This document shows, in pieces, positions 1 through 56,412 of a stretch of 56,412 nucleotides of DNA (its first letter is position 1; every line of letters starts with the position of its first letter). Origin of the DNA: Candidatus Micrarchaeia archaeon (lineage in GTDB: Archaea; Micrarchaeota; Micrarchaeia; Micrarchaeales; CABMGC01); the NCBI GenBank assembly GCA_049976305.1, contig JBMFIM010000002.1, positions 1 through 56,412 on the forward strand. The letters run 5' to 3'. Under the pieces are notes generated by a model that saw only the letters and a program-made list of their open reading frames with translations, was not told the origin of the DNA and searched no databases. The position numbers and the translations under genes are program-made.

Positions 1-143
1 ATTATGATTGCAATGATAAGTATTGCCCAGCTGTATGTCAGCAAATATTCCATTGCAGACTGGGCCTTCTTCTCTCCTAAAGATCTAGAAGTAGCTTTAA
101 CACTGCCTCTACGCCTTGCCCCTCCAGATCTGCGCCTGGGCAT
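1..143 (-). CDS. Archaeal type IV pilin-like protein (class III signal peptide), 5' part only; continues past the left edge
   Basis: Not in the ORF track because it is under 60 aa in the window. Minus-strand ATG at 141-143 gives MPRRRSGGARRRGSVKATSRSLGEKKAQSAMEYLLTYSWAILIIAIII. The KKAQSAMEYLLTYSWAILII segment matches the archaeal prepilin/class III signal consensus: basic residues, a small residue, Q, then a hydrophobic helix. Confidence 0.6.
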   Translation of the reverse strand, partial: MPRRRSGGARRRGSVKATSRSLGEKKAQSAMEYLLTYSWAILIIAII

Positions 144-208
144 TGCCTCGATATTAAATGAATAAAAAGGTATTTAAAAGTATTTTTGCGAAATCAAAAT
201 GAAATTAA

Positions 209-1070
209 ATGAAAATATTACCTGTAATCCTATTCGCTACATTACTTGCGTTCGTAATTGCAGAACCTTATCAGCAAGTATTGCGTAACCAGCAACTTTC
301 CAATTTTAGCATACAGGCCAATGTTTCAGATATGAGCATACTTTGCCAGAATACTACTTTTGAAGGAGGCAAAATAACTGCTATGGTAAATGATATCAAT
401 GTGTCCTTTCATAATTGTAGCTTTGTAAACGCCAGTTTTTTATTAACGCCGCATACCAGCATATTTCTTATAAGCCCAAAAAATCGAAAATAGCTAAGTT
501 AGACATTGCGAATACCTCTAACCTAACCGTGGCGTATTATCTCACTATTAATGTCTTCCATCCTTATGGATGCAACACCACAACTTGTAAATGCTACATG
601 CACTACTGGCTTGCTTATAAAGGGTCGCGATATAAACATATTTTGTGATAACGGCACGATAAATGATACGGAATAGCAATACTCAACTCACGCAACATAA
701 ACAGATATGGTTGAGCAAAACATAATAAATATAACCAATGTCAACACAACTTATTTTGATATGCAAACTAACAGAGCATATCCAGGAGGGAAATTAGAAG
801 GTTTCGAGGCAAATGCTGAAAAAGTGTTCACTATATGTTCATTGTAAATTATAGAAATTCTACATACAGCGAAACAATAGAGAACATAAGTGTGACAACA
901 TCGGGTTTTAGCATCGTAAAGGTTGTACCTGCTCTGCCATCAATCATACAACCAAATAGTGCCAAACATTTAATCTAGTAATCAGTCTTCCTAATACGTC
1001 ATATGCAGGTCCTCTAAATTTTCTAATTCTTTATAAAGTAAATTATGCGACTAATTCAAGCAATGGGTAA
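209..1070 (+). pseudogene. Decayed gene for a secreted, sequon-rich surface protein (signal peptide intact, body broken)
   Basis: ORF 209-493 has a signal peptide and many NxS/T sites. Protein-like, sequon-rich translation then continues through 1070 only by changing frame several times. In-frame stops lie at 491-493, 674-676, 698-700, 845-847 and 976-978. The last fragment, VISLPNTSYAGPLNFLILYKVNYATNSSNG, ends at TAA 1068-1070. Confidence 0.6.
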
Positions 1071-1164
1071 TAAAAATTTATACAAAAACAAAATCGAAAA
1101 CAAACAGAAACAAGGGTCAAAGGTAAACTTAAAAATTAATAATTAAGCAGTTTAAATTTTCTCT

Positions 1165-2040
1165 ATGGATCTCAAGAATGCAAAAGAGCTTTTTAGGCTT
1201 ATGCGAATTGAACATAGCCTAATGCTTGTAATTGCAGTGATAGCTGCAGAGCTTATTGTAAAGGGCATGCCAAACCTTCCAACACTAATACTAAGTCTTA
1301 TAACGCCAGTGTTTGTGAGCATGGGCTCCTTTGCTATAAACGATTATTTTGATATAGAGGTAGATAAAGCAAACAAAAAAGACAGGCCACTTGTAATAGG
1401 AACAGTAACACCAAAACAAGCGCTTTACGCTACTGCTATTGCAATGATCATAGGGGTAGTGGCAAGCATACCTATAAATTTTTACGCGTTTTTAATAGCC
1501 CTCTCGTTTGCTCTACTTTCTATAGCATACGCCTATAAATTGAAGGAGATCCTTTTTTGGGGAAATGCTTATGTGGCGTTTGCGATGGTGATACCATTCA
1601 TATATGGAGATTTCGTTGTAAGTACACACTTTGCCTATAGCATAATTGTAGTGTCTGTCATGATATTCTTTGCCGGCCTTGCTAGGGAGATACATGGAAC
1701 AATAAGGGATTATACCGGAGACGTAAAGGTAAGAAACGCACACACTATACCAAAAGCAATAGGCAAAAGAGGGGCATCACTACTTTCTCTTCTCTTCTAT
1801 TTTATTGCAATAGGCATAAGCATATATACCGCACTTGCCGTAAGGCCTTTTGCACTAAATATTTTATACATTGTTTCTATCGCCATCACAGACATATTGC
1901 TACTGTATGTGGCTTTAGGATATTTAAACAATGAAACCGAAGAGTTTTATAGAAGGGCGAGAAACATAAGTTTGTTGGCAATGGCCATAGCACTACTCGG
2001 TGTATTAATAAGCGCGGCACTCCCCGAAATTGCATTGTGA
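1165..2040 (+). CDS. UbiA-family prenyltransferase, probably digeranylgeranylglyceryl phosphate synthase
   Basis: 291 aa polytopic membrane protein with the UbiA motif NDYFDIEVDKANKKDRPL. Size and archaeal context fit DGGGP synthase. The family call is firm; the specific enzyme is inferred. Confidence 0.7.
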   Translation: MDLKNAKELFRLMRIEHSLMLVIAVIAAELIVKGMPNLPTLILSLITPVFVSMGSFAINDYFDIEVDKANKKDRPLVIGTVTPKQALYATAIAMIIGVVASIPINFYAFLIALSFALLSIAYAYKLKEILFWGNAYVAFAMVIPFIYGDFVVSTHFAYSIIVVSVMIFFAGLAREIHGTIRDYTGDVKVRNAHTIPKAIGKRGASLLSLLFYFIAIGISIYTALAVRPFALNILYIVSIAITDILLLYVALGYLNNETEEFYRRARNISLLAMAIALLGVLISAALPEIAL

Positions 2041-2290
2041 CTTCTTCCCATCGTAAGCGGGTGGGATCAAGTGGAGACTCAAAAAGTATTGAAGCATTTT
2101 GAAGGTTTCATGCAATTCGTCGCTTGTGAAACATTACCATGCTTCTCACTACTTCCTAAATGTTTATATTATTTCTTCAACGAACAATAGTTAGATCATT
2201 TGTATCGACTAAAAAGCCTAGAAAAAGGTAGCGCAGGTTTAAAAACTAAAACTGTTGACTATTTGACCTTGCTTTCGATTACCGCGCACC

Positions 2291-4066
2291 CTACCGTTGT
2301 CTAACGCGCTTGTTTTTACCTGAATTGTCCTTCTCAGTGCTCCTCACTAGCTGCGCAAGCAACACAATAAGCACGCATGCAAGCAATATAACCATGATCA
2401 GCATAAGGTAAAACATCATGCTGATTTCGTTGCTCAGTTCGCTGACCTGCTGCAAAAGCATAGGACTTGTCTGGCTAAAGTTGCTAATAATGAAAGCCTT
2501 GGCTATTTCTATATTTGCCTGTTCAATCGACTTAGCAAGAAGAGAAGTAGTGTAAGCTGTTTTGAGGTCATTGCTCTGGCCAAGCCGGTATTCGTTTAAG
2601 TAGAATAGTGCCTGGCCGGCAAACTCGTAAGGCCAAATGCCAGAAAGGCTTGCGTCTATGTTTGCAAGCGTTGCGTTTACAAGCTGAGCGCTTGTCATGT
2701 TAGAGCCTGCAAGAGGATTAGCCAATGCAGAAGCATATGCTGCAGCGTAGAGCGCTTCGGCGTAATTGCCGGCGTCAAAGCTCTTCACAGCAGTATCTAA
2801 ATATAGGTTAGCACCATAAGGCTCTGCCTTTGCTATAGCACTGGCTGCTTCCTGCTTAAGCACAGGCGCAAGGCTCACATAATTGCCAGGCAGTGATGCA
2901 GAAATGTTGTAAAGCTCCTGCGCCGCCTTGCACCATGCAAGAGCTTCGGCGCCATAGTAGAGAGCTTCTATGTAGCTATCGCTTGTTACCTCTGGCGAGC
3001 TGAGCAAAGCTTCCGCTTGCTCAAGGGTTTCGTTAGCGAAATCCTGCCTCAACTCTCCTCCTATAACGTATTCATAGTTTGCATTTGTAAGCAGAGGAGG
3101 AACAAGCGAAGAACAATAAGTGGCAACATTGCTAAGCACAGAGGAAGCGCCTGTAGCGGTATAGTTAGCCTTATTTGCCAATGTGAAAGCCTGCAGGTAT
3201 TGCAAGAACGCAAAGTCTGCTGCAGTGTAGGCGTAGCCCTTGCTTGCTATTTCTTCATACCTTTGCTGGTTTGCTAGCATCTGCGCTTTTGCTTGGTTGA
3301 AAACGCTGGGCACGCTAGAAATCTCAGAGCTAGTAAAGTTGAGCGTGAAGTTCACAAGCTCGTCGAAGGCGCTAGTGTTGCAGCTAGTGCAGCTGAGGTT
3401 CATGGTGCTAAGCTTGCTAAGCTCGAAATGCTGCGTTATGTTGTATTGCATAGGCGTTGCTGGCTCGATGCCGAAGGCAAAAGTCAATGCTTGGCTTATG
3501 TTGCTTACTTGCTGTATCGGTATGCTGAATAGGCTTTGAGAGATGTAGTAGAGTAGCTGCTCTATAGTGCCGCCAGCGGTGGCGTTTGGAAGCAGGAAGA
3601 AGCGCATGTGGCCTTGCGATGCTGCTTCTGCCTTGTCGTAAACTCCTCCTATTAGGCCTATGGTACCGTTTGACTCTATGATGCCAGAAACAGTAAAGTT
3701 GCTTAGAAGTTGCCTATGCTCAAGCGCAGCGATGGTGAGAAGGGTAAAGGCTGTGCCTGCACTCGGACCTGAAACACTTACATTTCTGTCGTGTATTACA
3801 AATGAGAAGTTGTACTGAGATTGGTTAACTCCTAGATAGCTGCACGCTGTTGCAACTGCTTGCTTTGCCGAAGCTATGGTGCTGTAGCCTACTGACGAAG
3901 GACCGCTTATGCTTACTACGCCTGTACCTGCGGTAAGATTGAGCGTTATCTCTGTCAGGGTTCCTGTGCTCGTGCTTGAAAGCACAGCTGGAGCATGTAT
4001 GAGCGTTGTATAGGCAGCGCTTATGCCAAAGAGCACTGCCAACAACAAGAAAGGCTGAAACCTCAT
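2291..4066 (-). CDS. Extracellular, C-terminally membrane-anchored Lon-type (S16) serine protease domain protein
   Basis: N-terminal signal peptide MRFQPFLLLAVLFGISAAY. Lon catalytic Ser motif VSGPSAGTAF and Lys motif GGVYDKAEAA. A long Ala/Tyr-rich helical region follows, then the C-terminal TM MMFYLMLIMVILLACVLIVLLAQLV and a basic tail. About 20 NxS/T sequons by eye. Confidence 0.7.
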   Translation of the reverse strand: MRFQPFLLLAVLFGISAAYTTLIHAPAVLSSTSTGTLTEITLNLTAGTGVVSISGPSSVGYSTIASAKQAVATACSYLGVNQSQYNFSFVIHDRNVSVSGPSAGTAFTLLTIAALEHRQLLSNFTVSGIIESNGTIGLIGGVYDKAEAASQGHMRFFLLPNATAGGTIEQLLYYISQSLFSIPIQQVSNISQALTFAFGIEPATPMQYNITQHFELSKLSTMNLSCTSCNTSAFDELVNFTLNFTSSEISSVPSVFNQAKAQMLANQQRYEEIASKGYAYTAADFAFLQYLQAFTLANKANYTATGASSVLSNVATYCSSLVPPLLTNANYEYVIGGELRQDFANETLEQAEALLSSPEVTSDSYIEALYYGAEALAWCKAAQELYNISASLPGNYVSLAPVLKQEAASAIAKAEPYGANLYLDTAVKSFDAGNYAEALYAAAYASALANPLAGSNMTSAQLVNATLANIDASLSGIWPYEFAGQALFYLNEYRLGQSNDLKTAYTTSLLAKSIEQANIEIAKAFIISNFSQTSPMLLQQVSELSNEISMMFYLMLIMVILLACVLIVLLAQLVRSTEKDNSGKNKRVRQR

Positions 4067-4129
4067 TGCATCTTGTTTATTATAGCATTAAAAATATTAA
4101 GGTTAATCGCTCCCTTCTGCTTTTATTTG

Positions 4130-5419
4130 CTAAAAGTCGGAAATTGTTGTCTGCTTGCGTTCGCTGACCTCTTCCCCATTCGCTCCAAAAATATCCACCA
4201 CCCCGAAAACACCGTCATAACCTGGCTTCACATGCACCTGCTCCTTCCTTACCCTTTCTACTGCGGCAGCCACGCTTTTATCTAGCCTGCCAAGCTCCTC
4301 TGTGCTTGCCTTAAGCAATACGTTGAACTCGCTTCCAAAGACCTTTACAAATTCAGCATAAAGCCTCGCTACCGAAGCAGAGCTTTCTGGCTTGCCTATT
4401 ATCTTAGCAATCAGCTCAGCAAGTGGCACTGCATGCACATAGGGCCTGGCACCTTGTGGAACAAAGCCTGCGGGCCTGTCGGCAAGATCGTCTATTCTGT
4501 GCAATACGCCTAAGGTAAGGGGCCTGCCGCATACAGGGCAAATGTTGTTGTATTTCTTCGCCTCCTCAGGGGAAAGCGAGATGCCGCACTTCCTATGGCC
4601 GTCGTAGTGGTATTTGCCTTCTTCTGGATAAAACTCTATAGTGTATTTTATCCTTTTCTCCTTTATTGCGCTGGCTATTGCATCAAACGAAAGCTCGTTG
4701 GGCTCTAGCTCAAATACAGTTGCTTCTCTTCCTATCTTTTGAGGCGAGTGGGCATCGCTTGTAGAGACTAGCGCAAAGGGATCGTTGGCGGATACCCGCC
4801 AATTCATTGGCGGATCGCTTGAAAGGCCTGTTTCCAATGCGTGTATATGCTTGACCTGCTCTTCATAGGCCTCTGCCATAGAATCATAGCCGGATATAGA
4901 ACCGAAGACGCCATACCACGGGGTCCATGCATGCGCTGGAAAGACTATTGCCTTTTCGCTTGCTTCTTTGACCTGCTCAACTAGCTCAGCTGGAGACATG
5001 CTAAGCATGGGCCTGCCGTCTAATGCCAAATCGCCAAACTTGCTTAGCCTGTCGCTTATTTGCTCTGCCTCTTCAAGGCTTGGTGCAAGTATGCAGTGGT
5101 GGACGCGCTTTGTGTTGCCAGAGCGGTCAAAAGGCTTGGGCTTGCTCCCTTTTGCGTCTATCGTCGCAACCTCTACACCGATAACAAACCTGACATTTGA
5201 CTTTGTATCCTTAAGTTTGTAAAGCCCTCGCTCAGCCTGCTCCAGATTCTGCTTAAGAAAAGAAAACCATGCAGGGTGGGTGAAGTCACCTGTAGAGATT
5301 ATGCTTATTCCCTTCTCCTCTGCCGCTTGCTGCATATGGATTAGGTCCATATGCTCGCTGGTAGCTGCGGCGTATTTGGAATGAAGGTGCAAATCTGCTA
5401 TGTACTCCACGTCAGCCAC
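4130..5419 (-). CDS. Endonuclease Q-like PHP-domain nuclease with zinc ribbon
   Basis: 429 aa. Motifs DLHLHSKYAAATS, STGDFTHPAW, VHHCILAP, PAHAWTPW, ETGLSSDP, SDAHSP..IGRE, GKYHYDGH, CPVCGRPLTLGVLHRIDDLAD, PLAELIA, FGSEFNVLL and PGYDGVFG match my recollection of Pyrococcus EndoQ. Confidence 0.75.
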   Translation of the reverse strand: MADVEYIADLHLHSKYAAATSEHMDLIHMQQAAEEKGISIISTGDFTHPAWFSFLKQNLEQAERGLYKLKDTKSNVRFVIGVEVATIDAKGSKPKPFDRSGNTKRVHHCILAPSLEEAEQISDRLSKFGDLALDGRPMLSMSPAELVEQVKEASEKAIVFPAHAWTPWYGVFGSISGYDSMAEAYEEQVKHIHALETGLSSDPPMNWRVSANDPFALVSTSDAHSPQKIGREATVFELEPNELSFDAIASAIKEKRIKYTIEFYPEEGKYHYDGHRKCGISLSPEEAKKYNNICPVCGRPLTLGVLHRIDDLADRPAGFVPQGARPYVHAVPLAELIAKIIGKPESSASVARLYAEFVKVFGSEFNVLLKASTEELGRLDKSVAAAVERVRKEQVHVKPGYDGVFGVVDIFGANGEEVSERKQTTISDF

Positions 5420-6083
5420 TTTTTGTTACTCCGTTTCTTGGGCAAAGGTTCTTGCTGTTTGGCCCTAAAATGCACTTGCTGCACAAAGGAACCATAGACT
5501 GGCAAACTGCCTTGCCATGATCTTTGAGCACATATGCGAAGTTGTGCCAATACTTCTTGTCTACTACCTGCATAAGGTCCTGCTCTATCTTGTCAGGGTC
5601 CTTGTTCTGGCTAAGCCCTATCCTGTAGGCAAGCTTTATTACCCACGTGTCTACTGGTATGCCTTCCACTATGCCATAAGCGTTAATCAGTATGCTGTTT
5701 GCTGTCTTCCTTCCTATTCCTGGAAGTGAAAGAAGGTCTTGCATGCTGTTTGGCACCTTGCCGCCGAACTTCTCTTCTATGATCTGGCAGGCTTTTATTA
5801 TGTTTTTTACCTTGTTGCTGGCGAAGGTTACTGGCCTTACTATAGCAAGAAGGTCTTCAGGCTTAGCGTTCGCATAATCCCGTGCTGTCTTGTACTTTGC
5901 AAAAAGCTTTGGGGTAACCGCGTTTACCACAGTATCTCTAGTTTGAGGCGAGAGCATAGCTGCTACAAGCAGCTCTATAGGAGTTGAGAAGTTCAAATAG
6001 TACTTTGCGTCTTTGTATTCTTTCTCCAATATTTCAACTACCTGCTTTGCCTCTTCCTTGCTCAAAAGCTTGAAAGCCACCAA
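5412..6083 (-). CDS. nth: Endonuclease III (HhH-GPD DNA glycosylase/AP lyase with a 4Fe-4S cluster)
   Basis: HhH motif LLSLPGIGRKTANSILINAYG and a C-terminal Cys cluster CQSMVPLCSKC....LCP. Overlaps the downstream EndoQ gene by 8 nt. Confidence 0.85.
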   Translation of the reverse strand: MVAFKLLSKEEAKQVVEILEKEYKDAKYYLNFSTPIELLVAAMLSPQTRDTVVNAVTPKLFAKYKTARDYANAKPEDLLAIVRPVTFASNKVKNIIKACQIIEEKFGGKVPNSMQDLLSLPGIGRKTANSILINAYGIVEGIPVDTWVIKLAYRIGLSQNKDPDKIEQDLMQVVDKKYWHNFAYVLKDHGKAVCQSMVPLCSKCILGPNSKNLCPRNGVTKSG

Positions 6084-6089
6084 ATCACC

Positions 6090-6575
6090 TTATAGCTTGT
6101 AGCCTATGTCCCTTACAAACTTCCTCCTCTGTGCCTTGTCCTCTTCTTTTTCTATTCCTTTCGAAGCTGAGCCGTCTACCACGCCCAGTATTGCCCTGCC
6201 TTGATCAGTCTTTGCTACTATGACCTCTACCGGGTTTGCAGTCGCGCAGTATATCCTCGCCACCTCGTTTACATTCTTCAGGGCGTTTATTACATTTATC
6301 GGATAAGCATTCTTGAAAAGTATGAGAAAAGAGTGCCCTGCGCCGATTTTAAGCAAATTGGACTCAGCAAGTTTTTGAAGCTCTGCGTTATTGCCTTCGC
6401 CCCTTACCAGGCATGGCCCGCTTGCTTCTGCAAACGCCACGCCAAATTTTACCCCTGGCACCGAATTTACCATCGCTTCGTAAAGGTCTTCTATGGTTTT
6501 TATAAAGCCTGCATGGCCCAGCACAAGCTGGGTTTCAGAATCTTTCTCTATTTTTATTACCTCGGTTTCGAGCAT
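6090..6575 (-). CDS. Adenosine-specific kinase family protein (PF04008-like)
   Basis: 161 aa. GHAGFIKTIEDLYEA, FGVAFAEASGPCLVR, IGAGHSF, YPINVINALKNV, CATANPVEVIV and GVVDG resemble the conserved archaeal family as I recall it. Confidence 0.55.
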   Translation of the reverse strand: MLETEVIKIEKDSETQLVLGHAGFIKTIEDLYEAMVNSVPGVKFGVAFAEASGPCLVRGEGNNAELQKLAESNLLKIGAGHSFLILFKNAYPINVINALKNVNEVARIYCATANPVEVIVAKTDQGRAILGVVDGSASKGIEKEEDKAQRRKFVRDIGYKL

Positions 6576-6664
6576 AATATTACTTTGGAAAGAAAAGATT
6601 AAACAATTAACTTAGCTGGAGCTTTCAAAAGCCTTAAAAATATTAAGCAAGCTAGTTGATTAAC

Positions 6665-7045
6665 ATGCAAGTAAAAGAAATCATGCAAACGCACGTTGTT
6701 GCGGTAAACGCCAATGCAAGCATAGGAACAGCAATTAAGCTTATGTCAAACGCCCACGTTTCACTTTTGCCTGTCCTCAACGGCTCTAAGCTTGCTGGCA
6801 TACTGACAAAGGAAGAGGCACAGGCTGAGCCTGAGAGCAAAAGAGTCGGCAGCTTGCAGCTTAGGCTTCTTTACGTCACAGAAAACGATCCTGTTGAAAA
6901 AGCTGCAAAAATGATGGTAGAAAACTCAATAACAAGGCTACCGGTAGTAAGCGAAGCGACAACGCTTCATTGCGTAGGCGTGGTAACTAGCACAGACATA
7001 GTGAAAGCACATAAAGAAGACAAAGAAGAAAACGCCACGCACTAG
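6665..7045 (+). CDS. CBS domain pair protein
   Basis: MQVKEIMQTHVVAV start, a second CBS-like half (ITRLPVV..LHCVGVVTSTDIV), and small size. The track ORF starts at TTG 6656; ATG 6665 is preferred. Confidence 0.7.
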   Translation: MQVKEIMQTHVVAVNANASIGTAIKLMSNAHVSLLPVLNGSKLAGILTKEEAQAEPESKRVGSLQLRLLYVTENDPVEKAAKMMVENSITRLPVVSEATTLHCVGVVTSTDIVKAHKEDKEENATH

Positions 7046-7058
7046 CGTAGCTAAAAAT

Positions 7059-7379
7059 TTACCTTGCTAGGGTTATTTCTATTGTGCTGACCTTTGACTT
7101 TGTACCGTCCTCGTTCTGTAGTTCTTCGGAGCTTATTGATATGTTCTCAACTCTGACGTCCTGCAGGAACTTGTTCCTTGATATCTCTGCCACGTCTACT
7201 GCCCTGGAGATTGTGTTGCCCCTAGCCTTTATTTTGACGTTTTTTGCTCCATTGTTGAACTGCGTTACTACTGCTAGTACGTAGCTCATTGCTGGCTTTT
7301 TGCCAACGTATACCACATTCTCTGGTATACCCTCTTTCTTTTCCTGTTCATTTGCTTGATTTTCCGCCATAGTTGTCAC
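7059..7379 (-). CDS. albA: Alba chromatin/RNA-binding protein
   Basis: [49 protein letters not shown] is a typical Alba core. The start may be GTG 7379 or ATG 7370. Confidence 0.85.
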
Positions 7380-7499
7380 CTTATAATTACATAAGGTCTT
7401 TTACCCTTATAAATCTATATGTGCGGCTCTATTTGGCGTTAAACTATGAGTTGCAGTGCGTATTTAAGCTTATATCCTTATAAGAATAAAGGCAAAAGC

Positions 7500-8756
7500 A
7501 TGCAATCGCAGATAACGTTTCTTGGAGGGGCTAGAGAGGTTGGTAGGTCGGCCATACTGCTAGAAGGCGAGAAGCACATACTGCTAGATTATGGCATAAA
7601 GCTTGACCATAAGACTGACTACCCGCTAAGAGTAAAAACAAAGCTTGATGCATATGTGCTAAGCCATGCCCATCTGGACCACAGCGGATTTGCGCCCATA
7701 CTTTATTCAGGCAATTATGTGGATGCCTATGGTACGCCGCCTACGATAGAGCTTACAAGGCTGCTTATAGAAGACGCCTTAAAAATAAGCAGAAGAAACA
7801 GGCAGAAGCCAGCATTCTCCAAAGGGGATTTGAGAAGGTTCGAAAGGGCGTACAAGCCACTTGACTATTATTCGGAAATAGACGTTGGCGATTACACAAT
7901 AAGCCTGCATGATGCAGGCCACATAACTGGCAGTGCAATAACTCTAATCGAGAATAGGCGGACAGACAAGCGATTAGTATATACTGGCGATTTCAAGCTA
8001 GAAGCTCAGACGTTGCAGAAAGGGGCAGAGGTAGTAAAAAGCGACATTCTTATTACAGAATCAACCTACGCTGACAGGGAGCACCCTGATAGGTCTGCGC
8101 TCATAAAAAGCTTTGTTGAAGAGGTGAAAAGCATAATAGACAACGATGGTACTGCATTGGTGCCTGTGTTTGCAGTGGGCAGGGCGCAAGAGATATTGAC
8201 TATACTCTACCAACACCACCTCATAGACTATGCAGTAATAGATGGAATGGCTAAACACGCAAGCGAGATTGTAATGCGCTATCCTAACTATAGCGTAAAT
8301 GAAAGCATGCTTCTAGCAGCTATGAAAAATGTTACATGGATAGGCACTGAGAGAAGCAGGAAAAGTGTAACAAGCCCAGCTATAGTGGTCACCACCGCCG
8401 GCATGCTCAATGGAGGCCCTGTGCTAGATTACATACTTGATCTTAACAAAAAGTCAAAAATCTTCCTTACTGGCTACCAACTAGAGGGCACAAACGGCCG
8501 GCGCCTACTCGAGGGTAAGCCCATAGTAATAGACAATAGGAAATATGCTATAAAAACGCCCGTGGCCTATTACGACTTTTCAGCGCATGCGGGCAGAAGC
8601 GATCTGTTTGAATATGTAAGAAGAAGCAATCCTGAAAAAGTTATATGCGTACACGGAGATGCGAACGTGGCATACAATTTTGCAGAGAGCTTGAAATTGG
8701 AAGGGTTCGATGCTGTAGCTCCACAAATAGGAGAAAGCGTAAAAATAGAATTCTAG
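7500..8756 (+). CDS. Metallo-beta-lactamase/beta-CASP ribonuclease (aCPSF2-like)
   Basis: HAHLDHSG motif, then downstream D/H motifs (HDAGHITGS, ESTYADREH, CVHGD). About 419 aa from ATG 7500, with no KH domains. Confidence 0.75.
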   Translation: MQSQITFLGGAREVGRSAILLEGEKHILLDYGIKLDHKTDYPLRVKTKLDAYVLSHAHLDHSGFAPILYSGNYVDAYGTPPTIELTRLLIEDALKISRRNRQKPAFSKGDLRRFERAYKPLDYYSEIDVGDYTISLHDAGHITGSAITLIENRRTDKRLVYTGDFKLEAQTLQKGAEVVKSDILITESTYADREHPDRSALIKSFVEEVKSIIDNDGTALVPVFAVGRAQEILTILYQHHLIDYAVIDGMAKHASEIVMRYPNYSVNESMLLAAMKNVTWIGTERSRKSVTSPAIVVTTAGMLNGGPVLDYILDLNKKSKIFLTGYQLEGTNGRRLLEGKPIVIDNRKYAIKTPVAYYDFSAHAGRSDLFEYVRRSNPEKVICVHGDANVAYNFAESLKLEGFDAVAPQIGESVKIEF

Positions 8757-8759
8757 CGG

Positions 8760-9104
8760 TCAGCTCTGCTGTTCGTTGCTTAGACCTTGGGAATTTGCAT
8801 CGGCGTTGTCTGCCTTCTTCAATATTTCTATTTTTCCATATTTGCCAGGGGAAAGCTGCGGATTGCCCCTAAATTCGTTTACATAGCCGTTTGTTACCTT
8901 TATTCTATCCCCTACGTTTATCGAAGAAGCATAGTCCTCCCAAAGAGATATTGCTATGCTTCCGCTATCGTCGCTTAGCACAGCATCGGCCACATTGAGC
9001 CTCTTGCCATATTTTGTAATTACCTCTCTCGGCTCACTCTTTTCTGTTATTATCCCTTCAACTTCGACGTTGCTTGCGCCAGCTTTTAAGTCAATGATCT
9101 TCAT
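8760..9104 (-). CDS. Single OB-fold ssDNA-binding protein (SSB/RPA-like)
   Basis: MKIIDLKAGASNVEVEGIITEKSEPREV...VADAVLSDDSGSIAISLWED...GDRIKVTNGYVNEFRG is a typical OB-fold pattern. ATG 9104 is preferred over GTG 9116. Confidence 0.65.
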   Translation of the reverse strand: MKIIDLKAGASNVEVEGIITEKSEPREVITKYGKRLNVADAVLSDDSGSIAISLWEDYASSINVGDRIKVTNGYVNEFRGNPQLSPGKYGKIEILKKADNADANSQGLSNEQQS

Positions 9105-9142
9105 AAAATTCACCAATCAATTAAGGAGTTATGTCGCATAAC

Positions 9143-9850
9143 CTATAATAACTTTTGCTTTTCGGGATTTGACGAGAAGTTTACCTGCTTCACGTAGTCC
9201 ACTACCTCCAAAAGGTTGTTTGCCCTTTTTATTGCGTGGTTGTAAAAATTTGGGTCTTCGCTCTTATAGGCTATTGTTGGAAACGCCTTGGCAACTTCTA
9301 CATCGTAGCCGTCTCCAACAAACAATACTTCGTCTTTCCTAACATTAAGCCTTTTTATTAGGTTCTTTATTACCTTGACTTTGTCCATTTCGTTTCCATC
9401 TAAGATGTGTGATGTGTGTTTGAACGCTTTGTTAGGAAAAGCAAGTATGCCAACAAGCTTGTCACCGGTATTAAACAAAGCGATCGGCGCATGAACCCTG
9501 CTAAAATTGTCTTCTTTAAACTTTTCGTTGACCTTTGCTGCTACTCCTCTCGCAATCACGTCAGGTGCCAGCGTTACAATATGGACTTCTATGCCCATGG
9601 CAAAAAGTGCAGCTACTGTTTCCCTTACATTAGGCTCTAAAGGCACCGTACTGGCAACCTCTTCGAATACGCTCTTAGGCAAGCCTGTAAGAAGGCCGAG
9701 TTCTATGCCATGCTCTTCCTTTGGGTTAAGCCTCAACAAACTTTTGACAGCGAACAAATCATCGACGTCGTTTTGCTCTTTGACAAGCCGCCATGTGCTT
9801 TTAGGAGTTACAAGCACACCATCCTGATCGAATATGACCAATTTTATCAT
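9143..9850 (-). CDS. HAD-superfamily hydrolase (phosphoserine phosphatase-like subfamily)
   Basis: Motif I FDQDGVL directly after Met at 9850, and motif IV VGDGYDVEVA. The longer track ORF to 9931 runs through the tRNA-Arg gene and is rejected. Confidence 0.7.
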   Translation of the reverse strand: MIKLVIFDQDGVLVTPKSTWRLVKEQNDVDDLFAVKSLLRLNPKEEHGIELGLLTGLPKSVFEEVASTVPLEPNVRETVAALFAMGIEVHIVTLAPDVIARGVAAKVNEKFKEDNFSRVHAPIALFNTGDKLVGILAFPNKAFKHTSHILDGNEMDKVKVIKNLIKRLNVRKDEVLFVGDGYDVEVAKAFPTIAYKSEDPNFYNHAIKRANNLLEVVDYVKQVNFSSNPEKQKLL

Positions 9851-9862
9851 GCTATCCCCAAG

Positions 9863-9937
9863 CGGGCATGACGGGATTTGAACCCGCAACCACTCGGTCC
9901 GAAGCCGAGCGCGCTGTCCAAGTTGCGCCACATGCCC
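9863..9937 (-). tRNA. tRNA-Arg (anticodon UCG)
   Basis: 75-nt cloverleaf folded by hand: acceptor GGGCAUG/CAUGCCC, D stem GCGC/GCGC, anticodon stem CUCGG/CCGAG with loop CUUCGGA, T arm GCGGG-UUCAAAU-CCCGU, discriminator G. No encoded CCA. Confidence 0.9.
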
Positions 9938-9968
9938 TAATTATTGCTCGGCTTCCACCTATAAATAC

Positions 9969-10394
9969 CTACTCCTCTTCTCTTTCTATGGGCTCGAGCC
10001 CATCGGCAAATTCCTGCTTAATCAATGGAAGAAGGCGCTTGTATCTCATTTTGTCTGTTTTTGGTATTGGCAGGTTCAGAAGCAACATGGAGAATGTGTG
10101 CTCTTCTATTTTTTGTGACATGACTTCCCTTATCTCGTCCTCGGTGATATCTTTCCAGCTTTCGTTTATTGCATGCATAGCTTCATCTACTACTGCCTCT
10201 TTATTCAAAGGTTCGCCGTGCATGAAACGATATATGTGCCAACAATGGCTAGAGGAGAGTAGCGCAAAAATCCTTGCCCGATCTACAATCTCCTCTTCTT
10301 CCCTGCTTATTTCCTTCTTCTTTCCAAGCTTCTGTACTTCGGTTGTAAATAGGGCGTATTTGTTCAATACGGACCTATTGGGCATGTTACCCAT
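9969..10394 (-). CDS. Hypothetical protein (acidic, helical)
   Basis: 141-aa ORF with a TATA-like element about 24 nt upstream of its ATG. No motif recognised. Confidence 0.5.
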   Translation of the reverse strand: MGNMPNRSVLNKYALFTTEVQKLGKKKEISREEEEIVDRARIFALLSSSHCWHIYRFMHGEPLNKEAVVDEAMHAINESWKDITEDEIREVMSQKIEEHTFSMLLLNLPIPKTDKMRYKRLLPLIKQEFADGLEPIEREEE

Positions 10395-10410
10395 ATTATT
10401 TTCTCATGCA

Positions 10411-10422
10411 ATATTTAAATAG
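10411..10422 (-). promoter_or_regulatory. TATA box candidate for the 9969-10394 gene (leaderless-type spacing)
   Basis: Plus-strand ATATTTAAATAG is centred about 24 nt upstream of the minus-strand ATG at 10394. Confidence 0.4.
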
Positions 10423-10575
10423 ATATTGAACAACTCAGCGTATCATTGCATGTACAATCCGAATAGGAAATAAATATAAACCTTAACTGGAAAATAATCA
10501 TGTGGTTTTATGATAACAGGATTGAGTGTAGTGAGTGTAGCTGCGAATAGACCAAGCCCAGAGACCATAACAAAC

Positions 10576-10929
10576 ATGAAGTTCAACATAAACTTCGATG
10601 ACGTAAAAGTGGAGAACGACAATGTGGAGATTTCATACACCTTCACAACAACCTACGAAGGCGGCGAAAACAACAGCAAGAACGTAGGTGACTTGAAGAT
10701 CGTAGGAAAGGTTTTCATGAAGGAGGACAAGAAAAGAGCAGAAGAGATAAGTAAGAGCTGGAAAGAACAGAAAACCTTGCCTATAGACTTGGCAGAGGAC
10801 TTGATAAACCTGCTCAACTTTGAGTGCGGCTCAAGAGGAACCCTGCTGGCATGGAGCGTAGGGCTTGTAGCCCCATTGCCTTTGACTAGGGCAAAGCTGC
10901 AGCCACAAGGCCAGGGTCAAGCTCAATAA
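10576..10929 (+). CDS. Hypothetical protein, possibly a SecB-like fold
   Basis: ATG 10576 (MKFNINFDDVKVEN...). The alternating beta pattern and C-terminal LINLLNFECGSRGTLLAWSVGLVAPLPL vaguely recall SecB-type chaperones. This is weak. Confidence 0.45.
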   Translation: MKFNINFDDVKVENDNVEISYTFTTTYEGGENNSKNVGDLKIVGKVFMKEDKKRAEEISKSWKEQKTLPIDLAEDLINLLNFECGSRGTLLAWSVGLVAPLPLTRAKLQPQGQGQAQ

Positions 10930-10957
10930 CTTATTTCTTAACTTTCTAAGCTTAACC

Positions 10958-13351
10958 ATGAGGATAGAGGGGCTGCTACTAGACATAGACACACTGGCAG
11001 AAGACGGTAAAAGCGTAATAAGGCTTACTGTAAAGACGAAAGATGGCATTGTCACACTCTTCGATACTTCTTTCCTGCCTTACCTTTACCTTCTCCCGAG
11101 AAACTCTGAGCTTAACGAAGAGACAATATCCTCCTTAAAGTTTCCCAATGGTACTGGCATAGCAGAAATAGCAAAAGTGGAAAAGATAAAAATGCAACTT
11201 CTCAACAAAGAGGTAATGGTTTTCAAAGTTTACGCGCACAACGCAAAGGACATACCCACCTTTAAAGAATACTTGCAGGAATTTGGCACCTGCTACGAAT
11301 ACGATATTCCTTTTTGGAAAAGATACCTTATCGATAAGGACATTTCTCCCATGCTCGGCATAAGCGTAGAGGCGAAAGAAGAGAACAACAGGCTTGTTGT
11401 TGAAAGCATAGAAAGCACTCAAGCAGATGACATCGACCTCAAACATATATGCTTCGACATAGAGACGTACAACCCTAAGAAGGTTCCTAGACCAAAGGAG
11501 GATCCAGTCATACTAATAAGCTTAGCAAATGAGAGTATTGCGAAGGTTATCTCTGCAAGGCATATAAACAGAGATTTTGTAATAGAGGTGAAAAACGAAA
11601 AGGAGCTGATAGAGAAATTTGTGGAAATTGTAAAAAGGGAAGACTTTGACATAATCGCTGGCTACAATTCTTCGAACTTCGACATACCTTATCTTATTGA
11701 AAGATCTAAACGCGTTGGAGCAAAATTCGAATTGGGCAGATACCCTGAGGAGGTGGCAAGTCAGCATCACGGTCTCCTCGAGCTTGTAAAAATACCGGGA
11801 AGGATAAATATAGATCTTTTCAACACTGCAAAATTTGTCGCAACAGTTGGCACTGCCGAATACTTGATAAAGGTAAACACCTTCACGCTAGGAGAGGTCT
11901 ACAAAGAGCTTATGGGGAAGGAAAAGAAAACAGTAAACAAGGAAGAAATCTTCAAGCTTTATGACTCAGAAGGCATTACCCCACTCGCTGAATATTCACT
12001 TGATGATGCCCTGTCAACAGAAGAGCTTTATAAGTTCTTCATGCCTCTTGAGATTGAAATAGCAAAGCTTTGTGGCACCACGCTGGCAGAGACTGCAGTT
12101 TCGACAACTGGGCAGCTTGTAGAATACCTGCTAATGCGCTACGCCCATAGAAACAATCAGCTAATACCGAACAAGCCCAGCGACGAAGAAATAGAAGAAA
12201 GGCTGTCAACAAGCTTTGAAGGGGCATATGTAAAAACTCCGGCAGCGGGCATATATAACAACCTGGCCGTACTCGACTTTAGAGGCTTGTACCCTTCAAT
12301 AATCATAGCCCACAACATAGACCCTTCAACCATAACCGACGCTTCTGATGACGCATTTGTCGCTCCTACAGGAATAAAATTCAAAAAAGAGCCGAAAGGA
12401 ATAATCCCTACGGTGCTAAAGATCCTCATAAAGGAAAGAGAGGGTGTAAAAAAAGAATACAAGCGGCATCCGGAGAACAAGGCGCTAGGCGCTAGGTCTC
12501 AGGCTTTGAAGATAATTGCAAACTCTTTCTACGGCTATCTCGGCTATGCAAGGTCCAGATGGTATTCAAAGGAGTGCAGCTCGAGCGTAACAGCCTATGG
12601 CAGGGAGTATATCCAGAAAACAATAGCGATGAGCGAAGCAGCAGGCTTTCAAGTAATCTACTCTGATACCGATAGCGTAGTACTGCTTCTTGGAAACAAA
12701 ACCAAAGATGACGTTCTTGCATTCTTGAAGCAAGTAAACGCATCGTTGCCAGAGTCTATGGAGCTAGAGCTCGAGGATTTCTACGTGCGTGGCGTATTCG
12801 TGGGCAAGCGAACAGGCGAGATGGGCGCGAAGAAGAAGTATGCCCTTCTCTCTGAATCGGGCAGGATAAAAATAAGGGGCTTCGAGCTTGTAAGAAGGGA
12901 TTGGTCAAACATCGCTAGAGAAACTCAAAAGAAAGTGCTTGAGGTTATACTCAAAGAAGGCAGCAAGGACAAAGCAGTGGGCATCGTGAAAGAGACTATC
13001 AAAAATCTCAAAGAGGGCAAGGTCAACATAAAGGACCTGGTAATACACACGCAACTCAGGAAAGGCCTCAATTCTTATGATGCCACTTCTCCGGAGCTTG
13101 CGGCTGCGCAGAAAGCAATAAAACGGGGAAAACTGCCAAGCGAGTTGGAAGGCACGACGATAGGCTATGTGATAACAAAACACGGCAGTAGCATAAGCGA
13201 AAAGGCAGAGCTTGAGGAATACGCACAAGATTATGATGCTGAGTATTATATAAGCCATCAGGTAATCCCAGCTACTTTGAAGATACTGAAGGAGCTTGGC
13301 GTAAGCGAAGAAGAGCTTAGAGGGAGTGGCACGCAAAGAAGGCTAGGCTAA
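10958..13351 (+). CDS. polB: Family B DNA polymerase
   Basis: 797 aa. Exo motifs (FDIETYN, YNSSNFDIPYL), Pol motifs LDFRGLYPSIIIAHNI, KIIANSFYGYLGY and YSDTDS. No intein-sized insertion. Confidence 0.95.
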   Translation: MRIEGLLLDIDTLAEDGKSVIRLTVKTKDGIVTLFDTSFLPYLYLLPRNSELNEETISSLKFPNGTGIAEIAKVEKIKMQLLNKEVMVFKVYAHNAKDIPTFKEYLQEFGTCYEYDIPFWKRYLIDKDISPMLGISVEAKEENNRLVVESIESTQADDIDLKHICFDIETYNPKKVPRPKEDPVILISLANESIAKVISARHINRDFVIEVKNEKELIEKFVEIVKREDFDIIAGYNSSNFDIPYLIERSKRVGAKFELGRYPEEVASQHHGLLELVKIPGRINIDLFNTAKFVATVGTAEYLIKVNTFTLGEVYKELMGKEKKTVNKEEIFKLYDSEGITPLAEYSLDDALSTEELYKFFMPLEIEIAKLCGTTLAETAVSTTGQLVEYLLMRYAHRNNQLIPNKPSDEEIEERLSTSFEGAYVKTPAAGIYNNLAVLDFRGLYPSIIIAHNIDPSTITDASDDAFVAPTGIKFKKEPKGIIPTVLKILIKEREGVKKEYKRHPENKALGARSQALKIIANSFYGYLGYARSRWYSKECSSSVTAYGREYIQKTIAMSEAAGFQVIYSDTDSVVLLLGNKTKDDVLAFLKQVNASLPESMELELEDFYVRGVFVGKRTGEMGAKKKYALLSESGRIKIRGFELVRRDWSNIARETQKKVLEVILKEGSKDKAVGIVKETIKNLKEGKVNIKDLVIHTQLRKGLNSYDATSPELAAAQKAIKRGKLPSELEGTTIGYVITKHGSSISEKAELEEYAQDYDAEYYISHQVIPATLKILKELGVSEEELRGSGTQRRLG

Positions 13352-13353
13352 AT

Positions 13354-14148
13354 TCACGCCTCTATTACAGTCCCCACAACTTCCTCACCCATTAAGGCTT
13401 TTTGCAATCTGCCCGGCACAGTGGCGTTTATAATCATGCATTTTGCTCCATACTTTTTCGCTATCTTGTAAAGAAGCAGAAGCTTTGTGCGCATACCTCC
13501 AGTAACGTCTATTTTTAGAGAGCCACCAGTACCTTTCAGCGCTTGCCTTATGTTAGAGCTGTCGATGTGCTCAATGAGCTTTGCATTCTTGTTTATTTTT
13601 GGATCTGAATCAAAAACTCCATCTATGTCGCCAGCGGCTATCACTACATCTGGCCTAATCTTAGTCGCAAGGTACTCAAAAACCTGCTCGGTAGAGGCTG
13701 CATGCACCCCCTTTACCGAATCAATAAACAAGTCACCAAAAACAACAGGCACAAAACCATAGTTTAGCGCTGAGATTATATTTGCTGGATTCCATGATGT
13801 AATTCTGCCATTCTTTGTCAGCCCGCCAGCAGATGGTGGAAACTTTATCGCATTTATGCCGTTTTGGGTCAAAACATCTATTACAATATTGTTAAGCTCG
13901 TGCACAGTCTTATGGGCCAGTGCGGCACCGTATGTACTCTCCTGTCCGCTCAATCCTTTCTCAAGTCCGTACTTGTGAACTGCAACATGGCCAAAGGAAC
14001 CGCTGCCATGCCCTAGCAGCAGCTTGTTTTCTCCTATGCCAACCTTTATCTCCTTAGCCAGCCTGTCTATTTCATTTACTTTTGCAGTATCTGGCTTGGT
14101 TGTATCTGTTATTACACTGCCGCCGAGCTTGACAAAGTAAAGAGACAC
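13354..14148 (-). CDS. Isopentenyl phosphate kinase (amino-acid kinase fold; archaeal mevalonate pathway)
   Basis: FVKLGGSVITD, GHGSGSFGH, VFGD, and DGVFDSDP...IDVTGGM match archaeal IPK as I recall the M. jannaschii enzyme. Confidence 0.75.
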   Translation of the reverse strand: MSLYFVKLGGSVITDTTKPDTAKVNEIDRLAKEIKVGIGENKLLLGHGSGSFGHVAVHKYGLEKGLSGQESTYGAALAHKTVHELNNIVIDVLTQNGINAIKFPPSAGGLTKNGRITSWNPANIISALNYGFVPVVFGDLFIDSVKGVHAASTEQVFEYLATKIRPDVVIAAGDIDGVFDSDPKINKNAKLIEHIDSSNIRQALKGTGGSLKIDVTGGMRTKLLLLYKIAKKYGAKCMIINATVPGRLQKALMGEEVVGTVIEA

Positions 14149-14265
14149 AAAATCATTAAAAAAGCACGCTGCAAGCTTAAATAATTTTTTGAATGCACAA
14201 GTTTATCCTCGCTTAAGCCAAAAATTCGGCGGCAAGTTTTTATATTTTCTCTCCCAAAAATAATT

Positions 14266-14583
14266 GTGGAAAGGCAAAAGTTTGTTGTGAAGTCAAGAGA
14301 GGAGATGGGCGACTACATTGCATTGAACTGGCTTGAGCCCAGGCTTTCAAAAAAATTTGGGATAAAAAAGAATCAGATATTTGTAAGAGAGGACTGGTGG
14401 ATAGATGCTGTGAAAAGGGCTAGGCTCCACACGCACGAACTTGTTGAAATAAACCTAAGGCTAAGGAACAAAATGGGTTATGAGCAGGCGCACAAAATTG
14501 CCAACATTTTCGAAAGAAACGCTCTCAAAATAATCAAGAAGGCAAACACACCGATTCCTCTGCCTCCTACGTCACACCGTTAG
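14266..14583 (+). CDS. Hypothetical protein
   Basis: 105-aa ORF with a GTG start and a TTTTTATATT element about 25 nt upstream. No motif recognised. Confidence 0.45.
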   Translation: MERQKFVVKSREEMGDYIALNWLEPRLSKKFGIKKNQIFVREDWWIDAVKRARLHTHELVEINLRLRNKMGYEQAHKIANIFERNALKIIKKANTPIPLPPTSHR

Positions 14584-14585
14584 CG

Positions 14586-14981
14586 CTAGCTTCTTTTCAA
14601 GCTCAAATAGGTCTGCATCTCACGTAGGTATTCTTTCATTTCAAAATTATCAGTTCTGCTCAAAGCCGCATAAGTAAGATAAACGATCCTGTAAGCACTT
14701 GTAAATTTGAGCCACTCTGGCACTCTTTCTCTTAATTCCTTCTGGCCGAGAAGACTGAACGCCTTTGCAATAAGCATACTTTGCTTTCTAGGCCTCTCAG
14801 TCTGTTCCTCATAGATAAACCTGAGCATCCCATTTTCCAGTGCTTTCTTTACCTCTCCTGAATAATTGCCCAATACTTTGAAAGACTCGCAGACCTCTTC
14901 AGGAATCTCGCCTTCGAATTTCCTTATATGCTCCTTTAGTGACTCAGTTTCATAATCTAAATCAACAGTATAGGCTAGCAC
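14586..14981 (-). CDS. Hypothetical protein
   Basis: 131-aa helical ORF convergent with the previous gene. No motif recognised. Confidence 0.45.
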   Translation of the reverse strand: MLAYTVDLDYETESLKEHIRKFEGEIPEEVCESFKVLGNYSGEVKKALENGMLRFIYEEQTERPRKQSMLIAKAFSLLGQKELRERVPEWLKFTSAYRIVYLTYAALSRTDNFEMKEYLREMQTYLSLKRS

Positions 14982-15092
14982 AAGAAAAAAGGGAAATTTA
15001 ATTTTTTAAAAGTTGTGCATTGAAAAGTACCCTAGGATAAATTCGGATAAAGAGGAGTCCATGTAGTTTTATTTTTAACTATTCAATATAAA

Positions 15093-16646
15093 ATGATGGG
15101 CATACTTAGCCTTCTTGGCCTTTTAGTATTTGATACTCTGGCTTCGTGGATAAGGATGTTCATAGCCCTAGGAGCATCAATACTTCTAGGGCTAGGCATA
15201 GGAATCTATGCGGCAAGAAGAGAGACTGCTGAAAAAGTCGTTATACCTATAGTAGACATTCTCCAGACTCTTCCAATACTTGCATTCTTCCCTTTTGTAA
15301 TTTATGTTATAGTTGCAACCCTGCCCGGCTACATAGGCATAAACGCTGCTGTGATATTCTTGATTATAACAAGCATGCTATGGAACATAATATTTGGAGT
15401 TTACGAAGCTGTAAAGACCCTTCCGCAGGAATTCTTGGAACTCGCGGCCCTGTATAAGCTAAACAAGTGGAAAAGGCTTGCAAAAATTTATGTACCGGCA
15501 AGTATGTCGAAGGTAATTGACCAATCTACGCTTTCATTTGCTATAGGCCTGTTCTACCTTGTTACTAGCGAGATCTTTTCCACAGCCAACTCCACCTACG
15601 CCGTCAAATACGGCATAGGCGTTGAGCTTACGAAGCTTGCAATTAGCAGCAACTTTGCCGCATATGCAATGGGCATAGCTGTATTTATTGCTTTTGTTAT
15701 TGCAACAAGACTTTTCTTCTTTGCTAAGCTTGAAAAATACTATAACCGCTATAACGCACCGGGCAGACCCAAGCCTTTGGCACAAGCCAGGCATAGGCCG
15801 TATGCTGCGTTTGCACACGCAATTGTTACACACCTACCTAAAATAAGGTTCAAAACAGGAAACAAGCAACAGATAGAGAGAGTTTATACGCCAAAACCTG
15901 AAAAGAAGATAATTTCTTCAAAAGTCGTAGGATATGCGCTGCTTTCCGTTACAATTTTGCTGATACTATTCTATAGGCCATTCTATGCGAACGAGGGCAT
16001 AGTACTTGTATCGCTCGCCGCATCTTTTGCAAGGGTATGGCTTGCATTTGCTTTGATAACAGTCATCGCAGTACCCTTAGTCGTATATTTGTTGTTTATG
16101 AGCAAACATGCATCTAGCTACCTACTTCTGTTTCAGATCTTGGCCTCCATACCTGCCACAATACTCTTGCCCATCATAGTTACAGCGTTGAAAGGTCTGC
16201 CAATGCATGACGAGCTTGTGGCATTTACTGTTTACTTCCTCAGTGGCATATGGTATGTGGTGTTTAGCACTCTTGCGAATAAGGCGTACATACCTACCAG
16301 CATGCTCGAAGTTAAACGCATATTCGGAGTCAAAGGTATCGAGGCGTGGAAGAAAATGTATTTCTATGCAATACTCCCTGGCCTCATAACAGGAGCAGTG
16401 ACAGGCATAGCTGCAGAATGGAACGCAAGCATAGTAGCGGAGTATTTCACAACCTCGGCAATAGGGAGCGGAGCTGTAATAACGAGCGTAGGAATTGGAA
16501 TAGGCAAACTCCTGGACACATCTCTCGACTCTGGGAACCTAAGCCTTATGCTGCTTGGATTATTAAATCTTACAATCATGATTGTTATTATCAACAGGTT
16601 TGTATGGAACAGGCTTTACAGAAAAATTGAAGCTGTAAGCAAGTAA
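15093..16646 (+). CDS. ABC transporter, duplicated (fused) permease of the nitrate/sulfonate/bicarbonate (NitT/TauT) type
   Basis: 517 aa with two permease-like halves of multiple TM helices joined by a basic linker (NRYNAPGRPKPLAQARHRP). Followed by the cognate ATPase. Confidence 0.7.
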   Translation: MMGILSLLGLLVFDTLASWIRMFIALGASILLGLGIGIYAARRETAEKVVIPIVDILQTLPILAFFPFVIYVIVATLPGYIGINAAVIFLIITSMLWNIIFGVYEAVKTLPQEFLELAALYKLNKWKRLAKIYVPASMSKVIDQSTLSFAIGLFYLVTSEIFSTANSTYAVKYGIGVELTKLAISSNFAAYAMGIAVFIAFVIATRLFFFAKLEKYYNRYNAPGRPKPLAQARHRPYAAFAHAIVTHLPKIRFKTGNKQQIERVYTPKPEKKIISSKVVGYALLSVTILLILFYRPFYANEGIVLVSLAASFARVWLAFALITVIAVPLVVYLLFMSKHASSYLLLFQILASIPATILLPIIVTALKGLPMHDELVAFTVYFLSGIWYVVFSTLANKAYIPTSMLEVKRIFGVKGIEAWKKMYFYAILPGLITGAVTGIAAEWNASIVAEYFTTSAIGSGAVITSVGIGIGKLLDTSLDSGNLSLMLLGLLNLTIMIVIINRFVWNRLYRKIEAVSK

Positions 16647-16671
16647 ATAAGTAGAGTTAGATGGCGATATT

Positions 16672-17412
16672 GTGAATCTACTCGACGTGGCTGGAGTTTC
16701 ATACTTCATAGGCGACCTTGAAATAATAAAAGATGCGACCTTCAAGGCTAATGATGGCGAATTTGTATCGCTCATAGGTCCTTCTGGTTGCGGGAAAAGC
16801 ACGTTGCTCAGAATAATAGCAGGCCTCATTAGACCTACAAAAGGCAAAGTGATGTACTTGGGAAAGGAGATCGTAGAGCCAATACCAGAAATATCTTTCG
16901 TGTTTCAGGATTTTGCACTTCTCCCTTGGCTAAACAACGTGGAAAACGTAGAAATAGGGCTTTCGAGGAGTAACATAAGCGAAGAAGGAAAAAGGGAAAA
17001 GGCGCTTGAGATATTGAGACACGTAGGCTTAAGCGGGTTTGAATATGCGTATCCTAATGCGCTTAGTGGCGGAATGAAGCAGAGGGTTGGAATTGCAAGG
17101 GCCATAGTATCTGAGCCAAAGATACTTTTAATGGACGAGCCTTTCAGCTCGCTGGATGAATTAACTGCTGAGGCTCTGAGAAAAGATGTTTATACAATGC
17201 TCAAAAGCAAAGATAACCCAGTAAGCTCGGTAATAATGGTAACGCATAATGTTGAAGAAGCGGTTGAACTTTCAGACAAGATTGTTGTAATGGCTCAAAA
17301 GCCATCTTATGTAAAGAAAATACTTGAGGTTAAATTGGGCAGACCGCGCAACAAATACAGCAAAGAATTCAGGGACTATGTCAACACAGTTTACAAGCTT
17401 CTTACTGCATAG
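16672..17412 (+). CDS. ABC transporter ATP-binding protein (NitT/TauT family)
   Basis: Walker A GPSGCGKST, signature LSGGMKQRVGIARA, Walker B LLMDEPFSSLD, and a GTG start. Confidence 0.9.
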   Translation: MNLLDVAGVSYFIGDLEIIKDATFKANDGEFVSLIGPSGCGKSTLLRIIAGLIRPTKGKVMYLGKEIVEPIPEISFVFQDFALLPWLNNVENVEIGLSRSNISEEGKREKALEILRHVGLSGFEYAYPNALSGGMKQRVGIARAIVSEPKILLMDEPFSSLDELTAEALRKDVYTMLKSKDNPVSSVIMVTHNVEEAVELSDKIVVMAQKPSYVKKILEVKLGRPRNKYSKEFRDYVNTVYKLLTA

Positions 17413-17413
17413 C

Positions 17414-17830
17414 CTATTTCACGATTTCCTGCACAAACGCCGGGTAGACGTGCCTTATTCCTTTTATGTCCTCGATCTTTTTCACAAACTCGTTAGCTTG
17501 GCTGGATTTCACTGCTGCAACAAAAATCGCCACATGGTCACCGGTAGTAGTGTATAGCTCGTTTACTTCGGGCAACCCCTTAAGCTTGAGTATGACACTA
17601 TTGAAACTCTCAGGAGAGATGTCGAGGCCTACAATCATGTGAGTCTTATCGAGAAGGTGGTATTTTATCCTTGCCTTGTAACCTACAACTATGCCGCTTT
17701 GCTCCAAAACCTTTATGCGCCTCCTTACCGCTCCTTCGGTAAGCCCGACCTTGTCTGCTATTTCCTGATTAGTCATCTTAGCATTTTTCTCCAGCATGCC
17801 CAGCAACTTTTCATCTATAAGATCAATCAT
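17414..17830 (-). CDS. Lrp/AsnC family transcriptional regulator
   Basis: MIDLIDEKLLGMLEKNAKMTNQEIADKVGLTEGAVRRRIKVLEQSGIV (HTH) plus a C-terminal RAM-like domain. ATG 17830 is preferred over the 196-aa track ORF. Confidence 0.85.
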   Translation of the reverse strand: MIDLIDEKLLGMLEKNAKMTNQEIADKVGLTEGAVRRRIKVLEQSGIVVGYKARIKYHLLDKTHMIVGLDISPESFNSVILKLKGLPEVNELYTTTGDHVAIFVAAVKSSQANEFVKKIEDIKGIRHVYPAFVQEIVK

Positions 17831-17945
17831 GAAAACACATAGACTTAATTGCATGCACAGATTTATATATTTTTCGTAGTAAATATTACTAAAATAGGAA
17901 CAAAATTTACTGAATTTTGATTTTATATTGCGATAAGGTGAGAAA

Positions 17946-18530
17946 ATGGAAATTGGAAAACCCGTTCCGGAGTTTACTGCGAACACGTACTTTCCAGAAA
18001 CCAAGGAAATAAAGCAAATACACCTAAGCGACTACAGAGGGAAGTGGGTAATACTTGCCTTCTACCCTGGCGACTTTACTTTCGTCTGTGCGACTGACTT
18101 GGAGGCAATAACCGAAAAGTACAGTGAATTCAAGAAAGCTAACGCACAGGTCTTTGCCATAAGCACAGATAGCGTGTATTCGCACAAGGCATGGAGCGAT
18201 ACATCGCCGAGAGTAAGCAAAAGCCCAGTGCCTATGATAGAAGACTACAAAAAGGAGATAACCTCTGCCTACGGATTCTTGAATACAGACACTGGTGCGG
18301 CGAGAAGGGGGTTTGTAATGATAGACCCTGAAGGAAGACTGCAGTACTATGCTGTGTTCAACGACGCTCTGGGAAAGGACATAGACCATATGATCACAGC
18401 ACTCAATGGCCTTCGTGTAATACATGACACTCCGGTAGAGAAAGGCCATATATGCATAATACCTGCAAACTGGAAGCCAGGACAGAAGCCGATGGATATA
18501 GAGATAGTAAGGGATATAGGCAAGCTTTAG
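17946..18530 (+). CDS. Peroxiredoxin (AhpC/TSA family)
   Basis: FYPGDFTFVCATD active-site motif. Divergent from the Lrp gene. Confidence 0.9.
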   Translation: MEIGKPVPEFTANTYFPETKEIKQIHLSDYRGKWVILAFYPGDFTFVCATDLEAITEKYSEFKKANAQVFAISTDSVYSHKAWSDTSPRVSKSPVPMIEDYKKEITSAYGFLNTDTGAARRGFVMIDPEGRLQYYAVFNDALGKDIDHMITALNGLRVIHDTPVEKGHICIIPANWKPGQKPMDIEIVRDIGKL

Positions 18531-18566
18531 TTTTATTTTATTTTCTTCCTTTTCTTTCTTCTTTTC
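18531..18566 (+). terminator. Oligo-T-rich tract downstream of the peroxiredoxin gene
   Basis: TTTTATTTTATTTTCTTCCTTTTCTTTCTTCTTTTC follows the stop directly. Archaeal termination commonly uses T-runs. Confidence 0.35.
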
Positions 18567-18615
18567 AACTTTCTGAAAGTACTAAAAGCCTTTATGCTCA
18601 ATTTTATTTGGTAGC

Positions 18616-19449
18616 GTGCGCAATGTGCTAGAAAAGCTAATCGCTGGAAAGTGGATAGCAGGGCCAGACGTAGAGGATGCAATAGAAAGGTCGATGGCGC
18701 TAAACAAGCTCGGCATAAGAACAATCATCAATTACCTCGGCGAGGAGTTCAAAAGCGAGGACAAGGTAGAGGACGCAATGGCGACATATGCTAAGCTAAT
18801 CAAGGAAATAAAAAGAAGAAGAGTGGAGGGCGACATATCGGTCAAGATAACTCAGCTTGGGCTCAGAATAGGCAAGGCTTATGCTACAAAAAACTACCTC
18901 AGGCTTGCAAGTCTTGCAAAACCAATCTTTCTATGGCTCGACATGGAATCAAGCGATACAGTAGATGCTACAATTGGTGCGTATGAAAAGGCACTGCATC
19001 TAGGAAATGTGGGTATATGCCTACAAGCATATCTGAAAAGAAGCTATGGAGATATGAAAAGGCTAGTCAAGAAGGGCGGCGTAATAAGGCTGGTAAAAGG
19101 CGCCTATAAGGAAAGGCCTGAGATAGCATTCCAGAACAAGCAGGCAGTAAATGCGAACTTTGAATTCCTTATGAACTATTTGTTCAAGCATGCAAGCAAG
19201 TTCACCCTTGCAACCCACGATAAGAATATGATAGAGAAGGCACTGCTGCTCAACAGGTCGTACCAGCGCCAAGTCACATATGCATTTCTAAACGGCATTA
19301 GAGGCAGCTATGCAAGAATGCTGGCAGAGAGAGGCGAGCGTGTAGCAGTTTATGTGCCGTTTGGCAAGCTTTGGGCTGATTATGCAATAAGGCGCATGAG
19401 AGAACAGGGCCATGCGATGCTAGTACTCAGATCGTTGTTTGGCAGCTGA
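18616..19449 (+). CDS. Monofunctional proline dehydrogenase family protein
   Basis: LIAGKWIAGPDVEDAI....LGIRTIINYLGEEF, VKITQLG, CLQAYLKRS, IRLVKGAY and LATHD resemble short PRODH enzymes. GTG start. Confidence 0.7.
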   Translation: MRNVLEKLIAGKWIAGPDVEDAIERSMALNKLGIRTIINYLGEEFKSEDKVEDAMATYAKLIKEIKRRRVEGDISVKITQLGLRIGKAYATKNYLRLASLAKPIFLWLDMESSDTVDATIGAYEKALHLGNVGICLQAYLKRSYGDMKRLVKKGGVIRLVKGAYKERPEIAFQNKQAVNANFEFLMNYLFKHASKFTLATHDKNMIEKALLLNRSYQRQVTYAFLNGIRGSYARMLAERGERVAVYVPFGKLWADYAIRRMREQGHAMLVLRSLFGS

Positions 19450-21186
19450 TTGGCTTGCCTTTGCATTTTCCAATTCTTCTCCAATGCCTACTAGGAACTC
19501 AGTAACTAATCTTGTGTACAGCGAAGCAAAGGCTTCATTATGGAAGGAATAACCAAGCAGATGCACATACTCGTGCATAAATATGCCGAGCAAGCCTAGA
19601 AGGGCGCCTTCGTTTTCAGAGCTTCGGCTAAGTATGCTCTTTACTTCTGAATTAGTAAGGTTGAAGCATATCTTTCCTTTGTATTCGAACGCTTCGATGG
19701 AAGGATCATCTAATTCGGCAAAGTAGATCTCAACGCCTCCGATGCTGATTCCCTCCGACAATTTAACGATTTTATCAGCAATTTGTGGCGACGTTACGCT
19801 GTCGAAATTGCTTTTTATGCTAATAACTTTTCCCCTTACAACAGAAGAAAAGGCAGTTTCTTGATAGTTCTGCAATTTGTTGACTAGCTCTTGAATGCGT
19901 GGCATATAATTCTCTATAAATTTCAATGCTTCCTTTTCGACTTCTGCCTTAATGCCACGTACTGCGTATGAACGTGAAAGGTCTATGTCTGATATAGAAG
20001 GAATGCCTGCAAAAAACGGAACCAAATCTTCATCTATGATTATCACTGTATAGCCTGAATCGACTGCTCGCTTTACAAATTCCTCATTTGCAGATTTTAA
20101 GGCCCAAATAGTGTTGGGAATTTTAATCAGCTCTCTGATGCTGAGCTTGCCTTCGCCAGTCTCCACGATAATTACATCGAGGAAGTCTGAAGGTTTTGCG
20201 CGGCCTTGGGAAATGAACCATTCTGCTGCTTTTATGATCTTTTCTCTTTCATTTAGCAAATCTTCTTTCTTCCATTCGGACAGAAACCGGATAAGCGCCT
20301 CCTTGTAGGCATTGTAAATTTCCCAATCATATATTTTTGTATCTTCCCTGCTAAGTGTAGTTACCGTGTCATTTCCCCTTGGTTTGAAATCGACATAGCC
20401 TCCAAGCATGAAAGGAAGCTCGATAGATTTTATTCTTATCCCCTTTTCCGCTATCACCAATTCGTTTGAATGGGTAAATCCAACCTCGTAATCGAGCTGC
20501 CTAAAATCGCCGTCGTACCAGAAGGAGTTATCGTATCTATAAACCCTTAGAGGGGCTAACGACACTTCTACTTTCTTGCCGTTTATGTTCACTTCTAGAC
20601 TCGTACCGCCACCGACCAAAATCCCATTCAAATAATTTTTAAGTTCGTTGCCACTTATCTTGGCCCCTTCTATTATTACCCTTGTTCCATCGATAAACTC
20701 GTTGCTTTCCTTTACAACATATTTTCCTATCTGCTTCCACTCAACCACTGTATTTCCTGTTTGTATAGTTATGCTTCCGCTATAGCTTATGCTGCCATCG
20801 TTATTTTCCTTTGCAATAAGTGCCCAATAAGAAAGCCTGCCGAAGCCGTATCTTCCCCTCTGGCTCTCAGCATCATCTTTAAACTTAAATCCTACTTGGC
20901 TGAATTCCTTTTGAATAAAATCTCGGGACATGCCTTTGCCATTATCTTGAAACAATAGCATGTTGGGAGAAACGCTGATTGAAAGCACAGTAGCGCCTGC
21001 GTCTAAGGCATTCTGAATTATTTCCCTTACAAAGGAAAGCTTATTTTTGTAAATGCTGACTCCTTGTTCGTATAGACCTCTTTCAGTTACACTCAGTGCT
21101 ATCTCCTTTCCTTGACCAGTTACGCCGTTACTTACACTCTGATCCTGGTCGGTGGCCTTTTTTCCAGAAAAAAAGTTAAACTGCAT
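19420..21186 (-). CDS. GHKL (Hsp90/MORC/sacsin-like) ATPase domain protein with a C-terminal HExxH motif
   Basis: N-box VREIIQNALDAGAT, DNGKGM, and G-rich lid RGRYGFGRLSYWA. The C-terminal FMHEYVHLLGYSFHNE has HEYVH at 19561-19575. ATG 21186 is preferred because the longer ORF to 21324 would overlap the divergent gene that starts at 21309. Confidence 0.65.
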   Translation of the reverse strand: MQFNFFSGKKATDQDQSVSNGVTGQGKEIALSVTERGLYEQGVSIYKNKLSFVREIIQNALDAGATVLSISVSPNMLLFQDNGKGMSRDFIQKEFSQVGFKFKDDAESQRGRYGFGRLSYWALIAKENNDGSISYSGSITIQTGNTVVEWKQIGKYVVKESNEFIDGTRVIIEGAKISGNELKNYLNGILVGGGTSLEVNINGKKVEVSLAPLRVYRYDNSFWYDGDFRQLDYEVGFTHSNELVIAEKGIRIKSIELPFMLGGYVDFKPRGNDTVTTLSREDTKIYDWEIYNAYKEALIRFLSEWKKEDLLNEREKIIKAAEWFISQGRAKPSDFLDVIIVETGEGKLSIRELIKIPNTIWALKSANEEFVKRAVDSGYTVIIIDEDLVPFFAGIPSISDIDLSRSYAVRGIKAEVEKEALKFIENYMPRIQELVNKLQNYQETAFSSVVRGKVISIKSNFDSVTSPQIADKIVKLSEGISIGGVEIYFAELDDPSIEAFEYKGKICFNLTNSEVKSILSRSSENEGALLGLLGIFMHEYVHLLGYSFHNEAFASLYTRLVTEFLVGIGEELENAKASQSAAKQRSEY

Positions 21187-21308
21187 GAATTTTTTATACC
21201 TTCGCCGGTATTTATACTTTGATATTTGGAAGCAGTATACAAAAATTTCAACTGCAAGAAAAGGGCAAAACAAAAGTAATAAAATTTTAAATACTATAGC
21301 ATCTTGGT

Positions 21309-21785
21309 ATGAAACTTTTTCCAACCGAAGTAGGCATAACCGAATTGAGGGGGATAATAAGTATTATTAGGGATAACGGTGGAAAAATAAGTTTGCCGCA
21401 GCTATCTAACGAGGCAGAGGAAGACATAGACAGGCTGCTGCCTCTTCTTGAAGCAGGATCTTTGCTTGGCCTAATGAAAATAGAAGGGGCGAACGTAGCG
21501 CTTACCGAACAAGGCAAAGGGCTCAATCCTGAAAATATGGCGAAGATACTTTCCAACGCACTTGCAAAAATAGAACCATTCAAGACTGCTATGAAAATTC
21601 TGAAAGAGAAAGGATCATTAACTACACGAGATCTAGTAAGAAGCCTAAGAAAAATGCGTGTAAAGATATATACAGACGAGGCCCTTGATATTGAAGCTAT
21701 GAGGAAGCTGATGCTGAGGTGGGGCGTAAGGAGCAAGATGTTTTCTTACGATTACAACACAGACGTTTGGTCTCTGCCCTCCTAA
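21309..21785 (+). CDS. Stand-alone AAA-associated C-terminal domain protein (wHTH-like; PF09821-type)
   Basis: ITELRGIISIIRDNGGKISLPQLSNEAEEDIDRLLPLLEAGSLLGLMKIEGANVALTEQG and the C-terminal MLRWGVRSKMFSYDYNTDVW match the domain usually fused to NitT/TauT ABC ATPases, as I recall it. Confidence 0.55.
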   Translation: MKLFPTEVGITELRGIISIIRDNGGKISLPQLSNEAEEDIDRLLPLLEAGSLLGLMKIEGANVALTEQGKGLNPENMAKILSNALAKIEPFKTAMKILKEKGSLTTRDLVRSLRKMRVKIYTDEALDIEAMRKLMLRWGVRSKMFSYDYNTDVWSLPS

Positions 21786-21791
21786 CCCAGG

Positions 21792-22349
21792 TCATGGTAC
21801 AAAAACTGCAGCTGCTATTGCCGTTGTCCACTTCCTATCCTTGCCCACCACTGCCGACTGGGTAATGTTAAATGTCTTAACGATCTTGTTACTCATTTTG
21901 TAGACCTGCTCGCGCTTATCCCAGCTTTGTTCTGCGTTAAACTTTATTCCCAAGGTTGTCGCAAGCATAGTAGCGGCAAGGTCCTCTGCCTTTTCACCTG
22001 CCACTTCGTCGCTCTCACCGAATGCTTCGTATTCGCTAAGATAGCCGTATGTGCTTCTTTCCTTCGGCATCGCGGCGCCTATGCTGGCTGAGATGAGCCT
22101 GTTTGGCTCATTTGATTCTATCTTGCTAAGAACAAGGAAGACAATCTGGCCGGGGCTAAGTAGTTTAAGGCCCTCCTCCTTTTTTATCACCTTGCAGTAG
22201 GGAGGTATTATGCTCGACACCCTTACCAGATTAAACTGCTGAATCTGTGCGTCCCTAAGTGCCTGCTCAAAAGAGCCCAAAGTAGTTGAATCTCTTCCTA
22301 CCCCTTTGGTAAAGAAGATACGCTTAGGCAATAAATCAGTGGTCGACAT
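21792..22349 (-). CDS. pdaD: Pyruvoyl-dependent arginine decarboxylase
   Basis: FFTKGVGRDSTTLGSFEQALRDAQIQQFNLVRVSSIIPP, with the VSS self-cleavage site pattern. Confidence 0.85.
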   Translation of the reverse strand: MSTTDLLPKRIFFTKGVGRDSTTLGSFEQALRDAQIQQFNLVRVSSIIPPYCKVIKKEEGLKLLSPGQIVFLVLSKIESNEPNRLISASIGAAMPKERSTYGYLSEYEAFGESDEVAGEKAEDLAATMLATTLGIKFNAEQSWDKREQVYKMSNKIVKTFNITQSAVVGKDRKWTTAIAAAVFVP

Positions 22350-22629
22350 TTTTTCACCTTACAAAATTGGAAGGATAGCAAGAAAGCCAAGAGAGCAAGG
22401 TCTAAAATATGACATGAACATGCCATCGTAGTATGTTTCTGTGTCTATCTATGACAAGTTTATCAAACATGAACCATAGTTGAATTGATACGTATTCAAA
22501 CGATAAAATTTAAATAATCAGCCCAAACTTCCAACCCTGATCCTAATCGTCGCTATCGCTTAAGGCAAAAGTAAGAAGGTTTGCATTAGCATAGATAAAA
22601 TTTTATACTTATGGAGCAAGATTATCAAT

Positions 22630-23103
22630 ATGGCGATCAGGTACTGGGAATTTGAAGATGCACCTCTCAAAGAGAAACTTAAAAATCCAAATGTCAAAGA
22701 CCTCGCCAAGATTTATTTTGAAAATGACACAAAAGCATACAGGTTTGCAAAGGCACTGCTTGAAGTCAAGAAGAGAGGAGAACTAAAGCTTAGAGATTGT
22801 GATGACAGCCTGCCTATTGCTACGTGGAAGAGATACTTGGATTTTGGTGTACAAGTCGGCCTGCTCAAACATGAAAATAATGCATACTCTTTCACAGACA
22901 GGTATTCAAAGCCTTTGAAAAATATTGCAACATACATAAAAACATGGATTGAAACCCAACAGCCTGAAGATCTATCGGTTTTGTTTCCGCAAGCTCAGAC
23001 TGGCAGACAGAAAAAAAGAGGAGGCAAACAGGCAGAAAACCAAGCCGATGGGCAAAACGCTGAAAATGCTAATGCGAATAACAACATGATTTCTCAGCAG
23101 TAA
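22630..23103 (+). CDS. Hypothetical protein (possible wHTH) with a low-complexity Q/N/A tail
   Basis: 157-aa ORF. A TATA-like GATAAAATTTTATAC sits about 29 nt upstream of the ATG. No firm motif. Confidence 0.5.
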   Translation: MAIRYWEFEDAPLKEKLKNPNVKDLAKIYFENDTKAYRFAKALLEVKKRGELKLRDCDDSLPIATWKRYLDFGVQVGLLKHENNAYSFTDRYSKPLKNIATYIKTWIETQQPEDLSVLFPQAQTGRQKKRGGKQAENQADGQNAENANANNNMISQQ

Positions 23104-23109
23104 CTTAGT

Positions 23110-23874
23110 CTACACTACTGTTTCATTTACTGTTACATTTGGAGCTGAGACAGGCTTTGAGCTCAGGTAAAAGCCAGTTACCGCGATGAATTGCGTAGTG
23201 CTCAAACCTGTGCCTACAAACACTACCCTTATGCTTACATTCTGGCAAAGGAGATTACCAAGAAAGATGCTTGCATTTTCGAATGTTGATTGGGCGTTTA
23301 TGTTTCCGGGCACAGCGTATGTGTTGAAATGAGCCAATATTGCAGGCTTGTTATCTTTCAGTATCTCTATGTAAATGAGATTGTTCAATGGCGAGATTAT
23401 CTTAAAATTAAGGAAAGGAAGCACCACCTCGAACGGTTTAGAGGTAAGATTACCGGGCTGTATTGCAAGGCCTTTTTGGAATGTAGTTGCGGCGAAAGTA
23501 TTGTTGCCAAATCCACTCCATGGCGCCCCGTAGTAGTCCCCTTTTTCGTTAGCCCAAGTAAGATTGAGGGGCGCAGAGCCAAATCCGTAGCCTGTAACTA
23601 CCCAGCCTGCGTATGTGCCTGAAGAAAAATTGCCGTTAGGTATAGCAACAACGGGGCTTGAGGATAAGCAAGACGCTACTTTTGTCAGCGAGGAATTCAC
23701 CGTAGTAGTTTGCGTTGTTGTAGTGGTAATTGTAGTATTGTTGACAGTTGTCACAACGTGCGTGATTCTTGAGGCCGGCTTGCTTGTCTGATATAGGTAG
23801 TACGCAAAAATTATCAGCAAAATCAAGATTATGATATAGGCTACAACCCCTTTGTGCATAGAATCAGATAACAT
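23110..23874 (-). CDS. N-terminally anchored extracellular beta-rich protein with a Thr-rich stalk
   Basis: TM VAYIIILILLIIFAYYLY, linker TTVNNTTITTTTTQTTTV, and a beta-sandwich-like body (GNFSSGTYAGWVVTGYGFG...GNLTSKPFEV) with several sequons. Confidence 0.55.
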   Translation of the reverse strand: MLSDSMHKGVVAYIIILILLIIFAYYLYQTSKPASRITHVVTTVNNTTITTTTTQTTTVNSSLTKVASCLSSSPVVAIPNGNFSSGTYAGWVVTGYGFGSAPLNLTWANEKGDYYGAPWSGFGNNTFAATTFQKGLAIQPGNLTSKPFEVVLPFLNFKIISPLNNLIYIEILKDNKPAILAHFNTYAVPGNINAQSTFENASIFLGNLLCQNVSIRVVFVGTGLSTTQFIAVTGFYLSSKPVSAPNVTVNETVV

Positions 23875-23947
23875 TTAAAATAGAAGGATATAAAAGTATT
23901 AAGGGAAAATTTATTTGTGGTGTTTATTTGGGAAGCATACCTAGAAA

Positions 23948-24628
23948 GTGGAAAAAGAAAGGAAGGATGCGCTGGAAATGGCTGAAAAAAAGAAGAAAAA
24001 GAATGAGAAGAGCGCAGAAGAGGCGCGCAGGAAAGCTATGACAGGAGTAGTAGTAGGCATAGACCTAGCAGGAAGCGAAAAGAGGCCCACAGGATTTTGC
24101 ATAATGGACCTCAGCTTAAACGCACGCACCTCTATACTCTACACTGACTCACAAATACTTCATGAAGTGACAAAAACAGAAGCAAAAATAGTTTGCATAG
24201 ATGCGCCTCTTTCTTTGCCAAAAGGCAGGAAAAGCATTGAAGATAGGTTTGGACCGCACTTCAGGGTCTGCGACATGGAATTGAGAAAAAGGCACATACG
24301 TTTCTTTCCCATAACTTTAGGACCCATGCGGATGCTCACTGAAAGAGGAATAAGGATAAAGGAAAGACTTGAGGGCATGGGCTTTAGGGTTTTTGAATGC
24401 TTTCCAGGCGGCGCCCAAGACGCATTGAACATGCCGCGTAAGCAAGAAGGGTTAAACTTGCTAGCACGCGCACTTAGGAAGCATGGCATAAAAGGCTTGA
24501 AGCCTAGCGCCACAGGCGACGAGCTTGATGCTGCAACATGCGCACTTGTGGGCGTAGACTATATGCTTGGAAAATACGAAAAGCTTGGAGAGGAAAGCGA
24601 AGGCATAATACTTATGCCTAAGCCGTAA
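23948..24628 (+). CDS. DUF429/RNase H-fold predicted nuclease-like protein
   Basis: GVVVGIDLAGSEKRPTGFCIMD....IVCIDAPLSLPKGR pattern. The start is uncertain: GTG 23948, ATG 23978 or later. Confidence 0.4.
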   Translation: MEKERKDALEMAEKKKKKNEKSAEEARRKAMTGVVVGIDLAGSEKRPTGFCIMDLSLNARTSILYTDSQILHEVTKTEAKIVCIDAPLSLPKGRKSIEDRFGPHFRVCDMELRKRHIRFFPITLGPMRMLTERGIRIKERLEGMGFRVFECFPGGAQDALNMPRKQEGLNLLARALRKHGIKGLKPSATGDELDAATCALVGVDYMLGKYEKLGEESEGIILMPKP

Positions 24629-24632
24629 CAAG

Positions 24633-25226
24633 CTAAACATTGGCGATGGTTCTTGCCTGATACCTCCCCCTTTTCTCGATTTCTGCAAGCCTGTGCAGAA
24701 CAGCAGAGGAGCCTGCATAAGCCTTAGCGTAAGCGTTTTCAAAAATCAGGTAAAATTCTTTAGGCAAAGACCTTTTCATAAGCAAGAGGTCTATCGCCTT
24801 TTCTTCTATTCCTGCGTTTGGTTCTGCAAGACCGAGGTCAATAACGCAAACGCCATCTTTAGTAAGCAAGATATTTGCAGGGGTGAAATCGCCATGGGCT
24901 ATGCCAGCATTGTGCAGCTTTGCAAGCTCGATGCCGACATCGGCAATAATTTTTTGATCAAAGACAGAATCACGCATAAGCACGCCCTTTACAAACTCCA
25001 TGTAAATTTCATCACTTCCTGTGGCATAAACAGCAGGCACGCTAACGCCTGCCTTCTTTGCTGCAAGCATGGCATGGGCTTCTTTTTTTGTCCGCGTCTT
25101 TCTTAGCAATATATCGAGCTGGCTAGCCCTGTAGGGCTTGGCATGCCTCTTCTTCACAAGCAGCATAGTTCCGAATATGCTTAATAGGTAAATCTTAGCC
25201 TCTGCACCTTCGCTCAGCAGCTTCAT
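24633..25226 (-). CDS. bud32: Bud32/PRPK-type atypical kinase (KEOPS subunit)
   Basis: GAEAKIYL, a catalytic-loop-like IAHGDFTPANILL, and VIDLGLA. The ATG overlaps the Kae1 stop as ATGA at 25223-25226. Confidence 0.85.
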   Translation of the reverse strand: MKLLSEGAEAKIYLLSIFGTMLLVKKRHAKPYRASQLDILLRKTRTKKEAHAMLAAKKAGVSVPAVYATGSDEIYMEFVKGVLMRDSVFDQKIIADVGIELAKLHNAGIAHGDFTPANILLTKDGVCVIDLGLAEPNAGIEEKAIDLLLMKRSLPKEFYLIFENAYAKAYAGSSAVLHRLAEIEKRGRYQARTIANV

Positions 25227-26197
25227 ATATACACCTCTGCATTTTCTATCCTGTATTTCTGGTTTATAGTACAAGCGTCGAGCTTTTCCGCATGGCCGCT
25301 TTTCAAAGCCTTCTCTGCTACATACGCAATCATAGCGCCGTTGTCTGCGTTGAACTCGTTAGGCGCGTAGCCGAACTTTATGCCGTGCGAGCTAGCGAGC
25401 TTTGCAAGCATTTCCTTTAGCCTTGTGCTCTGCGCTACGCCTCCGCAAACGCAAAGCTCCTTAGATTTTGTCAAAAGCAAAGCCCGCTCTGTAGCTTCGC
25501 ACAGCATAGCATAAGCAGTTTCCTGCAAAGAGTAGCAAAGGTCTTCTATGCGTGCCTTGCCTATCTGCTTTTTGGCATGGGTGAGCAAACCTGTAAAAGT
25601 AAAGTCCATGCCTTTGACGGTATAAGGCATTGCCATGTAGTTTCCTCCTTTTGCCACTTTCTCAACTGTCGAACCCCATGCTGGATCTAGATTTGCTGAT
25701 CTTGCAAAGCTGTCGAGCATGTTGCCTACTCCTATGTCAAGCGTTTCGCCTAGCACACGATATCGCATTGAAAGCTTGTCTAGCTTGAGTATTTGCGAGT
25801 TGCCTCCGCTGACATAAAGGGCTATAGGATCTTTCAGTTTGCCAAAGTGTTTTGCAATTTCTATGTGAGCGACTGCATGGTTGACAGGTGCTATGGGCAC
25901 GTTGAGCCTATACGCCAAAGTTTTTGCCGCAAGCAGGCCTATTTGAAGGCATGTGCCTATACCTGGGCCTTTGGTATACCCTATGCCCTCTATTTCCTTT
26001 ATTTTGACTCCTGCCTTTTGCAGAGCTTCGCCTATTACCTTTTTCGCCACTTTGGCGTGGAACTCGGCGACACGCGATGGCAGCATGCCCTGGGTTCCTA
26101 TACTGTACATACTCTTTTCATTCGCAATAATCTCGCCATCTTTCACTATACCGACTCCAAAAGTGTGCGCGCTGCTTTCTATGCCAAGTACCAGCAT
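25223..26197 (-). CDS. kae1: Kae1, tRNA N6-adenosine threonylcarbamoyltransferase
   Basis: MLVLGIESSAHTFGVGIV, the NHAVAHIE metal-binding motif, and ASKHA-fold length of 324 aa. Confidence 0.9.
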   Translation of the reverse strand: MLVLGIESSAHTFGVGIVKDGEIIANEKSMYSIGTQGMLPSRVAEFHAKVAKKVIGEALQKAGVKIKEIEGIGYTKGPGIGTCLQIGLLAAKTLAYRLNVPIAPVNHAVAHIEIAKHFGKLKDPIALYVSGGNSQILKLDKLSMRYRVLGETLDIGVGNMLDSFARSANLDPAWGSTVEKVAKGGNYMAMPYTVKGMDFTFTGLLTHAKKQIGKARIEDLCYSLQETAYAMLCEATERALLLTKSKELCVCGGVAQSTRLKEMLAKLASSHGIKFGYAPNEFNADNGAMIAYVAEKALKSGHAEKLDACTINQKYRIENAEVYI

Positions 26198-26700
26198 TAC
26201 AACTCATCCAGTTGATAGCTTATCAGCTCATCGCAAGAAGGGCCTATAACAAATCTTGCCCTGAACTTTTTCCTAGAAAGTACAAGCGGCAAGATAAGTG
26301 CTTCGCACTTGCTTATGTGCTTATTTGCTTCCTCTTTTCTTACCCATTCTGCATTAGCATTGCCACTTCCTGAAAAATCGGTGCTTGAAAGCACAAATAT
26401 CTTCCTTTGCACGCTGTTGGCATCGTTTGGCATAAACAGCACTTCGCCGTCTAGCTGCAATGCGTTGACTACGATGCCTGTCTTTTCATAAACTAGCCTT
26501 GCAGCTGCCTGTTGTGGACTTTCCCCACTCTTTATCTCGCCCCCTATCGACATTAAGCCTTTATCAGACTTGTAAAAGAGAAGGCCATGCGTGTTGAATA
26601 CGTAGCATTGAACCTCGTTTTTTATCAAGGCCCTTTCCCCTCTAAGCATCAGCTTAGCTTCCTTGCTTGCCTTCTGCTTAGGCTTTTCAACAATCGGCAT
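26197..26700 (-). CDS. Nudix hydrolase
   Basis: Nudix-box-like GGEIKSGESPQQAAARLVYEKTGIVV. Its stop overlaps the Kae1 start codon by 1 nt. Confidence 0.65.
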   Translation of the reverse strand: MPIVEKPKQKASKEAKLMLRGERALIKNEVQCYVFNTHGLLFYKSDKGLMSIGGEIKSGESPQQAAARLVYEKTGIVVNALQLDGEVLFMPNDANSVQRKIFVLSSTDFSGSGNANAEWVRKEEANKHISKCEALILPLVLSRKKFRARFVIGPSCDELISYQLDEL

Positions 26701-26701
26701 A

Positions 26702-27814
26702 TTAATCCTTTACTATGAAGTCTTCAAGCTTGTCTTTAAGCCTTTCCTTCTCCTTATTGTGCTTTTCCATGAATGCAAGCACCTTTTTGAGCAAGTCTTC
26801 TTTGTGCTCTTTTGCAAGTATTGTACCGCTCCTCTCAGCTGCAAAGATTTCCTCGAGCCTTTTGTCATCGGGCTCAAAGAGAAACTTATTGTATTGGCAT
26901 ACAGCACATATGTCTGGATTGCCACCGTATTTTCTTTGCAACTCTGCAGTGGGCTGCTGGCCGGTAAAGGCGTTCATTATCTTTTTCTCTATCACCTCGG
27001 GCGGGTCTGACAAATAGATTGTCTCTTCCGGCTTGCTAGCAGACATTTTCATACCTCCGCTTAGGCTTGGCATAAATTTCAGATGCATTATTGCTGGCTT
27101 GTAGTAACCAAGCTTTGGAAGCACATCGCGTGAAAGCCTGAAGTGCACATCCTGGTCTACGCCTAGAGGAATAAGACATGGCACATTCCTGCCTTCTTCT
27201 ACAGATTTCAGCACTGCTGGCGCGGCCTGCATGCTTGTGTAGAATATGCTTCCTACGTTGTTGTTGTTTGTAAATCCAAATGCATCTTTTATCATTGAGA
27301 AAGTAATGTGCTTTGCAACGCGAACTGCTATCGGGTAAAGCTTGCCAGCATATTCTGTATCTAGAAATATCTTTGTCTTCTTTGGCTTAAATCCTAGTGC
27401 AACAATATCGAGTGCATCTTCATATGCCAGCCTGTGAGTTTCTTCAAAGGTCACATTCCTTATGAGCGCTTTCTCCTCGTCAGGTATCTGAATATAAACA
27501 TCGGCATCGAACTTCTCTTGAAGCCACTGAGATAGCATAAAAGGAAGAAGCTGCGCTATGGTCATGTGGCCAGAGGGGGCTATGCCTGTATATACATAGA
27601 ATTTGTTCCCCTTTTCATACTCGTCCAAAAGCCAGTTTAGATCCCTGTGTGCAAACACAACCTGCCTTCTTATTAGGAAGTGAAGATCCCCAGCAAGGTG
27701 CTTTATACGCTCCCTGAGCTTATCATCTATAGGCGTTATCCCGAATTGCTGGATCAGCCTGTCATAGTCTACCTTGCCCTCTACCTCGTAAGGTGTTACC
27801 TTGAAATCTGCCAT
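26702..27814 (-). CDS. trpS: Tryptophanyl-tRNA synthetase (archaeal/eukaryotic type)
   Basis: VTPYEVEGKVDYDRLIQQFG N-terminus, a class I HIGH-region equivalent PSGHMTIAQ, and the KMSAS motif (GGMKMSASKPE). Confidence 0.9.
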   Translation of the reverse strand: MADFKVTPYEVEGKVDYDRLIQQFGITPIDDKLRERIKHLAGDLHFLIRRQVVFAHRDLNWLLDEYEKGNKFYVYTGIAPSGHMTIAQLLPFMLSQWLQEKFDADVYIQIPDEEKALIRNVTFEETHRLAYEDALDIVALGFKPKKTKIFLDTEYAGKLYPIAVRVAKHITFSMIKDAFGFTNNNNVGSIFYTSMQAAPAVLKSVEEGRNVPCLIPLGVDQDVHFRLSRDVLPKLGYYKPAIMHLKFMPSLSGGMKMSASKPEETIYLSDPPEVIEKKIMNAFTGQQPTAELQRKYGGNPDICAVCQYNKFLFEPDDKRLEEIFAAERSGTILAKEHKEDLLKKVLAFMEKHNKEKERLKDKLEDFIVKD

Positions 27815-27925
27815 TCTATCTTATAGATTTTTGACATTACCTCTTTTATAAGTTTGTTTGCTAAGCTCAAGGCAAGCCTGAATGTTGAACACAAGGCTAA
27901 ATAGTCTTTCTGCAAAAGTAAAAGT

Positions 27926-28270
27926 ATGCTGAGGTTTTTGAAAAGGGATAAGGAGCAGGAAAAGAAGCCGGAGACCCCAGCAACTATCATAGAGAGAAAA
28001 GAAGAAAACGTTGTGCAAACTAAACCAGCACTGGCTGACCCCGAAAAAGACCTTGCTGAGGTTTTCAACACAACAGAGGCCGTTATTGCAATCTATACCA
28101 TGACAAGCCCGGCAGAAGTTAGGGTCATTGGCCGCTCAACAACTAAGGCGTTTTCTGCAGAGCCTTCAGTTTTGCAAGAAGTAAGAATGCTGCTGGCTGA
28201 AAGAGGCTTTGTCAAAGACAGAAGCACCGTTGAGTCTATAGAGATCTACAGAAAAGCAGACAATAAGTAG
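27926..28270 (+). CDS. Hypothetical protein
   Basis: 114-aa ORF upstream of the RNAP operon. No motif recognised. Confidence 0.45.
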   Translation: MLRFLKRDKEQEKKPETPATIIERKEENVVQTKPALADPEKDLAEVFNTTEAVIAIYTMTSPAEVRVIGRSTTKAFSAEPSVLQEVRMLLAERGFVKDRSTVESIEIYRKADNK

Positions 28271-28384
28271 AAAGCCTTTGCATTTGACATTGCGATTGCT
28301 TTAGCTAGCCTTTGCCAGAAAAATATAAAAATGTTTGTTTAGTAATTATACACTAAGCCCGTAGTACTTATTTTAGGTGTAGAG

Positions 28385-28603
28385 TTGAATAGCGAGCATT
28401 ATCTTGTACCGCCACACAGGATACTTAGCGAGAAGGAAGCGGAGAGAGTGCTAGCTGAGCTTAAGATCCCTGCCAGCAAATTGCCGAAAATATTTGTCAC
28501 AGACCCACAGGCCAAGAAGCTTGGCGCCAAGGTAGGCCAAATAATAGAGATAGATAGAGGGGAAGACGGCAAGTACTACAGGCTGGTTGTACCTGCTCAA
28601 TAA
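28385..28603 (+). CDS. rpoH: RNA polymerase subunit H (Rpo5)
   Basis: HYLVPPHRILSEKEAERVLAELKIPASKLPKIFVTDPQAKKLGAKVGQIIEIDR....YYRLVV. TTG start inferred, since there is no in-frame ATG. Confidence 0.85.
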   Translation: MNSEHYLVPPHRILSEKEAERVLAELKIPASKLPKIFVTDPQAKKLGAKVGQIIEIDRGEDGKYYRLVVPAQ

Positions 28604-28612
28604 CGGGATTTT

Positions 28613-30097
28613 ATGGCAAACGAAGACAAGTACCTATTGCTAGATTCCTATTTGTCTACAAACTCCATAGTGCAACACCAAATAGACAGCTACAATAGAT
28701 TCATAGAGCTTGAAATTCAGAAGATAATTGACAGTAACAACCTGATAGAGCCAAATGTAGAGGGCTTCGGCCTAAAGCTTGGAAGGATAAGGCTTGAAAA
28801 GCCTGTAGTAATAGAGGCTGACAGCTCACGAAGAATATTGCTGCCTAACGAGGCGAGGCTTAGGAATCTCACCTATGCAGCACCAATGTTCTTGGAAATA
28901 ACGCCGATAATAAGAGGAATTGAGAAGAGAATAGATACCACAGAGGTGTTTATAGGCGAATTGCCAGTAATGGTGGGCAGCAACCTCTGCCACACAAAGA
29001 CCATGACAAAAACACAGCTCATAGAAAACGGTGAAGATCCAGAAGACCCTGGTGGCTATTTCATAATAAAAGGTACAGAAAGGGTGCTCATAGGGCTTGA
29101 AGACCTAGCGCCAAACAGAATATTGACAACAAAGGAAAAAGACGGCTCTGTTACTGCTAAGATCTTTTCAACGTCTCCAGGCTTCAGGGCGAGAACAGTG
29201 GTTACAAGAAACCTACACGGCTATTTCACAGTAGAATTTCCAACCTCGAAGAAAGGGGGCGTAGAGCTGTATACGCTACTTAAGGCCCTAGGCATGTCAA
29301 ACGAGGAAATAACCATGCAGTCAAGAGATTTGACTGTATTCCGCAACGACATGCTGCTCAACAGGGAGATGAGCCCTGCAAAGGACATGAGTGCAAACGA
29401 TGCAATGCTAGAAATAGGAATAGGCTCTGCGCCAGGCCAAGCAAAAGAGTATCAGCTAAAAAGGGCAGAGACTCAGATAGACTCTTATCTTCTTCCTCAC
29501 CTTGGCACTACGCCGCAAGACAGAAAAGAAAAGGCAATCTACCTATTGCAGATGGCAAGGAAGGCGTGCAAGGTAGCAAACAACCTTGCAAGGGAAGATG
29601 ACAAAGACCATTATGCCAACAGGCGCATTAAGTTTGCAGGCCAGCTCATGAACGAGCTTTTCACATACGCCTTCAAATTCTTCGTCAAGGATGTTAAATA
29701 CCAAGTTGAGAGGTCGAGCGCAAGAGGAAGAAAGCTGAATGTAAGTAGCATAGTAAGCTCAGACACGCTGACTGAAAAGATAGCATACGCTATGGGCACT
29801 GGAACATGGACTGCGGGCCAGACCGGAGTTTCACAAGTGCTTGACAGAACAAACCTCATAGATACCTACGCCCATTTGAGAAGGGTTAAATCGCCGCTGG
29901 CTAAGAAGAGACCGCACTTCCCAGCAAGAGAGGTGCACGGTACACAATGGGGAAAGATTTGCATTTCAGAAACACCAGAAGGACAGGAGGCAGGGCTTAC
30001 GAAGTACCTTGCAATACTCGCAAAGATAAGCAGCGGCGCTGAAGAAAGCAGCATAAAAGAGCAGCTTTCGAAGTTTGGCCTTGAAAAAAGGGTGTGA
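28613..30097 (+). CDS. rpoB2: RNA polymerase subunit B'' (N-terminal half of a split Rpo2)
   Basis: 494 aa. SYNRFIE, GYFIIKGTERVLI, and the C-terminal HGTQWGKICISETPEGQEAGL. Confidence 0.95.
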   Translation: MANEDKYLLLDSYLSTNSIVQHQIDSYNRFIELEIQKIIDSNNLIEPNVEGFGLKLGRIRLEKPVVIEADSSRRILLPNEARLRNLTYAAPMFLEITPIIRGIEKRIDTTEVFIGELPVMVGSNLCHTKTMTKTQLIENGEDPEDPGGYFIIKGTERVLIGLEDLAPNRILTTKEKDGSVTAKIFSTSPGFRARTVVTRNLHGYFTVEFPTSKKGGVELYTLLKALGMSNEEITMQSRDLTVFRNDMLLNREMSPAKDMSANDAMLEIGIGSAPGQAKEYQLKRAETQIDSYLLPHLGTTPQDRKEKAIYLLQMARKACKVANNLAREDDKDHYANRRIKFAGQLMNELFTYAFKFFVKDVKYQVERSSARGRKLNVSSIVSSDTLTEKIAYAMGTGTWTAGQTGVSQVLDRTNLIDTYAHLRRVKSPLAKKRPHFPAREVHGTQWGKICISETPEGQEAGLTKYLAILAKISSGAEESSIKEQLSKFGLEKRV

Positions 30098-31923
30098 AGA
30101 TGCAAGAAGAAAAATGCTATGTATATCTCAATGGGATCGTAATAGGGAGCGTGAAAGAGCCTGAAAAATTCGTAAAGGAGGTAAGAAATGCAAGAAGGCA
30201 GGGCATGGTCTCTGGCGAAGTAAACATAGCTTATTTGCCTGACATCAACGAAATACACATTAATGCTGACAAGGGCAGGCCGAGAAGGCCCTACATAATC
30301 GTTGAAGATGGGAAGTCAAAGCTAACCCCTGAGCTCATCCAGAAGCTCAAAAACAAGGAAATAGACTTCAACTATCTACTCAGAAATGGCGTAGTGGAAT
30401 ATTTGGATGCTGAAGAAGAGGAGAATGCACTCGTGGCAATGGATGAGGAGCACATAACTAAGGATACCACACACATGGAGCTTACGCCTGTTTCTGTGTT
30501 TGGCTTGACAGTCAACACAGCGCCATATCCTGAGCACAACAACGTAGCAAGGCATGTAATGTTCGCAAGCTACATCAAGCAGGCGCAAGGCCTTTACGCT
30601 TCTAACTTCAACCTAAGATATGATTCGAGGGGCTACCTGCTTTTCTATCCGCAAAGACCCATAGTAAGCACAAGGGTCTATGACGACCTGCACCTTGAGA
30701 AAAGAGCCAGTGGCCAGAACTTCGTTGTGGCAGTAGCTACATACTACGGTTACAACATAGCAGATGCCGTGGTAATGAACAAGGCTTCAATAGAAAGAGG
30801 TCTGGCGCGCAGCATGTTCTACAAAACATATGTCGATGAGGAAAGGCGCTATCCTGGGGGCCAGCACGACGTTTTCAAGATACCGCCTGCAACCACCGAA
30901 AACTACTTGGGCGAGCATGCCTACTCAAAACTCGGAGAAGATGGGCTAATAGAACCTGAGATGCGTGTTGAGGAAGGCGACGTGCTAATAGGCAAGGTAT
31001 CCCCTCCAAGGTTCATAGAAGAGAGCATAGGTGTAGGGAGCTTGGAAGAGAAAGTAAGAGACAGCTCAATAGTGCTAAAGAAAGGAGAAAGCGGAGTAGT
31101 TGACAGCGTCATTCTAGCAGGCACTCTTGGCGCTACAAGGCTTGCAAAGGTAAGAATAAGAAGCATAAGAATACCCGAAATCGGCGATAAGTTCGGAAGC
31201 AGGCATGGCCAAAAGGGAGTTATTGCCATGATAGTCCCTCAGGAGGACATGCCTTTCAGCGAGAACGGAATAATCCCTGACCTGCTACTAAACCCTAACG
31301 GCATACCTCAAAGAATGACATTTGGCCATTTACTCGAAATGCTCACAGGCAAGGCCTCTTCGCTTGCAGGCAGGCTTGCTGATGGAACAGCGTTTAGCAA
31401 GAATGGCAAGCAGGTAATTGAGGAAAGCGCGAAAATACTTGAAGCATATGGCTTTCAAAGATACGGCGAAGAGGTAATGTACAACGGCATCACTGGCGAG
31501 AAGTTCAAAGCTACGCTGTTCACAGGTGTTGTCTACTATAACAGACTTTACCACATGGTCGCAAACAAACTGCAAGTAAGAAGCAGGGGAACTGTTCAGA
31601 TCCTAACGCACCAGCCTACGGAAGGAAAGGCAAGGCAAGGTGGACTTAGGTTTGGAGAGATGGAAAAGGATGTGCTAGTAGGCCATGGAGCAAGCCTGCT
31701 TCTCAAAGACAGGCTTCTTGACCAAAGCGACAAGGCAGAGATATGGATATGCAACGAATGCGGCTCTGTTGGCTACTACGATTATACAAAGCATGTGCCT
31801 GTCTGCCCGCTCTGCGGAAGCAACAACCTGAGCAAGGTTGAAATTAGCTACGCATTCAAGCTCTTGCTTGACGAGCTAAAGGCCATGCACATAAATCCGA
31901 GCATAAAGCTAGGGGAGGAGTGA
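30094..31923 (+). CDS. rpoB1: RNA polymerase subunit B' (C-terminal half of a split Rpo2)
   Basis: 609 aa. GDKFGSRHGQKGV, NPNGIPQRMTFGHLLE, GGLRFGEMEKD, and a C-terminal Zn ribbon CNECGS...CPLCGS. The start is GTG 30094 (GTGA overlap) or ATG 30100. Confidence 0.95.
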   Translation: MKMQEEKCYVYLNGIVIGSVKEPEKFVKEVRNARRQGMVSGEVNIAYLPDINEIHINADKGRPRRPYIIVEDGKSKLTPELIQKLKNKEIDFNYLLRNGVVEYLDAEEEENALVAMDEEHITKDTTHMELTPVSVFGLTVNTAPYPEHNNVARHVMFASYIKQAQGLYASNFNLRYDSRGYLLFYPQRPIVSTRVYDDLHLEKRASGQNFVVAVATYYGYNIADAVVMNKASIERGLARSMFYKTYVDEERRYPGGQHDVFKIPPATTENYLGEHAYSKLGEDGLIEPEMRVEEGDVLIGKVSPPRFIEESIGVGSLEEKVRDSSIVLKKGESGVVDSVILAGTLGATRLAKVRIRSIRIPEIGDKFGSRHGQKGVIAMIVPQEDMPFSENGIIPDLLLNPNGIPQRMTFGHLLEMLTGKASSLAGRLADGTAFSKNGKQVIEESAKILEAYGFQRYGEEVMYNGITGEKFKATLFTGVVYYNRLYHMVANKLQVRSRGTVQILTHQPTEGKARQGGLRFGEMEKDVLVGHGASLLLKDRLLDQSDKAEIWICNECGSVGYYDYTKHVPVCPLCGSNNLSKVEISYAFKLLLDELKAMHINPSIKLGEE

Positions 31924-31924
31924 T

Positions 31925-34465
31925 ATGATGGAAAGCTTGAAGCCTGAAGCCGTAAAGGCAATAAAATTTGGCGTTTTTTCGCCTGAGCAGATAAAGAAGC
32001 TCAGCGTGGCTAAGATAACAGTGCCAGATACCTACAACGAGGATGGCTACCCTATAGACAATGGCCTGCTTGACCAGAGGCTTGGAGTTATAGAGCCAGG
32101 ACTTGTGTGCAAGACGTGCGGAGGCAGAGCAAAGGAGTGCCCTGGCCACTTCGGCCATATTGAGCTTGTAAGGCCAGTAATACACGCTGAATTCTCCAAG
32201 ATTATCTACATGCTCCTCCGCTCCACATGCCAGAAGTGCCACAGGATCTTGCTCAACGACGAGCAGATAGAGCAGTTCAAGGTTGTGCTCCAAAAGGAGC
32301 TTAACAAAGAAGAAAGCAGCGAGGAAACTGTAAACCTGGAAAATGCGATAAAAGGACTTAAGAACATAAGGAAGTGCCCGCATTGCGGAGCTGAGCAGGA
32401 AAAGCTTACCTTCTCAATGCCTACCTATTTCTACCTTGGGGACAAAAAGCTGAAGCCTGATGAAATAAGGGATATGCTGGCTAAGATATCGAATGAAGAC
32501 CTTGCTCTTCTCGGCATAGACTATAACACCTCAAGGCCTGAGTGGCTTATCCTAGACACTTTGCTTGTACCGCCTGTTAATGTAAGACCTTCAATAACGC
32601 TAGAGACTGGAGAAAGGAGCGAAGATGATCTGACGCACAAGCTTGTGGACATACTCCGCATAAATCAGAGGTTGGAGCAGAATATCAATGCAGGAGCTCC
32701 ACAGATCATAATAGACGACCTTTGGGAACTGCTGCAATATCATGTCACCACATATTTCAACAACGAGACTAGCGGAATACCTCCTGCAAGGCACAGGAGC
32801 GGAAGGGCGCTCAAGACTCTAGCTCAAAGGCTCAAGGGCAAAGAAGGCAGATTTAGGTATAACCTCAGTGGAAAGAGAGTCAACTTCTCCGCGAGAACGG
32901 TAATAAGTGCAGACGGATTTATAGATGTTGATGAGGTTGGCGTGCCAGAGATAATTGCGCAGAACCTTACTGTTCCTTTCTACGTTACTGAATGGAATAT
33001 AGATGAAGCTAAGAAACTACTTGAAAGCAAGCAGCCGCCTATGGCCGTTAACGTCATACTGCCAGATGGCAAGAGGAAGAGGGTGCTTGATACAAACAGG
33101 GAAGAATTGATTAAAGGCCTTGCGCCTGGGCAGATAATAGAAAGACAGCTTCAAAACGGCGACATAGTACTTTTCAACAGGCAGCCTTCTCTGCACAGAA
33201 TAAGCATAATGGCTCACAGGGTCAAGATACTCCCGGGAAAGACATTTAGGCTCAACGACTGCGCTGCCGCACCTTATAACGCTGACTACGATGGAGACGA
33301 AATGAATCTGCATGTACCGCAGTCGCTAGAAGCCCAGGCAGAGGCGAAGCATCTGCTCGAAGTAAAAGATCAGGTATTCTCCCCTAGAGACGGCAGGGCC
33401 ATAATAACAGGAGAGCAAGATGCAATAATAGGCCTTTACCTGCTCACAAAAGACACGACATATCTAACTAGAGAAGAAGCCACTCATCTGCTCAGCCTTG
33501 CGCATATAAGGGATCTGCCGCCAGAAAAGAAGAAGGGCATGTACTATGGCAAAGATGTCTTCTCTATGCTCCTTCCTAAAGGTCTTGAGTATGAAGAAAA
33601 GAAAGGCGACAAGGTATTCAAAATAAGCAACGGCATGCTTAAGGAAGGCACTGTTACCAAATCGATTTTTGGAGAAGGCAGCAACCTGCTCGTTGCAATA
33701 GCAAAACAGTTCAACAACGAAGTGCTTAAAGACTTCATAACCAATGCGGCAAGGGTTGGATACGCCTACGCCACAATGGCTGGTGTCACAATAGGAATAA
33801 AGGAGTACTTGCTAGATGAAAAGGCTGAAAATGAAAAGAAAGAAATCCTAAGCAAGATGTACGAGAATGTTAAGAAGTATGTGAAGGAATACAAAGAAGG
33901 CAAGCTTGAGCCTCTGCTTGGCACAACACCGAGGCAATCGCTTGAACAGCTCATAATGGCTGAGCTTGACATAGTAAGAAGCAAGGCGGACGAGATTGTA
34001 AAGAAATATGTGAAGGAGGAAAACAACTTCGCGATGGCACTTGCAAATTCTGGAGCAAGAGGAAGCACGCTCAACATCACCTGGATAAGCCTCTTCATGG
34101 GCCAGCAAGCATCAATATCTGGAGGCAGAATATACAGAGGTTATTCAACGAAGAGGGTTCTTCCTGTACTTAAGCCCAAGCGCATAGGACCTAGAGACCA
34201 TGGATTCATAGATGGCAACTTCCTGGAAGGGCTAAAGCCTGAAGAGCTTATTATGCACGCAAACGGAGCAAGGGCTTCAATAATCTACAAAGGTCTTCTT
34301 ACCGCTAGAAGTGGTTATCTGTACAGACGCCTTTCTAACGCTATGCAAGACTATTATGTACAATACGACCTTAGCGTAAGAGATCCTCACAATAACCTTA
34401 TAGAGACGATCTACGGCGGAGACGGCATAGACCCGACAAAGGTAAGGTTTGTAGAGAAGAGGTGA
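31925..34465 (+). CDS. rpoA1: RNA polymerase subunit A' (Rpo1N)
   Basis: 846 aa. Zn motifs [28 protein letters not shown] catalytic loop, and [13 protein letters not shown]. Confidence 0.95.
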
Positions 34466-34466
34466 A

Positions 34467-35510
34467 ATGATGAAGAACGAACAATATAAAGTCCATCCAG
34501 GCGAGCCTGTAGGCATGATAGCTGCAGAGTCTATCGGAGAGCCTGGCACGCAAATGATTCTGAGAATATTCCACTTTGCAGGTTTAGCTTCAACAATGAC
34601 AACCACAGGCCTGCCAAGGCTTATCGAGATTTTAGATGCGAGAAAAGAGCCAACAACGCCCCAGATGATAATAAGGCTAAAGGAAAGCTACGCAAAGAGC
34701 TTTGAAAAGGCTTTGGAGCTGGCAAGCAAAATAACAGAGGTAAGGCTTAGAGATGTTGCAAAAAGGGCAATAGAGGACTTCCAGAACAAGCGCGTGCTAA
34801 TTGTACTCGACAAGCAGGCTTTGAAGGCGGCAGACATGACGCCAAGCCAAATTGCAGGCCTGGTAGAGAAGAAGTTTGGTGCAAAGGCAAGCGTAACCAA
34901 AGAGTCGAATATTATTCTCAAGCCTAACGCTGAAAAGCCCAGCGAGATAAGAAACTTTTCCACAAGAATAATGCATTCATTGCTAAAAGGGATAGAGGGT
35001 GCAGGAAAGGCAATTGTTTCACAGGACAAGAACGGCGAGTTCTACATCACCTCAACTGGCAACAATATAGAGGCAATAATGAAGCTTGAAGGCGTCGACG
35101 CGCAAAGCGTCTACACCAACGACATATTCGAAGTATACAGGGTGTTCGGAGTAGAGGCCGCAAGAAACGCGATACTGAACGAGCTTGTAAGAACATTGGA
35201 AGAGCAAGGTCTAACAGTCGACAAGAGGCACTTGAAAATTGTTGCAGACGCAATGACTGCACAAGGCGACATAAAGAGCATAGGAAGACATGGAATTGTA
35301 GGCGCTAAGGAGTCTGTGTTCTCCAGGGCTGCATTCGAAGAAACAGTGAAGCACCTTGTAAATGCTGCTGCCTTTGGGGAGCAAGACGATATGATGGATG
35401 TTGCTGAAAATATACTTTTAGGCAAACTTGTGCCTGTAGGCACAGGTTCTGTAAAGCTTAAGGTTGCTGGCGATGCAAAACAAAAAAAGCAGAAAGAGAA
35501 AGGAGAATGA
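34467..35510 (+). CDS. rpoA2: RNA polymerase subunit A'' (Rpo1C)
   Basis: 347 aa. [19 protein letters not shown] trigger-loop region and a C-terminal [14 protein letters not shown]. Confidence 0.95.
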
Positions 35511-35547
35511 ATGATTTTATAAATGTTTAAAGTGGCATATAAGTGAT

Positions 35548-35778
35548 TTGATGCAAGACAGACCTTTCGACCTTTTGAATAAATCTGTAGGGCAGAGCAT
35601 ACTAGTAAGACTTAAAAACGGAGTAAGCATAAGGGGCAAGCTCATTTCTTTCGACATGCACATGAACATAGTAATGGAAGATGCGGAGGAGCTTGACCAA
35701 AACGGATCGGCAAAGGCAAGGCTAGGAACAATACTGCTTAGAGGAGGCAACATCTTTTATCTTTCTCCTTCAACGTAG
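35548..35778 (+). CDS. Sm-like archaeal protein (LSm/SmAP)
   Basis: RPFDLLNKSVGQSILVRLKNGVSIRGKLISFDMHMNIVMEDAEEL (Sm1) and ILLRGGNI (Sm2). Confidence 0.9.
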   Translation: MMQDRPFDLLNKSVGQSILVRLKNGVSIRGKLISFDMHMNIVMEDAEELDQNGSAKARLGTILLRGGNIFYLSPST

Positions 35779-35779
35779 T

Positions 35780-35864
35780 GGGCTCCTAGCGCAACGGTAG
35801 CGCGCCTGCATGGCATGCAGGAGGTTGCGGGTTCAAAACGATTGTGGAAATCCCGCGGAGTCCA
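35780..35864 (+). tRNA. tRNA-Ala (anticodon GGC) carrying a 13-nt insert (putative non-canonical intron) in the T-loop
   Basis: Hand fold: acceptor GGGCUCC/GGAGUCC with a G3:U70 pair, D arm GCGC-AACGGUA-GCGC, anticodon arm CCUGC-AUGGCAU-GCAGG, variable loop AGGUU. The T stem GCGGG/CCCGC encloses UUCAAA[ACGAUUGUGGAAA]U. It is 85 nt against 72 nt expected. It starts 1 nt after the LSm stop codon. Confidence 0.75.
35838..35850 (+). other. Putative 13-nt tRNA intron or insert within the T-loop of tRNA-Ala
   Basis: Removing ACGAUUGUGGAAA restores a canonical 7-nt T-loop UUCAAAU. The exact borders are ambiguous because of flanking A residues. Confidence 0.4.
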
Positions 35865-35935
35865 CTTCTTTTCAAAAGAGACGAGCACACACTTAGCACA
35901 TGCAGGGAAAAGAAAGCACCCGCAAAAGTCTATAA

Positions 35936-36252
35936 ATGGGAAAAGCAGCGAAGGAATTTTATCGCATGCTGAAGCCGAGCAAATATTGTGCAATTTTAAT
36001 AGGTGACACCAGAAAATACAAGCACCAGGTTCCTATATCTTTCAGAGTAATGCAGTCTTTTTTGGATGCAGGCTTTATCTTGAAAGAAAGCATAATCAAA
36101 GTCCAGCACAATACTAAAACGTTCCCCTTTGGGCAAAGAAATCAGTTGAAAGCAACTTTTTGCTATTGATGCACGAGCATTTGTTTGTTTTTAGGAAGCC
36201 AGGAATTGATGAAAGCTTAACAAAATTCGAAGACAGCATGAAGTGGTGGTAG
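35936..36252 (+). pseudogene. Truncated and frameshifted C-terminal fragment of an N4/N6-type (DNA or RNA) methyltransferase
   Basis: Frame A gives MGKAAKEFYRMLKPSKYCAILIGDTRKYKHQVPISFRVMQSFLDAGFILKESIIKVQHNTK. After a 1-nt shift near 36115-36125, frame B gives VPLWAKKSVESNFLLLMHEHLFVFRKPGIDESLTKFEDSMKWW*. The N-terminal SAM-binding and catalytic half is absent. Confidence 0.6.
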
Positions 36253-36458
36253 CTTCCGACATCAATGCCATACGATAAAAATCAAAAAGGAGTTAAAAGG
36301 GAAAACCCAAATACAGAAACTCAACCTAAAAAATCAATAAAATCCTATTTCTTCTTTCCTCCCTTCTTTGCCATTTTTCTCACGCGTTAATTTTTTCTCT
36401 CAACAAATATTTAAATATAATCAATAAAAGTCGTATATACGCCTACATGATAGGAGCG

Positions 36459-37772
36459 TTAACTTGCAAAAAAGCTTTGCATTTTCTTTCTTAAGGCCCT
36501 GTCATTCTTGAATGTGTTGTAGAGCTTCTTCATCTTCCTGAAATCACTGATAAGCTTTCTCACATCCTGCTCGCTGACTCCGCTGCCCTTCGCAATCCTT
36601 CTTATTCTACTCGGGTTGTTAAGCAGGCTATCATCTTTGCGCTCTTCCGGCGTCATAGAGTCTATTATAGCCTTATACTTCTTCAGCTTTTCCTCGCTTT
36701 GCTCCAACACGTCCTTTGGCAAATCCACGAGCCCCAGGCTGCTTGCTATGTTTTTCAGAGGCCCCATCTTGCCCATCGCCTTGAGTTCGTTGTAGAATGT
36801 GGTGAAGTTAAGCTCTTCTGTCTGCAGCTCTTCCGGCTTTATGTTCGCCTCTTTGATTGCCTTGTTTATGCCTTCTACAAGAGAAGCAATGTCTGGCATG
36901 CCAAGAAGCCTGCCTACAAACTTCTCTGCATTGTAAAGCTCTATCGCATCGAGCTTCTCGCCTGTGCCTATGAAAGTCACTTTGGCGTTGGCAGCATGCA
37001 CAGCGCTCAACGCGCCGCCGCCTTTTCCAGAGCCGTCAAGCTTCGTTATTATAACGCCAGTTATTTTCACTGCTTCGTCGAATTCCTTGGCCTGCTTGCC
37101 AGCAACCTGGCCGGTATCTGCGTTTATGACAAGCCACTTCTCGTCTGGTTTGAACGCATTGTTGATGCGCTTTAGCTCTTCAATCAGCTCTGAGTCCAAG
37201 GCGTTTCTGCCACTGGTATCGCATATCAGCACTTTCTTGTCTTTGAGCGCTTCAAGCGCCTTCTTTACTATCTTCTCCACATCCCTCTCTCCTTTTATTC
37301 CGAAAAAGCCTACGCCTGCCTGTTTTGCAAGCGTCTCAAGCTGCTCATAAGCTGCAGGCCTAGAGACATCGCATGCAATGAGCCCGCTGCTCAAGCCCCG
37401 GTCTTGGTAGTACTTGGCAAGCTTTGCAGCAGTTGTTGTCTTGCCAGAGCCATAGAGGCCTAGAAGCAGTATGCGCTTTGGCGAAAGCTCAGGCACATAG
37501 GCTTCGCCGCCAAGCATGTTGACGAGCTCCTTGTACAGCAGGTTTATGATATAGTCCTTCTGGCTTACTCCTTTTGGCACCTTTTCGCCTAGCGCAGCTT
37601 CCTCAATCCTTTTTGTCAATTCAAAAACAGTATCGACGTCAACATCAGCACTTAGCAAAGCTTTTTGAAGCTCCTTGTTGAACTCCTTTATTGTCTTGGC
37701 GTCTATTACCACTGCTCCCGTAAGCTTTGCAATGGCAAGCCTCAATCCTTGGCCCAGGTCCATTTCGCTCAA
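36459..37772 (-). CDS. srp54: Signal recognition particle protein SRP54
   Basis: GLYGSGKTTTAAKLA P-loop, DTSGR, TKLDG, and a Met-rich M domain at the C-terminus. Confidence 0.95.
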   Translation of the reverse strand: MSEMDLGQGLRLAIAKLTGAVVIDAKTIKEFNKELQKALLSADVDVDTVFELTKRIEEAALGEKVPKGVSQKDYIINLLYKELVNMLGGEAYVPELSPKRILLLGLYGSGKTTTAAKLAKYYQDRGLSSGLIACDVSRPAAYEQLETLAKQAGVGFFGIKGERDVEKIVKKALEALKDKKVLICDTSGRNALDSELIEELKRINNAFKPDEKWLVINADTGQVAGKQAKEFDEAVKITGVIITKLDGSGKGGGALSAVHAANAKVTFIGTGEKLDAIELYNAEKFVGRLLGMPDIASLVEGINKAIKEANIKPEELQTEELNFTTFYNELKAMGKMGPLKNIASSLGLVDLPKDVLEQSEEKLKKYKAIIDSMTPEERKDDSLLNNPSRIRRIAKGSGVSEQDVRKLISDFRKMKKLYNTFKNDRALRKKMQSFFAS

Positions 37773-37827
37773 TCCTAATCGAAAATTATTAATAAGATTA
37801 CTAAGAAAATTAATAAGCGAATGCTTT

Positions 37828-37902
37828 GGGCTCGTAGCTCAGCCTGGTCAGAGCGGCGGTCTTATAAGCCGTAGGTCGAGCGTTCAAATCGCTCCGGGCC
37901 CA
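37828..37902 (+). tRNA. tRNA-Ile (anticodon UAU)
   Basis: 75-nt hand fold: acceptor GGGCUCG/CGGGCCC, D arm GCUC-AGCCUGGUCA-GAGC, anticodon stem GCGGU/GCCGU with loop CUUAUAA, T arm GAGCG-UUCAAAU-CGCUC, discriminator A. Confidence 0.85.
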
Positions 37903-37905
37903 CTT

Positions 37906-38958
37906 CTACAGGTTTGCGCCAGTTATCAGCGCGGCTGTTTTGCCTTTTAGCTTAGATTTTATCTTAGCGTATGCCGCAAGGCTTGCGACTGCCGCAAGCT
38001 CTACCTGTATGCCATAAGCTTGGTAGAAGCGCCTCTGCCATGCAATCATTTCTTTATCAGTTACCGTAAGCAACAGGCCGTTTGTTTTTTCCACAGCTTC
38101 AAGCACCTGCTTGCCGTATGTTGGATAGCCGACCGCTATCGCATCTGCAAGCGTTCTTGGCTTTTCATATTTTATTACGCCGCCTTTGGCATGGACTATT
38201 GGAGCAGAAGAGCTAGCTTGAACGCCAATAAGCTTTGGCACGCGCTTTGCAATGTGCATGGCAACAAGCCTTGAATAAGCTTTGTAAACTGCGCTGAAAA
38301 GCGTGCCGTTGCCTATGGGCATTATTATGTTTTCTATCTCGGCATTCTGGGCGAACAGCTCAAAGCCTATTGTGGACTGGCCTTCTTTCCTATAGCAGTA
38401 ATCGCCGGCAAGAAAGGCGCTGTGCCTCTGAGCATATTCAGCTGCTTCTTGCTGAGCCTTTGTGAAATCGCCGTTTATCAAGTGAAGTTCCGCGTCGTGC
38501 GTGCTCCTTATGTCAAAAAGCTTGTCCTTGTTTGCCCCTTTGCTTATAAATACAGTTGCACGCAGGCCAAAAAGCTTTGCAAAATAGGAAATGGAGTAGG
38601 CCATGTTGCCTGTGGAGGCGCACACAATTTCGTTATAGCCGTATTCGTTGGCCTTCGCAACTTCTATTACCGATCCCCTGTCTTTGAAAGACCGAGTAGG
38701 ATTTTCAAACTCCAGCTTGAGCAAGAGATCTTTGCTTTCATGGCTTTCGATAAGCTTGGTGAAGCCCACCTCATAATGCCTGTACTTTCCATTGGGCATT
38801 AGCGGCTCGAGATCCCAAAAGCCAGATGTGCTGCTTAGCTTGAGGTTAATTTTGCCTTTGTATTCCACTTCAAGAAGACCGCCGCACTTCGGGCAAGTTT
38901 GTGTCTTGCTGCTGCTAAACACAGTGCCACAAGAAAGACATCTGAGCTGGTAGCGCAT
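37906..38958 (-). CDS. thrC: Threonine synthase (short archaeal type with an N-terminal zinc ribbon)
   Basis: MRYQLRCLSCGTVF...CPKCGG and the PLP-lysine motif FENPTRSFKDRGS. ATG 38958 is preferred over the track start at 38988. Confidence 0.85.
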   Translation of the reverse strand: MRYQLRCLSCGTVFSSSKTQTCPKCGGLLEVEYKGKINLKLSSTSGFWDLEPLMPNGKYRHYEVGFTKLIESHESKDLLLKLEFENPTRSFKDRGSVIEVAKANEYGYNEIVCASTGNMAYSISYFAKLFGLRATVFISKGANKDKLFDIRSTHDAELHLINGDFTKAQQEAAEYAQRHSAFLAGDYCYRKEGQSTIGFELFAQNAEIENIIMPIGNGTLFSAVYKAYSRLVAMHIAKRVPKLIGVQASSSAPIVHAKGGVIKYEKPRTLADAIAVGYPTYGKQVLEAVEKTNGLLLTVTDKEMIAWQRRFYQAYGIQVELAAVASLAAYAKIKSKLKGKTAALITGANL

Positions 38959-39070
38959 AATGTAAAATAGAAAGCAAAGTTTAAACAAGCATGCCCAGAT
39001 TTACAGGCAGGTGGCAAGAAAAGGTAAATAAAAGTTAATGTGATAAGTTTAATCGATATTGGGGAATATC

Positions 39071-39361
39071 ATGGAAAGATTAAATGTAGACAGAAGGGAA
39101 TTGTACAAGCAGGTTGCGGCTTACTTAATAGAGTACTTTCTTGGGTTTGATCACAAGACCCACAGAGACGAAATCACGAAGCAATTGAAGCGGACTTCTA
39201 CCACAGATTTGGAAGATTTAATACGCTATTCTGCCGAAAACGAGAAAAAATTTGTAGGGAAATTAGAAGAGATAAGTGAAAAATTTGATAACGTAGAACT
39301 TAAAGAAGCTATAAAGAAAAAGATCAAAGAGCTCAATTACAAAAAGCAAAGGAGGGCCTAA
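39071..39361 (+). CDS. Hypothetical coiled-coil protein
   Basis: About 96 aa from ATG 39071. Charged and helical, with no motif recognised. Confidence 0.4.
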   Translation: MERLNVDRRELYKQVAAYLIEYFLGFDHKTHRDEITKQLKRTSTTDLEDLIRYSAENEKKFVGKLEEISEKFDNVELKEAIKKKIKELNYKKQRRA

Positions 39362-39443
39362 TGAACCAAATTCTGCTATTTGGGCACACCGATGCTTTGT
39401 TTGTTTGAACGTAGCGTTCGCAAAAGCTATAAAAACCATTGCT

Positions 39444-39459
39444 AAATATAATATATAAA
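39444..39459 (+). promoter_or_regulatory. TATA box candidate for the S13-S4-S11 operon
   Basis: AAATATAATATATAAA lies 17-32 nt upstream of ATG 39476, which implies a leaderless or very short-leader mRNA. Confidence 0.4.
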
Positions 39460-39475
39460 CTTCTTGTGTGTTTGA

Positions 39476-40054
39476 ATGGCCGAAGATCAAAAAGCAAAGG
39501 AAAAGGCAAAAAAGCAACCTGCAACGCAGGCAAAGGTAGAAGCAACCAACATAGTGCACATAGCTGGCAAGGACGTTAACGCAAGCTACGACCTTATTCA
39601 TGCCCTCGACGAAATAAAGGGCATAGGCTTCAACCTTGCCAGCGCGTTGGCAAGGGCATTCGCAAGCAGTCAAGGCATACCATATACCACCACAATAGGT
39701 AGCCTTAGCGAACAGCAACTGCAGGCACTAGAGCAGATGATAAAAGAGCCAGGAAAATATGGCATACCCAGCTATATGCTTAACCACAGAAAAGACGCAG
39801 AGACAGGGCTCGACCTTCATTATGTTGGCACTGATCTTACCGTAAGAACAAGGCAGGATATAGAGGCACAGATAAAGCTTGGCACATGGCGTGGATTCAG
39901 GCACCAGTATGGGCAAAGAGTCCGCGGCCAGAGGTCTAGAAGCACTGGCAGAACCGGACCTACTGTAGGAGTCATAAAGAAGAAAGCTGAAGAGGAAGCA
40001 AAGAAGGCAGAAGAAGCTGGCAAGCAGCAGAAAGGCCAGGCTTCAGCAAAGTGA
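39476..40054 (+). CDS. rps13: Ribosomal protein uS13 with Lys/Ala/Glu-rich N- and C-terminal extensions
   Basis: IVHIAGKDVNASYDLIHALDEIKGIGFNLASAL and RGFRHQYGQRVRGQRSRSTGR core. Confidence 0.9.
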   Translation: MAEDQKAKEKAKKQPATQAKVEATNIVHIAGKDVNASYDLIHALDEIKGIGFNLASALARAFASSQGIPYTTTIGSLSEQQLQALEQMIKEPGKYGIPSYMLNHRKDAETGLDLHYVGTDLTVRTRQDIEAQIKLGTWRGFRHQYGQRVRGQRSRSTGRTGPTVGVIKKKAEEEAKKAEEAGKQQKGQASAK

Positions 40055-40063
40055 AGTGGTTAA

Positions 40064-40645
40064 ATGGGAGCTCCTAAAAGATTGAGGAAAAAATACGAAA
40101 CTCCAGGACTCATGTGGAATACGCAGAGAATAGCCAGGCACAACGAGCTTAAAAACAAATACGGCTTGAAAAACATGCGTGAAGTTTGGCTCGCAGAAAG
40201 CGAGCTAAGAAGGATACGTAAGAATGTAAGGAGCATACTGGCTGGCGTGGAGAGCGAAGAGACGGGCAGAGGGATAATAAGAAGGCTTGCGACATATGGA
40301 ATAGTGAGCAGCAATGCAACGCTCGATACCCTGCTAAGCTTGCAGCCTGATGCTTTGCTGGAAAGAAGGCTCCAGACAGTTGTTTACAAAAAAGGTCTTG
40401 CAAGAACGCTCAGGCAGGCGAGGCAGCTCATTACCCATGGATTCATAGCAATAAACGGCAGAAAGGTAACATCGCCAGGCTACATGGTAAGGAGCGACGA
40501 AGAGCATGCAATAGGCTATTATAAGCCCATAGACCTCAATGCAGGAATGGGAGGGGCAACTTCAGGTGCCAGCACGACTCAGAAAGAGGAAGCGATAGCG
40601 GCACAGACTGAGGGCGAAGAGTCTAACACAGAAGAAGGTGAGTAG
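40064..40645 (+). CDS. rps4: Ribosomal protein uS4
   Basis: [13 protein letters not shown] start, and the S4 RNA-binding domain [41 protein letters not shown]. Confidence 0.9.
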
Positions 40646-40646
40646 G

Positions 40647-41138
40647 ATGGGGGAAAAGAAAAAGAAGGCCGCAAAAGAAGTTAAGCAAGAAGAGGCTGCT
40701 GCAGTCTCATATGAGGAAAAGGTAGCGGAAGCTGCTGAAAAGTACAAGCCTAAAGGGGTAAGATGGGGCGTGGCGCATGTCTACAGCTCCAAAAACGATA
40801 CCATAATAACGCTTACTGATCTTACCGGCGCAGAGACCATAGCCGTAGGAAGCGGCGGTATGATAGTCAAGGCAGACAGAGAGGAAGGTTCGCCTTATGC
40901 TGCAATGCAAGCAGCATACAAGGTTGCCGCAGAGGCTATTGAAAAAGGCATAACACACATAAACATAAAGATAAGGGCGCCTGGCGGGCATGGCGCAAAG
41001 ACCCCAGGGCCTGGAGCCCAGGCAGTTGTCAGGGCTCTCGCAAGAAGCGGATTCAAGATAGGAAGCATAGAAGACGTTACTCCTATACCTACCGATACTA
41101 CAAGAAGACCTGGAGGCAGGAGAGGGAGAAGAGTATAG
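40647..41138 (+). CDS. rps11: Ribosomal protein uS11
   Basis: [22 protein letters not shown]....[60 protein letters not shown] 40647 with GGTGA upstream; GTG 40638 is an alternative. Confidence 0.9.
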
Positions 41139-41139
41139 T

Positions 41140-42045
41140 TTATACCGCACCCAAAATCTGGAGAAGAAGCGCCAAAGCTACGAGCACCACTCCTATGCTA
41201 AGGTTGTCATCTATGCTTTTGCTTATGCTTTCCACCGCAGCACCAACAAGAGCAAAGAGAATTGAGTAAAGGCCTATAAAGAAATAAGCAATAAAGGCTG
41301 TGATTGCGAAAAAGGCCAATGCGCCTTCGATGCTCTTTTCCTTGGCGTATGGAATCCTGTGCTTATTCCTTATTCTTATTCCTACCAGAGTGGCAGAAGG
41401 ATCCCCAAACATCAATGCAATAAACACTGCTGGAGCAAACTGGTTTGCAAACGCAGCAGCAAGCAGGAGGCTAAACGCAAGCCAAAAGGCGCCGAAGCCA
41501 AAAGGCGCATTGCTTCTTTCAAGCCCCTTGAGAAACTTGGAGAAGTAAGTGGAAGGCGTCATGCTTGCATAAGTTCCCAAAGATAAAGCGGCACAGACTG
41601 CAAAAGTTATGAGCGATAAGGTTATCGAAAGGCCAAAAAACAGTAAAGAGGCAATGAGAAGAACGCCTAAGGAAACATGCAGAATGTCTCTGTTTGACTC
41701 TATTCTGCTAGTTGCCTTATGCTTTTCCCTAGATACCAAAAACTCAGGAAAAAGGCTTAGAAGTGCAAGAAGCAGCATCAAAGGGCTGTAGCCTTTTAGC
41801 AAGAACAGGGCATAGAGTGCGAAAGGCAAAGCTACAAAGTTTGCAGCGCTGCCTATCTCTATCGCAAAGAAAGATAGCAAAACAACTCCTAGAACAAATA
41901 ACTGGATTGGAATGTGGTAAAAGAATGAAGCAAACAGTGCAAGCGACAATGGCGCTACTAACCTCCAAAGCTTCTTAGGAGAAGCATAAGCTACATAGCT
42001 AAGCTCGGCAAGCGAAATGAGCTCTAGAAAGAGAATAGCAAGCAT
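41140..42045 (-). CDS. Polytopic membrane protein of the CTP-dependent polyprenol (dolichol)/phytol kinase / CdsA-like family
   Basis: 301 aa with multiple TM helices. FGDPSATLVGIRIRNKHRIPYAKEKSIEGALAFF resembles the conserved cytidylyltransferase-family motif. Confidence 0.5.
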   Translation of the reverse strand: MLAILFLELISLAELSYVAYASPKKLWRLVAPLSLALFASFFYHIPIQLFVLGVVLLSFFAIEIGSAANFVALPFALYALFLLKGYSPLMLLLALLSLFPEFLVSREKHKATSRIESNRDILHVSLGVLLIASLLFFGLSITLSLITFAVCAALSLGTYASMTPSTYFSKFLKGLERSNAPFGFGAFWLAFSLLLAAAFANQFAPAVFIALMFGDPSATLVGIRIRNKHRIPYAKEKSIEGALAFFAITAFIAYFFIGLYSILFALVGAAVESISKSIDDNLSIGVVLVALALLLQILGAV

Positions 42046-43866
42046 TCACACCACTGCAATGATCCAAGCTGCAACTACAAATGATGCAAGCACGATGAAG
42101 GGCAATATTCTCTTGACAACTGTACGTATGCCCCTAGTAGTCTCCTCCAGTAGCTGATTGACATTTGGGCCCCAAGTCCTTACGTCTGCCATCTGCAAAT
42201 GGGCATAGGAGCATCTAGAAGGCGAAAGATTGCCTATGGCAGAGCCTATTAGCAAGTCCAGCACAGGCAACACCTTCTGCGGAGGCGTGTATCTGCCGAG
42301 AACTGTGCTGGCGTCTTCTGATAGCATGTTTATCGAGTGAGTATCGGTAGTGCATAGTTCTGCCTTCATTCCAAACTTCTCGTTTATGTGCTCAACTACT
42401 GCATGCCTGAAGCTTGGAAGTATGTTGTTTGCGTCGAAGTAAACAAGGCAGAACCTCTGCGTGGAATCGTCTATTACCATTACGCTTGTATACGCGTCGC
42501 CAAGATCCTTTTGCGGGCCAAGCAGGTCTCTGAGGCGCTTGTGGGCAAAGCCAATTCTAAGCCTGCTTCTTCTCTCTTTCTCTATAGCCTGCCTTATTGC
42601 TAGCTTGTAATCTTCTACGAACCTGCTGCTTGGCAGTATACCTTCGAGCTCTTCTTTCGGAGCAGACTCATATCTGGAATTGTGGGCGTCTACAATCACA
42701 ACCGGCTTTTGCAAAATCTGCTCTGCAAACCTTTTCAGTTCAACTCCTACTTGCCTGCTTATGTCCTCTGTAACGTGCGGGGCGCGAGTGAGAACAATTA
42801 GCGAAACCTTGCCAAAGTTTATATCAATCGCCTTGCTGCCATTGTGCTCGCCGAACGAAACCGAGCCGAGGGCAGGGTATGCTTTGCCGCCTATTCCTTT
42901 AACAACATTGTTTGCGATAGCATATACCTCTGAGGTGCTAACAGGATTGTCTTCTATGTTGACTGCGGAGTGAAGAATAAAAGGAGCTGCGTCGTACCTC
43001 TTTGCAACAAGCTCACCCAACCTCCTTGGCGCTATGCTGCCCCCTGCATTTGCAAATGGTCCAAAGTGTATGTCCGGGTTTATAAAAACAGCAGAAATCT
43101 TTGCATTGTTGCTTATGCTTATAACGTCTATTTCCAAAGGCCTTGCATAGGCGACATCCTTGCTTACAAGCTTAGCATCGCTGGAGATGTTGTAAAGCCA
43201 ATAGCTTACCATCGAGCTCATTACATCCAAGCCGCTAGAGCCGAGAAGCTTCTTGGAAGGCCTGTCTACAAAGTAGAGGAAGGCGTATGCAGCAACAAGG
43301 AAAACAAGCATGCTGGCAACAAGCTTAATCAAGGTAGCGTTGATCGGGAAGTTTATGCCGAGAAGATAAAAGGAGAAGGGAATGAAGAAAAGAACGTTCA
43401 GCACAGGCTGTATCGCGGCATAGAATACCACTGCACTTCTCCTTATTCTTATCACCACCTTTCCCATGACAAGCCAGTAGCCGTATATGCCAGCATTGGA
43501 TGCCAGCAATACTATGTTTGCGAGCAGAAAGCTCTTTGAAATTAGGAAAACTGCTGCAAGAAGAAGAAAGGCAAGAAGGTAGAAAGTTGCTATTATCAAA
43601 GTGGAGAAAAGCGCATGTTTCAACGCCATTCTCCTGTTTATGGCCTTTATGGCCAGCACTGTAAGAAATGCAGGCATGCTTATTGTTATAACTCCTATAC
43701 TTGCCCCTATGACCACAAACCTGTAGTCGGAAAGCATGGCTGGGTATTTGCTTATTATTGCCGCAGATGCTCCTGCCAACAAGCCTATGAAAACAAGCAG
43801 CAAAGCTTGCACAAAGCTGCTTGGGGCGTTTATGCGAAAGTAGCTTGTGTAACGTGTCAATTTCAT
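42046..43866 (-). CDS. Large membrane protein (N-terminal multi-TM region plus soluble domain plus C-terminal TM), possibly DUF2070-like
   Basis: 606 aa. The architecture and archaeal size class recall DUF2070. There is no catalytic motif, and the family name comes from memory only. Confidence 0.4.
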   Translation of the reverse strand: MKLTRYTSYFRINAPSSFVQALLLVFIGLLAGASAAIISKYPAMLSDYRFVVIGASIGVITISMPAFLTVLAIKAINRRMALKHALFSTLIIATFYLLAFLLLAAVFLISKSFLLANIVLLASNAGIYGYWLVMGKVVIRIRRSAVVFYAAIQPVLNVLFFIPFSFYLLGINFPINATLIKLVASMLVFLVAAYAFLYFVDRPSKKLLGSSGLDVMSSMVSYWLYNISSDAKLVSKDVAYARPLEIDVISISNNAKISAVFINPDIHFGPFANAGGSIAPRRLGELVAKRYDAAPFILHSAVNIEDNPVSTSEVYAIANNVVKGIGGKAYPALGSVSFGEHNGSKAIDINFGKVSLIVLTRAPHVTEDISRQVGVELKRFAEQILQKPVVIVDAHNSRYESAPKEELEGILPSSRFVEDYKLAIRQAIEKERRSRLRIGFAHKRLRDLLGPQKDLGDAYTSVMVIDDSTQRFCLVYFDANNILPSFRHAVVEHINEKFGMKAELCTTDTHSINMLSEDASTVLGRYTPPQKVLPVLDLLIGSAIGNLSPSRCSYAHLQMADVRTWGPNVNQLLEETTRGIRTVVKRILPFIVLASFVVAAWIIAVV

Positions 43867-43923
43867 GGACTCTACTTCTAAACTAACAAATAACCTTTTA
43901 ACTTTATGTTGTTTTCTGCAGTG

Positions 43924-44625
43924 CTACCTGCCGAACCTCCTTTGCCTCCTTGCATAGTCGCCCAAAGCAAGGTCTAGATCCTTCTTTGTAAAATCAGGCC
44001 AGAGCTTTGGAGAGAAATAAAGCTCGGCATAGGCAGCTTGCCAAGGCATAAAGCCCGAAAGCCTCTCCTCACCAGAAGTTCTTATGACAAGATCCAAATC
44101 GGGCACGCTAGCAGAGAGTAGCATGCTTCTGAATGATTCGGGGCTAGCATCTGCTTGCCTACGGCCCCTGACCAGCAAAGTTTTGGCAAAACGTTTTGCT
44201 GCCTGAAAGATGTCGTCCCTGCCGCCATAGGCTATGAGTAGGTTTATAGTTCTCTTGGTATAAACCCTCGTGTCGTCTTCAAGCTTCTTGAGGGCTTTTT
44301 GCAAAGTGGAAGGCAACATGGCAATGTTGCCCACGCCGATGAGCCTGGTCTCGTTTTTGTGGAGCATGTCTCTTATTCCCTTGTCTGTTAAGACCTTGTG
44401 GTATATACTGAACAATACCTTTTTCTCAGCAAGGGGCCTGTTGAAGTTTTCAGTAGAGAAAGCCCAGACTGTGAGGTTGTTTATGCCATAGTCCTTGCAC
44501 CAGTTTGCGAAGTCTATGAACTTTTGCACGCCTATGTTGTATGCTTTTGCAAAGCTGAGCCCATGCTTTTTTGCCCACCTTCTGTTCCCATCTGGGATTA
44601 AGCCTAATGATGAAGGAAGCTGCAT
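43924..44625 (-). CDS. uppS: cis-Prenyltransferase (undecaprenyl/dolichyl diphosphate synthase family)
   Basis: GLIPDGNRRWAKKHGL, WAFSTENFNRP, LIRTSGEERLSGFMPWQAAYAELYF. Confidence 0.9.
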   Translation of the reverse strand: MQLPSSLGLIPDGNRRWAKKHGLSFAKAYNIGVQKFIDFANWCKDYGINNLTVWAFSTENFNRPLAEKKVLFSIYHKVLTDKGIRDMLHKNETRLIGVGNIAMLPSTLQKALKKLEDDTRVYTKRTINLLIAYGGRDDIFQAAKRFAKTLLVRGRRQADASPESFRSMLLSASVPDLDLVIRTSGEERLSGFMPWQAAYAELYFSPKLWPDFTKKDLDLALGDYARRQRRFGR

Positions 44626-44966
44626 GCAACCTGTTTATGATTTCTTATGAAAAATATTTAAAGGCAAATGTAGCGGCAAAGTAACAAAGCCGATGCGCGA
44701 GAACACTTCTAAAGAGCGCGGTATTTCCCGCTCGCGTTGTTAATTTTTTTGTAAAAAGATTATGCTTCCAGAAAAGCAAGCATAATCGGCAAAGAGTATG
44801 CAATAAATTATGTTTATGTAAATTCAAGGATAGCAAAAGCAAGTCAAGGATGGAGATAATATTGGTGGATTTCACTACTATGTTCGCATGCCTGTTCCAA
44901 AAACCATTCTACTCGGTCATAGAATAGAAAAGCATAAATCTTCTTTTTGAGTAAGCATGTTCGCAA

Positions 44967-45039
44967 GGGGAGTTAGGCTAGCCTGGTAGGCTTTCAGGTT
45001 TGGGACCTGAAGACCCGAGTTCGAATCTCGGACTCCCCG
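44967..45039 (+). tRNA. tRNA-Pro (anticodon UGG)
   Basis: 73-nt hand fold: acceptor GGGGAGU/ACUCCCC, anticodon stem UCAGG/CCUGA with loop UUUGGGA, T arm CCGAG-UUCGAAU-CUCGG. Confidence 0.85.
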
Positions 45040-45050
45040 AAGGTGATATA

Positions 45051-45557
45051 GTGGAGATAAAAGCAAAGCTGAGCATAGAAAATGAAGGCGTAGACATAGA
45101 GAAGGCAAAGGCAGGCTTGCTTAGGATTCTCTCAAGCAACAAGCTGCTAGCGATGGCCACAGTAAATGAGTGCAAGAGCTACGTCAATACAGCCTTCTTC
45201 TGCTTTGACGAATGGCTCAACATATTTCTGCTCAACGATCTCTCCTCGCACCACGTTGCAAACATAGCAAAAAATCCTTCGGTTGCTCTCGCCGTCTATG
45301 ATTCCTCGCAAGGCGTAGCGTCGAAGCGCGAAGGCCTGCAGATATTCGGCAATTGCGAGAAAGCAGAGGGCGAACTAGAGGAAAGAGGAATGCACCTTTA
45401 CCTCGGCCGCTTTCCAGAGTTTGAGCAGTGGCTAAGAGCAAGCGGAAAAGGAATAGACGGTGCAAAGAAGATGGTTTATGTTGTAAAACCGGAGAAGATT
45501 GTGCTATACGACGAGCCTGACTTTGGCCACAAGCTAATAAGCATAAAAATAGAATAG
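45051..45557 (+). CDS. Pyridoxamine 5'-phosphate oxidase-like FMN-binding split-barrel protein
   Basis: LLAMATVNE..SYVNTAFFCFD...FLLNDLSSHHVANIAKNPSVALAVYD pattern. The start is uncertain (GTG 45051 or ATG 45153), and the track start at 45000 lies inside tRNA-Pro. Confidence 0.5.
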   Translation: MEIKAKLSIENEGVDIEKAKAGLLRILSSNKLLAMATVNECKSYVNTAFFCFDEWLNIFLLNDLSSHHVANIAKNPSVALAVYDSSQGVASKREGLQIFGNCEKAEGELEERGMHLYLGRFPEFEQWLRASGKGIDGAKKMVYVVKPEKIVLYDEPDFGHKLISIKIE

Positions 45558-45608
45558 CAATTGGCTTCGGCATATCCCATAATAACTTTCTCTTTTCAAG
45601 TGAACATC

Positions 45609-46121
45609 ATGGAAACCCTTTACCACGTAGACAAGAACGACAGGATCATTGGCAAAGTAGACAGGAAGACCGCACACGAGAAAGGGATATTGCACAGATC
45701 TGGCATAGTGTTCCTGTTCAACAGCGAGGGAAAGGTGCTGATAACACACAGGAACCCTAACAAGGAAACATTCCCAGATAGATATGATGCTTCTGCAGCT
45801 TTTCACGTAAGATACGGCGAGTCCTATATGCAAGCGGCGAAGAGGGAGCTAAAAGAAGAGACCGGAATAAGCGCTAGGGTGCATTATATTGGCAAGTTCG
45901 TACACCACGATGAGCCAGAGCATGAATTCGTGGCGGTGTTCACCGCACACACTGATAAGCGCGTAAAGCTTGATGCTTCTGAGTCCACATCCGGCAGGTT
46001 CTACGATGTGCAGCAGGTAAACGCCATAGTTGCCAATTCAAAAGTAACACCTTGGTTTAAGCTCGGCTGGAAGCTGCTCATGGAAAAGGAAGGTAAACAA
46101 TCCAGCTCAAAAGGAGTTTAA
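45609..46121 (+). CDS. Nudix hydrolase of the IDI-1-like subfamily
   Basis: GILHRSGIVFLFNSEGKVLITHRNPNKETFPDRYD and the Nudix box YGESYMQAAKRELKEETGI. The Cys-containing NSCC-type IDI active-site motif is absent, so isomerase function is not assumed. Confidence 0.6.
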   Translation: METLYHVDKNDRIIGKVDRKTAHEKGILHRSGIVFLFNSEGKVLITHRNPNKETFPDRYDASAAFHVRYGESYMQAAKRELKEETGISARVHYIGKFVHHDEPEHEFVAVFTAHTDKRVKLDASESTSGRFYDVQQVNAIVANSKVTPWFKLGWKLLMEKEGKQSSSKGV

Positions 46122-46150
46122 AACTTTTGGTAAAATTTTTTTGTGATTAA

Positions 46151-46918
46151 ATGAAGGCACTGATACTCTGCGGAGGCTTTGCAAGAAGGCTGTATCCGAT
46201 AAGCGACTTTGTGCCGAAGGCCCTTCTTACGCTGAATGGCGTGCCTTTGGTTGAGTACATTATCTCAAAGCTCGACGGCGTCAAAGGAATGGAAAAGCTC
46301 TACATCTCTACAAACCTTCGTTTCAAGAATCAGTTCGAGTATTGGCTAAACCTCAGGAAGCGGGCAGGTCTTAGCTCAGAATTTTCGCTTATTGTAGAGC
46401 CTTCAACCGATGAAAGCAACAAGTTCGGGGCTGTAAGGGGCATCGCATATGACATAGAAAAGGGCAAGATTAATGATGACCTTCTTATCATCGCCGGAGA
46501 CAACTTCTTCACTTTCGACTTGGCGGAGATGGTGAAGAAAGCAAGCAAGCAGAGGCTTCCTGCAATAATGGTGTATGATGTTAAAGACAAGGAGAAGGCC
46601 AAGAATTTCGGAGTGGTAGCGGTATCTAAGGACCAGACAATCAAGGAGTTCGAGGAAAAGCCACAAAAGCCAAAGTCAACACTCATAAGCACGGGCATAT
46701 ACTATTTGCCAAAGGAATATGTGGGCATGGTAAGAAAATACATAGACGAAACCGGCAAAGGCGACGATATAGGCGAATTCATAAAGTGGCTTGCAAACAG
46801 GGCAAAGGTAATAGCAGTAAAGCCGAAGAAAGGTGAGTGGTTTGACATCGGCACTTTAGACGGCTACCGCGAGCTTTTCCACAAGCATAACAACATCAAG
46901 CACGCACCACGCACTTAA
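46151..46918 (+). CDS. Sugar-1-phosphate nucleotidyltransferase
   Basis: MKALILCGGFARRLYPISDFVPKALL (GxGxR motif), IIAGDNFF, and FGVV...EKP. Confidence 0.8.
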   Translation: MKALILCGGFARRLYPISDFVPKALLTLNGVPLVEYIISKLDGVKGMEKLYISTNLRFKNQFEYWLNLRKRAGLSSEFSLIVEPSTDESNKFGAVRGIAYDIEKGKINDDLLIIAGDNFFTFDLAEMVKKASKQRLPAIMVYDVKDKEKAKNFGVVAVSKDQTIKEFEEKPQKPKSTLISTGIYYLPKEYVGMVRKYIDETGKGDDIGEFIKWLANRAKVIAVKPKKGEWFDIGTLDGYRELFHKHNNIKHAPRT

Positions 46919-47052
46919 ATATAGTGCCAAGCTTGCTGCAATGGCACAACGGCGTGCCAAGCAAACGTTACCTTTGTGAGCAATTGGTGGAATGCTTTGA
47001 ATTGTATGCGACTCGCTTCTGTTTCCTCCTTTACCTGCGCAACACACTAATC

Positions 47053-47061
47053 TATTTAAAT
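47053..47061 (+). promoter_or_regulatory. Candidate TATA box for the 23S rRNA transcription unit
   Basis: TATTTAAAT lies about 150 nt upstream of the processing stem. It has the same TTTAAAT core seen upstream of several CDS in this window. Confidence 0.3.
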
Positions 47062-47209
47062 GTTTCCCAACAAATATATTTCGGTGCTTTGATGCTAGCA
47101 CTGAGCTTGTAAAGGCGCTTATTCGAGAGCGAGCTCTGTGCTTTGCTTTATGAAAATAAGAGGTATAGCCTGCAGGCTCTATGAGATTGCGCTTTGCAAT
47201 TGATTTGAT

Positions 47210-47225
47210 AAGGAGCGAACAGAGA
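47210..47225 (+). repeat. 5' arm of the 23S rRNA processing stem (inverted repeat)
   Basis: AAGGAGCGAACAGAGA is the perfect reverse complement of 50043-50058. Confidence 0.85.
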
Positions 47226-47231
47226 GACTTT

Positions 47232-50040
47232 AAGCCACCTAGGGGATGGCTTGGCTCTAGCCGCTGCTAAGGCCGTGGCAAGCTGCGAAAAGCCTGGGGT
47301 AGCCGCATGTCAGGCTTTGAACCCAGGATCGCCGAATTGCACCATGCATAGTGGTGCATGCAGACGCGGGGAATTGAAGCATCTTAGTACCCGCAGGAAA
47401 AGAAACCAATGGGATGGCGCAAGTAACGGCGAGTGAAAGCGCTGTAGGGTATGCAGAATCCTTGCGCGCAAGTGCAAGGAGATGTTGCGCAGGTATTACG
47501 TGCACGTGAGCCGAAGGCCTTGGAAAAGGCCGCCATAGAGAGTGACAGCCTCGTAGGCGAAGCGTGTGCGCAACTTCCTGCGAGAAGAGTAGCGTAGCTC
47601 GAGTATGCTACGTGAAGATGGGGCGTTAAACTCCAACCCTAAACATAGGCTAGAGACCGATAGCGAACAAGTACCGCGAGGGAAAGCTGAAAAGAACCCA
47701 CGCGTGTGGGAGTGAAAAGATCTGAAACTAGGTGGCGACAAGAAGGTGCGGGCGTGAGCGTTGAAGCATGCAGAAGCGAGCATCGTGAGGTGCAAGCGAA
47801 GCGTGCTGAGCAGCGTTCCATCATTCTTCTCGAAGCAAGAGCCAGGGAGTGTATGGAAGTGGCAAGCCGAAAGGCGAAGCGAAAGCGAAGCCATCTTGGC
47901 GGGTGCGAAAGCGCCCAAGTCACTTTCATACGACCCGAAGCCGTTGTGAACTACGCGCGGCCAGGACGAAGTCGAGTTGATGCTCGATGGAGGTCCGCAA
48001 CCTGTCATGGCGTGTCCTGTTGGGTGAGCCGCGGGTAGGGGCGATAGACCATTCGAACACGGCAATAACGGGTCCCCTCCGAAGTATCTTTAGGATAGCC
48101 TCAGCTTAGCTCGCGCATGCGGTAGAGCTACCGATTAGACTGCCAGAGGCGAAAGCCTCTGCTCTCTAGTCAAACTCCGAATGCATGCGCTGCGTAGGCT
48201 GGGAGTCGGCGGCGCTGGGCAAGCTAGCGTCACGAGACTAGAACGATAGTGACAGAGGTTAAGGTCCCTAAATCCTAGTTGAGTGTCTTCGAGGAGGGCA
48301 TTGCCTTAGACAGTCGGGAGGTAGGCTCAGAAGCAGCCATCCTTCAAAAAACGCGTAACAGCGTACCGATCGAGGCAGTGCTCTCTGTAGATGGACGGGG
48401 CTAAACTAGGTACCGATACCCCTGCATCCGCAAGGATGAGTAGGAGGGCATGCTGCATTGCACGAAGCACTTCCGTGAGGAGGTGTGGACAATGCAGTAG
48501 AGAAAATCCTGGTGTTAGTAACAGCAAATAAGGGCGAGAATCCCTTACGCCTGAAGCACACGGTTTTCCTCGCAACAGTCGTTGGCGGGGAGTTAGCCGT
48601 TCCTAAGCAGGGAGCCAATCACTCCCCTGCAAAAGGGTAGCCTGTTAATATTCAGGCGCCAGGCACGTAGGTGTGGCAACACAAGGCAGATTTCTGACGC
48701 TTGGGGATAGGCCGCTTTGAAACGTGCAAAAGGCTGCGGAGTCTCATTATGAGGAGAAGCAGCTAAATGAACTTCGGCCAAATTCCTGAGCCCGTGAAAA
48801 GGGAATCTGCAACGATCGTGCCTGAACGTACCTAGAACCAGTACAGGTGCTGCTGGCTGAAAAGGCCAAGGCGTGTCGGGGATAAATCAGGTTAGGGAAC
48901 TCGGCAAGTTAGTGGCGTATGTTCTCTAGAAGCCATGTCTGCGCTGGGTAAGCGCAGATTGCAATAACAAGGGGGAAGCGACTGTTTCTTTAAAACACAA
49001 CTCACCGCTAAGCAGTAATGCTTTGTACAGTGGGTGACGCCTGCTCACCGCCAGTACGCGAAACCCCGAAAGGGGATAAACGCTGGCAAAGAGCGGGGGT
49101 AACTCTGACCCTCTTAAGGTAGCGTAATACCTCGTCGCTTAATAGGCGACCTGCATGAAGGGCGTAACGACTTCCCCAATGTCCCAACCTGGTGCCCGGT
49201 GAACTCACTGCGTGGTGTACATGCCACGTACCCTCAGTGGGAAACGAAGTCTCTATGAAACTTGACTACAGTCTGTTGTTGTCATGTTGCAACCGCTGCA
49301 TAGCGTAAGTGGGAGCGTCGAAGCATGCTCTTCGGGGCATGCGGAGCGACAATGTAACACCACTCTGCGGCTGCGGCGTGACTTACCGTAAAGGGACAGC
49401 GACAGATGGGTAGTTAGATTGGGCGGTTGCTTTCGATAAGGAAACGAAAGTGACCAAGGCTCTGCTTAGGTGGGTTGGAAACCCACTGTCAAGCTCAAAG
49501 GCAAATGCAGGGCTGACTGTACCTCGAAAAGCGGGAGGTGCAGACTCGAAAGAGGGGCTTACCGAGCGTTGGCAGCTCTTTTAACGGGGCTCCAACCTGT
49601 CAAAAAAGTTACTCTAGAGGTAACCGGTTCGTGGCTGGCGAGAGTTCACATCGACCCAGCCGTTTGATACACCGATATGGGCTTAGGTCATCCTGGTGGT
49701 GCAGGAGCCGCCAAGGGTCAGGCTGCTCGCCTGTCAAAGACCTACATGAGCTGAGTTAAGTCCGCCGCGAGGCAGGACGGTAGTATCTACTGAGGGTGTA
49801 AGTGTCAGAGGATAAGGTACCCCTAGTACGAGAGGAATGGGGTGCCGGCGCCTCCGGTTTAGCGGTTGTGTTCGCATGGCCGCGTAGCTGCGCGCTGAGG
49901 AATAAGCCCTGAAAGCATCTAAGGGCGAAGTCCGATCCGAAACGAGACACTTAGGGTGGCCGTATTACACGGCTTGATAGGGCGGCTGTGTAAGCCGGGA
50001 GCGCAAGCGACCGGTAAGCAGACCGTTACTAAAACCTAAA
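47232..50040 (+). rRNA. 23S (LSU) ribosomal RNA, about 2.8 kb, with approximate ends
   Basis: 5' region GGAUGGCUUGGCUCUAGCCGCUGCUAAGGCCGUGGCAAGCUGCGAAAAGCC, GGGGAAUUGAAGCAUCUUAGUACCCGCAGGAA, GTPase-centre GGCUCAGAAGCAGCCAUCC, sarcin-ricin loop AGUACGAGAGGAA at 49825-49837, and 3' GCUUGAUAGGGCGGCUGUGUAAGC. The gene is bracketed by a 16-bp inverted repeat. Confidence 0.93.
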
Positions 50041-50042
50041 AT

Positions 50043-50058
50043 TCTCTGTTCGCTCCTT
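50043..50058 (+). repeat. 3' arm of the 23S rRNA processing stem
   Basis: TCTCTGTTCGCTCCTT is complementary to 47210-47225 and is followed by a T-rich tract (TTGTTTTCTTGTTTATT). Confidence 0.85.
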
Positions 50059-50141
50059 TGTTTTCTTGTTTATTGCAGTTTGCAGGGTTAGCGCAAGCCA
50101 GCAATAGCAAGTTTTTATTTCTTTGTTGAGTAGTAAAAAGC

Positions 50142-50870
50142 ATGAATATAATTGCTGAATCTTGGAAGACCTATGTGGCAAACATAAGGCTGGTGCTTTT
50201 GTTCTCAATACCTTTCATCATTTCCTTCCTTATTCTGCTTCTTGCACCTCTGCCGGCTTATACCACAAGTGGAGGTATATTCATAAGGACTGGCGGCCTG
50301 TTCATAAACGCAAACCTTGCCACAATCGGCGTAATAATAATAGCAAGCTTCTTCTCTCTATTGTTCCTCGCCTTTTCCATAGTCGCAGTGAGCATGATTG
50401 TAAAAACAGAGAAGACGCATACGGCAATACCAAGCAAGGTGCTCCACGAGACAGAGCGCTACACAGGCAGGGTCTTCATAATGCTCCTTTTCTACTTATT
50501 CCTCATCACAATAGCAAGCATAGCTGGCTATTACCTTGGCATGCAGGCCCTGCTTACCGGCATAGTGGGCTTCTTTGCATTCCTGCTTCTATTCTACGGC
50601 ATGCCTGCTGTAATCATCGACAATAAGAGAATAGGCATTGCAATGAGGCACAGCGTCAGCCAGATAGCGAAGCAGCCGCAATACTTCGTTCTTTGGCTTT
50701 TCCTTATAATAATCGTTGTCACGGTTCTTGACTTCTTGTTCATACACCTCTTTGCCAGCATTTATGCCGAGTATGCGCTGCTTATAGTTAACTCGCTGCT
50801 TGTCCTGCCGTATTTCGTGATATTCGAAACCCATGCGTATATGCGCAGGTTCCCGATACTGAGAAGGTAA
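50142..50870 (+). CDS. Hypothetical polytopic membrane protein
   Basis: 242 aa with about 6 hydrophobic helices. No motif recognised. Confidence 0.55.
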   Translation: MNIIAESWKTYVANIRLVLLFSIPFIISFLILLLAPLPAYTTSGGIFIRTGGLFINANLATIGVIIIASFFSLLFLAFSIVAVSMIVKTEKTHTAIPSKVLHETERYTGRVFIMLLFYLFLITIASIAGYYLGMQALLTGIVGFFAFLLLFYGMPAVIIDNKRIGIAMRHSVSQIAKQPQYFVLWLFLIIIVVTVLDFLFIHLFASIYAEYALLIVNSLLVLPYFVIFETHAYMRRFPILRR

Positions 50871-50876
50871 GGGCTT

Positions 50877-51773
50877 ATGAAAGGAGTAGTAGTGGCGATT
50901 CCAAGGGATCTAGACCTGGCAGAGTACATTGGCAAGAAGGGCACCGCAAACGGCATTACCTTCTTCAACAGAAAGGCAAACGGCATAGCGATAACTGCAC
51001 TCATGCCCACTGACATAAGCGAAAAATACTATGCACTTGCGCAGGCAATAATGCTTGCAAATGCGGTGGTGCTATCAAGCAAAAGCGTAGATGTGCTTTT
51101 CGGGGAATCGCTTATCGCTTCTGCCCTTCTTGGCAAACAGGTAATACTGGTGGATGAAGCGGGAGAGGAAGAAAGAGCAAAGACAGAAAAAATGCTAGAA
51201 GATTCTGGAGCTAATTACAAGAGGATAAATAAAGAGGACTTGCTACAAACCATAGCAAGCTTAGAAGTAAAAGAAAACGGCGATAAGAGAATAGACATCG
51301 ACAGAGCGTTTCCCGTAAATGGCGTTGGAGACGTGGCACTTGGCATAGTGACTAGCGGCAGGGTTTTAAAGCACGACACGCTCTTGCATAGCTCAGGCAG
51401 AGAAGTTTTGATAAGATCTATACAGATTCAAGACGAGGACGTCAACGAGGCAGAGCAGGGAACGCGCGTCGGGCTCGCACTGAAGGGAATAACTTACAAG
51501 GAAATAGAGAAAGGGGACATTCTGGCATCTAACAGGATAGCGCCCACAAAAGAATTCTTAGCCAAAATAGATTTCTCGAAGTTTGCAAAGAAGCAAGAGG
51601 CTATGAGGTGCACGCTTGTCCACAATTTCTCAGCAAGCATTGCAAATCTGGCAAAGCAAGGAGAAGACTATGCAGTAAAGCTTGAAAAGCAAATTCCGAT
51701 AAGCAATAATGGCAAGTTTCTGCTTGTAGGAGACGAACCTCCAAGAATCTTTGCTGCTGGTACTGTTGAATAA
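50877..51773 (+). CDS. EF-Tu/EF-1A-like protein with a degenerate G domain and an intact domain II beta-barrel
   Basis: Domain II signature IDRAFPVNGVGDVALGIVTSGRVLKHDTLL..GREVLIRSIQIQDEDVNEAEQGTRVGLALKGITYKEIEKGDIL. The N-terminal region has IGKKGT instead of GxxxxGK[ST] and no DxxG. An NKED tetrapeptide lies near residue 118. Confidence 0.6.
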   Translation: MKGVVVAIPRDLDLAEYIGKKGTANGITFFNRKANGIAITALMPTDISEKYYALAQAIMLANAVVLSSKSVDVLFGESLIASALLGKQVILVDEAGEEERAKTEKMLEDSGANYKRINKEDLLQTIASLEVKENGDKRIDIDRAFPVNGVGDVALGIVTSGRVLKHDTLLHSSGREVLIRSIQIQDEDVNEAEQGTRVGLALKGITYKEIEKGDILASNRIAPTKEFLAKIDFSKFAKKQEAMRCTLVHNFSASIANLAKQGEDYAVKLEKQIPISNNGKFLLVGDEPPRIFAAGTVE

Positions 51774-51842
51774 AACAGGCGCAAACAAATCGTAAGAAAA
51801 ACAAAAAACATAAACCTATAGGTATATAATAAATCGGGTTTG

Positions 51843-53819
51843 ATGCGCTTAAAGAGTTATTACTTTTTTATATTTTCTCTGCTTGCACTAGCTTTTGCTT
51901 CTAGCTCCGCTACATTGAATGCATCGGTTACTGTCACATGCCCTTTCAAAGTAATTCTCAACGTCAGCCCGGCGTATATGCGATATGGCAACATAACTAT
52001 GCAGTATACCCTTCAGTCCATTACCGACTGCTTCATACAAGACATGCAGGGAAGTTTTGAAATTCTCAACGCCACTGGTGCAGTATTGTTGAAGAAGGGC
52101 CTGTTTGCAAACTACACAAACCTTACGCCGAGAACTTATAACCTAAGCCTAAAAGCAACCTCGCTTGCTAACGGCACTTACTATGCCTACGTAAAATTTG
52201 CAAACATGTATACGCAAGCAAGCAACACTTCCAAGTTTGAGCTTCTCAACCCTGCAAACATTGTGATAACAAGATTCTATGGAAGCGGAAGCACTGTGCC
52301 TCTCAACTCCCCATTTTATGTGTTTGTGAACATGACCAACACAGGACAGCTAACTTCAAACCCGATTCAGCTCAACATAAGCATCTCTGGCCCTGTGCCT
52401 TTCTCCTATACCTATACTATAGGCAAGCTTATGCCCCACGCTTATGAAAACATAAGCATATACATACCAAACATAACAACGCAGCATGGCAACTTCGCCG
52501 CCTATGCAGTAGCTTCGTACTCTACAAAGGCGCCCAATGCCAATGTAGTGGCCTACAATATATCAAATAGAATGAGCTTTAGCTTCTACGTGCTCCCAGG
52601 CAAACCCATAAAGCCCACGCCTACTCCGATAGTGCCAACGCCACTAGTAAGCCTGGTAAGTGCGCCTTTGCTTGTTGCAGTGCCTGCTGGCGTGCCTGTA
52701 GTTTCGCAGCTTAGCTTCTCAGACATCTCCACAGCACCAGAGACAGTGAACATAAGCATAAGCAAGGAGTTTGCAAGCATTGTGCATCTTTCTGCAAGCA
52801 CGCTCGAGCTTCTGCCAGGTCAAGTGCTTACTACGCAGGTTGTTTTTACACCTCTTTCAAACACAACGCCAGGCACATATATAGTGCCCATAAACATAAC
52901 AGCAACAATAGAGAACAAAAGCACCAGCACAACTGAGTTTGCGAGCATTATAGTAAGCAAGCCTACCAGTGCAGCTGAGCTTAGCACCCAGACTTTGCTT
53001 GTCAACAACACGAACCAAGCAAGCGCAACTCTAGCAATAAAAGCCCCGGCAAACACATCTCTTAGCAACTTCACCGTCGAGGTAAGAATACCTGCAAGCG
53101 CAGTAAGGAACATAAGCGACATCTATGCCTACGGCCTTCCTAACAACATTACAGAGCAAGATGGCTACTACGTGATAGACTACTATGTAACGTATCTGCC
53201 CAAAGGCCAAGAGACATATGCCTACTACACGCTGAACAGGCCGAACCAGGCTTTTCTGAGATTTGCGCAAAACCTTCTCATGATGCCCTCAAAGCCTGCC
53301 CCTGCACAGGCTTTGCGAATATTGAGCATAAGCACGCCGACGCTTTATACCAACTCCAGCACGAACATGACAGTAAGCGCGCTGTATACTGGCACAGCAG
53401 CTGGGCAAGTTTATTTTGCCATTACCGCCCCTCCTGGAGTTAGCGTAACGCCAGCAAGCATAGTGCAAAACGCATCGACAAACCAGCTTCTTTTGGCCAA
53501 TTTCAGATTAGCCTCTACAGGTTCTCCTGGCACATATATGCTAAGCCTCTATGCTGCTTATGCCGGCTACAACACCACTTACTCCATACCACTAATAGTA
53601 CTTCCGAAGCCTGTCTCTACTACTACTTCAACAATAGCCTACAAGCCGATAAGCCCAGTAGTGTCAGCCTATGCTGCATACGCCTCGCTTACAGCAATTG
53701 TTTTAATTTTAATTATTGTAGCTATAATCGGAACCAGGAAAAGGAAACCAAAACCTCAGTACAGGCAAGAGGTTGTTGAGCACCTTGCAAGGATAAGAGA
53801 GCAGATAAAAAGGGAGTAG
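51843..53819 (+). CDS. Large secreted, heavily sequon-rich surface (S-layer-like/CARDB-like) protein with a C-terminal TM anchor
   Basis: Signal peptide MRLKSYYFFIFSLLALAFASSSA, dozens of NxS/T sites, a Pro/Thr linker PGKPIKPTPTPIVPTP, and repeated beta-rich modules. The C-terminal TM YAAYASLTAIVLILIIVAIIG is followed by the basic tail RKRKPKPQYRQE. Confidence 0.7.
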   Translation: MRLKSYYFFIFSLLALAFASSSATLNASVTVTCPFKVILNVSPAYMRYGNITMQYTLQSITDCFIQDMQGSFEILNATGAVLLKKGLFANYTNLTPRTYNLSLKATSLANGTYYAYVKFANMYTQASNTSKFELLNPANIVITRFYGSGSTVPLNSPFYVFVNMTNTGQLTSNPIQLNISISGPVPFSYTYTIGKLMPHAYENISIYIPNITTQHGNFAAYAVASYSTKAPNANVVAYNISNRMSFSFYVLPGKPIKPTPTPIVPTPLVSLVSAPLLVAVPAGVPVVSQLSFSDISTAPETVNISISKEFASIVHLSASTLELLPGQVLTTQVVFTPLSNTTPGTYIVPINITATIENKSTSTTEFASIIVSKPTSAAELSTQTLLVNNTNQASATLAIKAPANTSLSNFTVEVRIPASAVRNISDIYAYGLPNNITEQDGYYVIDYYVTYLPKGQETYAYYTLNRPNQAFLRFAQNLLMMPSKPAPAQALRILSISTPTLYTNSSTNMTVSALYTGTAAGQVYFAITAPPGVSVTPASIVQNASTNQLLLANFRLASTGSPGTYMLSLYAAYAGYNTTYSIPLIVLPKPVSTTTSTIAYKPISPVVSAYAAYASLTAIVLILIIVAIIGTRKRKPKPQYRQEVVEHLARIREQIKRE

Positions 53820-54590
53820 ATGGATAGGCCATACTTAATAAGGATAAGCTCGCACAAAGGCGGAGTCGGCAAGACCACAATAGCTGCCAATTTAGCAACT
53901 GCTTTGCAGCTTATGGGCAAAAGGGTGTTTGTAATAGACGCCGACATTGCAAACCCAAGCCTTGGCTTCCACTTCGGCTTAGACCAGGCAAACATTGGCT
54001 ATTTTGAGGTTTTGCATGGCAAGGCACAGCTGAGAAATGCAATAGCTGTGCACGCGCCAACTGGCTTGCACATACTGCCGGGCACGCTACACTCAAGGAT
54101 AAGCTTGCCTACAAAGCAAGAGGTAAGGAAGCTTGCAAACCAGCTAAAAAGGCAGAAATATGATTACATAATAGTTGATACGCCCCCGGGCTTTTTCCAA
54201 GAAGAAGTTACAAAGGTATATGACGAGGCGCTCATAGTAGCAACGCCTGAGATGAGTGCGGTATCAAGCAGCATAAAGCTTGCAAGCACCTATGAGAGAG
54301 GCAAGCTAAAGCACAGCCTTGTGGTGAACAAGGTAAGCGGAAAAAGGTACGAGCTGAGCATAGAGGAGATAGAAGACGCATATGGCGACAAGGCGCTTGC
54401 AGCGTTGCCCGATGACGAAACTGTGCCTATGAGCATAGCTGCGCACATACCTGCATATCTCTACAAGCCTAGATGCCCGTTCAGCAAGGCGGTAAAGGAG
54501 CTTGCAAGGAGATACGCGGCAAGGACCGGCGAGCTTGGCGAAGAAGAGCACAGGCAAGGCTTTTGGGCAAGGCTCTTTGGCTTGCAATAA
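53820..54590 (+). CDS. minD: MinD/ParA-family P-loop ATPase with a C-terminal amphipathic helix
   Basis: Deviant Walker A SSHKGGVGKTT, DADIANPS, Walker B IIVDTPPG, and a C-terminal RQGFWARLFGLQ. The ATG immediately follows the upstream TAG (53817-53822 = TAGATG). Confidence 0.85.
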   Translation: MDRPYLIRISSHKGGVGKTTIAANLATALQLMGKRVFVIDADIANPSLGFHFGLDQANIGYFEVLHGKAQLRNAIAVHAPTGLHILPGTLHSRISLPTKQEVRKLANQLKRQKYDYIIVDTPPGFFQEEVTKVYDEALIVATPEMSAVSSSIKLASTYERGKLKHSLVVNKVSGKRYELSIEEIEDAYGDKALAALPDDETVPMSIAAHIPAYLYKPRCPFSKAVKELARRYAARTGELGEEEHRQGFWARLFGLQ

Positions 54591-54591
54591 T

Positions 54592-54601
54592 TATTTAAAT
54601 A
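54592..54601 (+). promoter_or_regulatory. TATA box candidate upstream of the 54639 gene
   Basis: TATTTAAATA lies about 40 nt upstream of ATG 54639, with GGTG 6 nt upstream of the ATG. Confidence 0.35.
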
Positions 54602-54638
54602 TTTATGTTTCATAACTTACAAGGCGATCGGTGTTTAG

Positions 54639-55616
54639 ATGACAAACAATTTTTGGCACATTTTCTATGCGATAATAGCGTCTGTTGCAATAGCGACTTC
54701 GTTTGCACTACTCTCTACTTTAGGTTTGGCTTCTGCAGCCAGTGCACCTTCCAATGTTCTAGCATCTGCCAACGTGCTCTACACACTGTACACTTCTGTA
54801 AGCCCCAACACGATAAATCTTGGCAATGTAAATCCAAACTCAAATATTCCGACAAACAATATGATTACTGTATCTGATATTAACGGCAACATAGGTGCTA
54901 ATGTGTTTATAGAAGGCACAAACTTCGTATATGGTAGTAATAGCATCTACGTTTCAAACACATTATGGAGCCCTACTAGCAATACCGCCTACGTCGGCAC
55001 GCCACTTACACTCTCTTATGCCGACACTGCTATTCACATAAACGCCCCAACGCAAACAACAACATCGCAAAGCGCACCAATTTACTTCGGATTCAACATA
55101 CCTGGAGGCACGCCGGCAGGCACATACACGCAGACAATAACTTTCCAGAATGAGAACGTGACTTATTCGGTTAACGCTCTTACAACCGCTAACGTTGTAG
55201 TAACAGCAAACGTGCAGCAAGTTTGCTACATAACCTTGAGCACCAATTCCATAAACTTTGGCCAGATACCTGCAGCTGGAAACACAGGATATACGGCCAA
55301 TGGCATAGTAGACTACAACCAGGGAGGCAACGTAGCTGCAAACATACTTGTGGAAGGCACTAATTGGAACGAGGTGTCGCCAGTAACAGGCAACAGCTTC
55401 GGAGTTAGCAACACTGTCTGGGGCACGAGCAATACTGTTGCATATAGCGCAGGAACACCACTTGGCAACACGCTTGCTGATACCAATATACAGATACCTG
55501 CTCCAACCCAGACCACACCAACTACGTCAAACAACATTTACTTCGGCCTTGGCATACCTGGAGGCACGCCTGCAGGAGTTTACCAGCAAACAATAACCAT
55601 AGAGAACAGCTGCTGA
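54639..55616 (+). CDS. Secreted protein made of two tandem homologous beta-rich domains (fimbrial/adhesin-like)
   Basis: Signal/anchor WHIFYAIIASVAIATSFALLSTLGLASAASA. Two units of about 135 aa share EGTN[FW]...VSNT[LV]W...GTPL...ADT.I.I.APTQTT...IYFG..IPGGTPAG.Y.QTIT..N. Confidence 0.7.
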   Translation: MTNNFWHIFYAIIASVAIATSFALLSTLGLASAASAPSNVLASANVLYTLYTSVSPNTINLGNVNPNSNIPTNNMITVSDINGNIGANVFIEGTNFVYGSNSIYVSNTLWSPTSNTAYVGTPLTLSYADTAIHINAPTQTTTSQSAPIYFGFNIPGGTPAGTYTQTITFQNENVTYSVNALTTANVVVTANVQQVCYITLSTNSINFGQIPAAGNTGYTANGIVDYNQGGNVAANILVEGTNWNEVSPVTGNSFGVSNTVWGTSNTVAYSAGTPLGNTLADTNIQIPAPTQTTPTTSNNIYFGLGIPGGTPAGVYQQTITIENSC

Positions 55617-55625
55617 TGTGTTTCA

Positions 55626-56339
55626 ATGCAGAAAATTGTTTTATTTCTCTTTTCTTTGCTAATAATTTCAGCTTATGCTCAGCTTGGCGAAGTAGCAGGG
55701 CCTTTGAATTTCAATGTTAGCATTGGAAGCTCGCAGACTCAGCAGCTTGTGCTTATAAACGGGGGCAGTACACCTATAACTGTAAAAACCACACTGAACT
55801 CGATAACCCAAATAGCCAATACGATAACTCCGAGCATGACGTTTAGCCCGGAGGTTGCTACCATACCTCCGCACAGCCAGCTTGCAATAAACGTAACAGT
55901 GATAATGCCTTATAACAAATCAGACATAGGCAAGCATTGGGAAGCAATAATCTCTGCTGTAGAGCAGTCAAACATAACAATATCTGGCACGGGCGCTGTG
56001 GTAGTGGCAGGAATGGCAAAAATAGCAAACATAACGGCGCTGCCACCAAAGACCAATTGGCTTCTTATAATAGGAATAGGTGTGGTAGTAGCTGCTGTAG
56101 CGGCGATTGGAGCAGGCAGTTATTACTACTTTGCAGTTGTTAAGAAGAAGGCAGCAAAGGCTGCAAGGCTTGCAGCTACAAGAAAGCTTAGAATGGCTGG
56201 CGCCAAAGCTCCTGCAAGGGCCAGAAGGGCTAAAGCAAGGGCAAGAGCTAGAAAGCCGGCTAGGAGAGCGGCAAGGAGGCCTGCAAGGCGCGCAGCGACA
56301 AGACGCGCCACTAGAAGAGCTACAAGAAGGACAAGGTAG
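55626..56339 (+). CDS. Signal-peptide protein with an Ig-like ectodomain, a single TM, and a 65-aa Ala/Arg/Lys cytoplasmic tail
   Basis: Signal peptide MQKIVLFLFSLLIISAYAQ, a beta-rich ectodomain with sequons, and the TM WLLIIGIGVVVAAVAAIGAGSYYYFAVV. The tail is KKKAAKAARLAATRKLRMAGAKAPARARRAKARARARKPARRAARRPARRAATRRATRRATRRTR. Confidence 0.7.
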   Translation: MQKIVLFLFSLLIISAYAQLGEVAGPLNFNVSIGSSQTQQLVLINGGSTPITVKTTLNSITQIANTITPSMTFSPEVATIPPHSQLAINVTVIMPYNKSDIGKHWEAIISAVEQSNITISGTGAVVVAGMAKIANITALPPKTNWLLIIGIGVVVAAVAAIGAGSYYYFAVVKKKAAKAARLAATRKLRMAGAKAPARARRAKARARARKPARRAARRPARRAATRRATRRATRRTR

Positions 56340-56412
56340 CATCTCGCGTTTTTAATTTTAGGATGTATTTTTAATTTTTACATGGTAATGGAATAGAGGC
56401 CATGTCAATACG

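Follow-up and report, generated by a model that had tools for sequence, protein, structure and literature searches.

A conserved, Micrarchaeota-specific cluster of five genes was identified, most of which lies inside the window, the 56,412 nt stretch of DNA analysed here. It encodes a membrane glycoprotein (P1), a MinD-type ATPase, a secreted protein (P3), a single-pass membrane protein (P4) and a giant secreted, adhesin-like surface protein. The presence of MinD beside surface-protein genes suggests a cytoplasmic role for the ATPase in organising a structure on the cell surface. The products of P1, MinD, P3, P4 and the giant gene probably act as one functional system. The reading tentatively preferred here, at just short of an even chance, is a cell-surface adhesin or fibre apparatus coupled from the cytoplasm to a membrane-binding MinD-type positioning ATPase. 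Such a cluster is a variation on a known theme, represented by TadZ, FlhG and the archaeal FleN/MinD ATPases of pilus loci. The organism is a very small symbiotic member of the Micrarchaeota, in agreement with the DPANN archaeon proposed from the DNA alone.

Organisation of the gene cluster

The window sequence contained four of the genes as previously reported, and all their coordinates and features were confirmed (Table 1). The sequence-only reading had described a four-gene module. The genes, spacing and features of that module are real, but a fifth gene was overlooked and the cluster is cut by the end of the window, where only the first 11 nt of the giant gene are present. In L007, a contig of the same lineage that is 98-99% identical to the window, this gene begins 62 nt after P4 and encodes 1339 aa.

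Table 1. Features of the surface-protein cluster in the window
Feature	Position	Strand	Description
P1, type-I membrane glycoprotein	51840..53819	+	659 aa from TTG; 658 aa from ATG at 51843
P1 transmembrane (TM) segment	53649-53744		residues ~604-635
P1 cytoplasmic tail	53745-53816		24 aa, basic, RKRKPKPQYRQE...
P1 stop codon TAG	53817-53819		GGGAG just upstream of the TAG/ATG junction
MinD start codon ATG	53820-53822		abuts P1 stop codon
MinD-type deviant Walker A ATPase	53820..54590	+	256 aa
Walker A motif KGGVGKTT	53856-53879
C-terminal membrane-targeting-like GFWARLFGLQ	54558-54587
Archaeal TATA-box-like element TTTAAATA	54594..54601	+	canonical/consensus form; 38-45 nt upstream of P3 start codon
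Shine-Dalgarno-like GGCGA and GGTG	54622-54632		3' of TTTAAATA
P3, secreted protein	54639..55616	+	325 aa; signal peptide, two tandem beta-sandwich domains
P4, type-I membrane protein	55626..56339	+	237 aa; signal peptide, Ig domain, TM segment, tail
P4 polybasic tail	56142-56336		65 aa, Arg-rich
Giant secreted surface protein, first 11 nt	56402..56412	+	ATGTCAATACG, M-S-I-R...

The cluster is built from two tight gene pairs, P1–MinD and P3–P4, and the giant gene completes the set. Across loci the gap between P1 and MinD had a median of 5 nt (range -14 to +99) with frequent overlap, and that between P3 and P4 had a median of 7 nt (53 junctions). The gaps in the window were 48 nt between MinD and P3 and 9 nt between P3 and P4. 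In 45 of 55 loci P3 was preceded, at a distance of 28-55 nt, by a TATA-like motif. Because the canonical archaeal TATA box TTTAAATA lies in the MinD–P3 gap, the four genes are probably not a single operon. They had been treated as one tight unit, but P3–P4 has its own TATA box and is probably transcribed separately. Given this predicted promoter, co-regulation of P3–P4 with P1–MinD would not be required.

Conservation across the Micrarchaeota

The neighbourhood was found to be conserved. MinD occurred with P1, P3-type proteins and P4 in all eight sampled loci on long contigs (L003, L005, L007, L008, L084, L087, L088 and L089), where it was co-directional with the P3, P4 and giant genes. Overall, about 25 independent loci carried the arrangement; they come from 12 or more lineages whose MinDs are less than 70% identical to each other, and this recurrence is more than chance. 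MinD was present in 22 loci of the first batch fetched, and none of the loci in that batch with both flanks readable lacked it. Starting from P1 homologues (two cases) recovered the same cluster.

The linkage persists through an inversion (L010), insertion of unrelated genes (L084, L087, L089) and relocation of the giant gene, and the genes flanking the cluster are completely different from lineage to lineage. The two pairs can be separated by the giant gene and by insertions, and P1–MinD was not directly upstream in two lineages (L023, L050/L074). Some lineages had two or three P3 genes (L008, L085). Minimal clusters had no free P3 and consisted of a protein with a terminal P3 domain followed by P4 (L086, L067/L068).

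The secreted proteins and their membrane partner

The two domain copies of P3 (residues ~50-172 and ~183-325) matched each other at an hhalign probability of 100% and follow a conserved N-terminal extension (residues ~35-50). The Cys pair formed by C196 and the C-terminal C325 is invariant. The AF2 model had a pLDDT of 92.9, and its top Foldseek matches were the chaperone-usher pilins and adhesins CfaB-CfaB, CsuE, CooA and CsuA/B, with TM-scores of 0.43-0.51 against pilin structures. WxLIP structures were also among the fold matches. The P3 sequence profile found no relative among all PDB sequences, and SCPU was matched by just 3 of 60 P3 members. The likeness of the model to chaperone-usher pilins is one of fold only, and Ig-like folds match promiscuously.

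An exhaustive profile search placed 819 representative clusters in the P3-domain family. The domain was found in three architectures and was always C-terminal in large proteins. This beta-sandwich module is common to the secreted proteins, with one or two copies in P3 and one at the C-terminus of the giant protein, a link that the sequence-only reading had missed. Giant C-termini (the last ~125 residues of the giant) were 38-50% identical to P3 residues 196-325 (domain 2). All giants close with ...Q[TN]I..EN.C and the Cys pair is always present. The L007 giant matched TIGR04213 PGF_pre_PGF at 64 bits.

P4 has a single Ig domain (residues ~27-139), and its mature N-terminus, AQLGExAG, is near-invariant (alignment A2). 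The AF2 ectodomain (pLDDT ~86-92) matched the PapD-like domain of CEP192 (TM 0.65), HYDIN (0.68) and MSP/VAP as well as the chaperones FaeE, Caf1M and YadV. Pfam matches among 40 family members were to Cep192_D6 (16), CFAP65 Ig (15), OCRL-ASH (13), PapD_N (3) and MSP (3), with a weak WxLIP_PGBD match in 8. From its fold and these weak sequence matches the ectodomain is PapD/ASH-like, with one PapD-like domain compared to two in true chaperones. P4 tails across the family had a median of 63 aa and contained 46% K+R and 3% D+E. Profile comparison of P4 with P3 detected no relationship.

The density of sequons in P3 was low (0.5 per 100 aa), and this was counted against the fibre reading. Known archaeal fibres are heavily glycosylated.

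Whether the secreted proteins polymerise separates the preferred reading from its closest rival. P3 residues 38-47 were homologous to the inter-domain strand at 183-192, and the N-terminal copy was coil in the monomer model while the internal copy was a strand, a hint in the model of a donor strand. A donor-strand polymer of P3 is possible but somewhat doubtful. A non-filamentous surface complex, in which the P3-type domain docks P3 and the giant onto the anchor P4, and possibly P1, with no polymer, was considered rather unlikely. It would resemble WxL/Csc complexes or the anchoring of S-layers by SlaA-SlaB, and MinD would still arrange the anchors into patches. It is consistent with the minimal clusters, in which P4 is the only companion of a protein with a terminal P3 domain, with a P3–P4 spacing that fits 1:1 partners, with the WxLIP matches of both proteins, with the few sequons of P3 and with P4 being unrelated to P3. 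Against it, the consensus TATA box of P3 and its duplication or triplication fit a repeating subunit made in large amounts, the N-terminal segment is conserved despite being unstructured and has an internal repeat that forms the inter-domain strand, and the best fold matches of P3 are pilin polymers.

P1 and the MinD-type ATPase

P1 carries an N-terminal signal peptide and a multi-Ig, CARDB-type ectodomain with 27 N-x-S/T sequons. A Pfam scan of 16 family members gave CARDB in 10, NEW3 in 5 and Cep192_D3 in 4. P1 was also considered as the Micrarchaeota S-layer protein and rejected, as there was no match to PF05123. Both basic tails, of P1 and P4, were predicted to be cytoplasmic as had been proposed, with the order signal peptide, sequon-rich ectodomain, TM segment and K/R-rich tail. 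The P1 tail was not better conserved overall than the ectodomain (mean identity 0.29 vs 0.30), and within it Y641 was kept in 15 of 16 members, and all 16 had L649 together with I, L, V or M at positions 652 and 656. A crude test of amphipathicity lacked power, and the E. coli control did not pass it either. That MinD acts through the P1 tail is judged evenly balanced.

The ATPase matched the Pfam families ParA (7e-20) and CbiA (1e-17), and its best PDB match was Pyrococcus MinD (1ion, 1.5e-29). By sequence comparison it is a ParA/MinD-family protein. Its deviant Walker A motif and GFWARLFGLQ ending were both borne out. All MinDs of the cluster keep the signature Lys and the Walker A Lys, together with the switch-I DxD and the Walker B Asp, and judging from these motifs they appear catalytically intact. 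The proposed resemblance of the C-terminal motif to the membrane-targeting sequence (MTS) of bacterial MinD also held: the E. coli MinD MTS-like motif was kept across lineages and was missing from a degenerate MinD paralogue found beside FtsZ, which is without the Walker A Lys, DxD motif and C-terminal helix.

Cell division and membrane-protein biogenesis as alternative roles

It is improbable that P1–MinD serves cell division or general cell-pole organisation and that the giant, P3 and P4 genes are mere historical neighbours. The minD gene has been listed among division genes in Micrarchaeota genome papers (PMC8784108). FtsZ adjoined the cluster in 6 of the 26 loci with readable downstream DNA. 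It was convergent and 50-160 nt after P4 in L024/L087, L054 and L019/L059 and in L067/L068 the distance was approximately 4 kb; in L027/L036 P4 was followed by a tubulin-family paralogue. The separate promoter element of P3–P4 and the separability of the two pairs also point in this direction. On the other side, 20 of the 26 loci, including L007 of the window's lineage, had no FtsZ within 2-9 kb. Where present, FtsZ was on the opposite strand in a housekeeping block (ribosomal L10e, diphthamide synthase, glutamate dehydrogenase), and in these genomes it was partnered by the degenerate MinD paralogue while the intact MinD remained with P1. MinD has stayed linked to the cluster through gene rearrangement and full replacement of the flanking genes. 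Neither MinC/MinE nor FtsZ, ParB, archaellum or chemotaxis genes were found among the 36 larger window ORFs scanned. The earlier statement that none of these genes lies nearby stands for these ORFs but not for the several other lineages in which FtsZ neighbours the cluster. Earlier work in Haloferax did not detect the classical role in division placement for its MinD homologues, as the abstract of PMC11588486 indicates.

Very unlikely is a role in biogenesis, in which a SIMIBI-class NTPase would deliver, insert or hold P1 and P4 or gate export or glycosylation: their C-terminal anchoring with short or basic cytoplasmic ends, a MinD gene that in most lineages starts at or before the end of P1, and weaker matches to ArsA/Get3 (TIGR00345, 2.4e-8) and SRP54-type domains would fit, but P1 and P4 each carry a signal peptide at the N-terminus and are therefore Sec/SRP substrates and not tail-anchored proteins, and the ATPase is far nearer MinD proper (TIGR01969, 2.5e-46) and retains the motif for membrane targeting that patterning MinDs typically have.

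Comparison with known systems

TadZ, FlhG and BcsQ are bacterial precedents for MinD-type ATPases associated with surface structures. The role of TadZ is presumed to be regulatory or positional and not that of a motor. The claim that no MinD-coupled surface module had been described was too strong, as FleN/MinD ATPases (arCOG00589) occur in archaeal type IV pilus loci beside S-layer-like proteins (Makarova et al. 2016, PMC4858521). Like those loci and the TadZ/CpaE Tad loci, the cluster has a MinD/ParA ATPase within or beside surface-appendage genes; the archaeal FleN/MinD clusters often include S-layer-like or adhesin proteins (PMC4858521), and the ATPase, as with FleN/MinD and TadZ, is presumed regulatory or positional instead of a motor. 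Unlike type IV loci, no VirB11/PilB-type ATPase, TadC-like platform or prepilin peptidase was present among the Pfam-scanned window ORFs, and on inspection the window subunits had ordinary Sec-type, not class III, signal peptides. MinD is here paired with a single-pass CARDB glycoprotein and not, as in type IV and Tad loci, with a secretion machine.

MinD4 of Haloferax volcanii positions archaella and chemosensory arrays and requires its MTS (bioRxiv 10.1101/2020.04.03.021790). MinD4/MinD2 and FlhG/FleN are similarly MinD-type ATPases whose C-terminal MTS is homologous to the E. coli MinD MTS, and they act on surface machinery, controlling its placement or number, and not on the Z-ring (bioRxiv 10.1101/2020.04.03.021790; abstract of PMC11588486). 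MinD4 differs in its long C-terminal extension, the window MinD being short, and in its cargo, the window MinD lying in a non-motility adhesin cluster, where its gene usually abuts or overlaps a membrane glycoprotein gene. No membrane-protein partner of MinD4 is named in the preprint or in the abstract of PMC11588486, and the preprint does not mention an operon or gene neighbourhood.

Chaperone-usher pili of the archaic and alternate classes (Csu, CFA/I) share with the cluster the best fold matches of P3, the chaperone matches of P4, subunits with a conserved N-terminal extension, and a large adhesin with a C-terminal subunit-type domain, here the giant. FimH, CsuE and CfaE are adhesins of this design. 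The cluster differs in having no usher or outer membrane, in a chaperone-like P4 that has one Ig domain and is membrane-anchored, and in P3 having no detectable homology to the pilins at the sequence level. To our knowledge chaperone-usher systems do not involve a cytoplasmic ATPase.

In Gram-positive WxL/Csc loci, secreted proteins with a common C-terminal domain adjoin a gene for an anchored Ig-domain partner. The cluster likewise has small and very large secreted proteins with a common C-terminal domain and a C-terminally anchored Ig partner, in addition to the WxLIP matches. There was no significant sequence relationship, and archaea have no peptidoglycan for attachment. We know of no ATPase in WxL loci.

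Sulfolobus threads (PMC9715654), Pyrobaculum bundling pili (PMC9245690) and Pyrodictium cannulae (PMC12518558) are archaeal donor-strand fibres that also have Sec-exported, non-type-IV beta-sandwich subunits, with a minor or cap subunit gene beside the major one and an unknown assembly pathway. The P3 profile, in contrast, matched none of the PDB sequences. The three papers do not mention MinD, and the reported thread gene cluster is without an ATPase; threads are also heavily glycosylated, unlike the sequon-poor P3 (PMC9715654).

Proposed mode of action

In the proposed adhesin or fibre apparatus, P4 would bind the common P3-type module by beta-strand augmentation, either anchoring it to the membrane or serving it as a chaperone that is itself membrane-tethered. 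P3 units may form a head-to-tail chain, joined by their conserved N-terminal strand in a manner like donor-strand exchange, and the giant would then occupy the distal end. ATP-bound MinD dimers would sit on the membrane through the C-terminal helix and contact P1, through its short basic helical tail, and possibly also the tail of P4. By analogy with FlhG, TadZ and Haloferax MinD4, MinD would determine the site, number or timing of the surface assemblies. The likely use of such an assembly would be attachment to a host cell or biofilm. A cultivated Micrarchaeon bears thin filaments, as yet uncharacterised (PMC11329633).

Gene Cluster in the Window

The four co-directional genes described by the sequence-only reading were found near the end of the window, and ORF and sequence reading gave the ORFs, junctions and sequence features as described there. 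They encode P1, a CARDB-type multi-Ig membrane glycoprotein; MinD, an ATPase; P3, a secreted two-domain beta-sandwich protein; and P4, a single-pass membrane protein with an Ig ectodomain and a polybasic tail. The TAG of P1 lies directly against the ATG of MinD. The proposed four-gene module was correct as to these genes but the cluster is larger, as a fifth gene is cut by the window end. In L007, a contig 98-99% identical to the window, a 1339-aa gene is located 62 nt downstream of P4 and its 5' end is the final 11 nt of the window. This gene encodes the giant protein, which is large, secreted and adhesin-like and ends in a P3-type domain.

The window is archaeal. The other ORFs scanned were housekeeping genes, including those for RNA polymerase, ribosomal proteins, PolB and SRP54. 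No type IV pilus, FtsZ, MinC/E, ParB, archaellum or chemotaxis genes were found among the window ORFs scanned, and within that scope the earlier statement that no MinC/MinE, FtsZ, ParB, archaellum or chemotaxis gene is nearby holds.

Features of the window and of related loci (L numbers; loci fetched for comparison)
Feature	Source	Position	Strand	Remarks
tRNA-Ile, anticodon UAU	Window	37828-37903		ARAGORN
23S rRNA gene	Window	47217-50051
EF-Tu-like protein	Window	50877-51773		298 aa
P1	Window	51840-53819	+	659 aa; signal peptide, 27 sequons, TM ~604-635, tail RKRKPKPQYRQEVVEHLARIREQIKRE
MinD	Window	53820-54590	+	256 aa; KGGVGKTT; C-terminus GFWARLFGLQ
TATA-like motif	Window	54594-54601		upstream of P3
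P3	Window	54639-55616	+	starts 48 nt after MinD
P4	Window	55626-56339	+	starts 9 nt after P3
P4 polybasic tail	Window	56142-56336
Giant gene, first 11 nt	Window	56402-56412	+	last bases of window
FtsZ	L024	11812-12855	-
FtsZ	L054	11935-13086	-
FtsZ	L019	3054-4127	-
Tubulin-family paralogue	L027	3506-4234	+	after P4, same strand; also in L036; GTPase domain only
Second MinD-like gene	L024	13008-13769		divergent from FtsZ
Second MinD-like gene	L087	13068-13805		divergent from FtsZ
Laminin_G_3 protein	L007	15727-17184	-	also in L019, L054, L073
Laminin_G_3 protein	L084	7604-9067	-
Laminin_G_3 proteins	L087	15997-16890 and 19102-20013
187-aa ORF	L007	17462-18025	-	no Pfam match
Truncated P4 and MinD fragment	L075	4041-4602
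Split P4	L086	5881-6589

MinD ATPase

The window MinD contains SSHKGGVGKTT (deviant Walker A with the signature lysine), DADIANPS (switch-I Asp pair) and IIVDTPPG (Walker B Asp). All three motifs were kept in 17/17 module MinDs aligned with E. coli MinD. By motif the module MinD is a ParA/MinD deviant Walker A ATPase. The best NCBIfam match was TIGR01969 minD_arch (2.5e-46, 157.9 bits, below the cutoff of 201.75). The best PDB matches were the archaeal MinDs 1ion (1.5e-29), 1g3q and 1hyq, with a range of 1e-25 to 1e-29. The C-terminal motif is similar to KGFLKRLFGG of E. coli and recurs across lineages (GFWARLFGLQ, GFFAWLMRLFGR, SFWRALLNLFGRNR, GIIAFLKRLFRLGG), in keeping with the likeness to the bacterial MinD membrane-targeting sequence first noted for the window protein. 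A hydrophobic-moment-versus-shuffle test of the MinD C-terminus had no discriminating power; the E. coli control failed too.

Conservation of the Cluster

All named homologues came from Micrarchaeota MAGs, a small number of which carry the label 'Marsarchaeota'. A set of 74 metagenomic loci, together with the long-contig loci, was mapped with profiles of MinD, P1, the P3 domain and the P4 ectodomain. Of the loci mapped first, 22 contained MinD, and it was missing from none whose two flanks could be read. Conservation of the neighborhood, which the sequence-only reading had named as a check on its module, was borne out in the long-contig loci, where MinD was present in 8/8 (L003, L005, L007, L008, L084, L087, L088, and L089). 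These eight were chosen via P3 homologues; two look-ups begun from P1 homologues led to the same cluster. Module MinDs fall into 11 or more groups at <70% identity. The linkage was kept despite an inversion in L010, in lineages where the giant gene has moved, and in L084, L087 and L089, where unrelated genes are inserted on the reverse strand; the genes flanking the cluster vary between lineages. A longer flank (L084) removed one apparent exception, L001. Possible exceptions are L023, in which glycosyltransferase-like reverse genes and not MinD are directly upstream of the giant gene (N-termini judged by eye), and L050/L074, in which an archaeal ATPase (PF01637) and not MinD is at this position; the sequence of these loci ends shortly past P4. 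Another apparent exception, L025, has a giant gene that runs off the contig. Comparative genomics gives good support to a functional linkage of MinD with the cluster.

The conserved core comprises P1, MinD, P4, and one or more proteins with a P3-type domain at the C-terminus. A giant-class gene (about 750-2000 aa) is located between MinD and P3 in most other lineages. Two or three small P3 paralogues are present in L008, L088, and L085, and L086 has no small P3, only a P3-domain-ended protein followed by P4, so the core needs only one or more proteins ending in this domain. Full-length P4 and P1 queries gave only 9 and 6 homologues, respectively, because the word index failed on the low-complexity tail of P4 and on P1, which evolves rapidly; both families were rebuilt from the fetched loci. 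A single-sequence MinD scan of genome contigs gave only an irrelevant bacterial match (21% identity).

In L075 a truncated P4 (125 aa) is directly followed by a 65-aa 3' fragment of a module MinD, so that either two copies of the cluster were joined by rearrangement or the locus is misassembled. P4 of L086 is split into two overlapping ORFs of 106 and 135 aa, which reflects either a frameshift or pseudogene or a sequencing error. Many lineages have genes for secreted Laminin_G_3 proteins a few kb or less from the cluster. The 187-aa ORF of L007 recurs beside P3 or the giant gene in one group of lineages (L025, L035, L049, and L070).

Spacing and Predicted Transcription Units

Median gaps were 5 nt between P1 and MinD (range -14 to +99, N = 14) and 7 nt between P3 and P4 (N = 53). 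They were longer elsewhere (MinD to giant gene 110 nt, giant gene to P3 230 nt). A TATA-like motif, usually TTTAAATA, was present 28-55 nt upstream of P3 in 45/55 loci and was usually followed by a GGCGA/GGTGA element in the loci compared. Based on the short gaps within pairs, the longer gaps between them and the motif before P3, the cluster is predicted to comprise two or more transcription units, including P1-MinD and a P3-P4 unit with a strong promoter.

FtsZ and Cell Division

In papers on Micrarchaeota, minD is named solely among division genes (PMC8784108). No division-related gene is near the cluster in the window lineage, but elsewhere FtsZ was within reach of the cluster, on the opposite strand, in 6/26 loci with at least 1.5 kb readable downstream. 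A true FtsZ (Tubulin and FtsZ_C) is convergent 50-160 nt after P4 in L024/L087, L054, and L019/L059, while FtsZ is about 4 kb from the cluster in L067/L068. The FtsZ-bearing loci have a common housekeeping block (ribosomal L10e, diphthamide synthase, and glutamate dehydrogenase); background synteny in one sub-clade is therefore the simplest reading of the FtsZ proximity. The tubulin-family paralogue of L027/L036 is distant, with 29% identity to the FtsZ found after P4.

A second MinD-like gene was found just downstream of the cluster in L024 and L087, next to FtsZ. Its product is without the Walker A Lys (GKT to GTT), the switch-I DxD and the C-terminal helix with the membrane-targeting-like motif. 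In the same two loci an intact MinD remains with P1. A degenerate paralogue at FtsZ and an intact MinD with P1 argue for specialization of the module MinD, which could still be linked to division. MinC and MinE, the MinD partners in the bacterial Min system that controls FtsZ placement, did not turn up in any scanned window ORF or in the gene tables of the fetched loci, and by this gene content the module does not match that system. The FtsZ-adjacent paralogue may be a pseudo-ATPase paired with FtsZ.

P3 and the Giant Protein

The last ~125 residues of every giant were 38-50% identical to P3 196-325 by all-against-all BLAST, the alignment spanning the invariant C196 to the C-terminal Cys. An exhaustive profile search placed the P3-type domain in 819 representative clusters with three architectures. 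These were proteins of about 320 aa with two domains, proteins of about 170 aa with one, and large proteins in which the domain is always at the extreme C-terminus. Pfam was uninformative for the giants and NCBIfam PGF_pre_PGF matched 2/6; the giant of the window lineage contains PGF-pre-PGF surface-protein domains.

The P3 model (pLDDT 92.9) comprises two beta-sandwiches which are tandem duplicates. The best structural matches were the CfaB-CfaB in-cis complemented fusion, CsuE, CooA, and CsuA/B (TM 0.43-0.51). P3 was rejected at family level as an SCPU/Csu homologue by sequence, as SCPU was matched in 3/60 members, all below threshold (best E 0.0034). The P3 profile matched nothing among PDB sequences. 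The Foldseek comparison that the sequence-only reading had suggested for the ectodomains placed P3 with pilins by fold and P4 as PapD-like, but gave no sequence-level relationship for P3. As modeled, the likeness of P3 to chaperone-usher pilins and adhesins is at the fold level alone.

In chaperone-usher pili the neighboring subunit donates a strand that completes an unfinished Ig fold, and for P3 there is indirect evidence of this kind. P3 38-47 (SNVLASANVL) is homologous to 183-192 (ANVVVTANVQ). In the monomer model 183-192 forms a 10-residue inter-domain strand and 38-47 is conserved yet coil. This asymmetry would be expected from an in-cis donor strand; the N-terminus would then carry an unused donor and the last domain an unfilled acceptor. 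An engineered pilin-pilin fusion ranks first among the fold matches, which would fit strand exchange.

P1 and P4

P1 is a fast-evolving multi-Ig protein of the CARDB/NEW3 type, and Pfam matched CARDB in 10/16 members of its family. The tail pattern consists of basic residues, Y641 (15/16), L649 (16/16), and I/L/V/M at 652 and 656 (16/16). Conservation of the tail above that of the ectodomain was rejected (pairwise identity 0.29 versus 0.30); the sparse motif alone is conserved. The L003 P1 tail, RAKELIRIREQIKR, resembles the E. coli MinE contact helix, NIAKERLQIIVAERR, and this is a lead only. The Micrarchaeota S-layer protein family SLP_Mh has an S_layer_N domain (PF05123) and a size of about 101 kDa (bioRxiv 10.1101/2021.04.28.441871). 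P1 was rejected as a member as its size is wrong and PF05123 was matched neither by P1 nor by the 16 family members.

The P4 ectodomain matched the folds of CEP192 PapD-like domain 7 (TM 0.65), HYDIN PapD-like (0.68), and MSP/VAP (0.55) on Foldseek, in addition to the N-domains of the chaperones FaeE and Caf1M, with E values of 1e-5 to 1e-7. The chaperone YadV was also among the fold matches. Pfam matches in the P4 family were Cep192_D6 (16/40), OCRL_ASH (13/40), PapD_N (3/40), and MSP (3/40), all sub-threshold. The P4 profile matched HYDIN among PDB sequences at 0.0018, also sub-threshold. Fold and weak sequence matches together identify the predicted P4 ectodomain as a PapD/ASH/MSP-type Ig domain, at superfamily level only. 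P4 as an anchor for P3-type pilins by homology was rejected (hhalign probability 1%).

The P4 tail is polybasic throughout the homologues (median 63 aa, 46% K+R, 3% D+E). The tails show extreme Ala/Arg/Lys low complexity, with an RRRxR end in most lineages, and their composition resembles that of nucleic-acid-binding tails. Candidate partners of the tail are MinD, membrane lipids and nucleic acid. Sequon density per 100 aa was 3.5 for P1, 2.1 for P4, and 0.5 for P3. P3, the likely major subunit, is thus nearly sequon-free, unlike the glycosylated archaeal threads.

Comparison With Known Systems

Bacterial TadZ, FlhG, and BcsQ are MinD/ParA-family ATPases tied to surface-appendage loci. A precedent in archaea is found in the arCOG00589 MinD/ParA ATPases of type IV pilus loci, sometimes with S-layer-like proteins (PMC4858521). 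MinD4 of Haloferax positions archaella and chemosensory arrays and is MTS-dependent (bioRxiv 10.1101/2020.04.03.021790). Appendage loci with an attached ATPase are therefore already known, and the Micrarchaeota cluster differs from them in partners, pairing, and range. Its partners are Sec-type, pilin-like and PapD-like, outside the type IV filament family; its MinD gene is closely paired with a single-pass glycoprotein gene; and it is restricted to Micrarchaeota.

Type IV filament systems use class III signal peptides that a prepilin peptidase cleaves, an ATPase of the PilB/VirB11 type and a platform of the TadC/PilC type, and the cluster does not fit this pattern. The N-termini of P1, P3, P4, and the giant were judged by inspection to be long and hydrophobic with A-x-A-like cleavage sites. 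Neither the scanned window ORFs nor the cluster loci contained a recognizable type IV filament gene. Chaperone-usher pili have a soluble two-domain PapD-like chaperone and an outer-membrane usher, whereas P4 is TM-anchored and contains only one PapD/ASH-like domain. No usher-like gene was found in any locus. Archaea are not known to have an outer membrane.

Proposed Role of the Cluster

The sequence-only reading suggested that MinD could position a surface structure through basic tails. This is partly supported: the functional linkage is well backed by comparative genomics, while the proposed mechanism, in which MinD would read tails and position a fiber, is plausible. In the furthest-reaching form of the proposal, the cluster would encode a Micrarchaeota fiber other than a type IV pilus, made of pilin-like beta-sandwich subunits joined by strand exchange. 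The giant adhesin would form the tip and the membrane-tethered PapD-like protein would anchor or chaperone the fiber. MinD would read the tail of the transmembrane CARDB glycoprotein and so set the site or number of fibers from the cytoplasm. Taken jointly, a Sec-dependent strand-exchange fiber with a giant-adhesin tip, a PapD-like membrane protein and MinD control via the P1 tail is unlikely to be right in every part.

No description of the MinD/P1/P3/P4 cluster of Micrarchaeota and no defined membrane partner of an archaeal MinD were found in the literature searched. The paper on archaeal threads describes their assembly pathway as unknown (PMC9715654), and the cryo-ET study of ARM-1 mentions only uncharacterized thin filaments (PMC11329633). 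If true, the proposal would give an archaeal analogue of the chaperone-usher system under cytoplasmic ATPase control, for host attachment, and the first defined membrane partner for any archaeal MinD. The P1 tail is a specific candidate peptide for the question of archaeal MinD binding. Pilin-like subunits beside a PapD-like membrane protein offer a way into the anchoring and assembly of non-type-IV archaeal fibers. A phylum-wide cluster, predicted to be strongly promoted and with a giant adhesin-like member, is relevant to host attachment in DPANN episymbionts, and some Micrarchaeota are in culture, with proteome and cryo-ET data already available. If the linkage were only syntenic, a new family of 819 representative clusters would still be useful annotation and 'cell division' would no longer be the default label for Micrarchaeota minD.

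Other Features of the Window

The 23S rRNA gene stands alone. No 16S or 5S rRNA gene was found in the 56-kb window using Rfam, so the rRNA genes are unlinked here. The EF-Tu-like protein matches EF-Tu domains 2 and 4 and aligns to SelB/EF-1alpha from residue ~120. No GTPase domain was detected in it, and it is specific to the flank of the cluster in this lineage. The tRNA-Ile predicted in the window has a UAU anticodon, an unusual form of AUA decoding for archaea, most of which use a modified CAU tRNA.
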